Source: Treponemataceae bacterium
GTDB taxonomy: Bacteria; Spirochaetota; Spirochaetia; Treponematales; Rectinemataceae
Assembly: GCA_963667725.2 (NCBI GenBank)
Contig: CAXXHO010000005.1
Span: forward strand, 1,303,189-1,367,188
Reading direction: 5' to 3'
Length of the DNA stretch: 64,000 nucleotides
Shown here: piece by piece, positions 1-64,000 of the stretch
How the letters are laid out: each line of letters opens with the position of its first letter
Position numbering within the stretch: the first letter of the stretch is position 1
Translations under genes and position numbers: made by a program
The notes under the pieces: generated by a model
Database searches by the model: none
What the model saw: the letters and a program-made list of their open reading frames with translations, nothing else
What the model was told of the DNA's origin: nothing

Positions 1-487
1 TGCCCTGGGCGCTCCCATCCTCGTCAGGATGGGCTTTTCGCCCCTGGCTTCCCACATGTTCGTCTTCTATTTCGCCGTCGTTTCCAACATCACGCCGCCC
101 GTGGCCCTCGCCTGCTTCGCCGCGGCCTCGATTTCGGGGGCGGGACCCAACAAGATCGGTTTTCAAGCCATGAGGCTGGGTTTTCTCGCTTTCATCGTTC
201 CTTTCGCCTTCTGCTACGATTCCGGCCTCCTCCTTCAGGGCGGTCTGATCGCCAATCTTTGGGCTATCGCTTCGGGCATCATCGCCATCTTCGCCTTCGG
301 CTTTTTCTGGATGGGCTTCATCACGAGAGTGATACCGGTATGGCTGAGGGCAATCCTCCTCGCGGCCGGCGTCTATACCCTTTTCCCCGGCACCCTGCCG
401 GTGGTGCTGAGCGGAGTGGCGGTTGTCGGGGCTTTTCTGTATTCGAAGCTCCTGCCCGCGAAGCCTAAAATGGGCGCGGCGGCTTGA
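1..487 (+). CDS. TRAP transporter fused 4TM/12TM permease, C-terminal part (5' end outside window)
   Basis: Hydrophobic ORF with HMFVFYFAVVSNITPPVALA motif typical of DctM-like fused permeases. Confidence 0.85.
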   Translation, partial: ALGAPILVRMGFSPLASHMFVFYFAVVSNITPPVALACFAAASISGAGPNKIGFQAMRLGFLAFIVPFAFCYDSGLLLQGGLIANLWAIASGIIAIFAFGFFWMGFITRVIPVWLRAILLAAGVYTLFPGTLPVVLSGVAVVGAFLYSKLLPAKPKMGAAA

Positions 488-1065
488 ACGCCGAGGCCGA
501 TATGGTACGGCGCTGCCCCTGGTGCGGCGCCGACCCCCTCTATGTGCGCTATCACGACCAGGAGTGGGGAACTCCCCTGCACGACGAGGGCAAGCATTTC
601 GAATTCCTCCTCCTTGAGACCCAGCAGGCTGGGCTCTCCTGGATAACTATCCTCCGAAAGCGGGAGGCATACAGGAAAGCCTTTGCCGGCTTTGATCCGG
701 AAGTCGTGGCTCGATTCGGGGACGCCGATGTGGCAAGGCTTTTGGGCGACGCGGGCATCATCCGCAATAGACGGAAAATCGAGGCGAGCGTCAAAAACGC
801 CCGCGCCTTCCTCGCGATCAGGGAAGAATTCGGCAGTTTCGATGCCTGGCTCTGGCGTTTTGTGGACGGTAAGCCCGAACAGGGAATGCGCCACGTTCTT
901 GCCGACCTGCCCGCGACGACGCCGCTTTCGGATACGGTGAGCGCCGAGATGAAGAAGCGCGGTTTCGGATTCGTAGGCTCGACGACCATCTATGCCCATC
1001 TGCAGGCCGTTGGCCTCGTCAACGATCATCTGCTGTCCTGTTTCCGCTGGAAGGAACTTCAATGA
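484..1065 (+). CDS. tag: DNA-3-methyladenine glycosylase I
   Basis: RCPWC..YVRYHDQEWG, QAGLSWITILRKRE, IIRNRRKI, GLVNDHLLSC motifs. Confidence 0.95.
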   Translation: MNAEADMVRRCPWCGADPLYVRYHDQEWGTPLHDEGKHFEFLLLETQQAGLSWITILRKREAYRKAFAGFDPEVVARFGDADVARLLGDAGIIRNRRKIEASVKNARAFLAIREEFGSFDAWLWRFVDGKPEQGMRHVLADLPATTPLSDTVSAEMKKRGFGFVGSTTIYAHLQAVGLVNDHLLSCFRWKELQ

Positions 1066-1982
1066 CGATAATGGAAGCCATGGAAGCCCGCGTTTCCACC
1101 CGCAGTTTTGACGGGGCTGGCCTGACGGCGCCTGAGGCGGCCGAACTTACCGCCATGCTCAAGTCCGTCGCCAGGGAGGCGGCGCCTTTCGGCAACAGGG
1201 TGCGCCTTGCCCTCGCCGGGGGCGCCGAAGTCATGGGCAGCGGAGCTGGGGGCGATGGAGCCGCGGGCGGCAAAGCTGCGGCTAAGGGCGCGAAACCCCT
1301 AAGGCTCGGCACCTATGGCCTCATCGCGGGGGCCTCGGCCTTCATCGTGCCGGCCGTCCTTCCCGGCGTCGGCGCCATGGAGGACGCGGGCTTCATCATC
1401 GAAAAAGCTGTTCTCGAGGCGACGGCCCTGGGCTGGGCGAGCTGCTGGATAGGGGGCGTCTTCTCCAGGAGCAAAGCGGCGAAGATAGCCGCGGCGGCCG
1501 AAGGGGAACTCGTGCCCGCCGTCATCGCGCTCGGCAGGCCGGCGGGCAGGCGGAGCCTGGCCGACAGAATCGTGACAGGGGCGGCGAAATCGCGTTCCAG
1601 GAAGGCTATCGCGGACATAGTCTTCGCCGCCGAGGGACTGGAGAACGCCTGGATGGAGGCGACCAAAGCCCTGCGGAACGCCCCTTCTGCGTCCAACAAG
1701 CAGCCCTGGCGTCTCCTTCGGCTCGCCGGGCGAGACGAGTGGCTCATCTTCCTGGACGAGGATAAGGTGTACAACAACAGCCTCGGCGCCGTGCATATAC
1801 AGAATATCGATATCGGCATCGGGATGCGCCATTTCCATGAAGCGGCGATCGCCTCCGGAATGAATGGCAGATGGATTCCGCTGCCATTCGCCGATGGGAC
1901 GATTCAGCCAGCCCTGCGCTATGGCGAAGAAAAAGGGTGGATTCCCGTCGCGCTCTGGCGATTTGCCCCGGCGGATTTTTAA
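1062..1982 (+). CDS. Nitroreductase family protein (two-domain)
   Basis: RVSTRSF N-terminus, LGTYGLI, LGWASCWIGG, APSASNKQPW motifs. Confidence 0.85.
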   Translation: MTIMEAMEARVSTRSFDGAGLTAPEAAELTAMLKSVAREAAPFGNRVRLALAGGAEVMGSGAGGDGAAGGKAAAKGAKPLRLGTYGLIAGASAFIVPAVLPGVGAMEDAGFIIEKAVLEATALGWASCWIGGVFSRSKAAKIAAAAEGELVPAVIALGRPAGRRSLADRIVTGAAKSRSRKAIADIVFAAEGLENAWMEATKALRNAPSASNKQPWRLLRLAGRDEWLIFLDEDKVYNNSLGAVHIQNIDIGIGMRHFHEAAIASGMNGRWIPLPFADGTIQPALRYGEEKGWIPVALWRFAPADF

Positions 1983-2054
1983 CGCTATATTCAACTAAGT
2001 GAATAATAAGCGTGGAATCACACGCGCAATTTCTAGCGACCCGGGAGGAATTAT

Positions 2055-2573
2055 ATGATTTCCAGCAAAATGACCGATAGAATCAACCTTCAGATCAACC
2101 GTGAGATGTATTCGGCATATCTCTATCTCGCCATGGGGGCGAAGATGAAAGAAACCGGATACGCTGGCGTCGCCAACTGGCTTACCGTGCAGTACCACGA
2201 AGAAATGTTCCACGCGATGAAGTTCGCGAAATATCTCGAGGAACAGGGCGCGGCCGTCAAGTATGCCCAGATCGACACGCCCGTCTTCGCCGAGACAGGC
2301 ATCAAGGAGCTGTTCCAGCACATCCTCAAGCACGAGCAGTTCGTGACCTCGAGCATACGCGAGATCGTCGAACTGGCCAGGGCCGAGAAGGACTATGCCA
2401 CCGAGAATCTCCTCCAGTGGTATATCGACGAGCAGGTCGAGGAAGAGAAAAACGACTTCGAGATCCTTCAGGCCATCGATCTTCTCGGAAACAACGCTCA
2501 AGGCCTCTATATGCTCAATATCGAATTGGGCAAGCGCGGCAACGGCGCCCAGCTCGATTTCACGAAGATTTAA
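2055..2573 (+). CDS. ftnA: Non-heme ferritin
   Basis: QINREMYSAYLYLAM, EEMFHAMKF, HEQFVT, QWYIDEQVEEE ferroxidase motifs; GGAGG RBS upstream. Confidence 0.92.
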   Translation: MISSKMTDRINLQINREMYSAYLYLAMGAKMKETGYAGVANWLTVQYHEEMFHAMKFAKYLEEQGAAVKYAQIDTPVFAETGIKELFQHILKHEQFVTSSIREIVELARAEKDYATENLLQWYIDEQVEEEKNDFEILQAIDLLGNNAQGLYMLNIELGKRGNGAQLDFTKI

Positions 2574-2633
2574 GCCTCAGGCCTAACCCCGCTCCTTTCA
2601 TGACTTGCTGAATTACCCCGTCTTCGCGGCCTG

Positions 2634-2658
2634 AAAGCCCCGGACGGGGCTTTTTTTT
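2634..2658 (+). terminator. Intrinsic terminator after ferritin
   Basis: AAGCCCC-GGAC-GGGGC followed by T8. Confidence 0.8.
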
Positions 2659-2685
2659 GCCCTCCATTTGCCGTATTTTAGATAG

Positions 2686-4293
2686 ATGCAGGCCATACAA
2701 TACGTAAGTACGAGAATTTCTCCAGGCGGCAGGGTTGAAGACCCCGTAGGCATCGAGACCGCGATAGCGCGCGGCATGCCCCCCGACGGAGGTCTTTACG
2801 TTCCGACTTCATTGCCTGCCCTTCCGGGGCGTATTTTCGACCCCGGCCCCCTTTCCTATGCCGAACTGGCCACCATGATCCTGACACCTTTTTTCTCTGG
2901 ATGGGAGGACGGATCGCTCCGGGCCATCCTCGAAAAAGCCTATGGCTCAAGCGGGGAAGATCCATATTTCGATACGCCCGAAATCGCGTCCCTCATCCCT
3001 CTGGATGGGCTCGACTTGCCCGACAACCCGCCTTTGTATCTCCTCGAGCTTTTTCATGGAAGAACCTGCGCCTTCAAGGATATGGCTTTGAGCGTCCTGG
3101 GCGGCTTCCTGCGCGAAAGCCTGGACAGGATGGGAAAAAAGGAGCCTATCCTCGTTCTCGTGGCCACCTCGGGAGACACGGGTTCGGCCGCCCTCGAAGG
3201 CCTCGCCGCGGTGGAGGGAATCCATACGGCCGTCATTTATCCCGGAGAGGGAACGAGCGAGATCCAGCGACTGCAGATGACGACGGCCAGCTTGCGGCGA
3301 CGTTTCGTCGCCGGCATAAAGGGCAATTTCGACGATGCCCAGGGCGCGGTGAAGCGGATTTTCGCGCGCGCGGCGCGCGGCGAGGGGCCATTGGCCGGCC
3401 GCGGCCTTTCGTCGGCCAACTCGATCAACATCGGCAGACTTCTGCCGCAGATCGTCTATTATGTGGCCGCCTGGAGGGCTCTCGCCGCGCGCGGGGCGCT
3501 GGGCGAGGACAGATTCATGCACGTGGCCGTCCCCACGGGGAATTTCGGCGATATCCTCGCGGCCAAATACGCGAAGGAAATGGGACTGCCGATAGGCAGG
3601 CTCATATGCGCCTCGAACGCGAATAAGGTCCTCGCCGATTTCTTCGCGACGGGCGTCTACGACAGACGCCGCAATCTCGTGAAAACCGAGAGCCCTTCCA
3701 TGGATATTCTGGTATCCAGCAACCTGGAGCGGCTTCTATTCATGGCGTCGGGGAGAAACCAAAAACGCGTAACGTCGCTCATGGGGGAACTTGCGGCGAA
3801 AGGCTGGTTCGAGATAAACCCCGACGAAAAGGCGTATATCGCGGACTTCTCATCAGGTTGGTGCAGCGACGCTTCGGCGAAATCGGCCATCGCGAACGTT
3901 TGGGAATCCTGCTCGATCCTCGTCGATCCGCATACGGCAACTGCCCTGGAAGTGGCGATTCGAGATTCTTCACCGCTTCGCCCTATGGCGCCCATCGTGG
4001 TCGCGTCGACGGCAAGTCCCTTCAAGTTTCCCCGGGCATGCCTCGATGCCTTGAAGGGCGCCACCACGGACAACGGCGGGGAGGAGACGGTGGATGACGA
4101 CGATGGGCGATCAAGCCCCGACGGCGATCTGGCTCTCGCGCAGGGATTGTCCGCGATGACAGGCTGTTCGATGCCCGCGCCGATACGCGCCCTCACATCC
4201 AAAAGAATCCTGCACGACGCGATGATTGCCGTCGACGGCGTGGAGGACGCTCTGGCCGACTACGCGCGCGAAAAGATGGGCGCGCGGCCATGA
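2686..4293 (+). CDS. thrC: Threonine synthase
   Basis: YVSTR, DGGLYVP, ELFHGRTCAFKD (PLP Lys), ATSGDTG, SSANSINIGRL, VPTGNFG. Confidence 0.95.
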   Translation: MQAIQYVSTRISPGGRVEDPVGIETAIARGMPPDGGLYVPTSLPALPGRIFDPGPLSYAELATMILTPFFSGWEDGSLRAILEKAYGSSGEDPYFDTPEIASLIPLDGLDLPDNPPLYLLELFHGRTCAFKDMALSVLGGFLRESLDRMGKKEPILVLVATSGDTGSAALEGLAAVEGIHTAVIYPGEGTSEIQRLQMTTASLRRRFVAGIKGNFDDAQGAVKRIFARAARGEGPLAGRGLSSANSINIGRLLPQIVYYVAAWRALAARGALGEDRFMHVAVPTGNFGDILAAKYAKEMGLPIGRLICASNANKVLADFFATGVYDRRRNLVKTESPSMDILVSSNLERLLFMASGRNQKRVTSLMGELAAKGWFEINPDEKAYIADFSSGWCSDASAKSAIANVWESCSILVDPHTATALEVAIRDSSPLRPMAPIVVASTASPFKFPRACLDALKGATTDNGGEETVDDDDGRSSPDGDLALAQGLSAMTGCSMPAPIRALTSKRILHDAMIAVDGVEDALADYAREKMGARP

Positions 4294-4327
4294 GACTCCA
4301 CGTCTATCCGCGCGCGAGGAGAAGTCC

Positions 4328-5107
4328 ATGAAAAAAATGCCCTCACTGTTCGTTGGCCACGGCTCGCCGATGAACGCGGTCGCCCATAATTCCTATACCG
4401 AATCCCTGGGCGCCCTTGCGGCGGCCATGCCCGCCCCCCGCGGCATCCTAGTCGTGTCAGCCCACTGGGTGACGCCTGGGCTGCGGGTCACTTCCTCCCC
4501 CTCGCCCAGGCAGATCTACGATTTTTTCGGCTTTCCCGATGAATTATACAAAATTCAATACGAACCTCATGGGAGTCCCGAACTCGCCGCGAGGACTGCT
4601 GAGCTGCTCGACCGGGCGGGATTTCCCTGCGCGGAAGATCCGACCCGCGGCATCGACCATGCCGCCTGGGCTGTGCTTTTTCACATGTATCCCAAGGCCG
4701 ATATTCCCGTGATCGAAATGAGTCTGGACTATAAAATGAGGGTCGGACACTGGTTCGAGATAGGCGCGGCGCTGGCAGCCCTGCGGGAGGAAGGTTTTCT
4801 CGTCATGGGAAGCGGGAATGTCGTCCATAACCTGTACCGTTTCGAAGCCGCGATAGACGCGAAGCCGTATCCCTGGGCTTTGAAATTCAACGATACGGTG
4901 AAGGCCGCCGTCGCCGCAAACGATAGAGCCCGGCTTTCTTCCTTCGCGCTTCCCGTGGAAGAATCGCGCGACGCCGTGCCTACGCCCGAACATTATCTGC
5001 CGCTCCTGCCCCTGCTCGGCGGCATGGGCGAGGGAGAGAAGGCTTCGATATTCCACGAATCCATCCAGAACGCCAGCATCGCGATGACGGGTTTTTCGAT
5101 CGGTTAG
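4328..5107 (+). CDS. ygiD: 4,5-DOPA extradiol dioxygenase (LigB/YgiD family)
   Basis: PSLFVGHGSPMN, SAHW, RGIDHAAW, GSGNVVHNL, PTPEHYLPL; start placed at ATG 4328 after GAGGAG. Confidence 0.88.
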   Translation: MKKMPSLFVGHGSPMNAVAHNSYTESLGALAAAMPAPRGILVVSAHWVTPGLRVTSSPSPRQIYDFFGFPDELYKIQYEPHGSPELAARTAELLDRAGFPCAEDPTRGIDHAAWAVLFHMYPKADIPVIEMSLDYKMRVGHWFEIGAALAALREEGFLVMGSGNVVHNLYRFEAAIDAKPYPWALKFNDTVKAAVAANDRARLSSFALPVEESRDAVPTPEHYLPLLPLLGGMGEGEKASIFHESIQNASIAMTGFSIG

Positions 5108-5117
5108 GGGAAAAGCG

Positions 5118-5813
5118 CTATTTCCTGACGATGACGACGCAGCGTTCCTCGTCGAGGAAAGGAACCCAGATCGGCCTGACCTCGGCTCTCGAGAATGGTC
5201 CCGCGAGAAGGGGATCGGTCGCGAGGGCGGCCATCTCCATTTTCGCGTTGAACTGCTTACCTTTATAGGCGAAGAGAGCGCCGCCCGGAGCCAGGTTTTT
5301 CCATATAGCTTTGAAGAGTTTCAGCTCGGTAAACGGCCTGAAAGCCCTGAATATCACGATATCCTGGGGGCCTGGCGCTTTTTCGATCTCGCTCTCCACG
5401 ATTTCCACGTTTCCCAGCGAGAGAATGGCCTTCTGGCTTTCGAGAAAGGATATGCGCTTTCCCATGCGCTCGACGAGACGGACCTTCCTGTCCGGCATGA
5501 TGATGCTCAAGGGAATTCCGGGAAGGCCAGCCCCGGTTCCAATATCGCTCAACGTCGCCGCGTGGCCTTGGGACTTGTTCTCGGGCGAGTTGTCGCACTC
5601 TTCGAGCAGGCCCTCAAGGAGGCGCCAGGGCGCGAGACTGTCCAGGATATGCTTGATGACGAGCTCGTCTCCCGAAGCGTTCACGAGTCCGTAGGCGGGA
5701 TTCCAGGTTTCTATCTCGCCGATATAGCGTACAAGCGACTCCGTTTTCTTGTCGTTGCCGTCGAGGCCGAGGATGGCGAGTCCCCTGACCAGAAGCGACT
5801 GTGGATCATTCAT
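5118..5813 (-). CDS. rsmG: 16S rRNA m7G527 methyltransferase (start uncertain, 5813-5831)
   Basis: KHILDSL, DIGTGAGLPGIPL, VIFRAF motifs. Confidence 0.9.
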   Translation of the reverse strand: MNDPQSLLVRGLAILGLDGNDKKTESLVRYIGEIETWNPAYGLVNASGDELVIKHILDSLAPWRLLEGLLEECDNSPENKSQGHAATLSDIGTGAGLPGIPLSIIMPDRKVRLVERMGKRISFLESQKAILSLGNVEIVESEIEKAPGPQDIVIFRAFRPFTELKLFKAIWKNLAPGGALFAYKGKQFNAKMEMAALATDPLLAGPFSRAEVRPIWVPFLDEERCVVIVRK

Positions 5814-5864
5814 AGTGTCCATTGTAATCATTTGCCCGATTTTATTCCATTCCGGCGGGGAGGA

Positions 5865-5894
5865 TTGACAAAGTGAGGTCCTTTTCCCGATACT
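5865..5894 (+). promoter_or_regulatory. Sigma70-type promoter of pyrG
   Basis: TTGACA-N18-GATACT, 8 nt before the ATG. Confidence 0.6.
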
Positions 5895-5902
5895 GAAATC
5901 CC

Positions 5903-7525
5903 ATGAAGAAGCTAGTATTTGTCACTGGCGGGGTCTGCTCTTCATTGGGCAAAGGCATTGCGGCCTCGTCGATCGGCGCTCTCATGGAATCTCGCGGCTT
6001 TACCGTCCGTATGGTAAAGATAGACCCCTACCTGAACGTGGATGCCGGGACGATGAGTCCCTACCAGCACGGCGAGGTGTACGTCACCGACGACGGCGCC
6101 GAAACCGACCTGGACCTGGGCAACTACGGAAGGTTCACCTCGGCTCCCCTTTCACGTATCAACTCCATCACGACGGGCCAAGTCTACAAGACCGTCATCG
6201 AAAAGGAACGCGCGGGCGATTTTCTTGGCCGCACGGTCCAGGTCATTCCCCACATAACCGACGAGATAAAGCGCCGCATCCTCGCCGTGGCCGAAAGCCC
6301 CGACGTCGACATGACCATCGTCGAGATAGGCGGAACGGTAGGCGACATGGAATCGGTGCCTTTCCTGGAGGCTGCCCGCCAGCTCATCCACGAATTCGGC
6401 AAGCAGAACGCCATCTCGGTCCACGTCACCCTCGTTCCCTCCGTCTCGGGAGGGGAGATAAAAACAAAACCCACCCAGCACGCCGTCAAGGAACTGCAGG
6501 AAATGGGAATCCAGCCGGACGTGGTCGTCCTGCGCTCCAAAGAGCCGCTGGACGAGGGCATACGCCGCAAGATCTCGTCGTTCACCAACGTCGAATTCGA
6601 GGGCGTGATCTCCGGTTACGATGTCTCGACGATCTACGAACTGCCCCTGGTCTACTATCAGTCGGGCATCGATGCCTTCATCCTGAAAAAGATGAATGTG
6701 GAAAGCAGGCACGCCGAACTTTCGGCCTGGAAACAGGTCGTGGAGAAGGTGAAGAATCCAGCTGTCCGCGTGCGCATCGGCGTGGTGGGGAAGTACATGG
6801 AGCTTCACGACGCCTACAAGTCGGTTTGGGAAGCCCTTGGCCACGGCGGCATCGCGAACAACGCCGGCGTCGAGATCGTCAAGATCGATTCGGGAAGCCT
6901 TGAGGGGCCCGACGCGAAGCTGGACGACATATTCGCCACGATCGACGGCATTCTGGTGCCCGGGGGCTTCGGCGAACGCGGCATCGAAGGCATGATCGTC
7001 GCCGCGCGCTATGCCCGAGAGCACAAGCTTCCTTATTTCGGCATTTGCCTCGGCATGCAGATCATGGTGATAGAGTATGCCCGCGACGTGCTGGGATGGA
7101 CCGACGCCCACTCCACCGAGTTCAGCAAATCGTCGAAATATCCTGTCGTAGCGCTGCTCGAGGAACAGATTGACGTTAAAGCCTACGGCGGCACGATGCG
7201 CCTGGGAGCGAGCGAGTCGCTGACGAAGGCCGATACGGCCATACGCAGGGCTTATGGCGCCGAGCATATCGTCGAGCGGCACCGGCACCGATACGAGGTG
7301 GCTAACGCCTTCAGAAAGGATTTGGAAAAGGCTGGGCTCGTCATAGCCGCGACCACGCCGGACGATAGCCTCGTGGAAGCATGCGAGTGGCCGAACCACC
7401 CGTGGGGCCTGGGCGTCCAGTTTCATCCCGAGTTCAAGTCGAGACCCACGAAAGCCCATCCGATCTTCAGGGCTTTCATCACCGAGTGCGCCGCGATGGC
7501 GAAAGTTCGCCAAACGCGCTCTTAA
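5903..7525 (+). CDS. pyrG: CTP synthase
   Basis: FVTGGVCSSLGKG, DPYLNVDAGTMSPYQHGEV, GICLGMQ, QFHPEF. Confidence 0.98.
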   Translation: MKKLVFVTGGVCSSLGKGIAASSIGALMESRGFTVRMVKIDPYLNVDAGTMSPYQHGEVYVTDDGAETDLDLGNYGRFTSAPLSRINSITTGQVYKTVIEKERAGDFLGRTVQVIPHITDEIKRRILAVAESPDVDMTIVEIGGTVGDMESVPFLEAARQLIHEFGKQNAISVHVTLVPSVSGGEIKTKPTQHAVKELQEMGIQPDVVVLRSKEPLDEGIRRKISSFTNVEFEGVISGYDVSTIYELPLVYYQSGIDAFILKKMNVESRHAELSAWKQVVEKVKNPAVRVRIGVVGKYMELHDAYKSVWEALGHGGIANNAGVEIVKIDSGSLEGPDAKLDDIFATIDGILVPGGFGERGIEGMIVAARYAREHKLPYFGICLGMQIMVIEYARDVLGWTDAHSTEFSKSSKYPVVALLEEQIDVKAYGGTMRLGASESLTKADTAIRRAYGAEHIVERHRHRYEVANAFRKDLEKAGLVIAATTPDDSLVEACEWPNHPWGLGVQFHPEFKSRPTKAHPIFRAFITECAAMAKVRQTRS

Positions 7526-7609
7526 GCGCTTTTGGCGCTCGTCAACCACGCAAGTAGCGTGTTGACGCTCGCTAAAGCCCGCCGACCAGCGCGCCAGGCG
7601 GGCTTTGTA

Positions 7610-7638
7610 TTGACAGGGCGGCGGCCCCAAACCATACT
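7610..7638 (+). promoter_or_regulatory. Sigma70-type promoter of lptCAB
   Basis: TTGACA-N17-CATACT. Confidence 0.6.
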
Positions 7639-7647
7639 CAACACGCG

Positions 7648-8283
7648 ATGCGAAGCGAAAATCAGCGTGAAAAAACCTCATCGGCCGCCGATGCCCTTTC
7701 GGCAAGACACCCGGCGCCGGCGGGCATAAGCGCCCTGATCCTGGCTTTCGCCATGCTGACGCTGGCCGCCTCCTGCTCGATGTCCGAAGCCGAGGCAGCG
7801 CTCTCGATGAAAGAAGACGAACCCGATGCCACTTTCCTGGGCTTCAGCCGCGAGGAGGTGGAGAACGGGGTTGTGACTTTTTCGGCGAAGGCCGAACGCG
7901 CCGAGTATTTTCAGGATAGAGGCCTTTTTGTCATCTACAACATTGTTTTCGAGGACAGGGGCCCGGAAGGCGGAAGCGCTGAAGCCACCGGCGAGGCCGA
8001 CAAGGCCGTCTACTACGAAGATACGGGCAACGCCGAATTCTCCGGCTTCGTCCAGATATACTCTCCCGAAGAAGATACTTATTTCGAGACAAGCGGACTC
8101 AACTACTTTTCGGCCACGAGGACAGTTGAAGGGCTGCCCGACAATCCGGTCGTCGTGAAGGTCGGAGAGAAGCTCTTCATCCAGGGAATGGGCTTTTTCG
8201 CCGATATACAGGAAAAGGCTTTTTCCTTTCGCGATGGGGCGCAGGGCGTCTTTCGCGTGGATTCCGCCGCCGGTTCACAGTAA
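7648..8283 (+). CDS. lptC: LptC-like lipid/LPS export periplasmic protein
   Basis: N-terminal hydrophobic anchor, beta-strand-rich body, position upstream of lptA/lptB. Confidence 0.7.
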   Translation: MRSENQREKTSSAADALSARHPAPAGISALILAFAMLTLAASCSMSEAEAALSMKEDEPDATFLGFSREEVENGVVTFSAKAERAEYFQDRGLFVIYNIVFEDRGPEGGSAEATGEADKAVYYEDTGNAEFSGFVQIYSPEEDTYFETSGLNYFSATRTVEGLPDNPVVVKVGEKLFIQGMGFFADIQEKAFSFRDGAQGVFRVDSAAGSQ

Positions 8284-8294
8284 GGAGAAGAACG

Positions 8295-9068
8295 ATGAGG
8301 CTTCATGACACGGATATAGGTCGGGAACGCCACAGCGCCGCGATGGGCAAAATTATTGTTCTGGCGGGCCTGTTTCTCATGCTTCTCGCCGGTTTTCCGG
8401 CATTCGCGCAAGAAACGGCGCCAGCGGTAGCTGGCGCGCCGGCGGTAGCCGGCGATACATCGAAAGCAGCCGGCGAGGCAGGGAGCTCCGACACCACCAT
8501 CACCTTCACCGCGCGCCGCATGGAAAGCATCATCGCCAAAGGCAAGGAAAAGACGATCCTCATCGGCGGAGCCGTCGTCAACACCGGTACAATGGAAATC
8601 AAGGCCGAGAGAATAGAACTCTTCGGCGAAGACTATAACGATGTCCTCTGTACGGGAACGGTAGTCGTTTTCGACGAATCCAAGGGCTTCCTCCTCAAGG
8701 CGGCCACCCTTACCTACGCGCGGGATACAGAAATAGGCCTCGCCCAGACGCAGGTGGTGCTGGAAGACTCCAAGAACGATGTTCTCCTCAAGGCCGAGTG
8801 GGTGCGTTTCGACCAGAAACAGTCCCTCGTGGACGCGCGCATCGGCGTCCATATCCTGAAGGAAGACTTCGCCGTAAGGGCTGAGTTTGCCCACTATAAC
8901 CGCGATGACGAGAGCCTCCAGCTTTCCGGAACCCCGGTGACCGTTTCTTCCGACGGGACCATAGAAGCCGACGCGATGTCGGGCAAGACCGATATGGAAA
9001 GCATGCAGCTGGATGGACAGGTAAGCGGCACCATCACCACCAAGAAAAAGGAAGCGACCCAGCCTTGA
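8295..9068 (+). CDS. lptA: LptA/OstA-like periplasmic protein
   Basis: Signal peptide, beta-jellyroll-like repeats (IKAERIEL, LKAATLTY), adjacent to lptB. Confidence 0.72.
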   Translation: MRLHDTDIGRERHSAAMGKIIVLAGLFLMLLAGFPAFAQETAPAVAGAPAVAGDTSKAAGEAGSSDTTITFTARRMESIIAKGKEKTILIGGAVVNTGTMEIKAERIELFGEDYNDVLCTGTVVVFDESKGFLLKAATLTYARDTEIGLAQTQVVLEDSKNDVLLKAEWVRFDQKQSLVDARIGVHILKEDFAVRAEFAHYNRDDESLQLSGTPVTVSSDGTIEADAMSGKTDMESMQLDGQVSGTITTKKKEATQP

Positions 9069-9796
9069 ACGATTCCGTCCTCGAAGTGAAGGGACTTCGC
9101 AAGCTCTACGGGCGCAAGGTGGCTGTGGCCGACGTGGGATTTTCCATGCGGACTGGGGAAATCGTAGGTCTGCTGGGCCCCAACGGAGCCGGGAAAACCA
9201 CCGTCTTCTATATGCTCGCCGGCTTTCTCCATCCTAGCTCCGGAAAAATCGAACTCGACGGAGCCTCGCTGAACGACCTGTCCATGTACAGGAGGGCGAG
9301 GCTGGGCATTTCCTATCTGCCCCAGGAAGCATCGATTTTTCGCAAGCTTACGGTGGAAGAAAACATCCTCGCCGTCCTGGAGGCGCGATCGGGACTGGAT
9401 GGCCCCGCCCGCCGTATCCGCGCGGCCATGCTCATGGAAGAGTTCGGAATCGAGAAATTAGCCAGGCAGCCTGGCTACACCCTTTCCGGCGGCGAGCGCC
9501 GGCGGACGGAGATAGCCCGCGCCCTTGCCATCGACCCCAAGTTCCTCCTCCTGGACGAACCCTTTACGGGCATAGATCCCATCGCCATCCACGAAATCAA
9601 GATAATCGTGCAGAAGCTTTCGGCGGCCGGCATCGGCGTGCTCCTGACCGACCACAACGTGCGCGACGCGCTGGACATCACCAATCGGTCCTATATCATC
9701 CACCTCGGCCGCATCATCGTTTCGGGAGACAAGGAATCCATCCTTCACGACGCCGACGCGCGTAATCTCTATTTAGGCGAAGAATTCCGTATGTAA
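9065..9796 (+). CDS. lptB: LPS export ABC transporter ATPase
   Basis: GLLGPNGAGKTT, YLPQEASIFRKLTV, LSGGERRRTEIARAL, LLTDHNVRD. Confidence 0.95.
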   Translation: MNDSVLEVKGLRKLYGRKVAVADVGFSMRTGEIVGLLGPNGAGKTTVFYMLAGFLHPSSGKIELDGASLNDLSMYRRARLGISYLPQEASIFRKLTVEENILAVLEARSGLDGPARRIRAAMLMEEFGIEKLARQPGYTLSGGERRRTEIARALAIDPKFLLLDEPFTGIDPIAIHEIKIIVQKLSAAGIGVLLTDHNVRDALDITNRSYIIHLGRIIVSGDKESILHDADARNLYLGEEFRM

Positions 9797-9846
9797 GCTC
9801 GTAAATCACTGTGGAAAATCAAGCCAGGCTGGCTTATTATTGGCGC

Positions 9847-12330
9847 ATGAAAACGATGCCAAAAAGTTTTCCCGTTCTCGCGGTCGTCGGGCTTCTCATT
9901 CTCGCCATGCCTCTTGTCGCTTCGCCTTCTCTTTCCTGGCGGGAAGAGTTCACGGACAACGGCGACAAGTGGACCGTCGGAGAAACCGAGGACTACAAAT
10001 TCGAGATCGCGAACGGGGCGTACTCCCTGACAGGCAAGACGGGGGGACGATGGTTAGTCCATGGCTTTCCCATTCGCAGGGATGCGGATTACCTCCTCGA
10101 AACGAAGATAAAATCGGATTCGTCCACCGCCACGAACTATGCGGGGCTGATCTGGGACTTCAAGGATAAGGACCACTACTACGAATTTCTCGCAAACCAG
10201 AACGGCAAGTACGCCGTCATCAAAACGGAGAACGGCGAGGCGAATTTTCTTGTACCCTGGACAGCCAGCTCGGTGATCAATAGCCGAGGCATCTACAACC
10301 TCCTCAAGGTAGCTCGGGTGGGACGCCAGCTCGTCTTTTCCATCAATAAAATTGAAATTAAAAGCCTGCCCTACGAAAGCTTCGCCGGGGGAAGCATTGG
10401 CCTCTCATTCTCGGGGACTCAGACAGTAACCGTGGATTCTGTCGTGCTGCAGGAAGAGAGAACTCCGACGGGTGAGGAAACGAAGCTCCCTTCGCTCAGG
10501 GATACGGTGTTCGAATCCACCTTTAACGAAAAGAATCAGAGTTGGCTTATCTCGTTGAGGAATTTAACCGGTCAGTTTACCGACCTGGGGGGATCAGCCG
10601 GCTCGGGGTATCTCCTTAAGCACAGCTCCAGGAACGTGATAGATATTCTTGCCCAGGATTTCATCATGGACTTGTCCAGGGATTTTTTCGTGGAGACCGA
10701 AATCGAGTGGATCTCGGGGGACGAGGGCTATGCTTACGGTCTTGCCTGCGATGTAAACGGACGCGACTACCTCTGGTTCGGTCTCACCGCCAATGGATTC
10801 TATTCGATTTCCCGAACCGTCGGGGGACAAAAGAAGGAACTTGTCCCCTGGACTATGAGCGACAATATTTTTTGCTACGAAGCCAAGAATAAGCTCTCTG
10901 TCCATCGAAGAGGTTCTACGCTGATATTCTCTATAAATAAGCGCAAGATCCACGAAATGCCCTATGAACCCTGGTCTTCGGGGCGGATAGGCTTCGGGTC
11001 GGGCGGAAGCATGTCCCTTCGGCCTCGATTCCTCGGGCTCTACCAGACCTCGATCATGGCGGGAGCCATCCATGGCAGCTGTTCCTATGGATGGGGCGCT
11101 TATCGCTATGCCGACGGGGTGGTCTATGTCGGCTACTGGGAGAGGAGCAAACCCAACGGCTTCGGAACCCGCTATTCTCCCACGGGCGGGGCTGTGGAAG
11201 GGGTCTGGAAAGAAGGAATTCTGACCGAGGAATCCAATATGTCCGGCGCCGCTTTGCGCCGGGCCTACTTCCCCGTCATGACAGCGGCGGGCGACATGGG
11301 CCTCGTGAACAGCTGGGGCGAGGAAGAGGGCTTCGGACTCAAGGGAATCGTCTATCTCGACACCATCCTCCAGTCGCCCATACCTCTGGCCTCGGAAGGC
11401 GGGATCGGATTCAGGGACCTGAGAGGAGAGATGGTTTCCTCCCCTGAATGGGATATAGCCTCTCCTTTTTTCCACGAGTACGCCCTTGTCGAAGGAGCGA
11501 AGGGCAAGACTGGCATCGTGGATTCGCAAGGCAAATTCAGCGTAGCCCTCGGGGCTTACGAAATCCCGCCGGGGCAGGATTTGGGGCGAGGCGTCGTTCG
11601 GGTGAAGGAAACCAGGGACGGCCAAACCCTCTACGGCTTAATCAGCGTTGATGGAAAGGTCCTTATGCCTCCAAGCCTCCTGGACCTGGGAAGTTTTTCC
11701 GAAGGTTACGCCCCGGCTAAATCCCGTAACGGGCGCTACGGTTTCATTGATCTTTTGGGAGCATGGCGTGTTCGCCCTGAATACGATGGGGTAGGGGATT
11801 TTTCAGACGGCTTGGCCTATGCCTACATCGATGACTTAATTCCCTGGGAAAGTTTTATCTGTCCTTCGGGCAGAACGGCTTTTGATGTGAATAACGATAT
11901 TCACGAAGTGTTCTACCCCTACATTTTCAGCGATGGCCTCATGGCTTGCCTGGAAGACGGCGTGAATCTGGTCTATCTCGCCTGGGACGGAGAGGTCTAT
12001 GTCCAGGCCGGCCCCTGGGACGACGCCCGTTCCTTCTCGGAAGGCCTGGCGGCGGTGAAGGATGAAACAGGCTGGAAGTATATCGACGACAGCGGCGAAG
12101 TCGTCATCGGCGGACCATATCGTCAGGCTCTTCCCTTCTCCCAAGGCTTGGCGGCGGTCCGGGTAGGGGATCGCTGGGGCTATATCGATCGAACAGGGCA
12201 GTCCGTCATCCCAGTTCTCTACCTGGACGTCAATTCCTTCAAGCCACAGGGATTCGCCCAGGTGAAACTGGCATCGGGAGCCTGGACCTGGATCGACCGT
12301 GAAGGGGGAGTCCTTTGGCCAGGACGATGA
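9847..12330 (+). CDS. Exported multidomain protein: two lectin/DUF1080-like beta-sandwiches, MORN-like repeats, C-terminal WG repeats
   Basis: Signal peptide; two similar ~180-aa units; YVGYWERSKPNGFG MORN-like segment; repeated FSEGLAAV..WGYID units. Confidence 0.75.
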   Translation: MKTMPKSFPVLAVVGLLILAMPLVASPSLSWREEFTDNGDKWTVGETEDYKFEIANGAYSLTGKTGGRWLVHGFPIRRDADYLLETKIKSDSSTATNYAGLIWDFKDKDHYYEFLANQNGKYAVIKTENGEANFLVPWTASSVINSRGIYNLLKVARVGRQLVFSINKIEIKSLPYESFAGGSIGLSFSGTQTVTVDSVVLQEERTPTGEETKLPSLRDTVFESTFNEKNQSWLISLRNLTGQFTDLGGSAGSGYLLKHSSRNVIDILAQDFIMDLSRDFFVETEIEWISGDEGYAYGLACDVNGRDYLWFGLTANGFYSISRTVGGQKKELVPWTMSDNIFCYEAKNKLSVHRRGSTLIFSINKRKIHEMPYEPWSSGRIGFGSGGSMSLRPRFLGLYQTSIMAGAIHGSCSYGWGAYRYADGVVYVGYWERSKPNGFGTRYSPTGGAVEGVWKEGILTEESNMSGAALRRAYFPVMTAAGDMGLVNSWGEEEGFGLKGIVYLDTILQSPIPLASEGGIGFRDLRGEMVSSPEWDIASPFFHEYALVEGAKGKTGIVDSQGKFSVALGAYEIPPGQDLGRGVVRVKETRDGQTLYGLISVDGKVLMPPSLLDLGSFSEGYAPAKSRNGRYGFIDLLGAWRVRPEYDGVGDFSDGLAYAYIDDLIPWESFICPSGRTAFDVNNDIHEVFYPYIFSDGLMACLEDGVNLVYLAWDGEVYVQAGPWDDARSFSEGLAAVKDETGWKYIDDSGEVVIGGPYRQALPFSQGLAAVRVGDRWGYIDRTGQSVIPVLYLDVNSFKPQGFAQVKLASGAWTWIDREGGVLWPGR

Positions 12331-12403
12331 GGAAGCGAATTTTCTTTGGATAGGTCAAAAGAGCGGAATAATTTACGTGGTTTTGACGCTTTTCAAATAA
12401 ACA

Positions 12404-12432
12404 TTGACTCCAAATGTTTCGCATGTTACATT
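12404..12432 (+). promoter_or_regulatory. Sigma70-type promoter of tatD
   Basis: TTGACT-N17-TACATT with TGn extension. Confidence 0.6.
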
Positions 12433-12480
12433 TAAGTTTGCCCGTACGGGCAAGCCCACCATTTTTTTAACGGAAGACAG

Positions 12481-13260
12481 ATGCGGTATTTTGACACTCA
12501 TGCCCACATCGGGCTGATTTATGATGACCCGATTGAACAACTTTTAGTTTGCCAGCAGGCGAAACAGTCCGGCGTAGGCAGAATCATAAGCATCTGCAAC
12601 AGTCTCGTTGACTTCAAACAGGTTTATGAAAACCTCAAGCCCGCCGAGCACGTCTACCACGCGGTGGGCGTTTCCCCTTCCGAGGTGCAGAGCCCCGGCA
12701 AAGACTGGCAGTCCACCATCGAGGACGCGGTCAAGCTGCCTCGCGTCATAGCGATAGGGGAAATCGGTCTCGATTATTTCCACAAATACGGCGACAGGCG
12801 CACCCAGATAGAACTTTTCATCGATCAGCTCGAAATGGCGGCCCGTCTCGATCTCCCCGTGATTATCCACAACCGCGAGGCGGGGAAAGACGTGCTCGAG
12901 GTGCTCCGCGACAGAATGCCGCCGGCTGGCGCCGTCCTCCACTGCTATTCCGAGGATGCCGAGTATGCCGATCGCGTGCTCTCCGCGGGACTCAATGTCT
13001 ACTTCTCGTTCGCGGGAAACCTGACCTACAGGAACGCGAGGAATCTGCACGAGACAGCCTCCATGCTGCCTTTCGACAGAATTCTCGTCGAGAGCGAGGC
13101 GCCCTTCATGGTCCCCGCCGAATATCGCGGTAAACGCAACAAGCCAGAGTTCCTGCCTTCGACGGTATGGTTCCTCTCCGAGATCCTCCAGATGGCGCCG
13201 GAAGAGGCCGCCGAAACCACCTACCAGAACGCCTGCAGATTCTTCAGGCTTGAACCCTGA
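12481..13260 (+). CDS. tatD: TatD family DNase/hydrolase
   Basis: FDTHAH, IGEIGLDY, IIHNRE, VLHCYS. Confidence 0.93.
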   Translation: MRYFDTHAHIGLIYDDPIEQLLVCQQAKQSGVGRIISICNSLVDFKQVYENLKPAEHVYHAVGVSPSEVQSPGKDWQSTIEDAVKLPRVIAIGEIGLDYFHKYGDRRTQIELFIDQLEMAARLDLPVIIHNREAGKDVLEVLRDRMPPAGAVLHCYSEDAEYADRVLSAGLNVYFSFAGNLTYRNARNLHETASMLPFDRILVESEAPFMVPAEYRGKRNKPEFLPSTVWFLSEILQMAPEEAAETTYQNACRFFRLEP

Positions 13261-13285
13261 TGATAGGGCGGGGTAGACTGGCGCC

Positions 13286-14305
13286 ATGCCGATCTCCCCG
13301 CCCCTTGAACCTATGAACGCCTCAGCACGAACACCCGCTCTCGCGGGTGTTCTTTTAAGGAATCCCTTCTTCCTCGCGCCCGTGGCCGGCTATTCCGACG
13401 CCGCTTTCCGCTCGGTCTGCTATGAGCTGGGCGCCGCGCTCTGCTATACCGAGATGGTCAGCTCCGAAGCCCTGACGAGGGACCACCCCAAGACTAAGCT
13501 TTTATTAGAACGGGCTGAAGCCGAAGACCGGTACGCGGTACAGCTTTTCGGGACCAAGCCTGAGGTGCTCGCGCGCGCGGCGGCTATGCTCGCGCCATAT
13601 AAACCCCTCGTCATCGACCTCAACTGCGGCTGCCCCGTGCCCAAGATCGTGCGCACGGGAGCGGGCTCCTCGCTGCTCAAGGATCCCAGGCTCATCGGGA
13701 ACATCGTCCGCGCCATGCGCGACGCCACCGACATCCCCATTACGGTCAAGATACGAAAAGGCTGGGACGATTCATCGGTCAACTTTCTGGAAACCGCCGG
13801 CGCCGCCGTCGAGGCGGGGGCGGCAGCCGTCACCTTGCACGCGAGGACGCGGGCTCAGGGCTATTCCGGAAAGGCGGACTGGGCTTCCATAGCTTCTCTC
13901 GTCGCCGCCCTCGCGCCTGCCGGCGTTCCCGTTTTCGGCTCAGGCGACGTGTTCGGCGCGGCAGCCGCCTTCCGCATGCTCGCGGAAACTGGCTGTTCAG
14001 GGGTGATGGTTGCACGGGGCGCCATGGGCAATCCCTTCGTGTTCGCCGAAGCCGCCGCCCTTTGGGAAGGCAGGGAGAGTCCCTCCTTTACCGATGCCGA
14101 GGTGGCCGCGATCGCCATGAAGCACCTGGAGCGCTCGGTCCGGTTTCTGGGCGAAAAAACCGCCTGCGTCGAATTCAGGAAGCATTTCTGCGCCTACTCC
14201 AAGGGGAGGCCCAGGGGGGCGGCCCTGCGCGAAAGGGCCGTCCACTGCTCGACGATGGCCGAATTCGGGGAGGTGCTGCGCGAATTCGGGATGAAGGCCG
14301 GCTGA
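13286..14305 (+). CDS. dusB: tRNA dihydrouridine synthase
   Basis: LAPVAG, YTEMVS, DLNCGCPVPKI, TVKIRKGWD, HARTRAQGYSGKADW. Confidence 0.93.
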   Translation: MPISPPLEPMNASARTPALAGVLLRNPFFLAPVAGYSDAAFRSVCYELGAALCYTEMVSSEALTRDHPKTKLLLERAEAEDRYAVQLFGTKPEVLARAAAMLAPYKPLVIDLNCGCPVPKIVRTGAGSSLLKDPRLIGNIVRAMRDATDIPITVKIRKGWDDSSVNFLETAGAAVEAGAAAVTLHARTRAQGYSGKADWASIASLVAALAPAGVPVFGSGDVFGAAAAFRMLAETGCSGVMVARGAMGNPFVFAEAAALWEGRESPSFTDAEVAAIAMKHLERSVRFLGEKTACVEFRKHFCAYSKGRPRGAALRERAVHCSTMAEFGEVLREFGMKAG

Positions 14306-14312
14306 GACTCGA

Positions 14313-15686
14313 CTAGCGCGATTCGTCCGATCGCAGATCGGGATTTTTGTCGAGGTAGGCTTCCAGGCTGGAGGCGAACTCGGCGTCGACGGAGGATTCC
14401 CGCTCTTTGCCGGCCGTCTGGTCCAGCCAAGGCAGGATGAATTCGGTTTTCAGCTTGTCCCAGAAGGCCGGAAGCGGCTCGGGCGGGAGGATCATGTTTT
14501 CGGGGGGTGTGCGGCCCAGGAGATCGGTGTAATAGGACGGGAAAAACTTCTCCGTGACGGATTGGAGAGATGAAAAGCCGCCGGCTATGCCGAAGGCGCT
14601 CTCCGACAGCCGCAGCGCCCGCGATTTTTCGAGGATATCCTTCTGATGTTCGGCGTTTAAAAACCAGCGCAGGAATTGCTCGGCCGATTCCTTGTTGGGC
14701 GCGCGCCGGGGAATGCCGGCGTATTTGATGTCTTCAGAAACGGCGAGCCTTTCCTTTTCCGAAAAATACCTGTAATCGTATCTGGCTCGGACGGCGGGCG
14801 CCAGGGTGAAATAATCGGCGGAATTCATCGCGGTAAAGAGGATCTTCCCCGATTCGACATTTTTATAGCCGGGAGCGAAGAGGTATTTGAAGGCGAAGGC
14901 GTCTTCTTCGGCGACCGAACCGTTCACCGCGCGGATATAATCGCGAAGCAGGATGACGCCGTTCTGGATGCCGTCGGGATCCCAGGAGATGGGGAAAGAT
15001 TCCCCGCCTGAACTTTTGCGCTCTCGCTTAGGCTTGTTTTCGCCGAAAGCGGCCCCGTTCAGCTGTATCCATTGGAACATGAAATCCTTGTCCGGCCAGC
15101 GCGGCGAAAAACCCATGCGCTTGGCGGCATCAGTGGATGTGCCGTTGAAAATGGCGGCGTATCGCTGGATTTCGTCTATGGTGATGATGGATCCATCGGC
15201 CTGTGGTACAGCCAGATCGTCCAGGCTGCTTTGCCGTCTCGATTCTCGCCCGCTTAGGATGAGAAGAAGGTTGAAGCTTACCGGAACGAGGATCTGGCGG
15301 TTGTTTTCGACGCCGCCCTCGAGGAGGGTCGGGTAGAATGAACTTTTCGAGAGGACGAGCTCGCCGAAAAGATACTCCAGGGAAAGGAAATAATTGTCGA
15401 GGGTCCTGGTCCGCAGACTCCTGCCGATGACGATGGACGGTTCGGCGCGGTTTTCGGCGGAGGCGAGACGGAGGGCTTCGGTCAGCTCATCCACGTAATG
15501 CACTTCAATGAGGTGGCGGTTTTGGGACGCGTTGAACATTTCCGCGGCGATGAGCATCTCCGGCGTATCGGTCCACAGGACGGCCGGCTTTTTCTCGAAG
15601 AGGGAGCAGGATGCGGCGAGCAGGCTTGTCATCGCGATAGCGAATCTGAGAAGATGTAATCGCGAGTGTTTCCGTTTCGGCGCCAT
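14313..15686 (-). CDS. Putative extracellular solute-binding lipoprotein
   Basis: LLAASC lipobox-like signal, AEQFLRWFLNAEHQ SBP-like C-terminal motif; start inferred from -10 spacing. Confidence 0.6.
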   Translation of the reverse strand: MAPKRKHSRLHLLRFAIAMTSLLAASCSLFEKKPAVLWTDTPEMLIAAEMFNASQNRHLIEVHYVDELTEALRLASAENRAEPSIVIGRSLRTRTLDNYFLSLEYLFGELVLSKSSFYPTLLEGGVENNRQILVPVSFNLLLILSGRESRRQSSLDDLAVPQADGSIITIDEIQRYAAIFNGTSTDAAKRMGFSPRWPDKDFMFQWIQLNGAAFGENKPKRERKSSGGESFPISWDPDGIQNGVILLRDYIRAVNGSVAEEDAFAFKYLFAPGYKNVESGKILFTAMNSADYFTLAPAVRARYDYRYFSEKERLAVSEDIKYAGIPRRAPNKESAEQFLRWFLNAEHQKDILEKSRALRLSESAFGIAGGFSSLQSVTEKFFPSYYTDLLGRTPPENMILPPEPLPAFWDKLKTEFILPWLDQTAGKERESSVDAEFASSLEAYLDKNPDLRSDESR

Positions 15687-15700
15687 GGTTCGACGATATA

Positions 15701-16690
15701 ATGTCAGGCGGGGTAATGGCAAGCGATTCGCGGAGTTTACCATTCGGAGCGTCCATGGATTCCAGCTTCAACCGTCACGCCGATCGCCTCGTCGAACGTC
15801 ATGGGGAAAAAGTATGGCGGCTCGGCATAGACGCGGGATTCACCTGTCCGCATCGCGAGGCGGGGAGGGGAAGGGGCGGCTGTACCTTCTGTTCGCCTGA
15901 AGCGGGGCTTGCCACCTATCAGCACCAAGGCCTTCGCGTAGTCACCGACCTCTCGGAACAGATCGGACGGGCGGTAGGATTCACGAGGAGCCGCTACGAA
16001 GCCCGGCTTTTCTTCCTTTATTTTCAGGCGTATTCCTGCACGAACCTCCCTCCGGACGAGTTGAGGCTGGTCTACGATCGGTCCATCGCGATCCTGGAGG
16101 GCATAGCGCCCGGTTCGCTCCGCGGCATCGTGGTATCGACGCGCCCCGACTGTTTCGATGAGGAAAAGGCTGCGCTTCTGGCCTCATACGCGTCGACGGG
16201 GCTCGAGGTCTGGCTGGAATTCGGCCTGCAGAGCTCGAACGACGAGACGCTGCGCCGCATCCACCGGGGGCACCGCGCGCGCGACTACGCCGAAGCCATG
16301 GCCATCGCCGGCGCGGCCGGCCTTCGCCGTGCCGTCCATGTCATGCTCGGCCTGCCGGGCGAGGGGCGGCGGCAGATGCTCGACACCATCGAATTCGTGG
16401 CCGCCCGCGGCGGCGAAGGCATCAAATTCCACGACCTCAGACTCGCCATCGGATCGCCCCTCGCTCAGGCCTACCTGGCCGGCGAGTTCGCTCCCCTCCA
16501 TCCTTCGCGGCTTCCTGGCCTTCTGGCTGACTGTCTGGAAATCCTCCCCCCAGGGTTCGAAGTTATGCGCCTCTCCGCCGACTTCAGGCCGGGCGAGGCT
16601 ATCGATATTTTCCCCGCCACCGAAAAGACGAGGCTCTATATGGCCGTGGAAGCTGAATTGCGGCGCCGCGGCACGTGGCAGGGTTTCTAA
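15701..16690 (+). CDS. TIGR01212 (YhcC/YtqA-like) radical SAM protein; start uncertain
   Basis: GFTCPHR...GGCTFC, YFQAYSCT, STRPDC, GIKFHDL, terminal QG. Confidence 0.88.
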   Translation: MSGGVMASDSRSLPFGASMDSSFNRHADRLVERHGEKVWRLGIDAGFTCPHREAGRGRGGCTFCSPEAGLATYQHQGLRVVTDLSEQIGRAVGFTRSRYEARLFFLYFQAYSCTNLPPDELRLVYDRSIAILEGIAPGSLRGIVVSTRPDCFDEEKAALLASYASTGLEVWLEFGLQSSNDETLRRIHRGHRARDYAEAMAIAGAAGLRRAVHVMLGLPGEGRRQMLDTIEFVAARGGEGIKFHDLRLAIGSPLAQAYLAGEFAPLHPSRLPGLLADCLEILPPGFEVMRLSADFRPGEAIDIFPATEKTRLYMAVEAELRRRGTWQGF

Positions 16691-16715
16691 AATACCGACC
16701 TCGCCAAAAGTCCTG

Positions 16716-16762
16716 AATTAACAATTAATTAACTTGCGTTCTCCTCCTCCCGGGAGCATACT
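16716..16762 (+). promoter_or_regulatory. Promoter of ABC operon with upstream AT-rich palindrome
   Basis: AATTAA-CAA-TTAATT followed by TTGCGT-N17-CATACT. Confidence 0.45.
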
Positions 16763-16818
16763 TATCAACGGTTCCGCGCATAGCACGCGGACATTGTAAG
16801 AATGGCGCAGGAGGAGAT

Positions 16819-17916
16819 ATGAAGCGGTTCGGAACGATCATTCTGAGTATTTTCATGCTTTTCGCGCTCTGCACGGGCGCTTTCGCCCAATCCAAGGAAC
16901 TCATAGCGGCGGCCCAGAAGGAAGGGCAGCTCACGGTCATCGCCCTTCCCCACGACTGGGTCAACTATGGGGAGATGATCGAAACCTTCTCCAAGAAATA
17001 CAATATCAGGATCAACGAACTCAACCCCGACGGCTCGTCCGGCGAGGAGATCGAGTCCATCAAGGCCAACAAGGGTAACACCGGACCCCAGGCGCCCGAC
17101 GTCATCGACGTGGGCCTCTCCTTCGGTCCCCAAGCCAAGGCCGACAAGCTCATCGTTCCCTATAAAGTCGCCACCTGGGATTCCATACCCGCCGATGTCA
17201 AGGACAAGGACGGCTACTGGTATGGCGACTATTACGGAGCCCTCGCCTTCGAAGTAAACAGCGACATCGTGAAGAACGTTCCGAAGGATTGGTCCGACTT
17301 ACTGAAACCCGAGTACAAGGGCAAAGTGGCGCTCGCGGGAGATCCCCGCACCGCCAATCAGGCAGTCATGACCGTCGTGGCCGCCTCCCTCGCCATGGGC
17401 GCCAAGAGTCCGGCCGACGTAACCCCCGGCCTCCAGTTCTTCGACAAGCTTAACCGGGCGGGGAACTTCGTGCCCATCATCGCCGTTCCCGGAACGGTAG
17501 CCTCGGGCGAAACCCCCATCACCATCCGCTGGGACTACAACGCCCTCTCCAACCGCGACAAGAGCGCCGGCAATCCGAACATCGCCGTCGTCATCCCCGC
17601 CAAGGGCGTCATCGCGGGCGTCTACATCCAGGCTATTAGCGCCTACGCGCCCCATCCCAACGCCGCGAAGCTCTGGATGGAATTCCTCTATTCAGACGAA
17701 GGCCAGCTCATATGGCTCAAAGGCTACGGACACCCGGTGCGCTTCAACGACATGGCCAAGCGGAAAGTGATCCCCGCCGACCTCGCCGCGAAGCTTCCCC
17801 CGGCCGAAGCCTACGCGAAGATCGTATTCCCCTCGCTGGCGGATCAGGATACGGCCAAAACCGCCATCGCCGCCAATTGGGATAAAGTCGTCAGCGTCGA
17901 AGTGATGAAGAAGTAG
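16819..17916 (+). CDS. ABC transporter substrate-binding protein (polyamine/iron-like family)
   Basis: Signal peptide, APDVIDVG, PKDWSDLLKPEYKGKV, APHPNAAKLWMEFL. Confidence 0.9.
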   Translation: MKRFGTIILSIFMLFALCTGAFAQSKELIAAAQKEGQLTVIALPHDWVNYGEMIETFSKKYNIRINELNPDGSSGEEIESIKANKGNTGPQAPDVIDVGLSFGPQAKADKLIVPYKVATWDSIPADVKDKDGYWYGDYYGALAFEVNSDIVKNVPKDWSDLLKPEYKGKVALAGDPRTANQAVMTVVAASLAMGAKSPADVTPGLQFFDKLNRAGNFVPIIAVPGTVASGETPITIRWDYNALSNRDKSAGNPNIAVVIPAKGVIAGVYIQAISAYAPHPNAAKLWMEFLYSDEGQLIWLKGYGHPVRFNDMAKRKVIPADLAAKLPPAEAYAKIVFPSLADQDTAKTAIAANWDKVVSVEVMKK

Positions 17917-17922
17917 GGTCCT

Positions 17923-18822
17923 ATGCCCATATCAGCATCAGGGCGAAAGGGGGCGCGCTCCGCGCGCCCCCTTTTCTCGCGCAAAAACCTGGCATGGCTG
18001 GGACTCGCGCCATTTTTCCTTTTCGTGCTCGCCTTCATGATACTGCCGGCTGGCAATATCCTCGTCGGAAGCTTCCAGGACAGGGAAGGGGCCTTCACCC
18101 TCGCCAATTTCGCCAATCTCCTGCGCCCCAACATCGTCAAGTCCTATCTCGTCACGATACGCCTTAGCGCCGTGACGGCCCTCATCGGGAGCCTATTCGG
18201 CTTCCTCGTGGCATACGCCATCATCCTGGGCGGCCTGCCCAAGCCCATCCGCTCCTTCGTCAGCACCTTTTCCGGCGTGGCTTCGAACTTCGCCGGCGTG
18301 CCGCTGGCCTTCGCCTTCATCGCCACGCTGGGCCGCGTCGGCCTCCTCACCACCCTGCTCAAGACATTCCTCGGCATCGACCTCTACGACAAAGGCTTCA
18401 GCCTCTACAGCTTTTGGGGGCTGGCTTTCACCTACATATACTTTCAGATTCCGCTGATGATCCTCATCATCAGCCCAGCCATCGACGGCATGAAGAAGGA
18501 GTGGCGCGAAGCCTCCGAAAACCTCGGCGCCACGACATTCCAGTACTGGCTTCACGTCGGCATTCCCGTCCTCGCGCCCTCCCTTCTGGCGGCCTTCATC
18601 CTTCTCTTCGGCAACGCCTTCGGCGCCTACGCCACCGCCTACTCGCTCACGGGAGGCTTGATCAACCTGGTGCCCATCCTCATCGGCGCCCAGATCCGCG
18701 GCGATGTCCTCCACGATCCCAATCTGGGCTATGCCCTCGCCTTCGGCATGGTGATAATCATGGGACTGAGCATCAGCGTCTATTCCTGGGTGCAGAAAAT
18801 AGCCTCGAGGTGGATGAAATGA
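17923..18822 (+). CDS. ABC transporter permease
   Basis: Multiple TM helices, EWREASENLGAT EAA loop. Confidence 0.9.
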   Translation: MPISASGRKGARSARPLFSRKNLAWLGLAPFFLFVLAFMILPAGNILVGSFQDREGAFTLANFANLLRPNIVKSYLVTIRLSAVTALIGSLFGFLVAYAIILGGLPKPIRSFVSTFSGVASNFAGVPLAFAFIATLGRVGLLTTLLKTFLGIDLYDKGFSLYSFWGLAFTYIYFQIPLMILIISPAIDGMKKEWREASENLGATTFQYWLHVGIPVLAPSLLAAFILLFGNAFGAYATAYSLTGGLINLVPILIGAQIRGDVLHDPNLGYALAFGMVIIMGLSISVYSWVQKIASRWMK

Positions 18823-19670
18823 AGAACCGTAAAAGAAAGGCGATGTCCTGGCTCGTGCTCGCGGCTGGCCTGCTCTACTTTCTTCTGCCGCTTTTAGCCA
18901 CCTTTCTGTTCTCCCTCAGAGGCAAAAAAGGCGTCTTGAGTTTTGTCGCCTACGAGCATGTCTTCGCCGATCCCCAGTTCCTGAAGACCTTCGTCTTTTC
19001 GTTCAAGATGTCCATTTTCACCGTTGTCGCCGGCCTCGTCCTCATCATACCCACGACGATCTGGATTCATCTCAAAGTGCCGAAGGCCAAGCCCCTCATC
19101 GAAGTCTTCGCCCTCATGCCCTTCGTCATCCCGCCCATCATCCTCGCCTTCGGGCTCATCAGGAGCTACTCCCGGCCGCCCCTGGCCCTTGTCACCACTC
19201 CCGCCCTCCTCGTCGCCGGTTATGTAATCATCGCCTTTCCCTACATCTACCGTTCGATTGACGCGGGTTTGAGAGCCATGGACCTCAAGGCCCTCACCGA
19301 AGCGGGCATGAGCCTCGGCGCCGGCTGGTTCAGCCTTCTCTTCCGGGTGGTGCTGCCCAATCTCCGCACCTCCATCCTCGCCGCCATCTTTCTCACCTTC
19401 GCGACCGTCATTGGCGAACTCACGCTCGCCGTCCTCCTCGCGTGGCCCGCCTTCGGACCCTACATGGCTCTCGTCGGCAGGGATCTGGCCTACGAGCCGG
19501 CCGCCCTCGCCATACTCAGTTTTGCCCTCACCTGGGGATCGATCGGCATAATACAGGCTTTGAGCCGCGGCAAGATCCGGCCCAGCGCGATGCCAGCGCC
19601 CGGCTGGGCGACGATGGCTGAAGACACGAAGCCCGCGGACAAAAGGAGCTCGACGAATGGCCTTTCTTGA
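18819..19670 (+). CDS. ABC transporter permease
   Basis: TM helices, LTEAGMSLGA EAA loop; ATGA overlap with upstream stop. Confidence 0.9.
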   Translation: MKNRKRKAMSWLVLAAGLLYFLLPLLATFLFSLRGKKGVLSFVAYEHVFADPQFLKTFVFSFKMSIFTVVAGLVLIIPTTIWIHLKVPKAKPLIEVFALMPFVIPPIILAFGLIRSYSRPPLALVTTPALLVAGYVIIAFPYIYRSIDAGLRAMDLKALTEAGMSLGAGWFSLLFRVVLPNLRTSILAAIFLTFATVIGELTLAVLLAWPAFGPYMALVGRDLAYEPAALAILSFALTWGSIGIIQALSRGKIRPSAMPAPGWATMAEDTKPADKRSSTNGLS

Positions 19671-20736
19671 ACTGCATGACGTCGTCAAGGTTTTCGGGAA
19701 GAATACGGTTGTTCGAAACCTTTCGTTGAACGTGGAAAAAGGCGAATTCGTCTCATTCCTCGGGAGTTCGGGCTGCGGCAAGACGACGACGCTCCGGATG
19801 ATCGCGGGCTTCGAAACCCTGACCGAAGGGTCTATCATCCTCGACGGCGTGAACGTGGAACGCACGCCCCCGAACAGGCGGAACCTCGGCATGGTTTTTC
19901 AGAGCTACGCCCTCTTTCCCAACATGAACGTGCGCCACAATATAGGCTTCGCGCTGAAAATCGCCGGCCTTCCGCGGGAAAAGATGGAAAAACGCGTGGA
20001 CGAAATGCTCGATCTCATCAAGATGGGCGAATACGCGAGCCGCTACCCGCATCAGCTCTCGGGCGGCCAGCAGCAGCGCGTCGCCCTCGCCAGGGCTCTG
20101 GCAAGGGAACCTGCCGCTCTCCTCCTCGACGAGCCTCTCTCCGCCCTCGACGCCAAGATACGCGTGCGCCTCCGCGACGACATACGCGATATTCAGCGAA
20201 AACTGGGCATCACCACCGTCTATGTCACGCACGACCAGGAGGAAGCCCTCTCCATCTCCGATCGCGTCGCCGTCATGAAGGAAGGAAAAATCGAGCAGAT
20301 CGGAAGCCCTTTCGAAATCTACAACAAGCCAGCGACGCCCTACGTGGCGGCCTTCATCGGCACGCTCAACCGGCTGCCCGCCCTCGTCATCGATCCCTCG
20401 GCCGGAATCGTCGAGGTCGAAGGACAGAGGATCACGACCGCCTCGCCCATCCAGGCGGCAGGTGGAACCGCGCTCCAGCTGCGCTTGAGGCCCGAAGCCC
20501 TCTCCCTCGGGCCCGGCGACGAATCCTCCAACCGCCTGAAGGGAAACGTGGAAAACGTGAAATTCCTGGGTTCGATCGTGCGGCTTGTCGTACGCGTCGG
20601 CGCCCATCGGCTGTCGATAGACAGCTTCAACGAGCCTCGCCTTGTGCTGCCCGACTTGGGCGAGGAAATCGCCGTTTCCTTCGACAGGGAAGCCTGCGTC
20701 CTGGCCGAGCCGGAGGCGCAGCCGACGAGGTCCTGA
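19657..20736 (+). CDS. ABC transporter ATP-binding protein (PotA-like, TOBE domain)
   Basis: GSSGCGKTT, LSGGQQQRVALARAL, LLLDEPLSALD, VTHDQEEA. Confidence 0.95.
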   Translation: MAFLELHDVVKVFGKNTVVRNLSLNVEKGEFVSFLGSSGCGKTTTLRMIAGFETLTEGSIILDGVNVERTPPNRRNLGMVFQSYALFPNMNVRHNIGFALKIAGLPREKMEKRVDEMLDLIKMGEYASRYPHQLSGGQQQRVALARALAREPAALLLDEPLSALDAKIRVRLRDDIRDIQRKLGITTVYVTHDQEEALSISDRVAVMKEGKIEQIGSPFEIYNKPATPYVAAFIGTLNRLPALVIDPSAGIVEVEGQRITTASPIQAAGGTALQLRLRPEALSLGPGDESSNRLKGNVENVKFLGSIVRLVVRVGAHRLSIDSFNEPRLVLPDLGEEIAVSFDREACVLAEPEAQPTRS

Positions 20737-20802
20737 CAACCCCTGACAAATCCTGGCTCGGCGGGCTCCGAACCGTCGGCTGGCTCTTGCGGGAGGAAAA
20801 TC

Positions 20803-21075
20803 ATGAAAGCCATCCATGTCATTGTCGAGGGCGAAGTCCAGGGCGTAGGATTCCGCTACTCCTCGCTCAGGGAGGCGCGAGCTCTCGGCCTCACGGGCTG
20901 GGTGCGCAACGCCGAAGATGGATCGGTGGAGGTTTGGGCCGAAGGCGAAGAGAGTTCCCTCGACGAATTCTCCCTCTGGCTGGAACATGGGCCGGATTAC
21001 GCGCGCGTCGAGAAGGTGCGCGTCACCCGGGAAATGGCCCTGGAAATCTACTCTTCCTTCTCAACGATTTCATAA
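20803..21075 (+). CDS. acyP: Acylphosphatase
   Basis: VEGEVQGVGFR, GWVRNAEDGSVE, GPDYARV. Confidence 0.93.
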   Translation: MKAIHVIVEGEVQGVGFRYSSLREARALGLTGWVRNAEDGSVEVWAEGEESSLDEFSLWLEHGPDYARVEKVRVTREMALEIYSSFSTIS

Positions 21076-21118
21076 CATCTGCCTTCATAATATCTGCATA
21101 CACGGATTTCCTGTCTTA

Positions 21119-21161
21119 TGTGCGCTGTCGCACAGACTCTCTTCCCACCCCGGATTATTCT
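21119..21161 (+). promoter_or_regulatory. CRP/FNR-like box plus -10 (copy 1 of 5)
   Basis: TGTGCG-CTGT-CGCACA-GAC-N18-TATTCT. Confidence 0.7.
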
Positions 21162-21198
21162 TCATTCAGTCCTGTGAATAGCGGGGCAAGGGGGCGGT

Positions 21199-21417
21199 AT
21201 GAAGAATAATTATAAACAAGAGGAAGCGTCATCCATGCAGTACGGAAACAGGGGGAGCCAGACGGGAGATCCGGCGAGACTGTCTCCGTCCATGAGCAGC
21301 ATGGTGCTGCTCTCGCGAGGCGGCAATCGCGAAATGAAGGATTCTTGCATTACGCCAAAAGTTATAGAACTCGGCGATGTCGCCGACAGATCCTGCTTCA
21401 ACGGGCAAGGCCTGTAA
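21199..21417 (+). CDS. Hypothetical small ORF (72 aa, or 27 aa from ATG 21334)
   Basis: Open frame directly downstream of the promoter motif; no recognisable family. Confidence 0.3.
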   Translation: MKNNYKQEEASSMQYGNRGSQTGDPARLSPSMSSMVLLSRGGNREMKDSCITPKVIELGDVADRSCFNGQGL

Positions 21418-21475
21418 AAGACATGCAGGTTTTGCCTGCCGAAATTTCTCCATCATCCAAACCACGGAGGTTTCT

Positions 21476-22003
21476 ATGAAGCGTTTCATTCCCTTATTGA
21501 TGTTGCTGGCTCTTCTGCCGGTCGGCGTCTTCGCCCTTGATTTCTACGCCGGCGCCAACGCCTATTATGCCAGCCTGATCCAGCCAGCCGATGTTCAGGC
21601 TATCGACACCGCCAACCTCAACATGGCTGATTTCTCCTTCGGCGGAGAGGCGCGCATCGTCGGCCACCTTCTCTGGGCCAGCGCCATCGGAACTTACACT
21701 CCCGCCGACGCCAATATGCCGCATCGCCTCGATATAATGCTGGACGGCGGTGTCGGCCTCACGCTGGGCATCTTTCGCGCCGGTATCGGAATCGGACCTA
21801 ACTACGGCATCGAGATGGGCGACAACGCGGGGAACTACTTCAAGACCGGCGCCAATATGCGCCTCACCGGCGATGTCCTGCTGGGACCTTTCTCGGTTGG
21901 ATTGAGCTGGATCAGCAAAATCGAATTCACCCGCGCATCCTTTGTCGAGGCTTTCGAAAACCCCTATGGCCAGCTTGGCTTGGCGGTTCTCTACAAACTG
22001 TAG
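21476..22003 (+). CDS. Exported protein, probable small outer-membrane beta-barrel
   Basis: GGAGG RBS, signal peptide ending VFA, alternating hydrophobic Gly/aromatic strands, C-terminus QLGLAVLYKL. Confidence 0.65.
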   Translation: MKRFIPLLMLLALLPVGVFALDFYAGANAYYASLIQPADVQAIDTANLNMADFSFGGEARIVGHLLWASAIGTYTPADANMPHRLDIMLDGGVGLTLGIFRAGIGIGPNYGIEMGDNAGNYFKTGANMRLTGDVLLGPFSVGLSWISKIEFTRASFVEAFENPYGQLGLAVLYKL

Positions 22004-22044
22004 GCGGCCGCTCCCGCCGAAGAGTATTCGGCAAGAAGATAAAG

Positions 22045-22076
22045 AAAGGGCACCGGAGATTTTCCGGTGCCCTTTT
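22045..22076. terminator. Bidirectional intrinsic terminator
   Basis: AAAGGGCACCGGA-loop-TCCGGTGCCCTTTT between convergent genes. Confidence 0.85.
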
Positions 22077-22109
22077 CGTACCTAGGCATACTGTTTTTCT
22101 ATTGTTTTA

Positions 22110-23189
22110 TTACATCGCCGGTTCCGTCACCGCATCGGCATCCAGGGTCACCGCGGTCTGCGCGAGCAGCCTGCCGTTCACCATGGCGCCGGTGTTGACT
22201 TCCACCAGGGTTTTGCACAGGACGATTCCCTTGAAGTCCGAGGTTGTGCCGAGCGTGGTCTGTCCGGCAACCTGCCAGAAAATATTCTTGGGCTGCGCGC
22301 CGCCGCTCAGGGTGACGATAGCTCCGTTGCCCACCGTGAGGTCCTGCGCTATCTGGAAGATCCAGACATCGTTGGCGCCGCCGTTGAGCGTGACGCTGTT
22401 GTTTATTAGGACTCCCGTTCCCCATACATACAGGCCGGGAACGATAGTCTGTCCGCTGAGATCGCCAGCGTGGAGTTCCGTGGCGTCGGGCAAGGTGCGT
22501 CCCGCGGCGTCGGTGTAGGCGATTTCCATGTCGCCGATGGCCGTCGTCATGTTGGATGGCGTCGGCGGCGTATAATCGGCCGCGTAGATGCTGCCGGTGA
22601 CATAGGATGATGTCGAGAATACGTTCGAAGCGTCCATGATGAGGTCAAATCCGGTGATGTAGGTCGCGGCGGCGGGACTCACGCCAATGTCGCCGGTGAT
22701 CGCCGTCGTTCCGGTCGTCGATATTCCGGTTTTAGCCAGGATGACGAAGTTGCCCGCGGTGCCGAGATTCACGGGCGACGGACCGGAAGCCAGGTTAACG
22801 CCAGTCGTAAAGCTCCACGCGTACTCCGCTTCGAGGGCATTCCCCGCTACGTCCGTGACTGCCGTGGTGATCTTGGCCGTGTAGACGGTACTGGTGGAAA
22901 GATCCATCTCCGGTACCAGCGTGGCGACGAGATCGACATAGGTGACGGAAGCGGGAACGAGCGTCACGCCCTGGCTCAACGTAAAGGAAAGCGCCGTGAT
23001 CGTCGACGAGTCCATCGCTTCGCTGAAGGTCGCGGTGATGCTCCTGTTCCTGGCGACATCGGTCGCCCAGGTGGCCGGCGTCGTCGTATCGACGGTGGGC
23101 GGAATGACGTCGTCATTATTGATGGGACTCTTGCATCCAGCGATGACAAGAATCATTAGCAAAATAGGCAGAAGCCACATTTTTCTCAT
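22110..23189 (-). CDS. Ice-binding family (DUF3494) lipoprotein with one Ig-like domain
   Basis: LVIAGC lipobox; TATFSEAMD..DVAGNAL..WSFTT Ig-like domain; VNLGTAGNFVILAKTGIS, DAAGR, PGLY, WIFQI, KNIFWQV, GRLLAQTAVTLD; AAGGAGG RBS. Confidence 0.92.
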   Translation of the reverse strand: MRKMWLLPILLMILVIAGCKSPINNDDVIPPTVDTTTPATWATDVARNRSITATFSEAMDSSTITALSFTLSQGVTLVPASVTYVDLVATLVPEMDLSTSTVYTAKITTAVTDVAGNALEAEYAWSFTTGVNLASGPSPVNLGTAGNFVILAKTGISTTGTTAITGDIGVSPAAATYITGFDLIMDASNVFSTSSYVTGSIYAADYTPPTPSNMTTAIGDMEIAYTDAAGRTLPDATELHAGDLSGQTIVPGLYVWGTGVLINNSVTLNGGANDVWIFQIAQDLTVGNGAIVTLSGGAQPKNIFWQVAGQTTLGTTSDFKGIVLCKTLVEVNTGAMVNGRLLAQTAVTLDADAVTEPAM

Positions 23190-23290
23190 AAAAAGCACCT
23201 CCTTGATCAGTGCATAAAAAATTCTAAAAATAGGGTGCGAAGTCCGCCATAATCGTGACAGACACCGCACCCCGCATTCCGAAGCTCAAA

Positions 23291-24370
23291 TTACAGGGCT
23301 GGTTCCACGATGGTATTGGCATCCATAGTGACCGCGGTCTGCGTAAGCAGTCTGCCGTTCACGGTGGCTCCCGCCGCCAGGGTTATCGCGCCTGCCGACA
23401 TGATTACGCCTTCCATGTGGGAAGTCGCGGCGAGGGCTACGGCGCCGCCCACCTGCCAGAATATGTTCTTGGGAAGCGCTCCGCCGGTCAGGAGGACCTG
23501 AACCGTCGCGGCTTCCGTGAGCCCGCTGGCGATCTGGAATATCCAGACATCGTCGGCGCCGCCATTGAGGGTGACGTTGGTCGTAATCGACACTCCGGTT
23601 CCCCACTTGTAGAGACCGGGCTCGAGGTTCATGCCGCCGATTTCTCCGGCGCCCAGCTCCGAAGAATTGGGATCGAGTCTGCCGGCCGCGTCATCAAAGG
23701 CAGCCTGCATCGCAAGCACCGCCGTGGTCAGGTTCGTAGGTGTTGGCTCCACGTAATTCGCCGCATAGACATTCCCCGTAACCAAGGCCGAAGTGGCGAA
23801 GGTATTCGACACATCCATTATCAAGCCGAAACCAGTCATGGCCGCCGCATCGATGGGGCTCACAGCGATGTCACCGGTGATCATGGTCGCTCCGGTGGTC
23901 GTTATTCCCGTCTTGGCCAGGATCGCGTAATCCCCGGAGGTCCCGAGATCCACCGCAGCCGGACCGGCGGGAGGATTGGCCGTGGTCGTGAAGGTCCATA
24001 CCTTATCGGCCGCAAGCGCATTGCCGGCCGCATCGGTGACGCCTGTCGTGATCGTGGCCGTATAGACAGTGCTGGCCGCGAGATCATTAGTAGGGTTGAA
24101 GGTCGCTACCTTGTCCGCATAGCTGACCACGCCCTCGACCGCAGTGACGCCCTGCATTAGGGTGAAGTTCGCCGCTACGATGGTTGCCTCGTCCATGTCT
24201 TCGTCGAAGGTGGCCGTGACATTGCTGTTCCGTTCTACCGCGATCGCGGCGTCCACGGGACTGGTGGAACTGACAGTCGGAGCCGTGAGGTCCTCTTCAT
24301 CCACAGGATTACCGCAGCCGCTCAGCGAAAGGGCTACCATCAGCAGCCCCAAAAACAACATCTTCTTCAT
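23291..24370 (-). CDS. Ice-binding family (DUF3494) lipoprotein with one Ig-like domain
   Basis: LSLSGC lipobox; Ig-like domain; VDLGTSGDYAILAKTGI, DAAGR, PGLYKW, WIFQI, KNIFWQV, GRLLTQTAVT; AAGGAG RBS. Confidence 0.92.
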   Translation of the reverse strand: MKKMLFLGLLMVALSLSGCGNPVDEEDLTAPTVSSTSPVDAAIAVERNSNVTATFDEDMDEATIVAANFTLMQGVTAVEGVVSYADKVATFNPTNDLAASTVYTATITTGVTDAAGNALAADKVWTFTTTANPPAGPAAVDLGTSGDYAILAKTGITTTGATMITGDIAVSPIDAAAMTGFGLIMDVSNTFATSALVTGNVYAANYVEPTPTNLTTAVLAMQAAFDDAAGRLDPNSSELGAGEIGGMNLEPGLYKWGTGVSITTNVTLNGGADDVWIFQIASGLTEAATVQVLLTGGALPKNIFWQVGGAVALAATSHMEGVIMSAGAITLAAGATVNGRLLTQTAVTMDANTIVEPAL

Positions 24371-24433
24371 AATCGATATCTCCTTGTTTTTCATTCTCTT
24401 GTTCATGTTCAAAAATCCTCCTTCTTATTTGCA

Positions 24434-24476
24434 AGAATACGTACGGAATCCGTTTTGGTCTGTTCGGTAGCGCACA
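24434..24476 (-). promoter_or_regulatory. CRP/FNR-like box plus -10 (copy 2) driving the leftward IBP genes
   Basis: Minus strand TGTGCGCTACCGAACA-GAC-N18-TATTCT. Confidence 0.7.
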
Positions 24477-24493
24477 CAGTCCCGCGCTGTCTG

Positions 24494-24537
24494 TGTGTGC
24501 TGGCGCACAGACGAGGTTGATTCGCGTGAATGATATT
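24494..24537 (+). promoter_or_regulatory. CRP/FNR-like box (copy 3) upstream of the long IBP gene
   Basis: TGTGTGCTGGCGCACA-GAC then a weaker -10 (GATATT at N19). Confidence 0.62.
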
Positions 24538-24601
24538 TATGGGTAGATGGGGAGGATTGCTTCTATATGAATTGTATGTCCGAGAGAAAAAGGAGAAAAC
24601 A

Positions 24602-26962
24602 ATGAAGAAGATTTTAGTATCGATGCTTGTGCTGGTCGCGTTTTTCGCGGTCAGCTGCAAAAGTCCGGTGGCTGAGGATGTTGTCGCGCCCACGGTCGAC
24701 CTGACGAGCCCTGCCGATCTCGCTACCAATATAGCGATAACGGCTGATGTGACGGCGACCTTCAGCGAAGCGATGGATTCCGCGACCGTCGTCGCGGCGA
24801 ACTTTACCGTAAGCCAGGGGGCTACTCCCGTAGCCGGCACGGTGAGCTATGCCGATGATGTCGCCACCTTCAATCCGACAAGCGATCTCGCGGCGGGAAC
24901 CGAGTACACGGCGACGGTCTTGACAGGCGTCAAGGATGTGGCAGGAAACGCGCTGGCCGCCGCCAAAGTATGGACCTTTACGACAGCGGCGCTGGTAGAC
25001 ATCATCGCTCCCGCGGTGAGCGGAGTCAGCCCGGCCGATTTGGCCGTTGACGTGGCCGTTGTATCGAATGTCACCGCTACCTTCAGCGAAGCCATGGCAT
25101 CCGGAACGATCATCGCCGCGAACTTCACGTTGATGCAGGCGGCAACGCCTATTCCCGGGGTGGTCAGTTACGTGGGCAATATCGCTACCTTCAATCCGGA
25201 CAGCGATCTGGCCTTCAACACGATCTACACCGCGACCGTGAAAACGGACGTCACCGATGTGGCCGGCAATCATCTCGCGGCCAACAAGGTATGGACCTTC
25301 ACGACCGCGGCGTTCGTGGACAGCATCCCACCCACGGTGAGTCTAGTAAGTCCTGCCGACCTGGCTACCGATGTGGCCACTACATCGAATGTCACCGCCA
25401 CCTTCAGCGAAGAAATGACCTCCGGAACGATCGTCGCCGCGAACTTCACGCTGATGCAGGGGAGCACGCCTGTTGCGGGCGCGGTCAGCTATCTGGGCAA
25501 TGTCGCCACCTTCAATCCGGACAGCAATCTGGCCTACAACACGATGTACACCGCAACCGTGAAAACGGACGTCACCGATCTGACCGGCAATCATCTCGCG
25601 GCCAACAAGGTGTGGACTTTTACGACAGCCGCATTCGTGGACATCATCGCTCCCGCGGTGAGTTTAGTCAGCCCAGCGGACCTTGCCGTCAGTGTGGCCA
25701 TCACATCGAATGTCACCGCTACCTTCAGCGAAGCGATGACCTCCGGAACGATCATCGCCGCGAACTTCACGTTGATGCAGGCGGCTACGCCCATTCCCGG
25801 CGCGGTCAGCTATCTGGGCAACGTCGCCACGTTCAATCCTGACAGCGATCTGGCCTTCAACACGATCTACACCGCGACCGTGAAAACGGACGTCACCGAT
25901 GTAGCCGGCAATCATCTCGCGGTCAATAAGGTATGGACCTTCACGACTGCCGCGTTTGTGGACATCATTCCACCCACGGTGAGTTTAGTAAGTCCTGCCG
26001 ACCTGGCCGTCGACGTGGCGATCGCGTCGAATGTCACCGCCACCTTCAATGAAGCCATGGCTTCCGGAACGATCATCGCCGCGAACTTCACGCTGATGCA
26101 GGCAGGCATGCCTATTGCAGGCGCGGTCAGCTATCTGGGCAATGTCGCTACCTTCAATCCTGACAGCAATCTGGCTTACAGCACCATCTATACCGCAACC
26201 GTGAAAACGGACATCACCGATGTGGCCGGCAATCATCTCGCGGCCAACAAGGTGTGGACCTTCACGACCGTAGCCGCCCCAGTGGCGGGTCCCGCGGCCG
26301 TAGACCTTGGAACGGCGGGCAATTACGTAATCCTGGCGAAAACCGCCATCAGCACCGTTCCAACCTCAGCGGTTACGGGCGACATCGGGCTGAGCCCGGC
26401 CGCCGCGAGCTTCATCACGGGATTCTCGCTTGTAGCGGACGCCACGAATGTGTTCTCGACAGCGAGTCAGCTTACCGGAAGGGCTTACGCCGCCAATTAT
26501 ACCGATCCCACCCCCTCGAACCTGACCACCGCCGTGAGCGACATGGAAGCGGCGTATGCCGATGCCGCGGGGCGGCCGACGCCTGATTTCCTGAATCATG
26601 GAGCCGGAGAGATAGGCGGATTGATCCTTGTGCCTGGACTCTATAAATGGACCACAAACCTCTTGATCACCACCAACGTCACGCTGAACGGCGGTGCCAA
26701 CGATGTCTGGATCTTCCAGATATCGGGCGGCATCACTCAGGCTTCCGGCGCGAACGTCAATCTGACCGGCGGCGCTTTAGCCAAGAATATCTTCTGGCAG
26801 GCGGCTGATGATGTCACGCTCGGCACGACAGCCCATATGGAAGGCATCGTGCTTTGCGCCACGGCCATCCACCTCGGCACCGGCGCTTCCGCCAATGGCA
26901 GGCTGCTGGCTCAGACCGCCGTCACGATAGACGGCAGCGCTGTAGTCGAACCCATACTGTAG
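24602..26962 (+). CDS. Ice-binding family (DUF3494) lipoprotein with five tandem Ig-like domains (adhesin-like)
   Basis: FFAVSC lipobox; five 107-aa repeats; C-terminal VDLGTAGNYVILAKTAIS..PGLYKW..WIFQI..KNIFWQ..GRLLAQTAVT; AAGGAG RBS. Confidence 0.93.
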   Translation: MKKILVSMLVLVAFFAVSCKSPVAEDVVAPTVDLTSPADLATNIAITADVTATFSEAMDSATVVAANFTVSQGATPVAGTVSYADDVATFNPTSDLAAGTEYTATVLTGVKDVAGNALAAAKVWTFTTAALVDIIAPAVSGVSPADLAVDVAVVSNVTATFSEAMASGTIIAANFTLMQAATPIPGVVSYVGNIATFNPDSDLAFNTIYTATVKTDVTDVAGNHLAANKVWTFTTAAFVDSIPPTVSLVSPADLATDVATTSNVTATFSEEMTSGTIVAANFTLMQGSTPVAGAVSYLGNVATFNPDSNLAYNTMYTATVKTDVTDLTGNHLAANKVWTFTTAAFVDIIAPAVSLVSPADLAVSVAITSNVTATFSEAMTSGTIIAANFTLMQAATPIPGAVSYLGNVATFNPDSDLAFNTIYTATVKTDVTDVAGNHLAVNKVWTFTTAAFVDIIPPTVSLVSPADLAVDVAIASNVTATFNEAMASGTIIAANFTLMQAGMPIAGAVSYLGNVATFNPDSNLAYSTIYTATVKTDITDVAGNHLAANKVWTFTTVAAPVAGPAAVDLGTAGNYVILAKTAISTVPTSAVTGDIGLSPAAASFITGFSLVADATNVFSTASQLTGRAYAANYTDPTPSNLTTAVSDMEAAYADAAGRPTPDFLNHGAGEIGGLILVPGLYKWTTNLLITTNVTLNGGANDVWIFQISGGITQASGANVNLTGGALAKNIFWQAADDVTLGTTAHMEGIVLCATAIHLGTGASANGRLLAQTAVTIDGSAVVEPIL
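24674..26278 (+). repeat. Five tandem 321-bp repeats encoding Ig-like domains
   Basis: Units start at about 24674, 24995, 25316, 25637 and 25958; units 2-5 are highly similar at DNA level. Confidence 0.92.
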
Positions 26963-27006
26963 ACGAATCGATAGATTCGTCCGCGATGTGAAACTAATGT
27001 AAAAAA

Positions 27007-27045
27007 GAAGGGGCTGCCCGGGAAGTTTTCCCAGGCAGCCCCTTC
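27007..27045. terminator. Hairpin terminator between convergent IBP and catalase genes
   Basis: GAAGGGGCTGCC..GGCAGCCCCTTC stem preceded by an A-tract (U-tract on minus strand). Confidence 0.8.
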
Positions 27046-27098
27046 AATTATTTCTATTGATCAACGTATCGCAATCGACCTAATGATCGGATTCTTGC

Positions 27099-28607
27099 CT
27101 ACCGGCTGGTTGCCTTGACACGTTCTTCCTGAGACATGGCCGCAAGCCTCTTCACTTCGGCGCAGTCCAGCTTAAGCCCTTGGGCGACGCGTTCCCCGTA
27201 CCCGACATCTACCTTGTAGAACAGGGCCGCCTGACGCAGCTGAATGCGCGTTTGCGCCTTGCCCAGGTGGGATACGATGTTGCCGATGAGATGGTCGCGG
27301 TCCATGTCGGACATGACATTTCGATACAGATCTCCCGCCTGGACAAAGTCCACGTCTCCGGTTTCGTAGGCATGCCGCGTCGCCTTCCCGGCAACGGTAA
27401 AGGGCGGCACTGAGAATGACGGATCGGGCGCGGGACCGCCGACGCTGTTGGGCCAGTAGTTGGGGTTTCCGCCGCCGTTCGCGCCCGATCGCATGGGGCC
27501 ATCGCGCTGATAGCCGCTATCCATGGAAGCTTTAGGCGCATTGACGGGCAGGAGATTGAAGTTCGGGCCCAGCCTGTGCCTCTGCGTATCGGGATAGCTG
27601 AACAGGCGTCCCTGCAGGAGCCTGTCAGGCGATGCCCCGATTCCCGGCACGAAATTGCCTGGCGCGAAGGCGATCTGCTCCACTTCGGCGAAATAATTGG
27701 AAGGGTTGCGGTTGAGCACCATGCGTCCAAGGGGAAGAAGCGGATAATCTCCATGAGGCCAGACTTTCGTTATATCGAAAGGATCGAATCGATAGGTTTC
27801 CGCTTCCGCCGGCGTCATGATCTGCACGAACACTTGCCACCCGGGGTACTCCCCGCGCTGTATGCTGTCGTAGAGATCCCTCGTCGCGTGGTCGGGATCG
27901 ATACCGGCCAGACGGGCGGCTTCGTCGCGCGTGAGATTCCTGATCCCCTGTTCCGTCACGAAATGCGTCTTGACCCAGCAGTAGCAGCCTTTTTCGTCGT
28001 ACCACATGAAGGTATGGCTACTGAAGCCGTGCATGTGACGGTAATCGAGAGGGATGCCGCGGTCGGAGAAAAGAATTGTCACTTGATGGATGGACTCCGG
28101 CGTAAGCGAGAGAAAATCCCAGAACATATCGGGGTCTTTCAGATTGGTCGCGGGATTGCGCTTTTGGGTATGGATGAAATCCGGGAATTTTATGGCGTCG
28201 CGAATGAAGAACACCGGCGTATTGTTGCCTACCAGATCGTAGTTGCCTTCTTCCGTATAGAATTTGACGGCGAAACCGCGGGGATCGCGGTCCGCGTCGG
28301 CTGAACCTTTTTCGCCGCCCACCTGTGAGAATCGCGCGAAAATTTCCGTGCGCTTTCCTAGACTGGAGAGAAATTTTGCGCGCGTATATTTCGTCATGTC
28401 GTGAGTAACCTCGAAGTATCCGCTCGCTCCCGCGCCTTTCGCGTGCACAACCCTTTCGGGCACGCGTTCCCTGTCGAAATGCGCCAGTTTCTCCATGAGA
28501 TGCGTGTCCTGGATGAGCGTGGGGCCATCGGCTCCCGCCGTCATCGAGTTCAGGTCATTTTCGACAGGTCTCCCCGTATTCGTCGTTAAAATATTTTTTT
28601 TCGTGAT
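27099..28607 (-). CDS. katA: Monofunctional heme catalase (small subunit); first ATG at 28544, conserved N-terminus extends to about 28607
   Basis: [46 protein letters not shown] heme-ligand motif. Confidence 0.95.
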
Positions 28608-28652
28608 TATTGTATCTCCTGCCCATCTGCCGCCATTTTCGACCGATGGGCT

Positions 28653-29099
28653 TTACTTGCCCGAAGTCAATGAGCGGTAGATCAGCTGCATCAGTTCCTC
28701 GAAAAGGTGGAAATATCCGGAATTGTCTTTCTTGTAGGCCGTTACCGTATCGTTGATGCCCGATCCCATTTTTTCCATAACGTCGCTGGCCAGGGTCAAG
28801 CTGCCTTTTGCCGTGCTGGCGACATGCTCGACTTCCTGAATGATCGCGGGAAATGAAACCTTCAATTGGGAGGTTGTTTCTTTGAGATCGCCGCTTATCT
28901 GTTCGAAATCCCCGATTATGGCGGGCACTCTTCTGAAGGAATGCTTGATGGAATCTTTATTGATTTCCACAAGCGGGCTGATGATTCCCACCATCTTTTT
29001 AATGTTCAGGAGTATGGGTACGAGGATGGCGCCAAGTAGAATTCCCATCATGCATACGAGGAAAATCATCAAATCAGGCAACGTGAATTGTATTGTCAT
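28653..29099 (-). CDS. Membrane-anchored helical protein, DUF948/YoxC-like
   Basis: N-terminal TM helix followed by coiled helical region; adjacent to a YtxH gene. Confidence 0.55.
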   Translation of the reverse strand: MTIQFTLPDLMIFLVCMMGILLGAILVPILLNIKKMVGIISPLVEINKDSIKHSFRRVPAIIGDFEQISGDLKETTSQLKVSFPAIIQEVEHVASTAKGSLTLASDVMEKMGSGINDTVTAYKKDNSGYFHLFEELMQLIYRSLTSGK

Positions 29100-29114
29100 G
29101 GTTTTAGCCTCGCT

Positions 29115-29444
29115 CTACGCTGAAGCCGTTCCGCTTCTCTTTTTCCTGGCCGCCGGTTTCGGTTGCAAGGTGCTTTTCAATTCCTGAGCCGCGTGGGCAG
29201 TTGTTTTCTTTACGATTTCCGCCTTGTGCTTTACTTTTTCCCTGATGGTCTCCAAGGCATCTTCCGCTTTCTTTTTCAGCTCGTCCCTGGTTTCTTTTCC
29301 TGATTTCGGCGCGTAGAGAATTCCTTTCAGCAGCCCAATCGTGGCGGCTATACCCATTCCCAGCGCGAAATTTATGGAGGCCTTTCTCCGGTCCTCATCC
29401 CTTTTCTTCCTGTTTACCATATCCAGCATAGTATTGAAAAACAT
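29115..29444 (-). CDS. YtxH domain general stress protein
   Basis: FALGMGIAATIG..GILYAPKSGKETRDELK motif; GGAGGA RBS. Confidence 0.85.
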   Translation of the reverse strand: MFFNTMLDMVNRKKRDEDRRKASINFALGMGIAATIGLLKGILYAPKSGKETRDELKKKAEDALETIREKVKHKAEIVKKTTAHAAQELKSTLQPKPAARKKRSGTASA

Positions 29445-29547
29445 ACAAATTCCTCCGCAGAAAATTCTGCTGATCTCGAGTCGTTCTGCCGGTCGTTTTG
29501 GACCGGTTAACCTCAACTCGGGCGAGATAAAATCGGCGACCGCGCGG

Positions 29548-29724
29548 TTACATATTCTTTTTGATTTCTGCCTTGGCGTCGCCGAGTCCTGCCTGAACGG
29601 CCCCTTTGATTTTTTTGGCCTTTCCTTTTTTCTCCATTTTTTTATCGCCGACGACTATGCCTATCGCCTGCTTGACCTTGCCTTTCACTTCGTCGATGCG
29701 TCCCTTGATCTGATCATTATTCAT
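29548..29724 (-). CDS. csbD: CsbD family general stress protein (58 aa, absent from ORF track)
   Basis: Manual translation MNNDQIKGRIDEVKGKVKQAIGIVVGDKKMEKKGKAKKIKGAVQAGLGDAKAEIKKNM; AGGAGA RBS. Confidence 0.88.
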   Translation of the reverse strand: MNNDQIKGRIDEVKGKVKQAIGIVVGDKKMEKKGKAKKIKGAVQAGLGDAKAEIKKNM

Positions 29725-29796
29725 TCTTGTCTCCTGTAATGAAGTCTTCTGGAAAGGGTCTCATTTATCAATGCTCCCATTCTTTTGCCTGATCTA

Positions 29797-29914
29797 AAGG
29801 TACTTTGATGACCTTGATGGGTCTGTGCGGCAGCACACATAGGGCAGTGCAAAGGAAGGCCGGACAGTCTATGTGTGCTGCCGCACAGACCGCTTCGGGC
29901 TTGGGACCTATGCT
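29797..29914. promoter_or_regulatory. Divergent pair of CRP/FNR-like promoters (copies 4 and 5)
   Basis: Perfect 23-bp inverted repeat 29820-29842 / 29869-29891 containing TGTGTGCTGCCGCACA-GAC; -10 TACCTT (minus) and TATGCT (plus), each at N18. Confidence 0.75.
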
Positions 29915-29936
29915 CTTACGTATAAGGAGAAGTATC

Positions 29937-30131
29937 GTGAATACACTGAACGCAAAAAGCGCTATGTATGGGCCGATAGGCGAGTTCGGGAGCAAGTTGG
30001 ATTTTTTCCGCGATGTTGACATTTTTTCCGAAGAGAGAAAAGTTGAAGAGCTTCTCGATAAAGTGGAGAAGCGAATCGGAAGGGCGAAAGAAAACGTTGT
30101 TGGATTCATCAATACAACGGTTATAAGGTGA
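29937..30131 (+). CDS. Hypothetical small protein (64 aa)
   Basis: AAGGAGA RBS before GTG 29937; stop overlaps the next start (GTGA). Confidence 0.5.
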   Translation: MNTLNAKSAMYGPIGEFGSKLDFFRDVDIFSEERKVEELLDKVEKRIGRAKENVVGFINTTVIR

Positions 30132-30583
30132 TCAATGTCATTGGGCTTAATAATCGCATAACTTTACATAAATACACGAAGGCCGCGAAAGCCATAAAGT
30201 CCGAACTTGCCGAAAAATTCCCCGGCATCTCCTTTTCGATAAAATCGAAATCGTTCGCGAACGGAGACAATGTGACGATAGATTGGACAGGCGGCCCGAC
30301 GAGCGATGCCGTCGAGTCGGTGGTGATTAAATACCGATACGGAACGTTCGACGCATCGAAAAATCTTTACCTCTACGACAGTCGCGACGATGCCATTCCC
30401 CAGGCCCAGTACGTGATGGTTTCCCACCATCACAGCGATTCTTCGCAAAAAAAGGCCAAGCAGGAAATCGCCGATGGCTTCAATGTGGACATGAATGACA
30501 GCCAGGCGGTTTTCGCCGCCTTCGGCAACTGGCCTCAGCCTTTGATCCGCGCGAAGCTCGAACATCGCAGTCCGTTCAATTAG
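30128..30583 (+). CDS. LPD29 (large polyvalent protein-associated domain 29)-like protein
   Basis: AKAIKSELAEKFPGISFSIKS..GDNVTIDWTGGPTSDAV..KYRYGTFD pattern. Confidence 0.7.
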   Translation: MINVIGLNNRITLHKYTKAAKAIKSELAEKFPGISFSIKSKSFANGDNVTIDWTGGPTSDAVESVVIKYRYGTFDASKNLYLYDSRDDAIPQAQYVMVSHHHSDSSQKKAKQEIADGFNVDMNDSQAVFAAFGNWPQPLIRAKLEHRSPFN

Positions 30584-30718
30584 GCCGAATGTAATAAATA
30601 GAATCCAGACTTTGTTTTTACCGCTCCTCTCAGTATTTTTAGGCATACTTCATATGCGCTGCATGGTGGCGTATATTCTATTTGAAGGATGAATCCAAAA
30701 CCTGAGAAGGAGTTTTTC

Positions 30719-31519
30719 ATGGAACTAGGACTCAAGAATAAAATACTCTTTGCTTCGGCTTCTACCGATGGCTTGGGGCTGGGCATAGCGGAAAACGCTC
30801 TCGCCGAAGGCGCTTTCGTGTTTTTAGGCGGCAGATCGCAGGAGAGGCTCGATGCGGCGTTGAAACGCCTGGTTCCTTTGGCGGCGGCATCGGGCGGGCG
30901 GTCCGCCGGCACTGTCCTGGACATGTCCTCGGCCGGTTCCATCGAAGCCTGGGTCGCGGCGGGAATGGCCGCGATGGGGGAGCCGGACGCGCTGCTGGTG
31001 AACGCCGGCGGACCGCCCCCCGGAGACTTCGAAACGCTGGCGGGCGATGAGCCCTGGCAGGCGGCCTTCAACCTCACCCTCATGTCTTCCGTGCGGCTCA
31101 TCCGCGCTGTCCTGCCCTCCCTCAAGGCGAAGGGCGGTTCGATTCTCACGATAACCTCGAGTTCGGTGAAGGAGCCTTGGCCTGGGCTGATTCTTTCAGG
31201 CGTCATGCGCTCGGGAGTCGCCAGCCTCGTTAAATCGCTGTCGATCGAGCTCGCGCCTTACGGCATCCGCGTCAACAACATAGCGCCGGGCAATATCATG
31301 ACGGGCCGCCTCGATAGGCTCATCGCCGCCGAGGCCAAGGGCGCCGGAATCTCCAGCGACGAGCGGCGGGCCCAGCGTCAGGCCAATATCCCCATGGGAC
31401 GCATCGGGGAAGTGGAGGAGTTCGGCAGGGCGGGGGCTTTCCTTCTGTCGCCGGCAGCATCCTACCTGAACGGCCAGACCCTCCTCGTGGACGGGGGCGC
31501 TTCCAAGTTCCTGTACTGA
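30719..31519 (+). CDS. SDR family oxidoreductase
   Basis: MELGLKNK..ASTDGLG, LVNAGGPPPG, GIRVNNIAPG, IPMGRIG, VDGG. Confidence 0.92.
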   Translation: MELGLKNKILFASASTDGLGLGIAENALAEGAFVFLGGRSQERLDAALKRLVPLAAASGGRSAGTVLDMSSAGSIEAWVAAGMAAMGEPDALLVNAGGPPPGDFETLAGDEPWQAAFNLTLMSSVRLIRAVLPSLKAKGGSILTITSSSVKEPWPGLILSGVMRSGVASLVKSLSIELAPYGIRVNNIAPGNIMTGRLDRLIAAEAKGAGISSDERRAQRQANIPMGRIGEVEEFGRAGAFLLSPAASYLNGQTLLVDGGASKFLY

Positions 31520-31615
31520 GGGCACGAAGAATTGGATAGGATACCGGGACCACCCAGGATCTACATGTAAATCTTGGGCGGTCCTGATAGCCTGTCGGCG
31601 TTTATTTGCCTGCTT

Positions 31616-32542
31616 TTATTTTATTTTTGAATTCCCCGACGGGCGGACGGGGCGGGCCTCGATGTAGCCGCGCCAGCCCTGAGGCGCTAGCTGGAAACGC
31701 GGAGCCGAATCGGGCGCCCAGGCGAAACCGTAAAGGGCGGGATCGAAACTGTCGATCTTCTTCATCACCGCGACGACGGCTTCCTCGAAATCCTCGTCAT
31801 CGTAGGGCTCTCCCTGGAATATCATCATCATCGCCGGCCCGAATTCGGCGAGTTCGTATCCTTCCGGAACAGGCCCGCTCCAATCCAGGGGCAGCTCGAC
31901 GCCCTGCACGTACTCAGAGGTGCCGGCCGGGCGGGATTTCGCGGGCAGCCAGAGGCCGACCGGCTCATAGAGCGCTTCCTTGACGCTTGAAAGGACGCCC
32001 CACACGTCGCAGCCCACTTCTTCGCAGTAGGCGAAGTACTCGCTCGCCGTCTTGGCTCGCCTGAGGAGGACCTTGCGGGCTGGCCTCTCAATCACTTGCA
32101 CGAAAATTGTCTTGCTCGTTACGTCTTTCATTTCTTTTTCTCCTTTTCCTTGCTTTTGGCGCAACAAAAGAGGGTATGGCAGAAATAGCTTTACAGGGCG
32201 GGGCTGTCTGCGGTACTTCGCCGGGCCTACGCCGAATTCTTTCGAAAAAGAGCGTGTGAACCCTTCGTGCGAGTCGAACATGAAGTCCAAGGCCACGTCG
32301 AGAACCCTCGAGGGTTTGTCCCGCAATACCAGAGCCGCCTGCGAAAGCCTTAATCTGCGGATGTATTCGAAGGGCGGCTGACCGGTCAGCTCCCTGAATA
32401 TCCGCTGGGCGTGCCACACGGAATATCCCGCCGCACGCGCCAGATCATTGACCGAGATTTTATCGCGCACATTCGCGAGAATATAATCCTGCATTTGGCG
32501 TACTGCGCGGACCATGTCCTCTCGCGTGTGTTCCCGTTCCAT
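31616..32542 (-). CDS. AraC family transcriptional regulator with C-terminal effector domain
   Basis: N-terminal dual HTH (LARAAGYSVWH..FDSHEGFTRSFSKEFG..P..YR). Confidence 0.9.
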   Translation of the reverse strand: MEREHTREDMVRAVRQMQDYILANVRDKISVNDLARAAGYSVWHAQRIFRELTGQPPFEYIRRLRLSQAALVLRDKPSRVLDVALDFMFDSHEGFTRSFSKEFGVGPAKYRRQPRPVKLFLPYPLLLRQKQGKGEKEMKDVTSKTIFVQVIERPARKVLLRRAKTASEYFAYCEEVGCDVWGVLSSVKEALYEPVGLWLPAKSRPAGTSEYVQGVELPLDWSGPVPEGYELAEFGPAMMMIFQGEPYDDEDFEEAVVAVMKKIDSFDPALYGFAWAPDSAPRFQLAPQGWRGYIEARPVRPSGNSKIK

Positions 32543-32684
32543 GATCTCCTCCTATTGCACCACGCGATGGAGTATCGCGGATTCCCGTTTTCCGTTCTTG
32601 ACCTGTACTGCGAAATTGAAAAAACGTCGCCGACGTGTCGCCGCATCGTCGCGCCACTTCGCCGCCGCGCCGACCTGTCCTCTA

Positions 32685-33497
32685 TCATCTCCGCCACGTG
32701 GTGGGATCGCGGCGGAAAAAGAGCTTGAGCTGTTCGTGGACGGCTGGGTATTCCCGCTGGAGGACGGTTGGACGCTCCCAGAAATATTCGCAGACCACGG
32801 CGAAGAATTCGTCGGGACTCTCGGCCGCGTAAGGGTCCAGCCTGGACCGCGTTTTCGAGGTTCCCCGGCGCGCGGCGCGTCGCGCCTTCGGGGAATCCGA
32901 GAGTTTGGCGTTCAGGTCTTTCCAGGCATCGGTAAACGTTTCGTTCCAGCGTAGCGGGTCCATGCCGGCATGCAGGGGAGGGCGGCCGTCATAGAGACCA
33001 TCCAGGCCGTCGAGTTTGTGGGACATCTCGTGTATGACGACGTTGTAGCCCTCGCCCCAGCCCGAGGCGTCTATGTCGGGAATCGACAGAGCGATGGGCC
33101 CCAGCGAGAACGACTCACCGGCCAAGGTTTCCTCCCGTTCGTGGAGAATGCCCGATTCGTCCGTCCAGCGCTGCGTGACGGCGTAGGCGTCGGGCGTGAC
33201 GAATATCGTGCTGAAGTCACGGTACCAGGACAGGTCCAGGCCGAGCAGCGGAAGACAGGCCTGAGCGGCGATTGAAACCTTCAGTTTTTGGTCGATTTCG
33301 GCTCCGTCCACGGGGTAGAAGCGCTTAGTGGCCAGAAACTGTCCCGAAAGCTCGCGCAGCCGCGTCCGATCATCGTCGGGCAAGCCCGTGAATATGCGGT
33401 GCTCATCCATGGCCCAAGCCCATAGTTCGTCGCGGATAGCGCCTCTCTCGGCGAGCCGCCGGCGTCTTGCTTCCAGAAATCCGTCGAAAATTCCCAT
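32685..33497 (-). CDS. MtfA/M90 family zinc-dependent peptidase
   Basis: IAAQACLPLL, NVVIHEMSHKLD (HExxH), DPYAAESPDEFFAV. Confidence 0.88.
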   Translation of the reverse strand: MGIFDGFLEARRRRLAERGAIRDELWAWAMDEHRIFTGLPDDDRTRLRELSGQFLATKRFYPVDGAEIDQKLKVSIAAQACLPLLGLDLSWYRDFSTIFVTPDAYAVTQRWTDESGILHEREETLAGESFSLGPIALSIPDIDASGWGEGYNVVIHEMSHKLDGLDGLYDGRPPLHAGMDPLRWNETFTDAWKDLNAKLSDSPKARRAARRGTSKTRSRLDPYAAESPDEFFAVVCEYFWERPTVLQREYPAVHEQLKLFFRRDPTTWRR

Positions 33498-33616
33498 GCT
33501 TTCAGCCTACACGGGAATCGCCTTTCGCTGAAGCCTCCATTCGCCGCATAATGGAGGCGCCGGCCGCCTTCCGCGATCTTCCGGCGTTTCGGCTCGGTCT
33601 TTGGCAGGCATGGCTA

Positions 33617-33644
33617 TTGACAATTCGAGGCCTTTCAACATAAT
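33617..33644 (+). promoter_or_regulatory. Stable-RNA promoter of the tRNA cluster
   Basis: TTGACA-N16-CATAAT. Confidence 0.65.
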
Positions 33645-33677
33645 GTCGGTACTCGCCGATTCATTTTTTCTGTCTGT

Positions 33678-33762
33678 GGAGCGGTGTCCGAGGGGTTTAA
33701 GGAGGCGGTCTTGAAAACCGTTGAACCGCGAGGTTCCGGGGGTTCGAATCCCCCCTGCTCCG
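33678..33762 (+). tRNA. tRNA-Ser(TGA)
   Basis: GGAGCGG/CTGCTCC acceptor stem, loop CT-TGA-AA, long variable arm, GGTTCGAATCC. Confidence 0.95.
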
Positions 33763-33781
33763 GATACTGCGATATTTTGTT

Positions 33782-33869
33782 GGAGAGGTGCGAGAGCGGC
33801 CGAATCGGGCTCCCTGCTAAGGAGTTGTACCTCTAAAGGGTACCGAGGGTTCGAATCCCTCCCTCTCCG
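33782..33869 (+). tRNA. tRNA-Ser(GCT)
   Basis: GGAGAGG/CCTCTCC, loop CT-GCT-AA, long variable arm. Confidence 0.95.
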
Positions 33870-33875
33870 CTACGC

Positions 33876-33949
33876 GAGGCTATAGCTCAGCTGGATAGAG
33901 CTTCAGATTGCGGATCTGAAGGTCGGAGGTTCGAATCCTCTTAGCCTCA
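33876..33949 (+). tRNA. tRNA-Arg(GCG)
   Basis: GAGGCTA/TAGCCTC, TCAGA-TT-GCG-GA-TCTGA anticodon arm. Confidence 0.95.
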
Positions 33950-33959
33950 TTCTTCGTTT

Positions 33960-34045
33960 GGAGAGATGCGAGAGCGGCTGAATCGGGCGGTCTCGAAAAC
34001 CGTTAAACCTTTTAGGTTTCGAGGGTTCGAATCCCTCTCTCTCCG
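33960..34045 (+). tRNA. tRNA-Ser(CGA)
   Basis: GGAGAGA/TCTCTCC, loop CT-CGA-AA, long variable arm. Confidence 0.95.
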
Positions 34046-34132
34046 CAAGCCGCGCTTCTTCGTCGCTCCAACGTCGATAAAGCAGGCGTTTTCAGTTTTT
34101 CGTTTCTGTTTTCGTTTCTTGTTTTTCTTTTT

Positions 34133-34219
34133 GGAGAGATGACCGAGCGGCCGAAGGTGCGCGATTGGAAGTCGCGTGTACCCGTAAGGGTACCTAGGGT
34201 TCAAATCCCTATCTCTCCG
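34133..34219 (+). tRNA. tRNA-Ser(GGA)
   Basis: GGAGAGA/TCTCTCC, CGCGA-TT-GGA-AG-TCGCG, long variable arm. Confidence 0.95.
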
Positions 34220-34229
34220 TAGCATTTAG

Positions 34230-34341
34230 AGCGCAAGAAGCCAGGCACTGTGCTCGTAACCACTGCGGAACCCGCCAGGTCCGGAAGGAAGCAACGGTAC
34301 GTGGAAGGTGCGGTGCCGCAGAGCGCCTGGCTTCTTGCGCT
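34230..34341 (+). ncRNA. ffs: Signal recognition particle RNA (small type)
   Basis: CAGGTCCGGAAGGAAGCA domain IV motif inside a long hairpin closed by AGCGCAAGAAGCCAGGC/GCCTGGCTTCTTGCGCT; typical location before dnaX. Confidence 0.9.
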
Positions 34342-34384
34342 TCAAGTGCTTTACCCTTCCACGCCTCCATGCTATTTTGATGCC

Positions 34385-36577
34385 ATGCCTTATGAAGTCA
34401 CCGCGGCCAGAAAACGCCCCCAATCATTCGAACAGCTCGCTGGCCAGGAGTTCGTCGCCGCCACCCTCGAGAAGTCCCTCGAGACCGGCAGGATAGCCCA
34501 CGCCTATCTTTTTTCGGGCCCAAGGGGCTGCGGCAAGACGAGCACGGCGCGCATCCTCGCGAAGGCGCTCAACTGCGAAAAAGGTCCCACGTCTGAGCCC
34601 TGCGGCGTCTGCGATTCCTGCAGGTCGATAACGGCCGGTTCGTCCCTCGACGTGATCGAGATCGACGGCGCCTCGAACACCTCGGTTGAGAACGTGCGCC
34701 AGATAAAGGATGAGGTTCTTTTCCCGCCCAATTCCAGCCGCTATAAAATATATATCATCGACGAAGTCCACATGCTCTCGACAAGCGCCTTCAACGCCCT
34801 CCTCAAGACGATCGAGGAGCCGCCGCCCTACGTGATTTTCATGTTCGCCACGACGGAGCAGCACAAGGTGCCGGCCACGATCAAGAGCCGCTGCCAGCAG
34901 TTCACCTTCAGGCTCGTATCCTCTGACGTGGTCGTGCGGCTGCTCGCCGCCGCCGCCGCCGATCTCGGCGTGACCGCCGAACCCGAGGCCCTGCTCTGGA
35001 TCACCCGCGAATCGGGCGGCTCCGTGCGCGACGCCTACACCCTCTTCGACCAGGTAGTCTCCTTCGCCGAAGGCCACATCACGGCGGCCCTCATCCGCGA
35101 AAAGCTCGGCCTCGTAGGCCAGGACAGGATGAACGCGCTCTTCGGGCTTTTCGTCGCGGGCGATACGGCGGGCTCCCTTTCGGCCTTGGACTCGATTCTC
35201 GGCGGCGGCGTTTCGCCTGAGCAGTTTGTGGCCGACACCGTCGAATACTGCAGGGCTCTTCTTCTTATCAAGCATGGCCTCACGCGCGAGAGCATCCTCG
35301 GCGCCCCGCTTTCCTCCTTCGATCTTTCGATCACCGAGGCCTTGTCGGGCGAACGCATCGAGCGCGTCCTCTCGACCTTCCTGTCCGCGTACCGGAACCT
35401 GAAAGAGTCCATCGATCCCCGCTACGAACTGGACCTCGCCGTGGCGAAGGCTTCCCATATCGGCAGTTATGTGCCCCCCTCCGATCTCGTCAGGGCGGTG
35501 GGCACCCTCAAGCGCTATCTCGAGAAGAACGCCCCGATGACAACGGGCTCCGCTTCAGCGGCCCCCGCTTCGTCGGCCGCCCGGGCTCCGGCTCCAGCCC
35601 CGGAACAGATCCGGACGGCGGCCGCCCCCATGGCATCGGCCGCCCCCGCGGCATCGCCCACCTCTTCGGTCCCGGTCCAGCCCGCTCCTTCGGTCGCCGC
35701 CCAGCCCGCCGTTTCATTCGGGGGCATCGATCCCTCAAAGTTGCCGGAACTCAAGAAAATTCTCGTCGCCGATATAAAGAAGAACAACGTGCTTCTCGCC
35801 ACGGCCCTGGACAAGAGCCGTTCCTGGCATCTCAAGGGGCAGACGCTTTCCATCTCGGTGACGAAACAGATGGACTGTGACCTCCTCAGGCGATTCCTCG
35901 CCATCATCGCCGAGGTGCTGGCCGTGAGAGTGGGCTCTCCCCAGAAGATCGAAGTGACGCTGGCGGCGGAGGATATTCCCGAGGAGAGCCAAGGCCAAGG
36001 TGATTCCCCTTTTGATTCCCCCGGCGCGGAGGCCGGGTTCGCGTCTCAGGGAATCGATGTAGCTCGGGACGTCGACGGTGCCTCAGGAGCCTCTAGAGCC
36101 CCCGAAACCTCCGGGCGCGCCGAAAGCGACGCCCGCTTGCCGGGATCCTTCAACGAGCGGCCGCGGGGAGATCGGGGAGACCGGCAAGACCGGCAGGAAA
36201 ACAGGCAGGCTCGAGGACAGCAGCCTAAGCCCGATTCCGGCAGAGGCCAGGCCAACCCCGTGAATGTACCGCAGGTGAGTCTTCCCGAAAGGGAGGCGAT
36301 CGGCATGGTCGAGCGCCTTTTTAAGGGAAATCTCGCGGGCTATTCGCATGCCGCGCAAGGTGCGGCGTCAAGCTCGACGGCGTCAAGCTCGACGTCGTCA
36401 GATTCGCCGGCGCAAAGCCCGACGGCGCCAGGTTTGGCGGCGTCAGGCTCGATCCCCTCAAGCTCGGCGCCACGGAGACCCATCGAACGGGGCCCGACGG
36501 AAGAAGACGCTGAAATGGAAGACGACAGGGCCGCTACCTATAGTCCCGATATCGACGAAAACGAAACATCAGAATAA
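34385..36577 (+). CDS. dnaX: DNA polymerase III subunit gamma/tau with long low-complexity C-terminus
   Basis: RKRPQSF, HAYLFSGPRGCGKTS, EIDGASN, IIDEVHML, NALLKTIEEPP, SRCQ. Confidence 0.96.
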   Translation: MPYEVTAARKRPQSFEQLAGQEFVAATLEKSLETGRIAHAYLFSGPRGCGKTSTARILAKALNCEKGPTSEPCGVCDSCRSITAGSSLDVIEIDGASNTSVENVRQIKDEVLFPPNSSRYKIYIIDEVHMLSTSAFNALLKTIEEPPPYVIFMFATTEQHKVPATIKSRCQQFTFRLVSSDVVVRLLAAAAADLGVTAEPEALLWITRESGGSVRDAYTLFDQVVSFAEGHITAALIREKLGLVGQDRMNALFGLFVAGDTAGSLSALDSILGGGVSPEQFVADTVEYCRALLLIKHGLTRESILGAPLSSFDLSITEALSGERIERVLSTFLSAYRNLKESIDPRYELDLAVAKASHIGSYVPPSDLVRAVGTLKRYLEKNAPMTTGSASAAPASSAARAPAPAPEQIRTAAAPMASAAPAASPTSSVPVQPAPSVAAQPAVSFGGIDPSKLPELKKILVADIKKNNVLLATALDKSRSWHLKGQTLSISVTKQMDCDLLRRFLAIIAEVLAVRVGSPQKIEVTLAAEDIPEESQGQGDSPFDSPGAEAGFASQGIDVARDVDGASGASRAPETSGRAESDARLPGSFNERPRGDRGDRQDRQENRQARGQQPKPDSGRGQANPVNVPQVSLPEREAIGMVERLFKGNLAGYSHAAQGAASSSTASSSTSSDSPAQSPTAPGLAASGSIPSSSAPRRPIERGPTEEDAEMEDDRAATYSPDIDENETSE
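36363..36467 (+). repeat. Seven degenerate 15-bp tandem repeats in the dnaX tail
   Basis: Consensus CGGCGTCAAGCTCGA; the first two copies are identical. Confidence 0.8.
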
Positions 36578-36588
36578 GAGGATATTTT

Positions 36589-36930
36589 ATGGAAATTTCG
36601 GATCTCATGAACATGCTCAAGAATCCCCAGGCCATCCAGGCCAAAGCCAACGAACTGAAGCAGAAAACAGCCGCCCTCAGGGCTACGGGCCAGTCGGGGG
36701 GCGGAATGGTCAAAGTCACCCTTTCGGGCGAAATGGAAATGCTCGAATGCTCGATAGCCCCGGAAGCCGTCGATCCCTCCGACCCCAAAATGCTCGAAGA
36801 CCTCATCCGCGCGGCCCACCATGACGCCGCCGAACGCATCCAGGAATCCATACGGACACAGATGGCGGAAATGATGGGCGGCATGCCTCCGGGAATGTTC
36901 GGCGGCGGGAACCCCTTCGGAGGATTCTGA
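36589..36930 (+). CDS. ybaB: YbaB/EbfC nucleoid-associated protein
   Basis: GQSGGGMVKVTLSG, MLEDLIRAA; dnaX-ybaB-recR synteny. Confidence 0.93.
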   Translation: MEISDLMNMLKNPQAIQAKANELKQKTAALRATGQSGGGMVKVTLSGEMEMLECSIAPEAVDPSDPKMLEDLIRAAHHDAAERIQESIRTQMAEMMGGMPPGMFGGGNPFGGF

Positions 36931-37553
36931 TGCGAGCCCTCGAGGACCTCGTTTCGCTGCTTACCCGGCTTCCGGGCATCGGCCGGAAAAGCGCGCTCCG
37001 CATGGCCTATTATCTTCTGAAGGCCGACCAGCGCTATGCCGAAGCCCTCTCCGAGCGCATCGCGAAGCTGCAGGGCGAAATCAGGTTCTGCTCCGTCTGC
37101 GGTTCCTACACGGAAACCGACCCCTGCCCCGTATGCGACGGCCTCGATAGGGACCGCCGGATCATCTGCGTCGTCGAACAGCCCCAGGACGTTCTCACCA
37201 TCGAGGCGTCGAAGGAATATAAAGGCCTCTACCATGTTCTCGGCGGACTTCTTTCGCCGCTAGACGGCATCGGCCCCGACAAGCTGAGGATAGCCTCCCT
37301 CGTGCAGAGGATCAGGGCGGGCAGGAACGCTTCCCCTGAGGTCGCCTCTCACCCCGGCCGTATCGAGGAAGTCGTGCTCGCGACCAATCCCACGGTCGAG
37401 GGCGACACGACAGCCCTGTACATAAAAAAAGTGCTGGAGAGAGAAGGCATCCAGGTGACCAGGCTCGCGACGGGCATTCCCGTGGGCGGCGACCTGGAAT
37501 ACGCTGACCGCCTCACGCTCGCCCGTTCGTTTCATGGGAGAATGCCGCTGTGA
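36930..37553 (+). CDS. recR: Recombination protein RecR
   Basis: LPGIGRKSALR, C4 zinc finger, YHVLGG, ATNPTVEGDTTA, GIPVGGDLEY. Confidence 0.96.
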   Translation: MRALEDLVSLLTRLPGIGRKSALRMAYYLLKADQRYAEALSERIAKLQGEIRFCSVCGSYTETDPCPVCDGLDRDRRIICVVEQPQDVLTIEASKEYKGLYHVLGGLLSPLDGIGPDKLRIASLVQRIRAGRNASPEVASHPGRIEEVVLATNPTVEGDTTALYIKKVLEREGIQVTRLATGIPVGGDLEYADRLTLARSFHGRMPL

Positions 37554-37581
37554 AGCGGCGCCAATCATCGGAGGTATCTGT

Positions 37582-37941
37582 ATGAAAGTCAGCGACATCG
37601 TGACCATACTCGACGCGAAGGTCTTCGCCGGCGGGAACCAGCTCGATCTCGAGGTCCAGTCCGCCTGCGGGGCCGATCTCATGAGCGACGTCATGGCTTT
37701 CGTGAAGGAAAGGGTCGTTCTCCTGACGGGCTTGATGAATCCGCAGGCGCTCAGGACGGCCGACCTCCTCGACATCAAGGTGATCGTGTTCGTCCGCGGC
37801 AAGAAACCGACGGCCGACCTGCTGGAAATGGCCGAAGAATCGAAAATGATACTCATGACGACCAAATATTCGATGTTCCTCGCCTGCGGCCGTCTCTACG
37901 AAGCGGGCTTGAGGGCTGGCGGCATCAGGGAAATTTCCTGA
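37582..37941 (+). CDS. DRTGG domain protein
   Basis: ACGADLMSDVMAF, LLTGLMNPQALRTA, ACGRLY. Confidence 0.85.
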   Translation: MKVSDIVTILDAKVFAGGNQLDLEVQSACGADLMSDVMAFVKERVVLLTGLMNPQALRTADLLDIKVIVFVRGKKPTADLLEMAEESKMILMTTKYSMFLACGRLYEAGLRAGGIREIS

Positions 37942-37952
37942 AGGAATCCTGA

Positions 37953-38387
37953 GTGAAGCTCAATTTTTCCATACCTTCGATGGACTTTTCCGCGGCGGGA
38001 AAGGCTTCCACCGAAGTGAAGCGCCTCCTCGCGAGGCTGGGCCTCAATTCCGACCTCGTCAAGCGGATCGCTATCGCCATGTACGAGGGCGAAATGAACA
38101 TCGCCATCCACGGCGGCGGAGGGGAGGCCGAGATGGAGCTCACGACGGACAAGGTGGGGATCACCCTCATCGATCATGGTCCTGGCATCGCCGATATAGA
38201 CCTGGCCATGACGGAGGGCTTTTCCACGGCGAGCGAGGAAGTGCGGAACATGGGCTTCGGGGCCGGCATGGGGCTTCCCAATATGAAGCGCAACGCCGAC
38301 CTCATGGAACTGGAAAGCAAGGTAGGACTGGGTACGAAAGTGCATCTGCTGTTCAGACTCAATCCGGCGCAGGGCGCCAAAGCATAA
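37953..38387 (+). CDS. Anti-sigma/RsbT-like Ser/Thr kinase (HATPase_c)
   Basis: YEGEMNIAIH, DHGPGIADIDLAMTEGFST, GAGMGLPNM. Confidence 0.88.
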   Translation: MKLNFSIPSMDFSAAGKASTEVKRLLARLGLNSDLVKRIAIAMYEGEMNIAIHGGGGEAEMELTTDKVGITLIDHGPGIADIDLAMTEGFSTASEEVRNMGFGAGMGLPNMKRNADLMELESKVGLGTKVHLLFRLNPAQGAKA

Positions 38388-38410
38388 ATAGGAATCAGGG
38401 GAAGGCGGCG

Positions 38411-39736
38411 TTGATGGGCGGTAGCATTTTTCATTCGGTATATCTGGACTCCAGTCTCTGCGTCGGCTGCACGACCTGCGTCAGGCGATGCCCTACCCAG
38501 GCCATCCGCGTGAGGGACGGCAAGGCCCATATCACCGAGGAACGCTGCATAGACTGCGGCGAGTGCATCCGTACCTGTCCCAAGGGGGCGAAGAAATCGG
38601 TCTCCGATCCCTTGGCCGTGATGGGCGGCTACGATATTAACGTCGCGCTTCCCGCGCCTTCGCTTTATGGACAGTTCGGCATCGATCATTCGCCGGAACA
38701 GGTTTTCGCCGTGCTCCGGACCATAGGTTTCGACGAGGTTTTCGACGTGGCCTGGGGCGCCAAGGTCCTCACGGAATCCATCCGGGAATACGCCAAGGCC
38801 GATCTTCCGAGACCCCTCATCTCGAGCGCCTGTCCCGTGGTTGTCCGCCTCATCCAGCTCCGCTTCCCCTCGCTCATACAGAATCTCGTGCCCTTCCTGC
38901 CGCCCGTCGAGGTGGCCGCGAGGGAAGTCCGCTCCCGTTTCGCCCGGGCTGGGGAGGCTTTCGCGAACAAGAGGGTGGGCATTTTCTTCCTCAGTCCCTG
39001 CACCTCCAAGGTGACGGCCATCAAAGCCCCCCTTGGCTACCTCGCTTCAGAGGTGAATGCCGTATTCTCCTTTCAGGATATTTATGCGGCTTTGAAGAAG
39101 AACCTGAAGGCGGGTTCCGGAGCCTCCGAGGGCGACAGGACAGGACGTTCGTCCGCTTTGCCGAGGATTCGGGAACTGGGAAGCGGCTTCAGCTGGGCAC
39201 GTTCCGACGGCGAACTCGAATCGCTGGACATTCCGGGCGCGGTCTCCGTCGACGGCATAGACAACGTGATCGCCCTGCTCGAAGAGATCGACAACGGCAA
39301 ACTCGGGGAATTGCCCTATATCGAAGCCCTGGCATGTCCGGGCGGATGCGTCGGGGGGCCTATGGCCGTGGCCAACCCCCATGTCGCCCGCACGACCATC
39401 AAGGCCATAGCGAAAAAGGAATCGCTCGCGTCGCTTTCCGGAAAGCCCGCGCAGGCGAATTTCAGGCACCTTCTCTGGGATGAGGAACTTCTTCCCAAAC
39501 CGGTGATGGTCCTCGACAGGGACATGGAAAAGGCGCTCGCTATGGCGGAAGCGCTCGAGGAAATAGCGGCCGGCCTCCCGGGTCTGGACTGCGGCGCCTG
39601 CGGAGCGCCGGATTGTCGCGCTTTCGCCGAAGATATCGTTAAGGGCTGCGCGAAAATTGACGATTGTATAGTGCGGATGAAAGAGAAATCGGCTAAGATA
39701 ACCGGAATCAATAATTCGGCCGGGATGGTCGAATAG
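38411..39736 (+). CDS. [FeFe]-hydrogenase-like Fe-S protein, regulatory/group D-like
   Basis: 2x[4Fe-4S] ferredoxin N-terminus, ISSACP, SPCTSK, EALACPGGCVGGP, C-terminal LPGLDCGACGAPDC. Confidence 0.85.
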   Translation: MMGGSIFHSVYLDSSLCVGCTTCVRRCPTQAIRVRDGKAHITEERCIDCGECIRTCPKGAKKSVSDPLAVMGGYDINVALPAPSLYGQFGIDHSPEQVFAVLRTIGFDEVFDVAWGAKVLTESIREYAKADLPRPLISSACPVVVRLIQLRFPSLIQNLVPFLPPVEVAAREVRSRFARAGEAFANKRVGIFFLSPCTSKVTAIKAPLGYLASEVNAVFSFQDIYAALKKNLKAGSGASEGDRTGRSSALPRIRELGSGFSWARSDGELESLDIPGAVSVDGIDNVIALLEEIDNGKLGELPYIEALACPGGCVGGPMAVANPHVARTTIKAIAKKESLASLSGKPAQANFRHLLWDEELLPKPVMVLDRDMEKALAMAEALEEIAAGLPGLDCGACGAPDCRAFAEDIVKGCAKIDDCIVRMKEKSAKITGINNSAGMVE

Positions 39737-39748
39737 CGTCAGGGAAAT

Positions 39749-39777
39749 TTGACAAATGCTCTAAAGATCATTATAGT
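39749..39777 (+). promoter_or_regulatory. Sigma70-type promoter
   Basis: TTGACA-N17-TATAGT. Confidence 0.6.
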
Positions 39778-39890
39778 GATAATTTAGGGTACGTCTCGTA
39801 TAATAATGCAACAAACGGTGTACTTTGCAGACTGTCGCGCCCGAAGGCATGTGCCGCTGTCGCAGATAACGTCCGGGAGAGGGGTCGTTC

Positions 39891-41342
39891 TTGAATAAAA
39901 AAGACTTTCCGCGTGTCCATTTTTACGACCAGGACTTTGTAGAAATATACGACCGCACATGGGCCTGGGTTGCCGACTGCTGGGCCTCGGGCGGAGCCGA
40001 AAGCGGCTTCGACAAGATCAAGTTTTTCCATTATCCTCAAAAACCCGTTCTCGACGTGATGGAACAGGTTTTTTCTTCTTTTTTCCTGGTCTACAGCAAT
40101 AGGATATTTTCCGCGTCCAACGGCCTCGACGCTCTCTATGGCCTACAGGAAGCCGACGGAGCCATCAGGGCAACCTACGATATGGAAACCGGCAAGCCGA
40201 TTCTCACCACCGACAACCCCGACGGCCTCATTTTACCTCTCTTCGCCTGGGCGGAGTACAACCTTTATCACAAGACGGCCAACAAGAAACGCGTCAAGGA
40301 CGTGATGCCCGCCCTCAGGAAGCACTACAAATGGCTCGAGAGCAATTTCAAGGGCGCGAACGGTCTCTACGCGGCGCCGATCGCCGCCAGCGGCTTGAGC
40401 AACTCGCCCCGCGAGGGAGCCCGCTACCTGGTCGATTTCAACGCCGTCATGGCGATGAACGCGCTCTATATCTCGGCCCTCGGCGACATCCTCAACGACA
40501 AGGATATTTCCTTCCAGTTCAAGCGCGACTATTTTTCGCTCAAGACGAGAGTGAACGGCAAGATGTGGAACGCCGAGGATGGATTCTACTACGACCTCGA
40601 CGAGCAGGAAAAACACGTCAAGGTGAAGACGATAGGTTCCTACTGGCTGCTTCTGGCCGAAATACCCAACGAGGACAGGGCGGAGAAGCTCGTGGCCAAA
40701 CTTAAGGACCCCGCCTGCTTCGGTACGGAGAATCCTTTCCCGACCTTGTCGGCTGACGATCCCCATTACGACAAAAAGGGCAACGGCTATCGCGGTTCTG
40801 TCGTGACCGCCTTCACCTTCATGGTGATCAAGGGCCTGGAAAAATACAACTTCTACGAGTTCGCCCGCGACTGCGCCATCAGGCACCTCTATTTCATACT
40901 GGATTCGATGCACGCGGGGACGGAGCACGCCGAGGGGAACCATCAGAAAGAGCACAAACCCATCGTCTGGGGAGCATATCAGCCCCAATCCGAGGGCAAG
41001 GCCGCATGGGACGGACATCCCGAATGGCCCTATCCGCACTATCTGCCCTTCAACGGCCTCGCCAGCGTCACCCTGATGATCGAAAACATCGTGGGACTCT
41101 ATGTTTCCCTGCCGAGGAAGACGGTCGACTGGATCGTCCCCAACCTCGAGATCATGGGCATCGAGAACCTCTCCCTCAAGCGGAACATGGTCACCATTCT
41201 TTCGAGCAAATCCGGGCGCGGCTGGGAAATCCATATGGAGAGCGAAAAACTCTATTACTTCACCATCAACGTGCTCAACAAGAAAAAGAAAACCCTGCCC
41301 ATACCCTCGGGCAAGTGTTCCATGCTCATCGACAAAATCTAG
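39891..41342 (+). CDS. Trehalase/GH63 (MGH1-like) glycoside hydrolase family protein
   Basis: PLFAWAEY, MWNAEDGFYYD, FPTLSADDPHY..GYRGSV..MVIKGLEKY. Confidence 0.75.
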   Translation: MNKKDFPRVHFYDQDFVEIYDRTWAWVADCWASGGAESGFDKIKFFHYPQKPVLDVMEQVFSSFFLVYSNRIFSASNGLDALYGLQEADGAIRATYDMETGKPILTTDNPDGLILPLFAWAEYNLYHKTANKKRVKDVMPALRKHYKWLESNFKGANGLYAAPIAASGLSNSPREGARYLVDFNAVMAMNALYISALGDILNDKDISFQFKRDYFSLKTRVNGKMWNAEDGFYYDLDEQEKHVKVKTIGSYWLLLAEIPNEDRAEKLVAKLKDPACFGTENPFPTLSADDPHYDKKGNGYRGSVVTAFTFMVIKGLEKYNFYEFARDCAIRHLYFILDSMHAGTEHAEGNHQKEHKPIVWGAYQPQSEGKAAWDGHPEWPYPHYLPFNGLASVTLMIENIVGLYVSLPRKTVDWIVPNLEIMGIENLSLKRNMVTILSSKSGRGWEIHMESEKLYYFTINVLNKKKKTLPIPSGKCSMLIDKI

Positions 41343-41965
41343 AGGCTCGCCACCGACACGAAATGGGCGATCGCCGCCAGAAGCACGAAAATATGCCAGA
41401 TCTCATGGAAGCCGAATTTGCCGGGGAAGAAATTGCCCTTTTTCGTCGCGTAGATAAGGGCTCCCAGCGAATAGAGCAGCCCCCCCGCCATCAGCCAAGC
41501 GAGGGTCCAGGGCGTCAGCTTCGCCAGGAATTCCCTCGCGGCGAATACGCTGAGCCAGCCCATCCCGACATAGATGCCCGCCGTCACTCCCCTCGGGAGT
41601 CCGATGATGAATATCGTGAAGACGACGCCCGCCACGGCCAGGGCCCATATGACGGCCAGAAGGCCCCAGCGCCAGAAGCCGGAAAAGGCTATGACGCAGA
41701 AGGGGGTGTAGGTGCCGGCGATGAGGGTGTAGATCGCGGCGTGATCGAATTTCCTCAGCCGGACGAGGGTTTTCGGGGGGGCTTCCGAGGCGTGATAGAT
41801 GCCGCTCGCCGTGAACAAGGTGAGGAGGCAGAGGCTGTAGACCAGAAGGGAGAGGGTGCCGATGAGGCCGCCGGCGCCGCGGAGGAGAAGCCAGCCCGCA
41901 GCGGGCAAGGCGAGCGCGGCGCCGGCCAGGTGAGATAGGCTATTGAAGGGTTCCCTGATCCGCAT
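41339..41965 (-). CDS. Hemolysin III / PAQR family membrane protein
   Basis: EPFNSLSH, ASGIYH, FDHAAIYTLIAGTYTP, HEIWHIFVL. Confidence 0.92.
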   Translation of the reverse strand: MRIREPFNSLSHLAGAALALPAAGWLLLRGAGGLIGTLSLLVYSLCLLTLFTASGIYHASEAPPKTLVRLRKFDHAAIYTLIAGTYTPFCVIAFSGFWRWGLLAVIWALAVAGVVFTIFIIGLPRGVTAGIYVGMGWLSVFAAREFLAKLTPWTLAWLMAGGLLYSLGALIYATKKGNFFPGKFGFHEIWHIFVLLAAIAHFVSVASL

Positions 41966-41972
41966 ACCCGGT

Positions 41973-42656
41973 TCAGCCGGCCTTGACGATGATCGACCCC
42001 ATCAGGGCAAGCCCCGAAATATCGACCCAGGGCTGGCGTCGGTCGACCCGCTGCTCGACCGAAGAATGGATATTGGCTTCGCCCATGAAGGGGAAGGCCG
42101 ACATTTTTACCGGCAGGCCATAAGGGACGAGTATCCTGATTTCGCCCATGATGGCGAACGCGTCGATCTTGAGACGTCCGGGAGGAAGGGCGGTGTTGCG
42201 CAGGTCGAGGGTGGTGCTTCCCATCAGCGTGAAGCTCGTGGCCTGGTCCGAATTGAGCCAGTCGCCTGCCATCTTTCTGTCGCCCATGACGCAGAGCGAA
42301 AACTCCGGGCTTCCGTTGCGTTCCTCCACGAAGAGGTCTTCCACGGGAGGAGCAGCGGGGCGGCGGTAAGAAGATGGGCGACTGGGGGCTGGGCGGTCGG
42401 AAGGCCGGCGGCTGGCGTCCAGGTGGCCGCGTCCCGTTTCGCGGGGCAGTTCCTGGGGCGGCAGGTCGGCGGTCTGCGTGTAGATGTCGCGCAGGGCGGT
42501 CGCCCTCTGGATTTTCTCAGCCCGGACTTCGTAGTCTTCTATATTGATTTTACCTAGGGCAAAAGCCGAGGTTATGGCATCGAGCGCGCTTTGTCTTTCC
42601 CGATCCATTTCATTGTTTCCGCCCGCGCCTGGCACGGAATCATAGCGGTCGTTCAT
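41973..42656 (-). CDS. DUF1707 (SHOCT-like) plus LiaF/DUF2154-like domain protein
   Basis: DRERQSALDAITSAFALGKINIEDYEVR; MGSTTLDLR, IMGEIRILVP. Confidence 0.75.
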   Translation of the reverse strand: MNDRYDSVPGAGGNNEMDRERQSALDAITSAFALGKINIEDYEVRAEKIQRATALRDIYTQTADLPPQELPRETGRGHLDASRRPSDRPAPSRPSSYRRPAAPPVEDLFVEERNGSPEFSLCVMGDRKMAGDWLNSDQATSFTLMGSTTLDLRNTALPPGRLKIDAFAIMGEIRILVPYGLPVKMSAFPFMGEANIHSSVEQRVDRRQPWVDISGLALMGSIIVKAG

Positions 42657-42819
42657 GGTCCGCTCCTTGTGGCCCGCTTGGCGCCACCTTCCTGAATTTC
42701 GCGGCCCGCCGAAGGGTGGCGCCGCGCTTGTGCCTAAAATACTGGATATCGGTAAAAAAATCCACTATGTCCGCACGCGAGGCGGTTGAGGCTTCATCGG
42801 AGGATAAGGCCTCAACCGC

Positions 42820-43539
42820 TCATCCGATAAGCGTGCCGACGAAGGTTTTGCCGTCCAGAATGCGGAAAATATTGTCGAGATCCTTGCCAGCGGCGCAGAT
42901 TACCTGGATGTCGGCGGCTTCGGCGCGCGCCGAGGCGATGGGGTCGAAGGGCAGGTTGGCGCCCGGCGTCCAGGTCGAGCCTACCATGGCCCGGAAATCC
43001 TTCCAGGAGATGGTGTCGATGGGCGTGGCCTTGGGGTCCTTCTTGGGGTCAGCGGTATAGACCTTGGCGATGTTGGAGAGATTGAGCACGGTCTTGGCGC
43101 CGAAACGCTCGCCCAGATAGACAGCGTCGTAATCGCTCGAAAAGCCCGGCTTCCAGCCCGAGGCGACAAGCACTTTTCCGGTGAAGACGAAGGCCGCCGA
43201 GGGGTCGGTGACCACGTCGTCGGCGCAGAGTTCGCCCATGGCCGCCTTCACGAGCTGGGCATTGATGCGCGTCGCGGCGATGCCGATCCAGTCGAGAGCT
43301 TCGTTGGAACCCTGGGTTTCACTGGAGCCCGAGGCCTCTCCCCGACGCCGCCAGAATTCCTTCAGCGCGGTCTGGTAGGAGCGGGCGGGGCCTCCCCCGC
43401 CGATGACGAGTATGACCCGTCGGTCCCCGGCCTTGGCCAGCCAGGATTCGAGGCGCTGGCGGAATTCCACGAGAAAGGCGACATCGGGGCCTTCCGGCGG
43501 GGCGACTATCGAACCGCCCAGAGACAGTACACAGGTCAT
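42820..43539 (-). CDS. pyrH: UMP kinase (archaeal/spirochaetal type)
   Basis: SLGGSIV, IGGGGPARSYQ, DWIGIAATRINA, GWKPGFSSDYDA, YTADPKKDP, PFDPIA. Confidence 0.9.
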   Translation of the reverse strand: MTCVLSLGGSIVAPPEGPDVAFLVEFRQRLESWLAKAGDRRVILVIGGGGPARSYQTALKEFWRRRGEASGSSETQGSNEALDWIGIAATRINAQLVKAAMGELCADDVVTDPSAAFVFTGKVLVASGWKPGFSSDYDAVYLGERFGAKTVLNLSNIAKVYTADPKKDPKATPIDTISWKDFRAMVGSTWTPGANLPFDPIASARAEAADIQVICAAGKDLDNIFRILDGKTFVGTLIG

Positions 43540-44223
43540 TCAAACCTCCTGGGATGGGGACAGGGACAGGTCCGGCTGCGTCGTCTGCAGCACCTTGTAT
43601 TCATCGGCAAGGATGGAGGCGAGGCGGCGCGCCGATCCGGTGAAATGGATGGCGTGCATGCCCATCCGGCGCGCCGCCTCCACGTTCGCGAGCGTATCGT
43701 CTATGAAAACGCATTCGTCCGGATCAGCCTCGGCCGATGCCAGGCAGCTCCGGTAGATCTCGGGTTCAGGTTTTATGAGATGCAGGTCGCAGGAGAGGAT
43801 TATCTCGTCGAAGGGCTCGATCCAGTCGATTCCGCCCGCGTTTCTGCCGTCGCCGAACATACATTCCTTGCCTTCCTTGTTCATGTTGGAAAGAATGAGA
43901 AGGCGGCAGCCTTGTTCCTTCAGTTTTCCGATGATGGCGACCGTCTCGGCGTTGATGTTGAACCAGCTCTCCTGGTCGAGCCTGATGAGGCGGGGGAGGA
44001 TGCTTTCATCGACTCGCGTTCCGAAGCGTCCAGCCACCTTGTTCCAGTAGGTCAGGGCGCTCATGACGCCCCTGTCGTATTCGCCCCTGTCGGCGGCGTA
44101 AGCCTTGGGGAATTCCTCGGCCGGGGCGCCGATGATGGCGGCCATCTCGTCGGCGAGGTGCTTTTTCTGGTCGTAGGTTATGACCCGGCCGCAGTCGAAG
44201 ATGATCGTTTTTATGGGTTTCAT
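43540..44223 (-). CDS. HAD family phosphatase
   Basis: IIFDCGRV, ILSN, KPEPEIY, VFIDDTLANV. Confidence 0.9.
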   Translation of the reverse strand: MKPIKTIIFDCGRVITYDQKKHLADEMAAIIGAPAEEFPKAYAADRGEYDRGVMSALTYWNKVAGRFGTRVDESILPRLIRLDQESWFNINAETVAIIGKLKEQGCRLLILSNMNKEGKECMFGDGRNAGGIDWIEPFDEIILSCDLHLIKPEPEIYRSCLASAEADPDECVFIDDTLANVEAARRMGMHAIHFTGSARRLASILADEYKVLQTTQPDLSLSPSQEV

Positions 44224-44233
44224 GGCTACGACC

Positions 44234-45940
44234 TCATTCGGCGCGATGGGGCGGCGCCCCGGCATTTCCCTTTTCGGGAACCGCCTTCAAGTCCAGCGCG
44301 CCTCTGACGAGGCGGGAAAGGAGCTTGGGCAGTTCGATGAAGGAATATTCCTTGTGCACGCGTTCGCCGATCTGGTGATACTCCCGGCCCCAGGGGCCGA
44401 CGTTGATGACGGGACAATCGATGGATACCCGGGATCCCTCGCCTGAGTCGGGATCGGCGACGGGTGACTGGCGCCGGACGCAGGCTCTGTCGCCGGCCGA
44501 ATCGGAGGGAGCGAGGAAGCTCATGTCCGAAATGCCGGGGAAGTAAGGCCGTACCCTGATGCTTTTCCCGATCTCCCCCGAGAAGGCCGAGAGTTCAGAG
44601 CGAAGCATGGCGATGAAGGCGGCGTCCCTTTCCTGATCGATTTCGGCTCGGGAATAGTAGGGAGGGGCGAAGCCTATGATGGCCGCGGGACCTTCCAGCC
44701 CGGAGAAGGGCAGAAGTTCCTGCACGACGAGAAGCGTCTGCTGGACCCTGTCGTCGGGCTGCTGGCTTGCCGCGTAGGCGCGCGCCTTTTCGAGGATGCC
44801 GGGGCTCAGGCGTTCGGCCAGGCGCGACAGTTCGTCGAAATTGAGAACGAGAGGCTGTTTCGCCGGCAGTGCGAAATGGCCCGATACCCTGCGGGAAAGC
44901 GTGGAGGCGCGCTCCCTGAGGGAGGAAATGGCGCGGTTCATGGAGTCGGAGGCTATCTTGCCCATAGCCTCGACGATTTCCTCCGGTCCCCTCGTATGGC
45001 TGAGGACGTTGAGGGCGCAAAAAACGGCCGAAGGCGTCGTCACGTCGTAGGCAGTCCTCGATTCCCGGAAATAAAGGATGGTGGGCGGGGGGGCTTCCTC
45101 GCCGGGCGCTACCTGGCGTTCCTTGATGGTGTCGGGGTTGCATTCCACTTCCCTCGCGAATTCCGAGGCGAGGAGCACAGGGTTGATGCCGTCGAAGGGG
45201 GCGCCCGCGTGGGTGCATTTCCCCACGAAGTAGACGAAGGGAAGGGTTTTTCCGACTGAACCGGTGAAAACCGCTCGGCCCATTTCCCCGCTGTCCTGGT
45301 CCACGGCCGAATCCAGGTTGAAGACGGCGGCGGCTTCCAGGCCACGCTCGGCCAAGTAGTCCTTCAGCATGGCGGCGGCGGCTTTCATGCCGTGGCTCGA
45401 GCCTTCCTCGTCGGCCACCGAGAGAAAGAGAATGTTGCCCGCCCGCTCGAAGGGCGCCGAAAAGGCCGCCAGGACCGAAATGCCCGCGGCCAGGCCGCTC
45501 TTCATGTCGAGCAGGCCCCGTCCGGGGAGAAATTCTCCCGAAGCTAGGTCTTCTTTCAGCCGGGAGAGAGGATTGTCCTTGCCGCTGACTTCGGCGAGGG
45601 ACTCGAGCATTTTACGCGAAAGGGTTTCGGGTTCGAAGGCCCAGGGTTCGAGGGAGCCATACATGGAGGTCTGCACGACATCGTAATGCCCCGTGAGGAT
45701 GACGCATTGCCTGCCTGAACCCCTGACGAGGGCGAACACATTCGAACGTTCCTTGGGATCGCCCGGAATGGGCAGGGCCGCGAGGTTGCCGGGATTGTTC
45801 CGGAAATAGGGAATCTGTCCAAGCACGGACAGGAGAAAAGCGGGGAAGGCCTTTTCTCCCGGCGAGTCGGTCACGCTGGCCGTTCTGGTGAGCAACACGG
45901 ACAATTCCTGGATGCTATCGAAATTTGGGGATTTCTCCAT
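44234..45940 (-). CDS. M20/M28 family metallohydrolase, RocB-like
   Basis: LTGHYDVV, GRGLLDMKSG, DEEGSSHGM, GSVGK, YFPGISDMS, NVGPWG..H..ER. Confidence 0.85.
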   Translation of the reverse strand: MEKSPNFDSIQELSVLLTRTASVTDSPGEKAFPAFLLSVLGQIPYFRNNPGNLAALPIPGDPKERSNVFALVRGSGRQCVILTGHYDVVQTSMYGSLEPWAFEPETLSRKMLESLAEVSGKDNPLSRLKEDLASGEFLPGRGLLDMKSGLAAGISVLAAFSAPFERAGNILFLSVADEEGSSHGMKAAAAMLKDYLAERGLEAAAVFNLDSAVDQDSGEMGRAVFTGSVGKTLPFVYFVGKCTHAGAPFDGINPVLLASEFAREVECNPDTIKERQVAPGEEAPPPTILYFRESRTAYDVTTPSAVFCALNVLSHTRGPEEIVEAMGKIASDSMNRAISSLRERASTLSRRVSGHFALPAKQPLVLNFDELSRLAERLSPGILEKARAYAASQQPDDRVQQTLLVVQELLPFSGLEGPAAIIGFAPPYYSRAEIDQERDAAFIAMLRSELSAFSGEIGKSIRVRPYFPGISDMSFLAPSDSAGDRACVRRQSPVADPDSGEGSRVSIDCPVINVGPWGREYHQIGERVHKEYSFIELPKLLSRLVRGALDLKAVPEKGNAGAPPHRAE

Positions 45941-46051
45941 GGGCAAAATATAGCGCAAAGGCTCATGGAGAGGTAAGGTGTCCGGCCCTCGAGGGGCCCA
46001 GGATAGCGCCGGGACTGCCCGCCGGGGGACGCCCGGCGCGGTTCCTCGGTC

Positions 46052-47995
46052 TTACAGGTTGAACAGCTTTTTAAGCGTGGCGATATTCCTGGGGTTGACC
46101 GTCGTCGAACCCTCGTGTTCGTAGGAATAATCGATCAGGTACCGGTATTCGGATTCGACCTTGCGGCGCACGAGCTTCATCGTCGAATTTATGGTGCCGT
46201 CTTCCTCGCTGAACTGCCTGTCGACGATCTGGAAGGTGACGGGCACCCAGCTGGGCTGGATGAGAGGCGCCCCGCCCTTGTCGTTGAAGCGGTAGAATTC
46301 ATCCTGGAGGACCTGGCAGAGCGCCTCGGCCGTCTTTATCCTTTTTTCGGCGATGAGGGCCTTCGTTCTGGCGATGTCGAGGCTGACGAGGGCGCAGGGG
46401 TATTTTTTGTACAGGCACCAGGCCATCATCTGCTCGATGACGCCCGTCGAGCCCATGACCGCGTCCTCTATCGTTTCGGGGCTGTATTTATTGCCCGATT
46501 CGGAGACGAGCAGGGCGTTTACGCGGCCTGTCACATTGATGAAGCCGTCCTCGTCCATGAAACCGAGATCGCCGGTCCAGAGTCGCCCGTCGCGCAGCAC
46601 CTGGGCCGTCGCTTCGGGATTCTTGTAGTAGCCTTTCATGACGCTGTCGCCGGTGACGGTGATCTCCCCGACCTGCCCGGTTGAGACCTCGTTGCCGTTC
46701 CTGTCCAGCACGGCGCATTTCACCGACGGCATTATTATGCCCATGGTGCCGAATTTCCAGCGTTCGAGGGTGCTCGTCGAGATGACGGGAGCTGCTTCGG
46801 TGAGTCCGTAGCCGGGGAGAAGGTAGACGCCGAGGGCGGTGAAGAATTTCTGCTGCTGGGGATCGAGTCTGGAGCCTCCGCTGATGCAGAAGACGATGGA
46901 GCCGCCGAGGGCTTTCTTCCTGATCGCGCCGAAAAGGAGGGTTTTGGCCAGGAAATAGGGGAAGAAGGACGAAATCCTGTCGCCGAGCGGCGGTTTGTGG
47001 CAGCCGTCGCCCATCCATTTGGCCGCGGCTTCGATGCCGTTCTTGAAAATCTTCGCGGCGAGGGGGCCTTTCTGTTCCACGCCGGCTATGATCTTTTTCA
47101 TGAAATTCACGGTGAGGGCCGGCACCGTGAAAAGGAAGGTGGGCTGGCATTCCTGGAGGTTCCCGGGAATGTTCCTCAGCATGGCGATGCCGCCGCCGCG
47201 CGCGTCCAGGAAATACAGGGCCACGCCGCTCCACAGGGCGGTGAATATCGCCGAGGTATGGATGAAGGAGTGATCCGTGGGGAGGATGAGAAGGGTCCTG
47301 AAGCGGGGCGTGATGAAACGGATGCTCAGGTCGTGGCTGTTCGTCCAGAAATTGAGGTGGGTGAGCATGACGCCCTTGGGGTTGCCCGCCGTTCCCGATG
47401 TGTAGGAAATCGTCGCCACCGTGTCTTCCGTCACGGCTTCCGCTATGGCGTCGAGCCTGGCCGGGAGATTGCCCGCCTGATCGGCGAGGGCCGAGCGTCC
47501 CGCCGCCAGGGCCTGGGAAAAGCCCACGAAAAGTCCGTCCTCTAGGCCGGCTTTCGCGGCCTGCGCCCTTCCCCAGTCGAGGTCTTCGTCCAGATAGACG
47601 AGGGTGATGGGGGCGCCCGCGCGGCGCGTCAGCACGCCGAGTACGCCGGCGAGGTAGTTATGGGTGGTGAGGATGAGCCTGGCCTCGGAATGATCCAGGC
47701 GGAAGAGGATTTCGTCGGGCGTCAGCTTGACCGAGAGCGGTATCGATATGAGGCCGGCGTAGAAGCCTCCGAACTCGCCTTCGAGCCATTCGGGGCTGCC
47801 TTCGCTCAGGATGGCGATCTTGTCCCCGGGGCCAAAGCCCGAGGAAAGGAGCCATGAGGCAAAGGCCCTGGAGGCGTCGCGCACTTCCGAAAAACTCGAG
47901 GGTTTGAAGCTCTCGTCGGTTTTCCGGAGGGCATAGGGCTCATTTGGCCAGGTCATAGCCGCATTGTCGATCATCGCGAGGACGGTTTTTTTCAT
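46052..47995 (-). CDS. Long-chain acyl-CoA synthetase (AMP-binding), paralog 2
   Basis: YTSGTAGNPKG, GYGLTEAAP, WTGDLG. Confidence 0.9.
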   Translation of the reverse strand: MKKTVLAMIDNAAMTWPNEPYALRKTDESFKPSSFSEVRDASRAFASWLLSSGFGPGDKIAILSEGSPEWLEGEFGGFYAGLISIPLSVKLTPDEILFRLDHSEARLILTTHNYLAGVLGVLTRRAGAPITLVYLDEDLDWGRAQAAKAGLEDGLFVGFSQALAAGRSALADQAGNLPARLDAIAEAVTEDTVATISYTSGTAGNPKGVMLTHLNFWTNSHDLSIRFITPRFRTLLILPTDHSFIHTSAIFTALWSGVALYFLDARGGGIAMLRNIPGNLQECQPTFLFTVPALTVNFMKKIIAGVEQKGPLAAKIFKNGIEAAAKWMGDGCHKPPLGDRISSFFPYFLAKTLLFGAIRKKALGGSIVFCISGGSRLDPQQQKFFTALGVYLLPGYGLTEAAPVISTSTLERWKFGTMGIIMPSVKCAVLDRNGNEVSTGQVGEITVTGDSVMKGYYKNPEATAQVLRDGRLWTGDLGFMDEDGFINVTGRVNALLVSESGNKYSPETIEDAVMGSTGVIEQMMAWCLYKKYPCALVSLDIARTKALIAEKRIKTAEALCQVLQDEFYRFNDKGGAPLIQPSWVPVTFQIVDRQFSEEDGTINSTMKLVRRKVESEYRYLIDYSYEHEGSTTVNPRNIATLKKLFNL

Positions 47996-48032
47996 AATTT
48001 TTTACTCCTTGCCGTGGCTTTCGCCATCCGGT

Positions 48033-49982
48033 TCATGAAAGTTTAAATAGAGTCTTCAGCGTCTCGATATTTCTTTCGTTGACCGTAAGGGATCCTTCCT
48101 TCGAATAGGAATAATCCAGCAGGTCCTTGTAGACCTGGGATACCTTGAAGCGGACGATCTTCATGGTGGAGTTGACCGTGCCGTCCTTTTCTCCCAGCGC
48201 CGCGGGCAGTATCTGGAAGGCGGCGGGCACCCATGCCCTCTGCACTTTCTTGGCCCTGGGATCGTTCTGGAAGGCGTAGAATTCGGCGTTGAGCGATTCG
48301 CAGAGTTCCCTGGCGGTCTTGATGCCCCTGTCCTTGATAAAGCGCTCAACTTTAGCCGTATCGAGGGCGACGAGGGCGCAGGAGTACTTTCTGTGGTCGC
48401 ACCAGACCATGACCTGATCGATGAGGTCGGTGGAGGTGATGACGGCTTCCTCGATTTCCTCCGGGCTGTATTTTTCGCCGTCCTCGAAGATGAGGAGGGC
48501 TTTTTCGCGCCCGACCACGACGAGGAAGTCGTCTTTGTCCATGTAGCCCAGATCCCCGGTCCACAGGCTGCCTTCGCGCAGGGCCTGGGCGCTGGCCTCT
48601 GGATTCTTGAAGTAGCCTTTCATGACGTTTTCGCCGGTGATGACGATTTCGCCCGTGGTGCCGCGGGGGGCCTCGGTTCCGTCGGCCAGCATTATACGGC
48701 ACTTGAGCGACGGCGCGAGGATGCCTGAGGAACCGAACTTGTGGCGGGATGGGACGTTGGCGGAGATGATGGGCGCGGCTTCCGTGAGGCCGTAGCCCTG
48801 GAAGACGGGGCAGCCCAGGGCGGCGAAGAATTCCTGCTGCTTCACGTCAAGAAGGGCGCCGCCGCCGACGCAGAAGAGGATGGAGTCGCCGAATACCGCC
48901 TTCTTGATCTTGTTGAAGACAAGGGCTTTCGCGAAGAAGTAGGGGATGAAGGCGCCGGCCCTCGTGCCGAAACCGGGCCTGGCGAAGCCGTCGCCGTTCC
49001 AGCGGATGCCCGCGGCGATGCCCGTCTTGAAGATTTTCTCTATGAGACCGCCCTTTTCCTCCATGGCCTGGATGATTTTCTTCATGAAGTTGCCGGACAG
49101 GGCCGGCACGGTGAAGAGGAAGATAGGGTTCACTTCCTTGAGGTTGAGGGGGATATTGCGCAGGGTGGCGATGCCGCCGCCGCGGGAATCCACGAAATAG
49201 AGGGCGATGCCGCGCACGAGGGCGGTGTAGATGCCTACGGTATGGGCGAAGGAGTGGTCGACGGGGAGGATGAGGAGGGTCCGGTAGTGGGGGGGAAGCT
49301 CGAACATCTCTATGGCGTCGTGGCAGTTGCTCCAGTAGTTGAGGTGGGTGAGCATGATGCCCTTGGGATTGCCGGTGGTGCCCGAGGTATAGGAAATCGT
49401 GATGACATCGTCCTCTTCGGTGCCGGCGTCGATCGCGTCGAGCCTGGCCGCCATGTCGGATTCCTTCGCTTCGATGAGCTTCCGCCCTTCTTCCTCGGCC
49501 TGGGTGAATCCGATGAAGCGGTCGCCCTTTATGCCGTGTTTTTCGGCTTGAGCCATGCCCCAGTCGATATCCTCGTCGAGATAGACGAGCCTGATGGTCT
49601 TGCCGTCGGCCGAATCCAGGGCCGAGAGTACCTTTTCCAGCTGGTTATGGGTGGTGAGGAAGCCTTTGGCCTCGGAATGGTTGAGTCTGAAGGGGATTTC
49701 CTCGGCGAGCAGCTTGATGGAGAGAGGGACGGAAACGATGCCCGCGCACATGAGGCCGTACTCGCCGCAGATCCATTCGGGACTGCCTTCCCCCAGGATG
49801 GCCATGGTGTCGCCTTTTCCGTAGCCCTGAGAAATGAGCCAGGCGCCGAATCGGCGGGATCTATCGCGCGCCTGGGAGAAGGTTGTCGGCGCGTAGCCAT
49901 TGTCGGTTTTTCTGAGCGCGTAAGGGTCGTTCGCCCATTCCTTGGCGGCTTCATCGAGCATGCGGAAAACTGTCCGTTTCAT
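48033..49982 (-). CDS. Long-chain acyl-CoA synthetase (AMP-binding), paralog 1
   Basis: YTSGTTGNPKG, QGYGLTEAAP, WTGDLG, GREK. Confidence 0.9.
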   Translation of the reverse strand: MKRTVFRMLDEAAKEWANDPYALRKTDNGYAPTTFSQARDRSRRFGAWLISQGYGKGDTMAILGEGSPEWICGEYGLMCAGIVSVPLSIKLLAEEIPFRLNHSEAKGFLTTHNQLEKVLSALDSADGKTIRLVYLDEDIDWGMAQAEKHGIKGDRFIGFTQAEEEGRKLIEAKESDMAARLDAIDAGTEEDDVITISYTSGTTGNPKGIMLTHLNYWSNCHDAIEMFELPPHYRTLLILPVDHSFAHTVGIYTALVRGIALYFVDSRGGGIATLRNIPLNLKEVNPIFLFTVPALSGNFMKKIIQAMEEKGGLIEKIFKTGIAAGIRWNGDGFARPGFGTRAGAFIPYFFAKALVFNKIKKAVFGDSILFCVGGGALLDVKQQEFFAALGCPVFQGYGLTEAAPIISANVPSRHKFGSSGILAPSLKCRIMLADGTEAPRGTTGEIVITGENVMKGYFKNPEASAQALREGSLWTGDLGYMDKDDFLVVVGREKALLIFEDGEKYSPEEIEEAVITSTDLIDQVMVWCDHRKYSCALVALDTAKVERFIKDRGIKTARELCESLNAEFYAFQNDPRAKKVQRAWVPAAFQILPAALGEKDGTVNSTMKIVRFKVSQVYKDLLDYSYSKEGSLTVNERNIETLKTLFKLS

Positions 49983-50148
49983 CTTTCTCTCCTGAATTGC
50001 CGCGCCGATAGAGATCCCCGGGATTATCGATCCGCGCGGTTCCTAAACGTAGCACGAAGAGGGAATACGGTAAAGCGCATAATGTCGACGCCGGCGGCGG
50101 GAGATTGCCCTCCTGAGCTGAAACACGAAAAATAACTGGCCTTTTTGG

Positions 50149-50177
50149 TTGACATGATTTGCCTTGTGATGGACAAT
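50149..50177 (+). promoter_or_regulatory. Sigma70-type promoter
   Basis: TTGACA-N17-GACAAT. Confidence 0.5.
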
Positions 50178-50273
50178 CTTTGGAACTGATAAAGTACTGT
50201 AATGCGCCGTGCCATATCAGGGGCAGCGCCAAGCGCGCAGTCTGGAATTCCGGCGCAACGTAAGGAAGGTTTT

Positions 50274-50825
50274 ATGAAACGAATTACACTCATCTGCGCT
50301 CTTTTCATCGCAGTTCTTGGTCCGGCTTTCGCTCAGCAGACCACGGCATTCGCGGGCAAGCCCGCCGTACTCACGGCCATCGGCCAGAGCGCTGATTTCG
50401 AGATGGTCAAGGTGCTTCTCACGAGAAACAAGATTCCCTTCAAAGCCGACACCCTCGTCAAGGCCGAGAATCTCGATGCCTCGTCCCCGACCCTCATCCT
50501 CGTCGTAGGCGCCAGTTCCAAGGGACTCGGGGCCGCTGGCATCAGCGCGGAAGCCGAGCTCGTGAGGACCAAAGCGCTTCTGAAGCGAGCCAAAGAGCTC
50601 AAGATAAGCGTCATCACGGTTCACGTCGGCGGCGCGGCTCGCCGCGGCGCCCTGTCCGACAGCTTTATCGAGCCCTGCATGGCATCGTCAGACTACGCCA
50701 TCGTCGTCGAATCGGGCAACCAGGACGGACTTTTTACGAAACTGGCGGCAAAAGCGAATATCGCCGTCACCTCCGTCGAACGCATATCGGCCATCGGCGC
50801 TCCTCTGGCCGCCGCATTCAAATAA
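50274..50825 (+). CDS. Exported DUF6305-like protein
   Basis: Signal peptide; GQSAD, VGASSKGLGAAGI, HVGGAARRGALSD. Confidence 0.7.
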   Translation: MKRITLICALFIAVLGPAFAQQTTAFAGKPAVLTAIGQSADFEMVKVLLTRNKIPFKADTLVKAENLDASSPTLILVVGASSKGLGAAGISAEAELVRTKALLKRAKELKISVITVHVGGAARRGALSDSFIEPCMASSDYAIVVESGNQDGLFTKLAAKANIAVTSVERISAIGAPLAAAFK

Positions 50826-50855
50826 AGACCTGGTTTTCGCAAGGAGACGCATACG

Positions 50856-51950
50856 ATGAAACGTTTTACAATCGCCCTGATCGTCGCTTCGCTGTGCCTC
50901 GCCGCAGTCGGCGCCCAGCCTTCGACGGCCCAGGATATACATGGCCGCTACCTCATCAATCACGATTACCGTCCTTCCGCGTCCCTGGTGAAAACGGGAT
51001 GGCTGTCGGACTACTATTCCGACCTGCTCGGCACTCCCGGTGACAGCAAAGTGTATTTCTTTGAAGGGGAAGCCCCCGGTGGCACCCTCTTCGTCGGCGG
51101 GGGAACTCATTCCAACGAAATCGCCGGCATCATGGCCGCTGTCACCATGATCGAGAATCTGAAGATGGAGACCGGCAGGGTCATCGTGGTGCCCAACCTC
51201 AACAACTCGGGCGTGAGCCACCAGGACAAGGAACCCAGCATGCCAGCGTATACCTCGCGAGGTCCGTCCTGGATCGGTCTCGATACCCAGAGCGGCCGCA
51301 GGTACTTCAAATACGGTTCCCGCGCTACCAACCAGGCTCATCAGGGCGTAGCCGACCCCGTTGGAGGCTACGTGCATCCCGACAGCAAGGAAACGCCTCT
51401 GGCGGCCTGGGAGTTCCGGAACCTCAATCGCGCCTATCCCGGGCGCGTCGATTCCGGTCTTACGCAGAAGATCGCCTATGCCATCATGATTCTCCTCAAC
51501 AAGGAAAAGGTGGACGTGGCTTTCGACTACCATGAGGCCGATGTGGGCGGGCGCCTGGCCAACATGATGGTGGCCAACCCGAAGAATATTGATATCGCCG
51601 CCGCGGCGGTGCTCAACGTGGACCTGGACTATGGCCTCACGCTCAAGCTGGAACCTTCCAATATGGAGTTCCGCGGTCTTTCTCACAGGGAATGGGGAGC
51701 CGGAACCGGCGCCGCTTCCTTCCTCACCGAGACGCCCAACCCGGCCATGGCCCAGGACGCGACGGATACGGTAGACGTCGTCAACGATCCCAGCAATCCG
51801 CTCAGCTCGAGAGTGGCCACGCATCTGGTCGCGACTGTGGCTGTGGTGAACGTGTTCAACGAGACGCATCCCGAAAGGAGCATCGTATTCTCGGGTCTCC
51901 CGAGCTATGAGCAGCTTCTCAAGAATGGCGTAGGTCCCTACCTCAAGTAG
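50856..51950 (+). CDS. Exported succinylglutamate desuccinylase/aspartoacylase (M14) family protein
   Basis: Signal peptide; GGTHSNE, NLNRAYPG, DYHE Zn ligands. Confidence 0.85.
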   Translation: MKRFTIALIVASLCLAAVGAQPSTAQDIHGRYLINHDYRPSASLVKTGWLSDYYSDLLGTPGDSKVYFFEGEAPGGTLFVGGGTHSNEIAGIMAAVTMIENLKMETGRVIVVPNLNNSGVSHQDKEPSMPAYTSRGPSWIGLDTQSGRRYFKYGSRATNQAHQGVADPVGGYVHPDSKETPLAAWEFRNLNRAYPGRVDSGLTQKIAYAIMILLNKEKVDVAFDYHEADVGGRLANMMVANPKNIDIAAAAVLNVDLDYGLTLKLEPSNMEFRGLSHREWGAGTGAASFLTETPNPAMAQDATDTVDVVNDPSNPLSSRVATHLVATVAVVNVFNETHPERSIVFSGLPSYEQLLKNGVGPYLK

Positions 51951-52034
51951 CGCTCAAGTCGTGGGCCGGTTTCTTTGGAACCGGCCGATAGGCGGCGCAT
52001 GGTTCGTCGCCCAGTTTTTTCAGGAGGAGTCCGT

Positions 52035-53702
52035 ATGAAGATGAAAAGAAGCTTAATTTCGATAGCGCTCATAGCGCTGCTGCTTTCGGGCAGCCTCGGA
52101 ACGGCTTTCGCCCAGAAAGCCGCCACCGTCATCCCCGAAGTCGTATCCAGCACGGGCATGGTCGCCGCGGCGCATCCGCTCGCCTCCCAGGCCGGCCTCG
52201 ATATCCTCAAGGCCGGCGGCAACGCCGTCGACTCCGTCGTGGCGACCGCCTTCGCCAACGGCGTCGTCGAGCCCAACGCCAACGGTATCGGTGGGGAAGG
52301 CTACATCGTCATCTATATGAAAGGAACCAACAAGGCGACGTCGATCGACTATCGCAGCCGGGCCTCGTTCAACAAGGCGGTTGAAGGCGAAAAATGGCCG
52401 AGCGCAGGACACAGGGGCGTCGCCGTTCCCGGGACGGTCGCCGGACTTGCCATGGCCCTTGAAAAATACGGAACCATGAGCCTCGCCCAGGTTCTCGAAC
52501 CGGCCATCAAGCTGGCCGAGGAAGGTTTTGTCGTCAGCCCGACCCTCGCTGGCGTCATCTCCGACAACTACAAGCGCGCGATGCCCAATAAATACCTGAT
52601 GTCCATCATCGCCCCCGACGGCCTGCCCCTCGAAGCCGGCGATATCTACAAGAATCCCGACCTCGGTAAAAGTCTGAGACTTATCGCCAAGGAAGGCCCC
52701 GACGCTTTCTACAAGGGAGAAATCGCCAAGGCCATCGCCGCCGACATGAAGGCGAACAACGGACTCATCGATGAGAACGACCTGGCCCAGTACAAGGCCA
52801 TCGAGCGCGAACCCGCCTCAGGCACCTACCGCGGCTACGATATCGTCTCGGCGCCGGCCCCCGTCGGCGGCTTCCTCCTCATCGAATCGCTGAACATGCT
52901 CGAGAACTATAACCTCAAGTTCCTGGGCTTCGATTCCGCCATGAAGCTCCACCTCTTCGCCGAGGTGCTGGCCAGGGCCTTTGACGACTACTACGACGTG
53001 CTCGGCGACCCCGACTATGTCGATGTTCCCATGAAAGCCCTGACCTCGAAGGGATACGCCAACGCCAAGGCCGCTTCCATCAAACTGGACGCCATGACGA
53101 CCAAGTACGACAAGATCAACCCCAACAGCGAGCATTGGAGCACCACCCACATGTCGGTGGTCGACAAAGACGGCAACGTGGTCGCCCTCACGCAGACTCT
53201 GTCCAGCTTCTTCGGCGCCGCCGTGGCCGTTCCCGGCACGGGCGTTATCCTCAACAACGAGATGGGCAACTTCAACGGCAAAAAAGGCACTTCGGCCTAT
53301 ATGCCGGGCAAGCGCATGAACACGACCATCGCCCCGACCCTCATCATGAAGGACGGCAAGTCCTTTGCGACCCTCGGAACCCCGGGAGCCATGAGGATCA
53401 TCCCGACCCTGACCCAGATCGTCACCAACCTGATCGACTACGGCATGGGCATGCAGGAAGCTATCGAGGCCCCGCGCATGTACTGCACCTACCTCCAGGG
53501 GCCCGGCAAGACGACGATGGAGCTGGAAGGCACGCTCTTCTCCGCCAAGACTTCGGCCGACCTCGCCCTTCTCGGGTACAAGGTGAAGAGCTACGATGGA
53601 CGCGACCTCTACTTCGGCGGCGTGCAGGGCATCATCATAAAGGATGGCAAACTGTACGGCGGAGCCGATCCCCGCAGGGATGGCGCCGTTTTCGGATACT
53701 GA
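52035..53702 (+). CDS. ggt: Gamma-glutamyltransferase
   Basis: GGNAVD, VAVPGTVAG, STTHMSVVD (catalytic Thr), LNNEM, GTPGA, GGADPRRDG. Confidence 0.94.
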   Translation: MKMKRSLISIALIALLLSGSLGTAFAQKAATVIPEVVSSTGMVAAAHPLASQAGLDILKAGGNAVDSVVATAFANGVVEPNANGIGGEGYIVIYMKGTNKATSIDYRSRASFNKAVEGEKWPSAGHRGVAVPGTVAGLAMALEKYGTMSLAQVLEPAIKLAEEGFVVSPTLAGVISDNYKRAMPNKYLMSIIAPDGLPLEAGDIYKNPDLGKSLRLIAKEGPDAFYKGEIAKAIAADMKANNGLIDENDLAQYKAIEREPASGTYRGYDIVSAPAPVGGFLLIESLNMLENYNLKFLGFDSAMKLHLFAEVLARAFDDYYDVLGDPDYVDVPMKALTSKGYANAKAASIKLDAMTTKYDKINPNSEHWSTTHMSVVDKDGNVVALTQTLSSFFGAAVAVPGTGVILNNEMGNFNGKKGTSAYMPGKRMNTTIAPTLIMKDGKSFATLGTPGAMRIIPTLTQIVTNLIDYGMGMQEAIEAPRMYCTYLQGPGKTTMELEGTLFSAKTSADLALLGYKVKSYDGRDLYFGGVQGIIIKDGKLYGGADPRRDGAVFGY

Positions 53703-53734
53703 CCGCCCACGGGTTATTGATTCGTTTTACATCG

Positions 53735-53762
53735 AAGGGGCGGCCTTGAGGCCGCCCCTTTT
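53735..53762 (+). terminator. Intrinsic terminator after ggt
   Basis: AAGGGGCGGCC-TTGA-GGCCGCCCCTTTT. Confidence 0.82.
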
Positions 53763-53781
53763 ATAGGAAGCTACCATACGT

Positions 53782-54903
53782 ATGAAAATTAACTTTGTAT
53801 GCCGAGCCATTGCTTGCCTCGCGCTGGCGGTCTTTACGGCCGCTCAGGCAGCCACTCAGGCAGCCGCTGGAGCGGGGCAAACCCTGCCCCGGAACCCCGC
53901 TTTCGACGCCGCCTTGGCCGAACAGAGGCCGGGATCGGCTCTCTCCAGGATAGGGGCGCTCTCTGATTATCTTCCCTCGCTCGCGGGCACGGCCATGGAC
54001 AGCCCCGTCTATTTTCTCGAGCCCTCCGCGCCGAGCCCCGAGGCTTCGAGTCTCGGACTTCCCGCCATCCTCATCCTGGGCGGCACACACGGCAACGAGC
54101 TGGCGGGCGTCGTGGCGGCCTCCCTCTTCGTCTCCTGGGCGCGGCCTGTCTCGGCACGGCTCATCGTCGTGCCGAGGGCCAACGCCTCTGCCGCGACCTG
54201 GCCTGATCCCGACAGGCCTGGTCCTGCCTACGTCGCAATACCGGGAGCCTCGGGCGAGCGCCGTTTCCGATACGGCTCGCGCCTAACCAAGCCCGGAGAC
54301 GAAATACTCCCCGATCCCCAGGCCTTTTTTCCTCTGGGAGCGGGCCCCGGACAGGGACTCGCCGGTCAGGAAGCGCGCAATCTCAACCGCAGCTATCCGG
54401 GCGATCCCTCGGGCTCTCTCACCTCCAGGACGGCCGCTGCCATCTTCGCCCTCATCGGCAAGGAGAACGTCAAGGCGGCCTTCGATTTTCACGAGGCCGG
54501 TCCCTCCTCGGGGTTGGCATGGGATATCGTCGCACACTCCAAGAATATCGGATACGCCGCCATGGGAATCCTCGCGGCGGAAGACAACGGTGTCAGCATG
54601 GTCCTCGACCAGTCGAGGGAGGTGCATAGGGGGCTTTCCCATCGCGAATGGGGCGAGGGTACCCAGGCGGCGGCCTACCTGATCGAAACCCTGAACATGG
54701 GGCAAGTCGCGGGCGGGAATCCCGGCTTCGACCATCTGGGCGACGCCAAGGCGCCTCTATGGAAAAGGGTGGGAATACAGATAGAGATCGTTCTCGCCAT
54801 TCTCGAGGCTCATTCCGAGATGGACGAGTCCGCGGGCTGGGCCGCGATTGAGGGAATGCCCGGCATTAAGGCGCTACAGCATGACTTTTCTCGATACTTC
54901 TGA
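53782..54903 (+). CDS. Second exported M14/AstE-AspA family protein
   Basis: Signal peptide; GGTHGNE, NLNRSYPG, DFHE, GLSHREWG shared with the 50856 paralog. Confidence 0.82.
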   Translation: MKINFVCRAIACLALAVFTAAQAATQAAAGAGQTLPRNPAFDAALAEQRPGSALSRIGALSDYLPSLAGTAMDSPVYFLEPSAPSPEASSLGLPAILILGGTHGNELAGVVAASLFVSWARPVSARLIVVPRANASAATWPDPDRPGPAYVAIPGASGERRFRYGSRLTKPGDEILPDPQAFFPLGAGPGQGLAGQEARNLNRSYPGDPSGSLTSRTAAAIFALIGKENVKAAFDFHEAGPSSGLAWDIVAHSKNIGYAAMGILAAEDNGVSMVLDQSREVHRGLSHREWGEGTQAAAYLIETLNMGQVAGGNPGFDHLGDAKAPLWKRVGIQIEIVLAILEAHSEMDESAGWAAIEGMPGIKALQHDFSRYF

Positions 54904-55291
54904 AACCTTAGCCAAAATCCTTGAAGCCTTGCCCCCCGGGCACAGGCTCAAGGAAGCGGCTATGGGATTCACGGAATCCGCCGACGGGCTTCTCCGGGCC
55001 GCCGGAGAAGCGACGAGGATGAAGGGCGCGCCGGGCTGGCCTGGCGAGTTCGGAGTCCTGGCCGCTTCCGGTAATCAAGCCGATCGGTACCTTCTCTGGC
55101 TGGGCTCCAGGGCTGGAATGGAGGGCAGCCGACAGCTACTTCTTTACCCTTCTCCAGGAAGGTACAGGATAGAATACTGGACGAAAGGCGACGGCCGCCT
55201 TGAGGGCGTGGAAATCGGAACTTCCGCGCCCCTCGTGCTCGGTCCGCCGGGAAACGGACCCTACATCGTTCACATCCAAAGGCTGGCCTGA
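54881..55291 (+). CDS. Hypothetical protein
   Basis: ORF overlapping the upstream stop region and filling the gap; no family recognised. Confidence 0.5.
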   Translation: MTFLDTSETLAKILEALPPGHRLKEAAMGFTESADGLLRAAGEATRMKGAPGWPGEFGVLAASGNQADRYLLWLGSRAGMEGSRQLLLYPSPGRYRIEYWTKGDGRLEGVEIGTSAPLVLGPPGNGPYIVHIQRLA

Positions 55292-55316
55292 GGGAAGCTT
55301 TCCTTGCTCGTCAAGA

Positions 55317-55345
55317 TTGACAAGAGCACCGAGGCGGTATAGATT
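55317..55345 (+). promoter_or_regulatory. Sigma70-type promoter of prs
   Basis: TTGACA-N17-TAGATT. Confidence 0.6.
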
Positions 55346-55380
55346 GGAATCAACCAATCCATTCCTAAGGCGGCGATCCC

Positions 55381-56721
55381 ATGAGTTATTCCGACCCAAC
55401 GAAATTGGGCATTCTCGCTTGCCCCGGCGCCGAAGTGTTCACGGACCAAGTCGTCCGGAAACTGTCCGGGATTTACAAGCGACGATTCGACCGGAAAACC
55501 CAGGCCCTGGCTTCGCGGTATCACATTAGCCAGGAACTGGCCACACGGAAGATCAACTTTTCCAACGACGCGAATTCCAGCCTTCTCTACATGCCCGGTC
55601 CTACGGACAAGTACAGGGCGCCCCGCTTCAAGATCAACGCCCAGCACACTTTTTTCGCCAACGGCGAGGTGAAGACTGAAATTCTCGAATCGGTGCGCGG
55701 CAAGGACCTCTACATTTTCCAGGACATCGAGAATCACCAGCCGATTTCATTCAACGACGGTTCGGTGAGCCGCGTCATGTCGGTCAACGACCATATTTTC
55801 AATCTTTTCGTGGCCATCGACGCCGCGATGCAGGCGGGCGCCAACCGCATAAATCTCGTCCTGCCCATGTATCCCTATTCCCGCCAGCACAAGAAAAAGG
55901 GAAGGGAAGGGCTCACCGCCGCCCGCGTGGGCGCCATGCTCGAAAACCTCGGCGTATCCAGGATAATCACCCTGGACATCCACTCGAAGGAAATCGAAAA
56001 CTGCTTCGACAAGCTGCGCCTCGAGAATCTCCACGCCTCCTTCCAGATCATCGAAAAACTGATGTCCATCATCGATATACAGACCGAAGACCTTGTCGTT
56101 CTCGCGCCCGACACCGGAGCGGTGGATCGCAACAAGTTCTACGCCAACGCCCTGCGGAGACCGCTCGCCCTCCTGTACAAGGAGCGCGACTACTCCAAGG
56201 TGAGCAAGGACGCGGCCTCCACCAACATCAAGGAAATGAGACTCCTGGGCAATGTCGAAGGCAAAACCGTCTTCATGGCGGACGACATGATTGGAACGGG
56301 CGGGACCCTCATCAAGGGAATGAAAAACCTGAAGGAACTGGGCGCCGCGAGGGTCATCTGCGCCGTTTCCCTGCCGCTGTTCAACGGCTCCGCCGTCGAG
56401 GATTTCGACGCCGCCTACAGGCAGGGCTATTTCTACAGGATAATCGGCACCAACGCCATCCATCACAAGGAACTTCTGCAGAAGGAATGGTACATACAGG
56501 CCGACGTCACCGGACTATTCGCGCAGATCATCAGCCTCCTCCATCACGACCGCTCCCTCTCCTCCCTGCTCGACAACAGGGACGTCGTGGCCAGGCTCAT
56601 CAAAAAGCAGATGGACAAGGGCGAAGCGATACAGGGCAGCCTGGGGCTGACGACTCTCCCGGCGGCTGTCCAGACGCCCTCCGACGAAGTGATCCCCTAC
56701 GGAGCCGCGGACAAGAAGTGA
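55381..56721 (+). CDS. prs: Ribose-phosphate pyrophosphokinase
   Basis: FANGEVK..ESVRGKD, YPYSRQHK, TLDIH, APDTGA, DDMIGTGGT. Confidence 0.95.
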   Translation: MSYSDPTKLGILACPGAEVFTDQVVRKLSGIYKRRFDRKTQALASRYHISQELATRKINFSNDANSSLLYMPGPTDKYRAPRFKINAQHTFFANGEVKTEILESVRGKDLYIFQDIENHQPISFNDGSVSRVMSVNDHIFNLFVAIDAAMQAGANRINLVLPMYPYSRQHKKKGREGLTAARVGAMLENLGVSRIITLDIHSKEIENCFDKLRLENLHASFQIIEKLMSIIDIQTEDLVVLAPDTGAVDRNKFYANALRRPLALLYKERDYSKVSKDAASTNIKEMRLLGNVEGKTVFMADDMIGTGGTLIKGMKNLKELGAARVICAVSLPLFNGSAVEDFDAAYRQGYFYRIIGTNAIHHKELLQKEWYIQADVTGLFAQIISLLHHDRSLSSLLDNRDVVARLIKKQMDKGEAIQGSLGLTTLPAAVQTPSDEVIPYGAADKK

Positions 56722-57380
56722 TCGTCCGACGGCTTCCGGGCGCCATGGCCGCCCTCATTTTCGATATGGACGGCACCCTCTATACCCATGAGGCATACGG
56801 CCGCTATCAGGAGACGTCCCAGGTGGCGCGCCTCGCCCTGCACCTAGGCATCCCTGAATTCGAGGCGGCCGCCCTTCTGCGAAAACAGCGCGAGGCGCGC
56901 CTCGCCGCCGGTCTTCCCAAGACAAGCATGGCGAATCTTTTTCTCGAACTCGGCCGCGGCCAGGGGTTCGCCATCGACATGGCCACCATCATCCGCTGGC
57001 GTGTCGAAGAAATACGCCCCGCCGATTGGTTGACCCCCGACCCTCACCTCGACGAAACCCTCGCCGCACTAGCCCGGCGGTACCGCCTCGCCCTGCTCAC
57101 CAATAATCCGCGGAGCGTCGGCGCAGCGAGTCTCGCCGCTCTCGGTGTTGCCTCCCGATTCGAGGCCGTCATCGGCCTCGACGACACCCTAGCGTCTAAA
57201 CCTTCCCCTATACCCTTTCTCAAAACCTGCGAAATCCTCGGTCTGCTCCCGGCCGCCTGCGTTTCCATCGGCGACCGCGCTGACGTGGACATGGAGCCGG
57301 CCCTGGCTTTGGGGATGGGGGGGATTCTCGTGGATGGCGTGGAAGATGTCTATCGCCTGCCCGAATTACTCAAATGCTGA
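56718..57380 (+). CDS. HAD family hydrolase
   Basis: IFDMDGTLY, LLTNN, SKPSP, IGDRADVD; GTGA overlap with the prs stop. Confidence 0.88.
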   Translation: MIVRRLPGAMAALIFDMDGTLYTHEAYGRYQETSQVARLALHLGIPEFEAAALLRKQREARLAAGLPKTSMANLFLELGRGQGFAIDMATIIRWRVEEIRPADWLTPDPHLDETLAALARRYRLALLTNNPRSVGAASLAALGVASRFEAVIGLDDTLASKPSPIPFLKTCEILGLLPAACVSIGDRADVDMEPALALGMGGILVDGVEDVYRLPELLKC

Positions 57381-59040
57381 AATGCCTCAGCTCCTCGGCT
57401 ATGGCGAAGGCGCAGTCGCCCATCTTCTCCACATGTCGAATCAGATCGATGTAGAGCAGTTCAGCCTTGACGTCGGCGCCCGCGCTCAGGCGTTTCCTGG
57501 CGAGCTTTTTCAGGTGTTTCTTGAAGGCGTCGATCTTGTCTTCCATTTCCGAAGCCATGCCCATCTCGATCTCCGTCATGCCGGTGTGCAGACGGGCGGC
57601 CACGAAGCCCAGAAATTCGTCGACCATGTCGGAAAAGGGCTTTAGGGCTTCGAGCGATTCGGTTTCAAAACGAAGATGCTTGTTCCTTTTTTTCTTCAGG
57701 AGAAAAGCTATGCTCAGGCATTCGTCGGACATGCCTTCCAGCTCCGCGATGATGCGCAGCTTCATGCCCACGCGTCCGCGCGTCTTTTCCGAGAGATCGC
57801 TTTGCGTTATCTCGATGAGGAATTTCGAAAGTTCCTCGTGCATCATGTCCAGGTAGTTTTCCTTGGCGGTGAACCAGGCAATCTCAGTGTCGAAGTCGGC
57901 AGCCTCGACCTTTATGTTTTTCCGCACCCTGTCGAACATGGCCCGGGAAATCGTGGCCATGTCGGCTATCTCTTTCCTGGCGTGGATGAGGGAAAGCTCG
58001 GGCGTGGCTTTCAGCGTCGTGGGAAGATAGATGGCGCGCATTTCGGCCTCTTCCGGCCTCTCTTTGATGAGCCGATTGAGGAGGGTCGCGTACTGGTTGA
58101 CGAAGGGCAGGAGGACAAGGGTATTGGCCGCGTTGAAAAGGGTATGGAGCATGGCGATATGCACTCCCATGCTCTGCGCCGTTACCGGACCGGGGACTAC
58201 CCAATCGACAAGCCTCATGAAGGGATTGAAGACGACAATAACCCAGATCGTGCCCAGTATGTTAAAGAGAATATGAGCCCAGGCGGCCCGTTTGGCATTG
58301 GCGCTCGCTCCCTTCGCTATCGAGGCGAGGAAGGCGTCGAACGTGGTGCCTATATTGGCTCCTAGAGTTATGGCCGCGGCGATGTTGAAGTCGATGATGC
58401 CTTGGGAGGCCATGGCGATGACGATGGCGAGCGTCGCGCTCGACGCGTTTATGAGAATGGTGAAGACCATGCCGGCCAGGACGGCGAGAATAATGGCTAG
58501 ATAGCCCATGTCCGAAAAATTCTGGAGGAAAAGGAGAATTTCGCGCGAAGGCTCTGGGATGGCGTCGGCGATGAATCCCAAGCCGAGGAAAATGAACGCG
58601 AGCCCCATGAGCGAGCTTCCGTAGCTTTTAAAGGTGTCGGAGCGCCGTTTCGTTATCGACATGAAGAAGCCGGCGCCGAAGATCGGAACCGCGAGGGACG
58701 CGATGCTGAACTTCGCTATGCCCACGCCGGCGATGATCCAGCCGGTGAGCGTCGTGCCGATGTTGGCGCCCATGATGACGCCGATACCCTGGGTGAGGGT
58801 CAGCAAGCCCGCGTTGACGAAGGTGATGAGCATGACCGTGGTGGCTGAAGAAGACTGGACAGCCACGGTAACTACCGTTCCCGTAAGGACCGCCATGACG
58901 CGGTTCTTGGTCATGAAATTGAGGGCGCTCTGCAGCTTTTCGCCGGCCGCTCTCTGTATGCCGTCGCTCGTCCGTTCCATGCCATACATGAAGAGAGCAA
59001 GTCCGCCCATCAATTTTAGAAGCATCGCAGCAATTTCCAT
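57370..59040 (-). CDS. Na+/phosphate cotransporter (NptA/YjbB family, PhoU domains)
   Basis: QSSSATTV, MGANIGTT (twice), C-terminal helical PhoU-like region. Confidence 0.92.
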   Translation of the reverse strand: MEIAAMLLKLMGGLALFMYGMERTSDGIQRAAGEKLQSALNFMTKNRVMAVLTGTVVTVAVQSSSATTVMLITFVNAGLLTLTQGIGVIMGANIGTTLTGWIIAGVGIAKFSIASLAVPIFGAGFFMSITKRRSDTFKSYGSSLMGLAFIFLGLGFIADAIPEPSREILLFLQNFSDMGYLAIILAVLAGMVFTILINASSATLAIVIAMASQGIIDFNIAAAITLGANIGTTFDAFLASIAKGASANAKRAAWAHILFNILGTIWVIVVFNPFMRLVDWVVPGPVTAQSMGVHIAMLHTLFNAANTLVLLPFVNQYATLLNRLIKERPEEAEMRAIYLPTTLKATPELSLIHARKEIADMATISRAMFDRVRKNIKVEAADFDTEIAWFTAKENYLDMMHEELSKFLIEITQSDLSEKTRGRVGMKLRIIAELEGMSDECLSIAFLLKKKRNKHLRFETESLEALKPFSDMVDEFLGFVAARLHTGMTEIEMGMASEMEDKIDAFKKHLKKLARKRLSAGADVKAELLYIDLIRHVEKMGDCAFAIAEELRHFSI

Positions 59041-59153
59041 CGCACCTTCCTTGAAACGCAGTATAGCCAATTTTTAATAGTGCTTGAAGGAGGGGCTGAA
59101 GGCAGCTCCAATCGATGGCTTTTATCGCGACGATGCGATAGAGTCTCCTCCGT

Positions 59154-60008
59154 ATGAAGAAAATCCTTCTTTCGGCCGCACTTTTTTGGTCGGCCTTCGT
59201 TTTCTGCGCGGCCCAGTCCGCCCTTCTTCCGGCCGTCGCCGACCTGCTTCCCCGCCAAGTCTCCTACGAAGCCGGTCAGTTCTTTGTTGTCGTCGACACC
59301 GGCCACGGGACGAAGCCGGTCCTCAAGCCTCTCGGCTTCGCGTCCGACGCTCCTTCGGCTGCCGCCGATTCGGACCGGGCGCTGAGGATAGAGGCGCTCG
59401 TCGTTCTCCCGGCCCCCAGAGGTTCGAAGCCGGCCGAAATTTCCGCTCTTCCCGATACGATGCTCATCCTGACCCGGATACTGAACTCCGTCAGCACGAT
59501 GGAGGGTACCGAATACTGGTCGGCGAGCAGGCGGCGCATGCGAACCCTCTATGCCGAAGCCTACAGGGTCGAGTCTGCGTCCAACCGCGTCAGGCAGCCC
59601 GATCCCGACGACGTACCTGCGGTCCCTGGATCTTCCCAGGTTTTTTACGCCTTTCTGCGCGACCTGACCTTCGGCGGCAACGTGATGAAATACGATGTCC
59701 TTCTAGGGGATTCCTTCATCGAAATGGCGAACGAGAACGTCACGACGGTGAGGTATTACCTTCTCCCGCTCGCGTCGCCGGGCAACATGAGGAGCGGACT
59801 TCTCGTCGTGCCCTGCAGGGAAGGGCTTCTCGTCCACTTCCAGTCGACGATAGACGCGATCGATATATTGGAAAAAAGAGTGTTCGAATCGGCGGGCAAT
59901 AAGTCGCTCGCCGTTCTCGGATGGTTCGCTGAACAAACGGCGGCAGCCGGGCTCACTCAGGAACCGAGGCTGCCGAAGAATATCGAAGAGGTAAAGAAAT
60001 TTAGATGA
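59154..60008 (+). CDS. Exported DUF6675-like spirochaetal protein
   Basis: Signal peptide; SVSTMEGTEYWSASR..RTLY, DLTFGGN. Confidence 0.6.
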   Translation: MKKILLSAALFWSAFVFCAAQSALLPAVADLLPRQVSYEAGQFFVVVDTGHGTKPVLKPLGFASDAPSAAADSDRALRIEALVVLPAPRGSKPAEISALPDTMLILTRILNSVSTMEGTEYWSASRRRMRTLYAEAYRVESASNRVRQPDPDDVPAVPGSSQVFYAFLRDLTFGGNVMKYDVLLGDSFIEMANENVTTVRYYLLPLASPGNMRSGLLVVPCREGLLVHFQSTIDAIDILEKRVFESAGNKSLAVLGWFAEQTAAAGLTQEPRLPKNIEEVKKFR

Positions 60009-60017
60009 GAGATAGGC

Positions 60018-60242
60018 TCAGGCCTGCTGGACTTCCTTCACTTCAGGCACTACTTTTTTGAGATAGGCTTCGACGCCCTGCTTGAGGGTCATGAGGGCGT
60101 AGGGGCAGGAACCGCAGGAACCGGTGAGCTTGACCTTGACGATTCCGTCATCGCTTACGGACACGAGTTCAATATCGCCGCCGTCGGCCTGGAGCGAGGG
60201 GCGGACATCCTGTATCGCTGCTGTAATACGTTCATTCAACAT
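60018..60242 (-). CDS. nifU: NifU C-terminal (Nfu) Fe-S carrier
   Basis: VRPSLQADGGDIELV, LTGSCGSCP, TLKQGVE; AAGGAG RBS. Confidence 0.9.
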   Translation of the reverse strand: MLNERITAAIQDVRPSLQADGGDIELVSVSDDGIVKVKLTGSCGSCPYALMTLKQGVEAYLKKVVPEVKEVQQA

Positions 60243-60296
60243 CGGGCTTCTCCTTGTGACAGGAGATAATCTAGCGATTTGCGGTATCATGGGTCA

Positions 60297-60392
60297 AGTT
60301 GCCGCAACGACCTCCTCTGGAGGTCGTTGACGTCAACCGACTCTCTTTAAGGCGGTTGACACGTCAACCGGCTCTCCTTGAGACGGTTGACG
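60297..60392. repeat. Array of ~28-31-bp units built from GTTGAC/GTCAAC inverted motifs
   Basis: GTTGAC-GTCAAC at 60326, GGTTGAC-AC-GTCAACC at 60354, CGGTTGACG at 60384, degenerate GTTGCCGCAAC at 60298. Confidence 0.7.
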
Positions 60393-60457
60393 AGGCTTCT
60401 AGCGGTTGTATTCCGAAATGTGATACAATCCAAATTATATTGATGGAAGGGATGTGG

Positions 60458-61213
60458 ATGGCACGCATCATAGTCTTCGTGAACCAAAAAGGCGGAGTAG
60501 GCAAGACCACGAGCGCGATCAACATCGGCGCCGCCCTTGCGATACTCGGCAAGAGAACCCTGCTCATAGATTTCGACCCACAGGGCAATATGACCTCGGG
60601 CGTCGGCGGCCCGTCGGGCGCCAAGGGCGTATACCAGGTAATCTCGGGATTGAGGGAACTGAAAGAGGTTGTCGTGGGCACGAAAGTCCCCAACCTGTTT
60701 CTAGCGCCCTCTTCGATCGATCTTTCGGGCGCCACCGTGGAGCTCGTCGAAAAGGAAGACAGGAACGAATACCTCAAGCGCGCCATCGCCACGGTGTCTG
60801 ATGACTATGATTACATCCTCGTCGACTGTCCGCCTTCCCTCGGCATCCTGACGCTCAACGGACTCAACGCCGCCACGGAAGTGATCATCCCCCTGCAGTG
60901 CGAATATTTCGCCCTCGAAGGGCTTTCTCTGATCCTGCAGACCATAGGCCTCGTGCAGAAAAGCATGAATCCTTCGCTCAAGATATGCGGCATCCTGCTG
61001 ACCATGTTCGACGGACGCACGAAGCTTTCGCAGGAAGTGGTGCGCCAGGTCACCGAATACTTCAGGGACAGAGTCTTCAAGACGATAGTGCCGAGAAACG
61101 TCAGGCTCTCCGAAGCCCCCTCCCACGGCCTGCCCGTGATGTACTACGACCCGACCTGCATCGGCGCGAGGAGCTACGAAGCCGTTGCCGAGGAGTTGAT
61201 CAATCGTGTCTAA
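60458..61213 (+). CDS. parA: Chromosome partitioning ATPase Soj/ParA
   Basis: NQKGGVGKTT, DFDPQGN, DCPPSLG, PLQCEYFALEG, RNVRLSEAPSHG. Confidence 0.96.
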   Translation: MARIIVFVNQKGGVGKTTSAINIGAALAILGKRTLLIDFDPQGNMTSGVGGPSGAKGVYQVISGLRELKEVVVGTKVPNLFLAPSSIDLSGATVELVEKEDRNEYLKRAIATVSDDYDYILVDCPPSLGILTLNGLNAATEVIIPLQCEYFALEGLSLILQTIGLVQKSMNPSLKICGILLTMFDGRTKLSQEVVRQVTEYFRDRVFKTIVPRNVRLSEAPSHGLPVMYYDPTCIGARSYEAVAEELINRV

Positions 61214-62117
61214 GTTTGGTTTGGGCAAGGGACTCGGTGCCCTCATACCCGAGCATCAGCAGTATTATGACGCCGCGAAGAATCCGGTGGATATCGGCGG
61301 CAGCATCACCATCGTTCCTCTTTCCCGGCTGAAGCCCAACCCCGACCAGCCGCGCAAGACTTTTCCCGACAGTTCGATCGAGGAGCTGGCCGATTCCATA
61401 AGGAAACACGGACTTCTCCAGCCCATCATCGCCGAGGCGGCCGGGGAAGGCGAGTTCGTCATCATCGCCGGCGAGCGCAGATTCCGCGCCGCGAGCAGGG
61501 CCGGCCTGTCGGAAGTGCCTGTCATCGTGCGGGCTGTATCCTCCGAAAAACGTCTCCAGCTTTCGCTCATAGAAAACATCCAGCGCGAAGACCTCAACCC
61601 GATGGAAGAGGCTCAGGCCTACAACAGCCTCATGGAACTCACCGGCTATACGCAGGAGCAGGTGGCCGAGGCCGTGGGCAAGAACCGCAGCACCGTGGCG
61701 AACGCGCTCCGCATGCTCCGCCTCTCCGATGCCATGCAGGCGGCCGTGCGCGACGGGGTCATCTCCGCCGGCCATGCCCGCAGCCTGCTCGCCGTATCAG
61801 ACCCCCGGGCGCGCGAGGCATTATTCGCGCGCATCGTCGCCGAGGGACTCTCGGTCCGCCAGGCCGAGTTGGCCGTCCAGGAAATGGGCGGCTACGGCGG
61901 CGGCAAGAAAGCGGGCAAGAACCGTAAATCGCCGAGAGGCGCCTCCGCGGGTGATGCCCTGGAACCGGATCTTCGCGCTCTGTGCGAAAAATTTATCGAG
62001 CGTTTCGGCACGAAAGTGGAAATCAAGGGCGACATGAAAAGCGGCTCCATAACGATAGACTACTATTCGCAGGACGACCTCCAGCGCATCCTGGACATTG
62101 TCGGAGAGGGCACATGA
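61206..62117 (+). CDS. parB: Chromosome partitioning protein ParB/Spo0J
   Basis: GLGKGLGAL, NPDQPRK, IAGERRFRA, ENIQREDLNPMEEA, HTH GKNRSTVANALR. Confidence 0.96.
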   Translation: MSKFGLGKGLGALIPEHQQYYDAAKNPVDIGGSITIVPLSRLKPNPDQPRKTFPDSSIEELADSIRKHGLLQPIIAEAAGEGEFVIIAGERRFRAASRAGLSEVPVIVRAVSSEKRLQLSLIENIQREDLNPMEEAQAYNSLMELTGYTQEQVAEAVGKNRSTVANALRMLRLSDAMQAAVRDGVISAGHARSLLAVSDPRAREALFARIVAEGLSVRQAELAVQEMGGYGGGKKAGKNRKSPRGASAGDALEPDLRALCEKFIERFGTKVEIKGDMKSGSITIDYYSQDDLQRILDIVGEGT

Positions 62118-62827
62118 GAGTGCCGGGCAGGCTGATCGCGGTCCTGCTTGCCTTCGCGGCCTCGGTCGCGGCGGCCGCGCCCGGCCCCGCGTCCCAGGAC
62201 CCAAGCATCGGCGAGTACAAGGGCTTCAAGGTCCGCTGGGGCGTGGCCGCCGCGCCGGAGAAGCTGGCTTCCCTCGTCGGTAAGGCCGAGGCTTTCGCCG
62301 TGGATGTCGTCAAGTTCAAGGACGAAGCCAGCGGCGAAAACCGCGTTTTTGGCGGCGGCGAAGCTCATGGCCTATACCCCGTGCCCCTCGAGGCGGCCGT
62401 GACCGCCGTGCTCGACTATAAAAACCTGAAAGCCATATCGCCCCGCGTGCGGGAAGTGCGCATCTACGAAAACGGACCGCCCCTCTGGAAGGTCTACGAG
62501 GACATTGGCGTCGATTTCCTGGGCATATCGGTCGGCTATAAGCTGGATTCCGAAACCCTGCGCGACGATCTCCCCGGCGGCGCGGTCGGCGTTCGCGGCC
62601 GCATGCTGAAGAGCCACGACGGCAAACTTTACGAAGCCGATTCCTCCTGGTACTTTACCCGCCTCGTCGTGGGTGGAATTGAGTATACTTACATACGTAC
62701 ATATTCCACTTCTGGACTGCGCGAACCCGGCGCGGGCATCGCGGGCATCCTGAAGCTCTTTACCGCGGGCGACCTGCGCGATCAGATTGCCTCCGTCGCG
62801 AAGGTAGCGGCAGCGTCCAGGCCATAG
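62114..62827 (+). CDS. Exported hypothetical protein, possibly START/SRPBCC-like
   Basis: Signal peptide; AVLDYKNLKAISPRVREV segment; ATGA overlap with parB. Confidence 0.6.
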   Translation: MRVPGRLIAVLLAFAASVAAAAPGPASQDPSIGEYKGFKVRWGVAAAPEKLASLVGKAEAFAVDVVKFKDEASGENRVFGGGEAHGLYPVPLEAAVTAVLDYKNLKAISPRVREVRIYENGPPLWKVYEDIGVDFLGISVGYKLDSETLRDDLPGGAVGVRGRMLKSHDGKLYEADSSWYFTRLVVGGIEYTYIRTYSTSGLREPGAGIAGILKLFTAGDLRDQIASVAKVAAASRP

Positions 62828-62834
62828 GAGCAGC

Positions 62835-64000
62835 ATGCGGCGATCGAAGGTCGATCGATCGGGTCCTTTTCTCGCTCGTTCCCGTCAGGAGGGGGCATCC
62901 TGGCAGTCGGTCATCGACAATAGATTCGATCAATACCGACGTCACTTTCTGAGCGCTTCTTTTCTCGTCGGACTGCAGCTGCCCGCCTTGATCGCCATCA
63001 TTTCCTGGAAAAACAGAGAATTCAATAATTTCCTGCCCTTGATGATCGTCGAAGTCGTGCTTCTGGTGGGGTTTACCATATCCAGGCGACTTTCCCGCCG
63101 CAGCACCGAAATTTTCATGACCGTTTTCCTGGCAGCCTACCCCCTGGCCTACGCATGGGGCGCCTTCGCCCCGGGCAATCACCAGACCTATGTGGTCATA
63201 CTGCTTTGCATGCCTCCCATTTTCGACAGCCTCGCGCCGCCTCGCTATTACTGGCAGTTCTTCGCCTATGCCACGACTGTCGTCGCGGCCACCCTGCTTT
63301 CCTTCCTGATAGGCTATCCCTCGCACTGGATCGCTGACTTCAACGTCGCCGTGATCCTGATGCTGCACAGCGCCTTTCTCGTGCTCTGGGCGCTGCGGTA
63401 TGTCACCAAGCGCCAGATGGGAAAGTACATCGTCGAGCTTGCCGACAATATCGTAAAGGACAAGGCGACGGGCCTGCCTACCATCGTCGCCTTCCGGGAT
63501 TCCTTCGCGAAGGGGGAAAAACTCTTCGTCGCCCTCATTGCCATAGGCAACTTCCATGAGCTGTCGGCGCTTTTCGGATATTCGATCTCGACCAATATCC
63601 TCTCCATCGCCGCCTCGCGGCTCGTGGAATGCCAGACCAAGCTTCAGGGCACCGCTTTTCGCCTCAGGGGCCACGATTTCGGCTTTCTCCATTCGATGGC
63701 TGAGGGGGAGTCGGCTAAGGATATCGTGGAAAAACTGCGGCAGGGCATGAGAGGTCCCTTGGTTTTTCAGGGCAAGACCATCGAACTCAGCTATAGAATG
63801 GGGTATACGATCGCCGTCGACGGCAACGCCGAGAAGTCGCTGGACGAGGCCGAGGACGCCCTCGAGATGGCGGAGCGGAGCGGGACTGGACGCCGCGCAG
63901 TATTCAGGCTCTTGGCAGCAGGTAACCAAGGCCGAGATCGCCATCGCCGATCTCATGACCCTATCGCGCAATATTTCCGAAAAGACGCTGGAGGTCTTCT
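62835..64000 (+). CDS. Membrane protein with degenerate GGDEF domain, probably followed by EAL; apparent frameshift at about 63883; runs off the window
   Basis: Manual translation: TM helices, DKATGLPT, NFHELSALFGY, FRLRGHDF; AGGAG RBS; not in ORF track because there is no stop in the window. Confidence 0.75.
   Translation, partial: MRRSKVDRSGPFLARSRQEGASWQSVIDNRFDQYRRHFLSASFLVGLQLPALIAIISWKNREFNNFLPLMIVEVVLLVGFTISRRLSRRSTEIFMTVFLAAYPLAYAWGAFAPGNHQTYVVILLCMPPIFDSLAPPRYYWQFFAYATTVVAATLLSFLIGYPSHWIADFNVAVILMLHSAFLVLWALRYVTKRQMGKYIVELADNIVKDKATGLPTIVAFRDSFAKGEKLFVALIAIGNFHELSALFGYSISTNILSIAASRLVECQTKLQGTAFRLRGHDFGFLHSMAEGESAKDIVEKLRQGMRGPLVFQGKTIELSYRMGYTIAVDGNAEKSLDEAEDALEMAERSGTGRRAVFRLLAAGNQGRDRHRRSHDPIAQYFRKDAGGL

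Follow-up and report, generated by a model that had tools for sequence, protein, structure and literature searches.

Crp/Fnr-type boxes predicted to link DUF3494, csbD and catalase units in a Treponemataceae genome

The window, by which we mean the whole 64,000-nucleotide stretch that was analysed, holds a block of five predicted transcription units, each led by a copy of a 16-bp palindrome. The first copy (box 1, 21119–21134, plus strand) lies beyond a gap (21076–21118) that follows an acylphosphatase gene; a related locus, L020, has a crp gene (~735 bp) and its promoter at this point, and the gene is absent here. Box 1 had been assigned to an outer-membrane (OM) protein gene. This gene (21476–22003, plus) does belong to unit 1, but a 72-aa ORF (21199–21417, plus) comes first, which matches its L020 counterpart at 86%, has its C-terminal part kept in locus L016 and showed no Pfam or NCBIfam match. 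The 175-aa OM protein has an apparent signal peptide and is likely a small outer-membrane beta-barrel, judging from its Atlas features (0.96–0.97 to OM beta-barrel clusters, with a recognition value under the tool's 2300 mark) and a weak match to the TDE1717 family (E 0.021, below cut-off); homologues of it were found. Unit 2 (minus strand) consists of two genes (23291–24412, its start lying at 24370 or as far out as 24412, followed by 22110–23189, 359 aa), both of which encode proteins with a lipoprotein signal, a Big_5 domain and a DUF3494 (ice-binding-like) domain. Unit 3 (24602–26962, plus) encodes a 786-aa protein with a lipoprotein signal, five Big_5 repeats and a DUF3494 domain. All three DUF3494 genes of the window are intact. 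Their products matched the PF11999 beta-solenoid domain at 235–261 bits (cut-off 28.7), and the domain of the 22110–23189 protein matched a solved DUF3494 structure with E 4.5e-87; “ice-binding” is used here as a Pfam domain label, and the activity is putative. Unit 4 (minus) starts with a CsbD-like protein gene (29548–29724), followed by genes for a YtxH-like protein (29115–29444), a 148-aa protein with a hydrophobic N-terminus and no family match (28653–29099) and a monofunctional catalase (27099–28610), which has ATC where the relative has ATG and its first in-frame ATG at 28544. The label “DUF948-like” that the 148-aa protein had received was unsupported, with zero DUF948 matches even at E 0.5. 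Unit 5 (plus) contains a 64-aa ORF of no family (29937–30131; GTG start after GGAG; 56% identical homologue in L020) and a gene for a protein with an LPD29 domain match (30128–30583).

The five 16-mers were present as the initial annotation described them (+21119, -24476, +24494, -29839 and +29872), of the TGTGCG-N4-CGCACA type, with GAC after each. Boxes 2 (24461–24476, minus) and 3 (24494–24509, plus) are back-to-back with centres 33 bp apart, as are boxes 4 (29824–29839, minus) and 5 (29872–29887, plus) with centres 48 bp apart. The statement that the window has no other proper copy also held: the five boxes scored 22.8–23.4 bits and the next best site 11.0. At four boxes a predicted -10 of the form TAnnnT lies 18 nt beyond GAC: TATTCT for unit 1 (21156–21161, plus), TATTCT for unit 2 (24434–24439, minus), TACCTT for unit 4 (29797–29802, minus) and TATGCT for unit 5 (29909–29914, plus). 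For unit 3, the weak candidate GATATT (24532–24537, plus) is one base further out, at 19 nt, and L020 has CATATT in the same place. Transcription is predicted to start near 21168, 24427, 24543, 29790 and 29921 for the five units. A class II CRP site (E. coli CRP/CAP, GlxR, Mtb CRP) is TGTGA-N6-TCACA centred at -41.5. Relative to the inferred -10 hexamers, the dyads lie about 41.5 bp upstream of the start over a poor -35, box 3 being one base off; where the -35 should be, the sequence is CAGAC, a degenerate form of TTGAC. No consensus -35/-10 pair came up at any of the five promoters in a sigma70 scan, and they therefore look activator-dependent. Positions 20700–25129 and 26230–30700 were covered by contigs of four runs from one sample with zero differing letters; the sample may be the genome's own source, so this is a check of the assembly only.

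A matrix trained on the five window boxes alone was used to scan the source genome (G000) at ≥18 bits. It gave 18 matches, against a mean of 1.5 (maximum 5) for 30 column-shuffled matrices, and hence the motif is not randomly spread. Ten of the 13 matches outside the window had TAnnnT at the same offset (background 0.8%), and the class II geometry claimed for the window was borne out across the genome, with TAnnnT 21 nt past the core at 14 of 18 sites. Besides, a matrix from which spirochaete sites were left out also picked up the five window boxes, and it gave 16 distinct strong boxes in G000, which occur with -10-like hexamers in eight places. Only one canonical CRP palindrome (TGTGA-N6-TCACA) was found in the genome. 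Box-led targets elsewhere in G000 include lmo0937, a second CsbD, SOD/WrbA and sensor kinases, and on this basis the predicted target set looks like a stress/envelope regulon. A link to ice or cold is tentative: the three window DUF3494 genes are in box-led units, but an intact DUF3494 gene of the C5:1019840 region has no box. Similarly, when DUF3494 loci from genomes with the crp gene were scanned, only 8 of 23 had a box ≤1.5 kb upstream of the domain.

The initial annotation predicted an activator of this family outside the window, possibly a Crp/Fnr paralogue whose recognition helix is altered. Such a protein was found, with helix RREGVTE (SRETVNK in GlxR); its gene lies outside the window in the source genome, with the qualification that a same-genus genome carries it on the margin of this very block. 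Four Crp/Fnr genes of G000 scored over the Pfam cut-off, two of which have boxes within ~0.1 kb of their start. The copy on contig C5 (G000:C5:842312-843067) has the helix intact. The C3 copy carries a Glu-to-Lys change in the recognition helix, and contigs gave the same letters; because of this change we infer that C5 encodes the working copy. The two other genes (C3:559828 and C3:1663234 frames) were set aside, having different helices and zero boxes nearby. The C5 protein matched PF00027 (33.4 bits) and PF13545 (59.8 bits), both over cut-off, and its structural model (pLDDT 89.8) matched GlxR in Foldseek with E 5e-14, the TM scores to GlxR and Mtb CRP being 0.72–0.73 at 15–20% identity. Four residues are invariant in this subfamily, C154, H158, C231 and C233 (C-x3-H and a C-terminal CxC), and together they are likely a site for sensing metal or thiol redox state. 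Annotated homologues were named solely “Crp/Fnr family transcriptional regulator”, and the regulator and its box were undescribed by title or abstract opening in our literature search, most subscription papers and RegPrecise being outside its coverage. One of the Crp/Fnr groups of PMC3590769 may include this subfamily; the part of that paper's text that was searched has no mention of TGTG, Burkholderia or Spirochaet.

In the same-genus genome (G099:C58), the block opens on its left with crp (40839–41573) and a box (41713), and the order is as in the window: crp, box, two DUF3494 genes, box pair, long DUF3494 gene, csbD, box pair, DUF3494 gene. Locus L020 aligned with the window at 81–90%, with crp between the acylphosphatase gene and box 1 and with a further DUF3494 gene, absent in the window, between the box 5 promoter and the small ORF. 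A midpoint-rooted tree was built from 40 sequences, namely the two G000 copies and 38 selected out of 116 homologous frames, and it identified the C3 copy as the G000 orthologue of the crp that belongs to this block (support 99/84). Among 201 genomes of the order, at least 3 pattern matches were found in 11 of 19 genomes with crp vs 5 of 182 without it, CsbD in 7/19 vs 0/182 and DUF3494 in 13/19 vs 7/182, counts that run across kin and overstate independence. Two of the 19 crp genomes had zero pattern matches, and 40 of the 182 genomes without crp had 1–3.

The association extends across phyla. Around 80 homologues of the regulator, 150 boxes were found vs 2.3 in shuffles (threshold 15 bits), with the consensus TGT(G/T/A)(C/T)G-N4-CG(C/A/T)ACA. 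A box was near 70 of the 80 homologues (62/70 in loci L024–L093), in Spirochaetota, Pseudomonadota and Acidobacteriota; the remaining 10 loci had no match at 15 bits, and under relaxed scans most of these showed a box that was weaker or a variant, the two short contigs showing none. Homologues at 57–72% identity occurred in methylotrophs, nitrifiers, Burkholderiales, Halomonas, Acidobacteria and plasmids including pKLC102; Methylophilus flavus, Methylobacillus and Nitrosomonas are examples of carriers available in culture. YAnnnT was found at gap 21 on the GA-flank side in 87 of 149 sites, compared with 10 on the other side and 1–14 at other gaps. Targets were surveyed in 60 of 142 first-downstream ORFs, hand-picked after dropping repeats and apparently spurious frames, 39 of which had a Pfam match. 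The cross-phylum targets were CsbD/BON/OsmC/SOD-type genes, and DUF3494 genes beside the regulator were common mainly in spirochaetes; together with the boxless intact DUF3494 gene of G000, this weakens the ice or cold reading.

We also found that the box varies with the recognition helix. Base 4 of the half-site was G in 163 of 310 half-sites at the 76 loci with Glu/Asp in the helix, the other 147 having another base even there, and A in 16 of 20 half-sites at the 5 loci with Ser/Pro/Ala instead. Base 1 shifts together with base 4. This GTG-to-GTA shift where the helix Glu is replaced comes from mostly one lineage: four of the 5 loci are from Burkholderiaceae, so that the covariation would amount to about two independent events. 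NtcA, which reads GTA-N8-TAC, has Val at the aligned helix position.

We propose, with a probability of roughly 0.78, that the boxes are predicted sites of a Crp/Fnr dimer with an RRExxxE helix, which likely activates the five units and around twelve further promoters, a set that is likely a stress/envelope regulon. A dimer of the C5 protein would bind the palindromes at about -41.5 and activate sigma70-type promoters having a poor -35, so that joint induction of the five units and the other promoters would follow. Activation is suggested by the core ending 21 nt before the -10 and by the degenerate TTGAC at the -35 position; this mechanism is already known from textbooks. The presence of catalase, SOD, WrbA, CsbD and lmo0937 among the targets tips the balance slightly towards oxidative or envelope stress, rather than cold, as the signal, and box-controlled PAS/CHASE3 kinases could feed into its sensing. 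A broader and tentative reading, which we consider possible but hold with less than even confidence, is a mobile, cross-phylum general stress response in which a Crp/Fnr activator with a Cys3-His sensor replaces an alternative sigma, and which SigB-less spirochaetes took up, wiring in DUF3494 lipoproteins, csbD-ytxH, catalase and SOD.

Several features are signs of decay and recall a relic, in which the boxes do belong to this Crp subfamily while the block around them is breaking down and has ceased to be effectively induced: compared with L020 it lacks the left-edge crp and the DUF3494 gene behind box 5, the catalase start codon is changed, the C3 orthologue of the block's crp has lost the helix Glu, and some DUF3494 genes of a second G000 cluster are broken. 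Nevertheless, the five window boxes score near the maximum, an intact RREGVTE copy is present on C5, the 16 strong boxes with -10-like hexamers persist and the window's three DUF3494 genes are undamaged, and we regard the relic reading as unlikely.

Less likely again is that the motif is a long -35 for an alternative sigma, such as one of the three RpoD/RpoS-like paralogues, or the site of another regulator (e.g. a response regulator), with crp a mere fellow traveller. Besides RpoD, the sigma factors of G000 comprise three that are group-2-like, FliA/WhiG and five that are ECF-like; conservation of the one-sided GAC flank is strong; and kinase and receiver genes lie downstream of several boxes. 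However, the core is a 16-bp dyad with the Crp-type TGT-N10-ACA spacing, the box tracks the RRExxxE crp across phyla and varies with its helix, and the GA(C) flank coincides with the overlap between the site and a class II promoter's -35. The partner sigma of Crp may still be RpoS-like; the three RpoD/RpoS-like paralogues were scanned in region 2 only. About as improbable, or slightly more so, is repression by the same Crp protein through covering of the -35 region, which the box does overlap. Some Crp-family proteins do repress, but repressor sites are usually scattered over a promoter, whereas the offset here is fixed (gap 21 at most sites) and the five promoters look activator-dependent. 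Finally, it is very improbable that the palindromes have nothing to do with transcription initiation and are repeat, recombination or RNA-structure elements: 4 of 7 outlying box loci are ≤1.5 kb from a tRNA gene (background 3%), like integrated elements, but every copy is intergenic and aimed at a ribosome-binding site and ORF, the flanks around boxes are unconserved beyond GAC and the -10 columns, and box orientation tracks the -10.

With a predicted box, a promoter geometry and a list of targets, the regulon can be put to a direct test in cultured strains. If borne out, it would represent a sigma-independent control route for CsbD/BON/lmo0937-type stress genes, a handle on the timing of DUF3494 gene expression and a natural example of covariation between a helix residue and a box base in the Crp family. 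No paper on the regulation of DUF3494 proteins was found in our literature search. Should the mobile stress-response reading be true, DUF3494 genes would gain in this protein, as far as the literature searched shows, their first named regulator, and DUF3494 proteins would be stress-induced adhesins rather than cold-specific antifreeze proteins.

Among known systems, E. coli CRP, GlxR and Mtb CRP share with the subfamily the fold, the 16-bp TGTG-N8-CACA dyad, the 21 nt from core to -10 and an Arg-Glu opening the recognition helix. In contrast, the subfamily box has CG or TG, not A, at positions 5–6, and its helix ends in Glu (RExxxE) rather than Arg/Lys. The cAMP-pocket Glu and Arg are absent as well: at the columns of the phosphate-binding cassette (GE...R[S/T]; GE and RT in GlxR) its profile has G-hydrophobic and non-Arg. 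NtcA was the best single-sequence match among solved structures (E 9e-6), and non-Glu subfamily members use a GTA-type box as NtcA does; however, the helix is REGVTE vs RVTVTR (RxxxxR type) in NtcA, the NtcA equivalog TIGR03697 scored 25 bits vs a cut-off of 245, and the targets are not nitrogen genes. SigB, RpoS and EcfG regulons contain csbD, ytxH, lmo0937, catalase, osmY/BON, osmC, entericidin and wrbA, and overlapping target families were found in G000 and near homologues, a gene content in keeping with a general stress regulon in the functional sense of joint induction by several unrelated stresses. Their control here is apparently by an activator at a dyad box and not by a dedicated sigma: in G000, 97% complete, none of five TIGR02980 matches to SigB/F/G-family sigma factors was over cut-off (best 134 vs 234 bits). 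The recognition helix of CRP proper is RExxxR, printed as RExxR in PMC3590769, from which RREGVTE differs. The lxa regulon of Burkholderia cenocepacia is similar in that a Crp/Fnr-type box is common to a stress-survival gene cluster and outlying loci, but its motif, TGA-N6-TCA, linked to Anr-like proteins, differs, and it was rejected as the same system on the part of the account consulted (PMC3721108). FNR/Anr proteins carry four Fe-S cysteines, three of them N-terminal, and an ExxSR-type helix; the subfamily has zero N-terminal cysteines, its invariant cysteines being at 154, 231 and 233, and no FNR helix motif. With regard to the targets, the window proteins share the PF11999 domain with DUF3494 ice-binding proteins (PDB 9li0, 4nu3, 3wp9), and a DUF3494 paralogue at C5:841135 scored 244 against NCBIfam IBP_CFB (cut-off 400); the proteins described here differ in being lipoproteins whose stalk comprises one or five Big_5 domains, and in coming from what is likely a spirochaete.

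All five 16-base palindromes proposed as a shared promoter motif were found in the sequence at +21119, -24476, +24494, -29839 and +29872 (boxes 1-5), each followed by GAC, and TAnnnT lies 18 nt later behind four of them, with GATATT at 19 nt behind box 3. A matrix scan bore out that the window holds no further copy, the five boxes scoring 22.8-23.4 bits and the rest of the window never more than 11 bits. Boxes 2 and 3, and likewise boxes 4 and 5, form back-to-back pairs that each serve divergent units. Both box-bearing stretches were matched letter for letter by contigs of one sample, and the five-box feature is real. As for the genes behind the boxes, Pfam searches upheld the three DUF3494 (ice-binding-like) proteins, all of which consist of Big_5 plus DUF3494 with lipoprotein-type signal sequences, as well as CsbD, YtxH, catalase and LPD29. 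The DUF948 label given to one protein in the initial annotation had no support in the Pfam search, and the outer membrane protein placed directly behind box 1 is preceded by a conserved 72-aa ORF (21199-21417). This ORF has no match in Pfam or NCBIfam; its C-terminal TP(K/R)VIELGD-x-x-DRSCFNGQ stretch, which we take to resemble a RiPP leader motif, is kept with synonymous changes in the related locus L016. G+C content was 48-51% over csbD-ytxH-LPD29 (28000-31000), compared with ~59% for the window.

Using a matrix trained solely on the five window sites, we found 18 sites of at least 18 bits in the 4.2-Mb genome, compared with a mean of 1.5 for column-shuffled matrices. The -10 element was left out of the matrix, and TAnnnT stood at the identical offset in 10 of the 13 sites outside the window (background 0.8%); the box thus occurs elsewhere in the genome above chance. 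Targets of the outside sites included a second DUF3494 cluster, a small lipoprotein, an lmo0937-family gene, an operon extending to a second csbD, an operon of RNB, alpha-beta hydrolase, Fe-Mn SOD and WrbA, a REC-PAS histidine kinase, a CHASE3-PAS kinase/receiver/HD-domain operon, and small secreted proteins with no family match. Four of five intact DUF3494 genes were headed by a box, the exception being a Big_5-type gene (contig C5:1019840-1020910) downstream of a small ORF of no known family. Besides, a tRNA gene (Gly, Glu, Met, Ala) lay within 1.5 kb of 4 of 7 outlying box loci (L008, L009, L011 and L012; 3% for random positions), which suggests piecewise integration at tRNA genes. The sole perfect TGTGA-N6-TCACA palindrome of the genome (contig C3:2191588) is located upstream of a gene and may be the site of a different regulator.

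The initial annotation placed a CRP-family activator with an altered recognition helix outside the window. Among four Crp/Fnr genes over the Pfam cut-off, two candidate paralogues, 81% identical, were found, with boxes ~0.1 kb or less from their starts; in the alignment the helix of the C5 copy reads RREGVTE and that of GlxR reads SRETVNK. The C5 copy (C5:842312-843067) is located within the second DUF3494 cluster, and the C3 copy (C3:1242765-1243508; L009:6765-7508) between the operon with the second csbD and a tRNA-Glu gene. The protein has a Crp fold. Alignment showed that the cAMP pocket residues are not kept and that the FNR cysteines are absent, and C154, H158, C231 and C233 were invariant in an alignment of 42 sequences that took in paralogues at 32-44% identity. 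This invariance suggests a metal or thiol sensor. Both genes have a TTGACA of their own upstream, from which we infer that their expression may be constitutive, with control exerted on the protein. One homologue (L021), which shares 80% identity with the C5 protein, comes from a contig of 3.5 kb with the title Candidatus Shapirobacteria; in the tree it is nested within the spirochaete clade, probably through mis-binning or transfer. The Pseudomonas aeruginosa element pKLC102 (L144) also encodes a homologue (66.5%) and has weaker boxes near a glycoside hydrolase family 94 gene, the crp operon and a methyltransferase operon.

Four lines of comparative evidence tie this subfamily to the box: synteny, co-occurrence near homologues, genome counts and helix-box change. 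In the colinear relative L020, which aligns with the window at 81-90%, the crp gene lies between acylphosphatase and box 1, where our genome has only ~45 bp. Similarly, contig C58 of a same-genus genome (G099) has, in the order of the window, crp, box, two DUF3494 genes, box pair, long DUF3494 gene, csbD, box pair and one more DUF3494 gene. When the surroundings of 80 homologues (Spirochaetota, Beta- and Gammaproteobacteria, Acidobacteriota) were scanned with a core matrix trained on spirochaete sites, 150 boxes were detected at 70 of the loci, compared with 2.3 in shuffles; among boxes with full flanks, YAnnnT at gap 21 was on the GA side in 87 of 149 and on the other side in 10. A matrix built solely on non-spirochaete sites recovered all five window boxes. 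Among 201 genomes of the order, 19 (ours included) encode the crp, and at least three pattern matches occurred in 11/19 of these versus 5/182 of the others, at least four in 8/19 versus 0/182, CsbD in 7/19 versus 0/182 and DUF3494 in 13/19 versus 7/182; Fisher values for these counts are overstated because kin are not independent.

CRP Glu181 reads base 4 of the half-site, and NtcA, which has Val at the second specificity position of the aligned helix, reads base 4 as A. With Glu/Asp at this position (76 loci), the 310 half-sites had G (163), T (81), A (56) or C (10) at base 4, and with Ser/Pro/Ala (5 loci) the 20 half-sites had A (16), C (3) or G (1). The covariation is suggestive and falls short of statistical proof, since 4 of the 5 non-Glu loci are Burkholderiaceae. 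Burkholderiaceae homologues (L065, L071, L083 and L145) have a variant box, GTACG-N4-CGTAC, followed by GAC and then CAnnnT; L065 and L145 each have one paralogue apparently with an N-terminal HTH-like extension.

The boxes might belong to this subfamily while the block itself is decaying and no longer effectively induced. Both the crp gene and the DUF3494 gene behind box 5 of L020 are missing from the window, so that unit 5 resembles an operon cut short. On the minus strand, the start of the catalase gene (28607-28612) is ATC where L020 has ATG, with an in-frame ATA just before and AGGAGA intact; translation may begin at a rare start codon, or the protein may have lost an N-terminal arm. The tree makes the C3 copy orthologous to the crp of the block (support 99/84); in it Lys replaces the helix Glu, a residue not seen there among the other homologue helices compared. 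The letters were confirmed in contigs of one sample, and in CRP the corresponding substitution causes a loss of base discrimination. The second cluster contains broken DUF3494 genes (C5:838926-840500; L007:8926-10500), split and with internal stops; the same stretch bears an apparent remnant of the outer membrane protein C-terminus. However, the boxes remain intact, as does the C5 regulator, and we therefore consider such a relic very improbable.

The Crp-type regulator would probably act as an activator, a dimer sitting on the dyad with its centre at -41.5, a position derived from a -10 element spanning -12 to -7. At -35 the sequence would be CAGAC(N), a degenerate form of TTGAC(A), which would explain the one-sided GAC flank and the lack of consensus promoters, and activation would be of class II type, as established for CRP and FNR. 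Sixty first genes behind boxes near homologues were picked from 142 and scanned, and 39 of the 60 had a family match, among them CsbD (three), BON (three), OsmC, DUF5670, DUF3096, DUF3185, entericidin, Usp, ferritin-like protein, SOD, MipA (two), kinases/receivers (five), DUF3494 (three) and Crp paralogues. Gene sets of the CsbD/BON/OsmC/entericidin/SOD type are typical of general stress regulons. DUF3494 matches occurred at 5 of 10 loci L014-L023 versus 4 of 70 other homologue loci. A box stood ahead of 8/23 DUF3494 loci in crp genomes versus 0/7 in genomes without crp, and ahead of 8/10 CsbD loci (7/21 and 6/8 with our genome left out). Judging from these box counts and the locus distribution, the ice-binding-like genes seem to have joined the regulon mainly in spirochaetes, and the data do not point to cold as the signal.

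With regard to known systems, no SigB-family sigma was found over the cut-off in this genome, and three RpoD/RpoS-like paralogues of ~300 aa each are present besides RpoD (C3:1431657, C3:1539253 and C5:870909). The lxa system was ruled out as the same regulon, its motif being different in the portions of the source consulted. No description of the regulator or box was found in the literature searched; the supplements of PMC3590769 could be relevant here. Identity with CRP, FNR or NtcA was rejected, as the protein fails the defining tests of all three. The regulator belongs to the Crp/Fnr superfamily, and its likeness to CRP would lie in a class II mode of working at the promoter.
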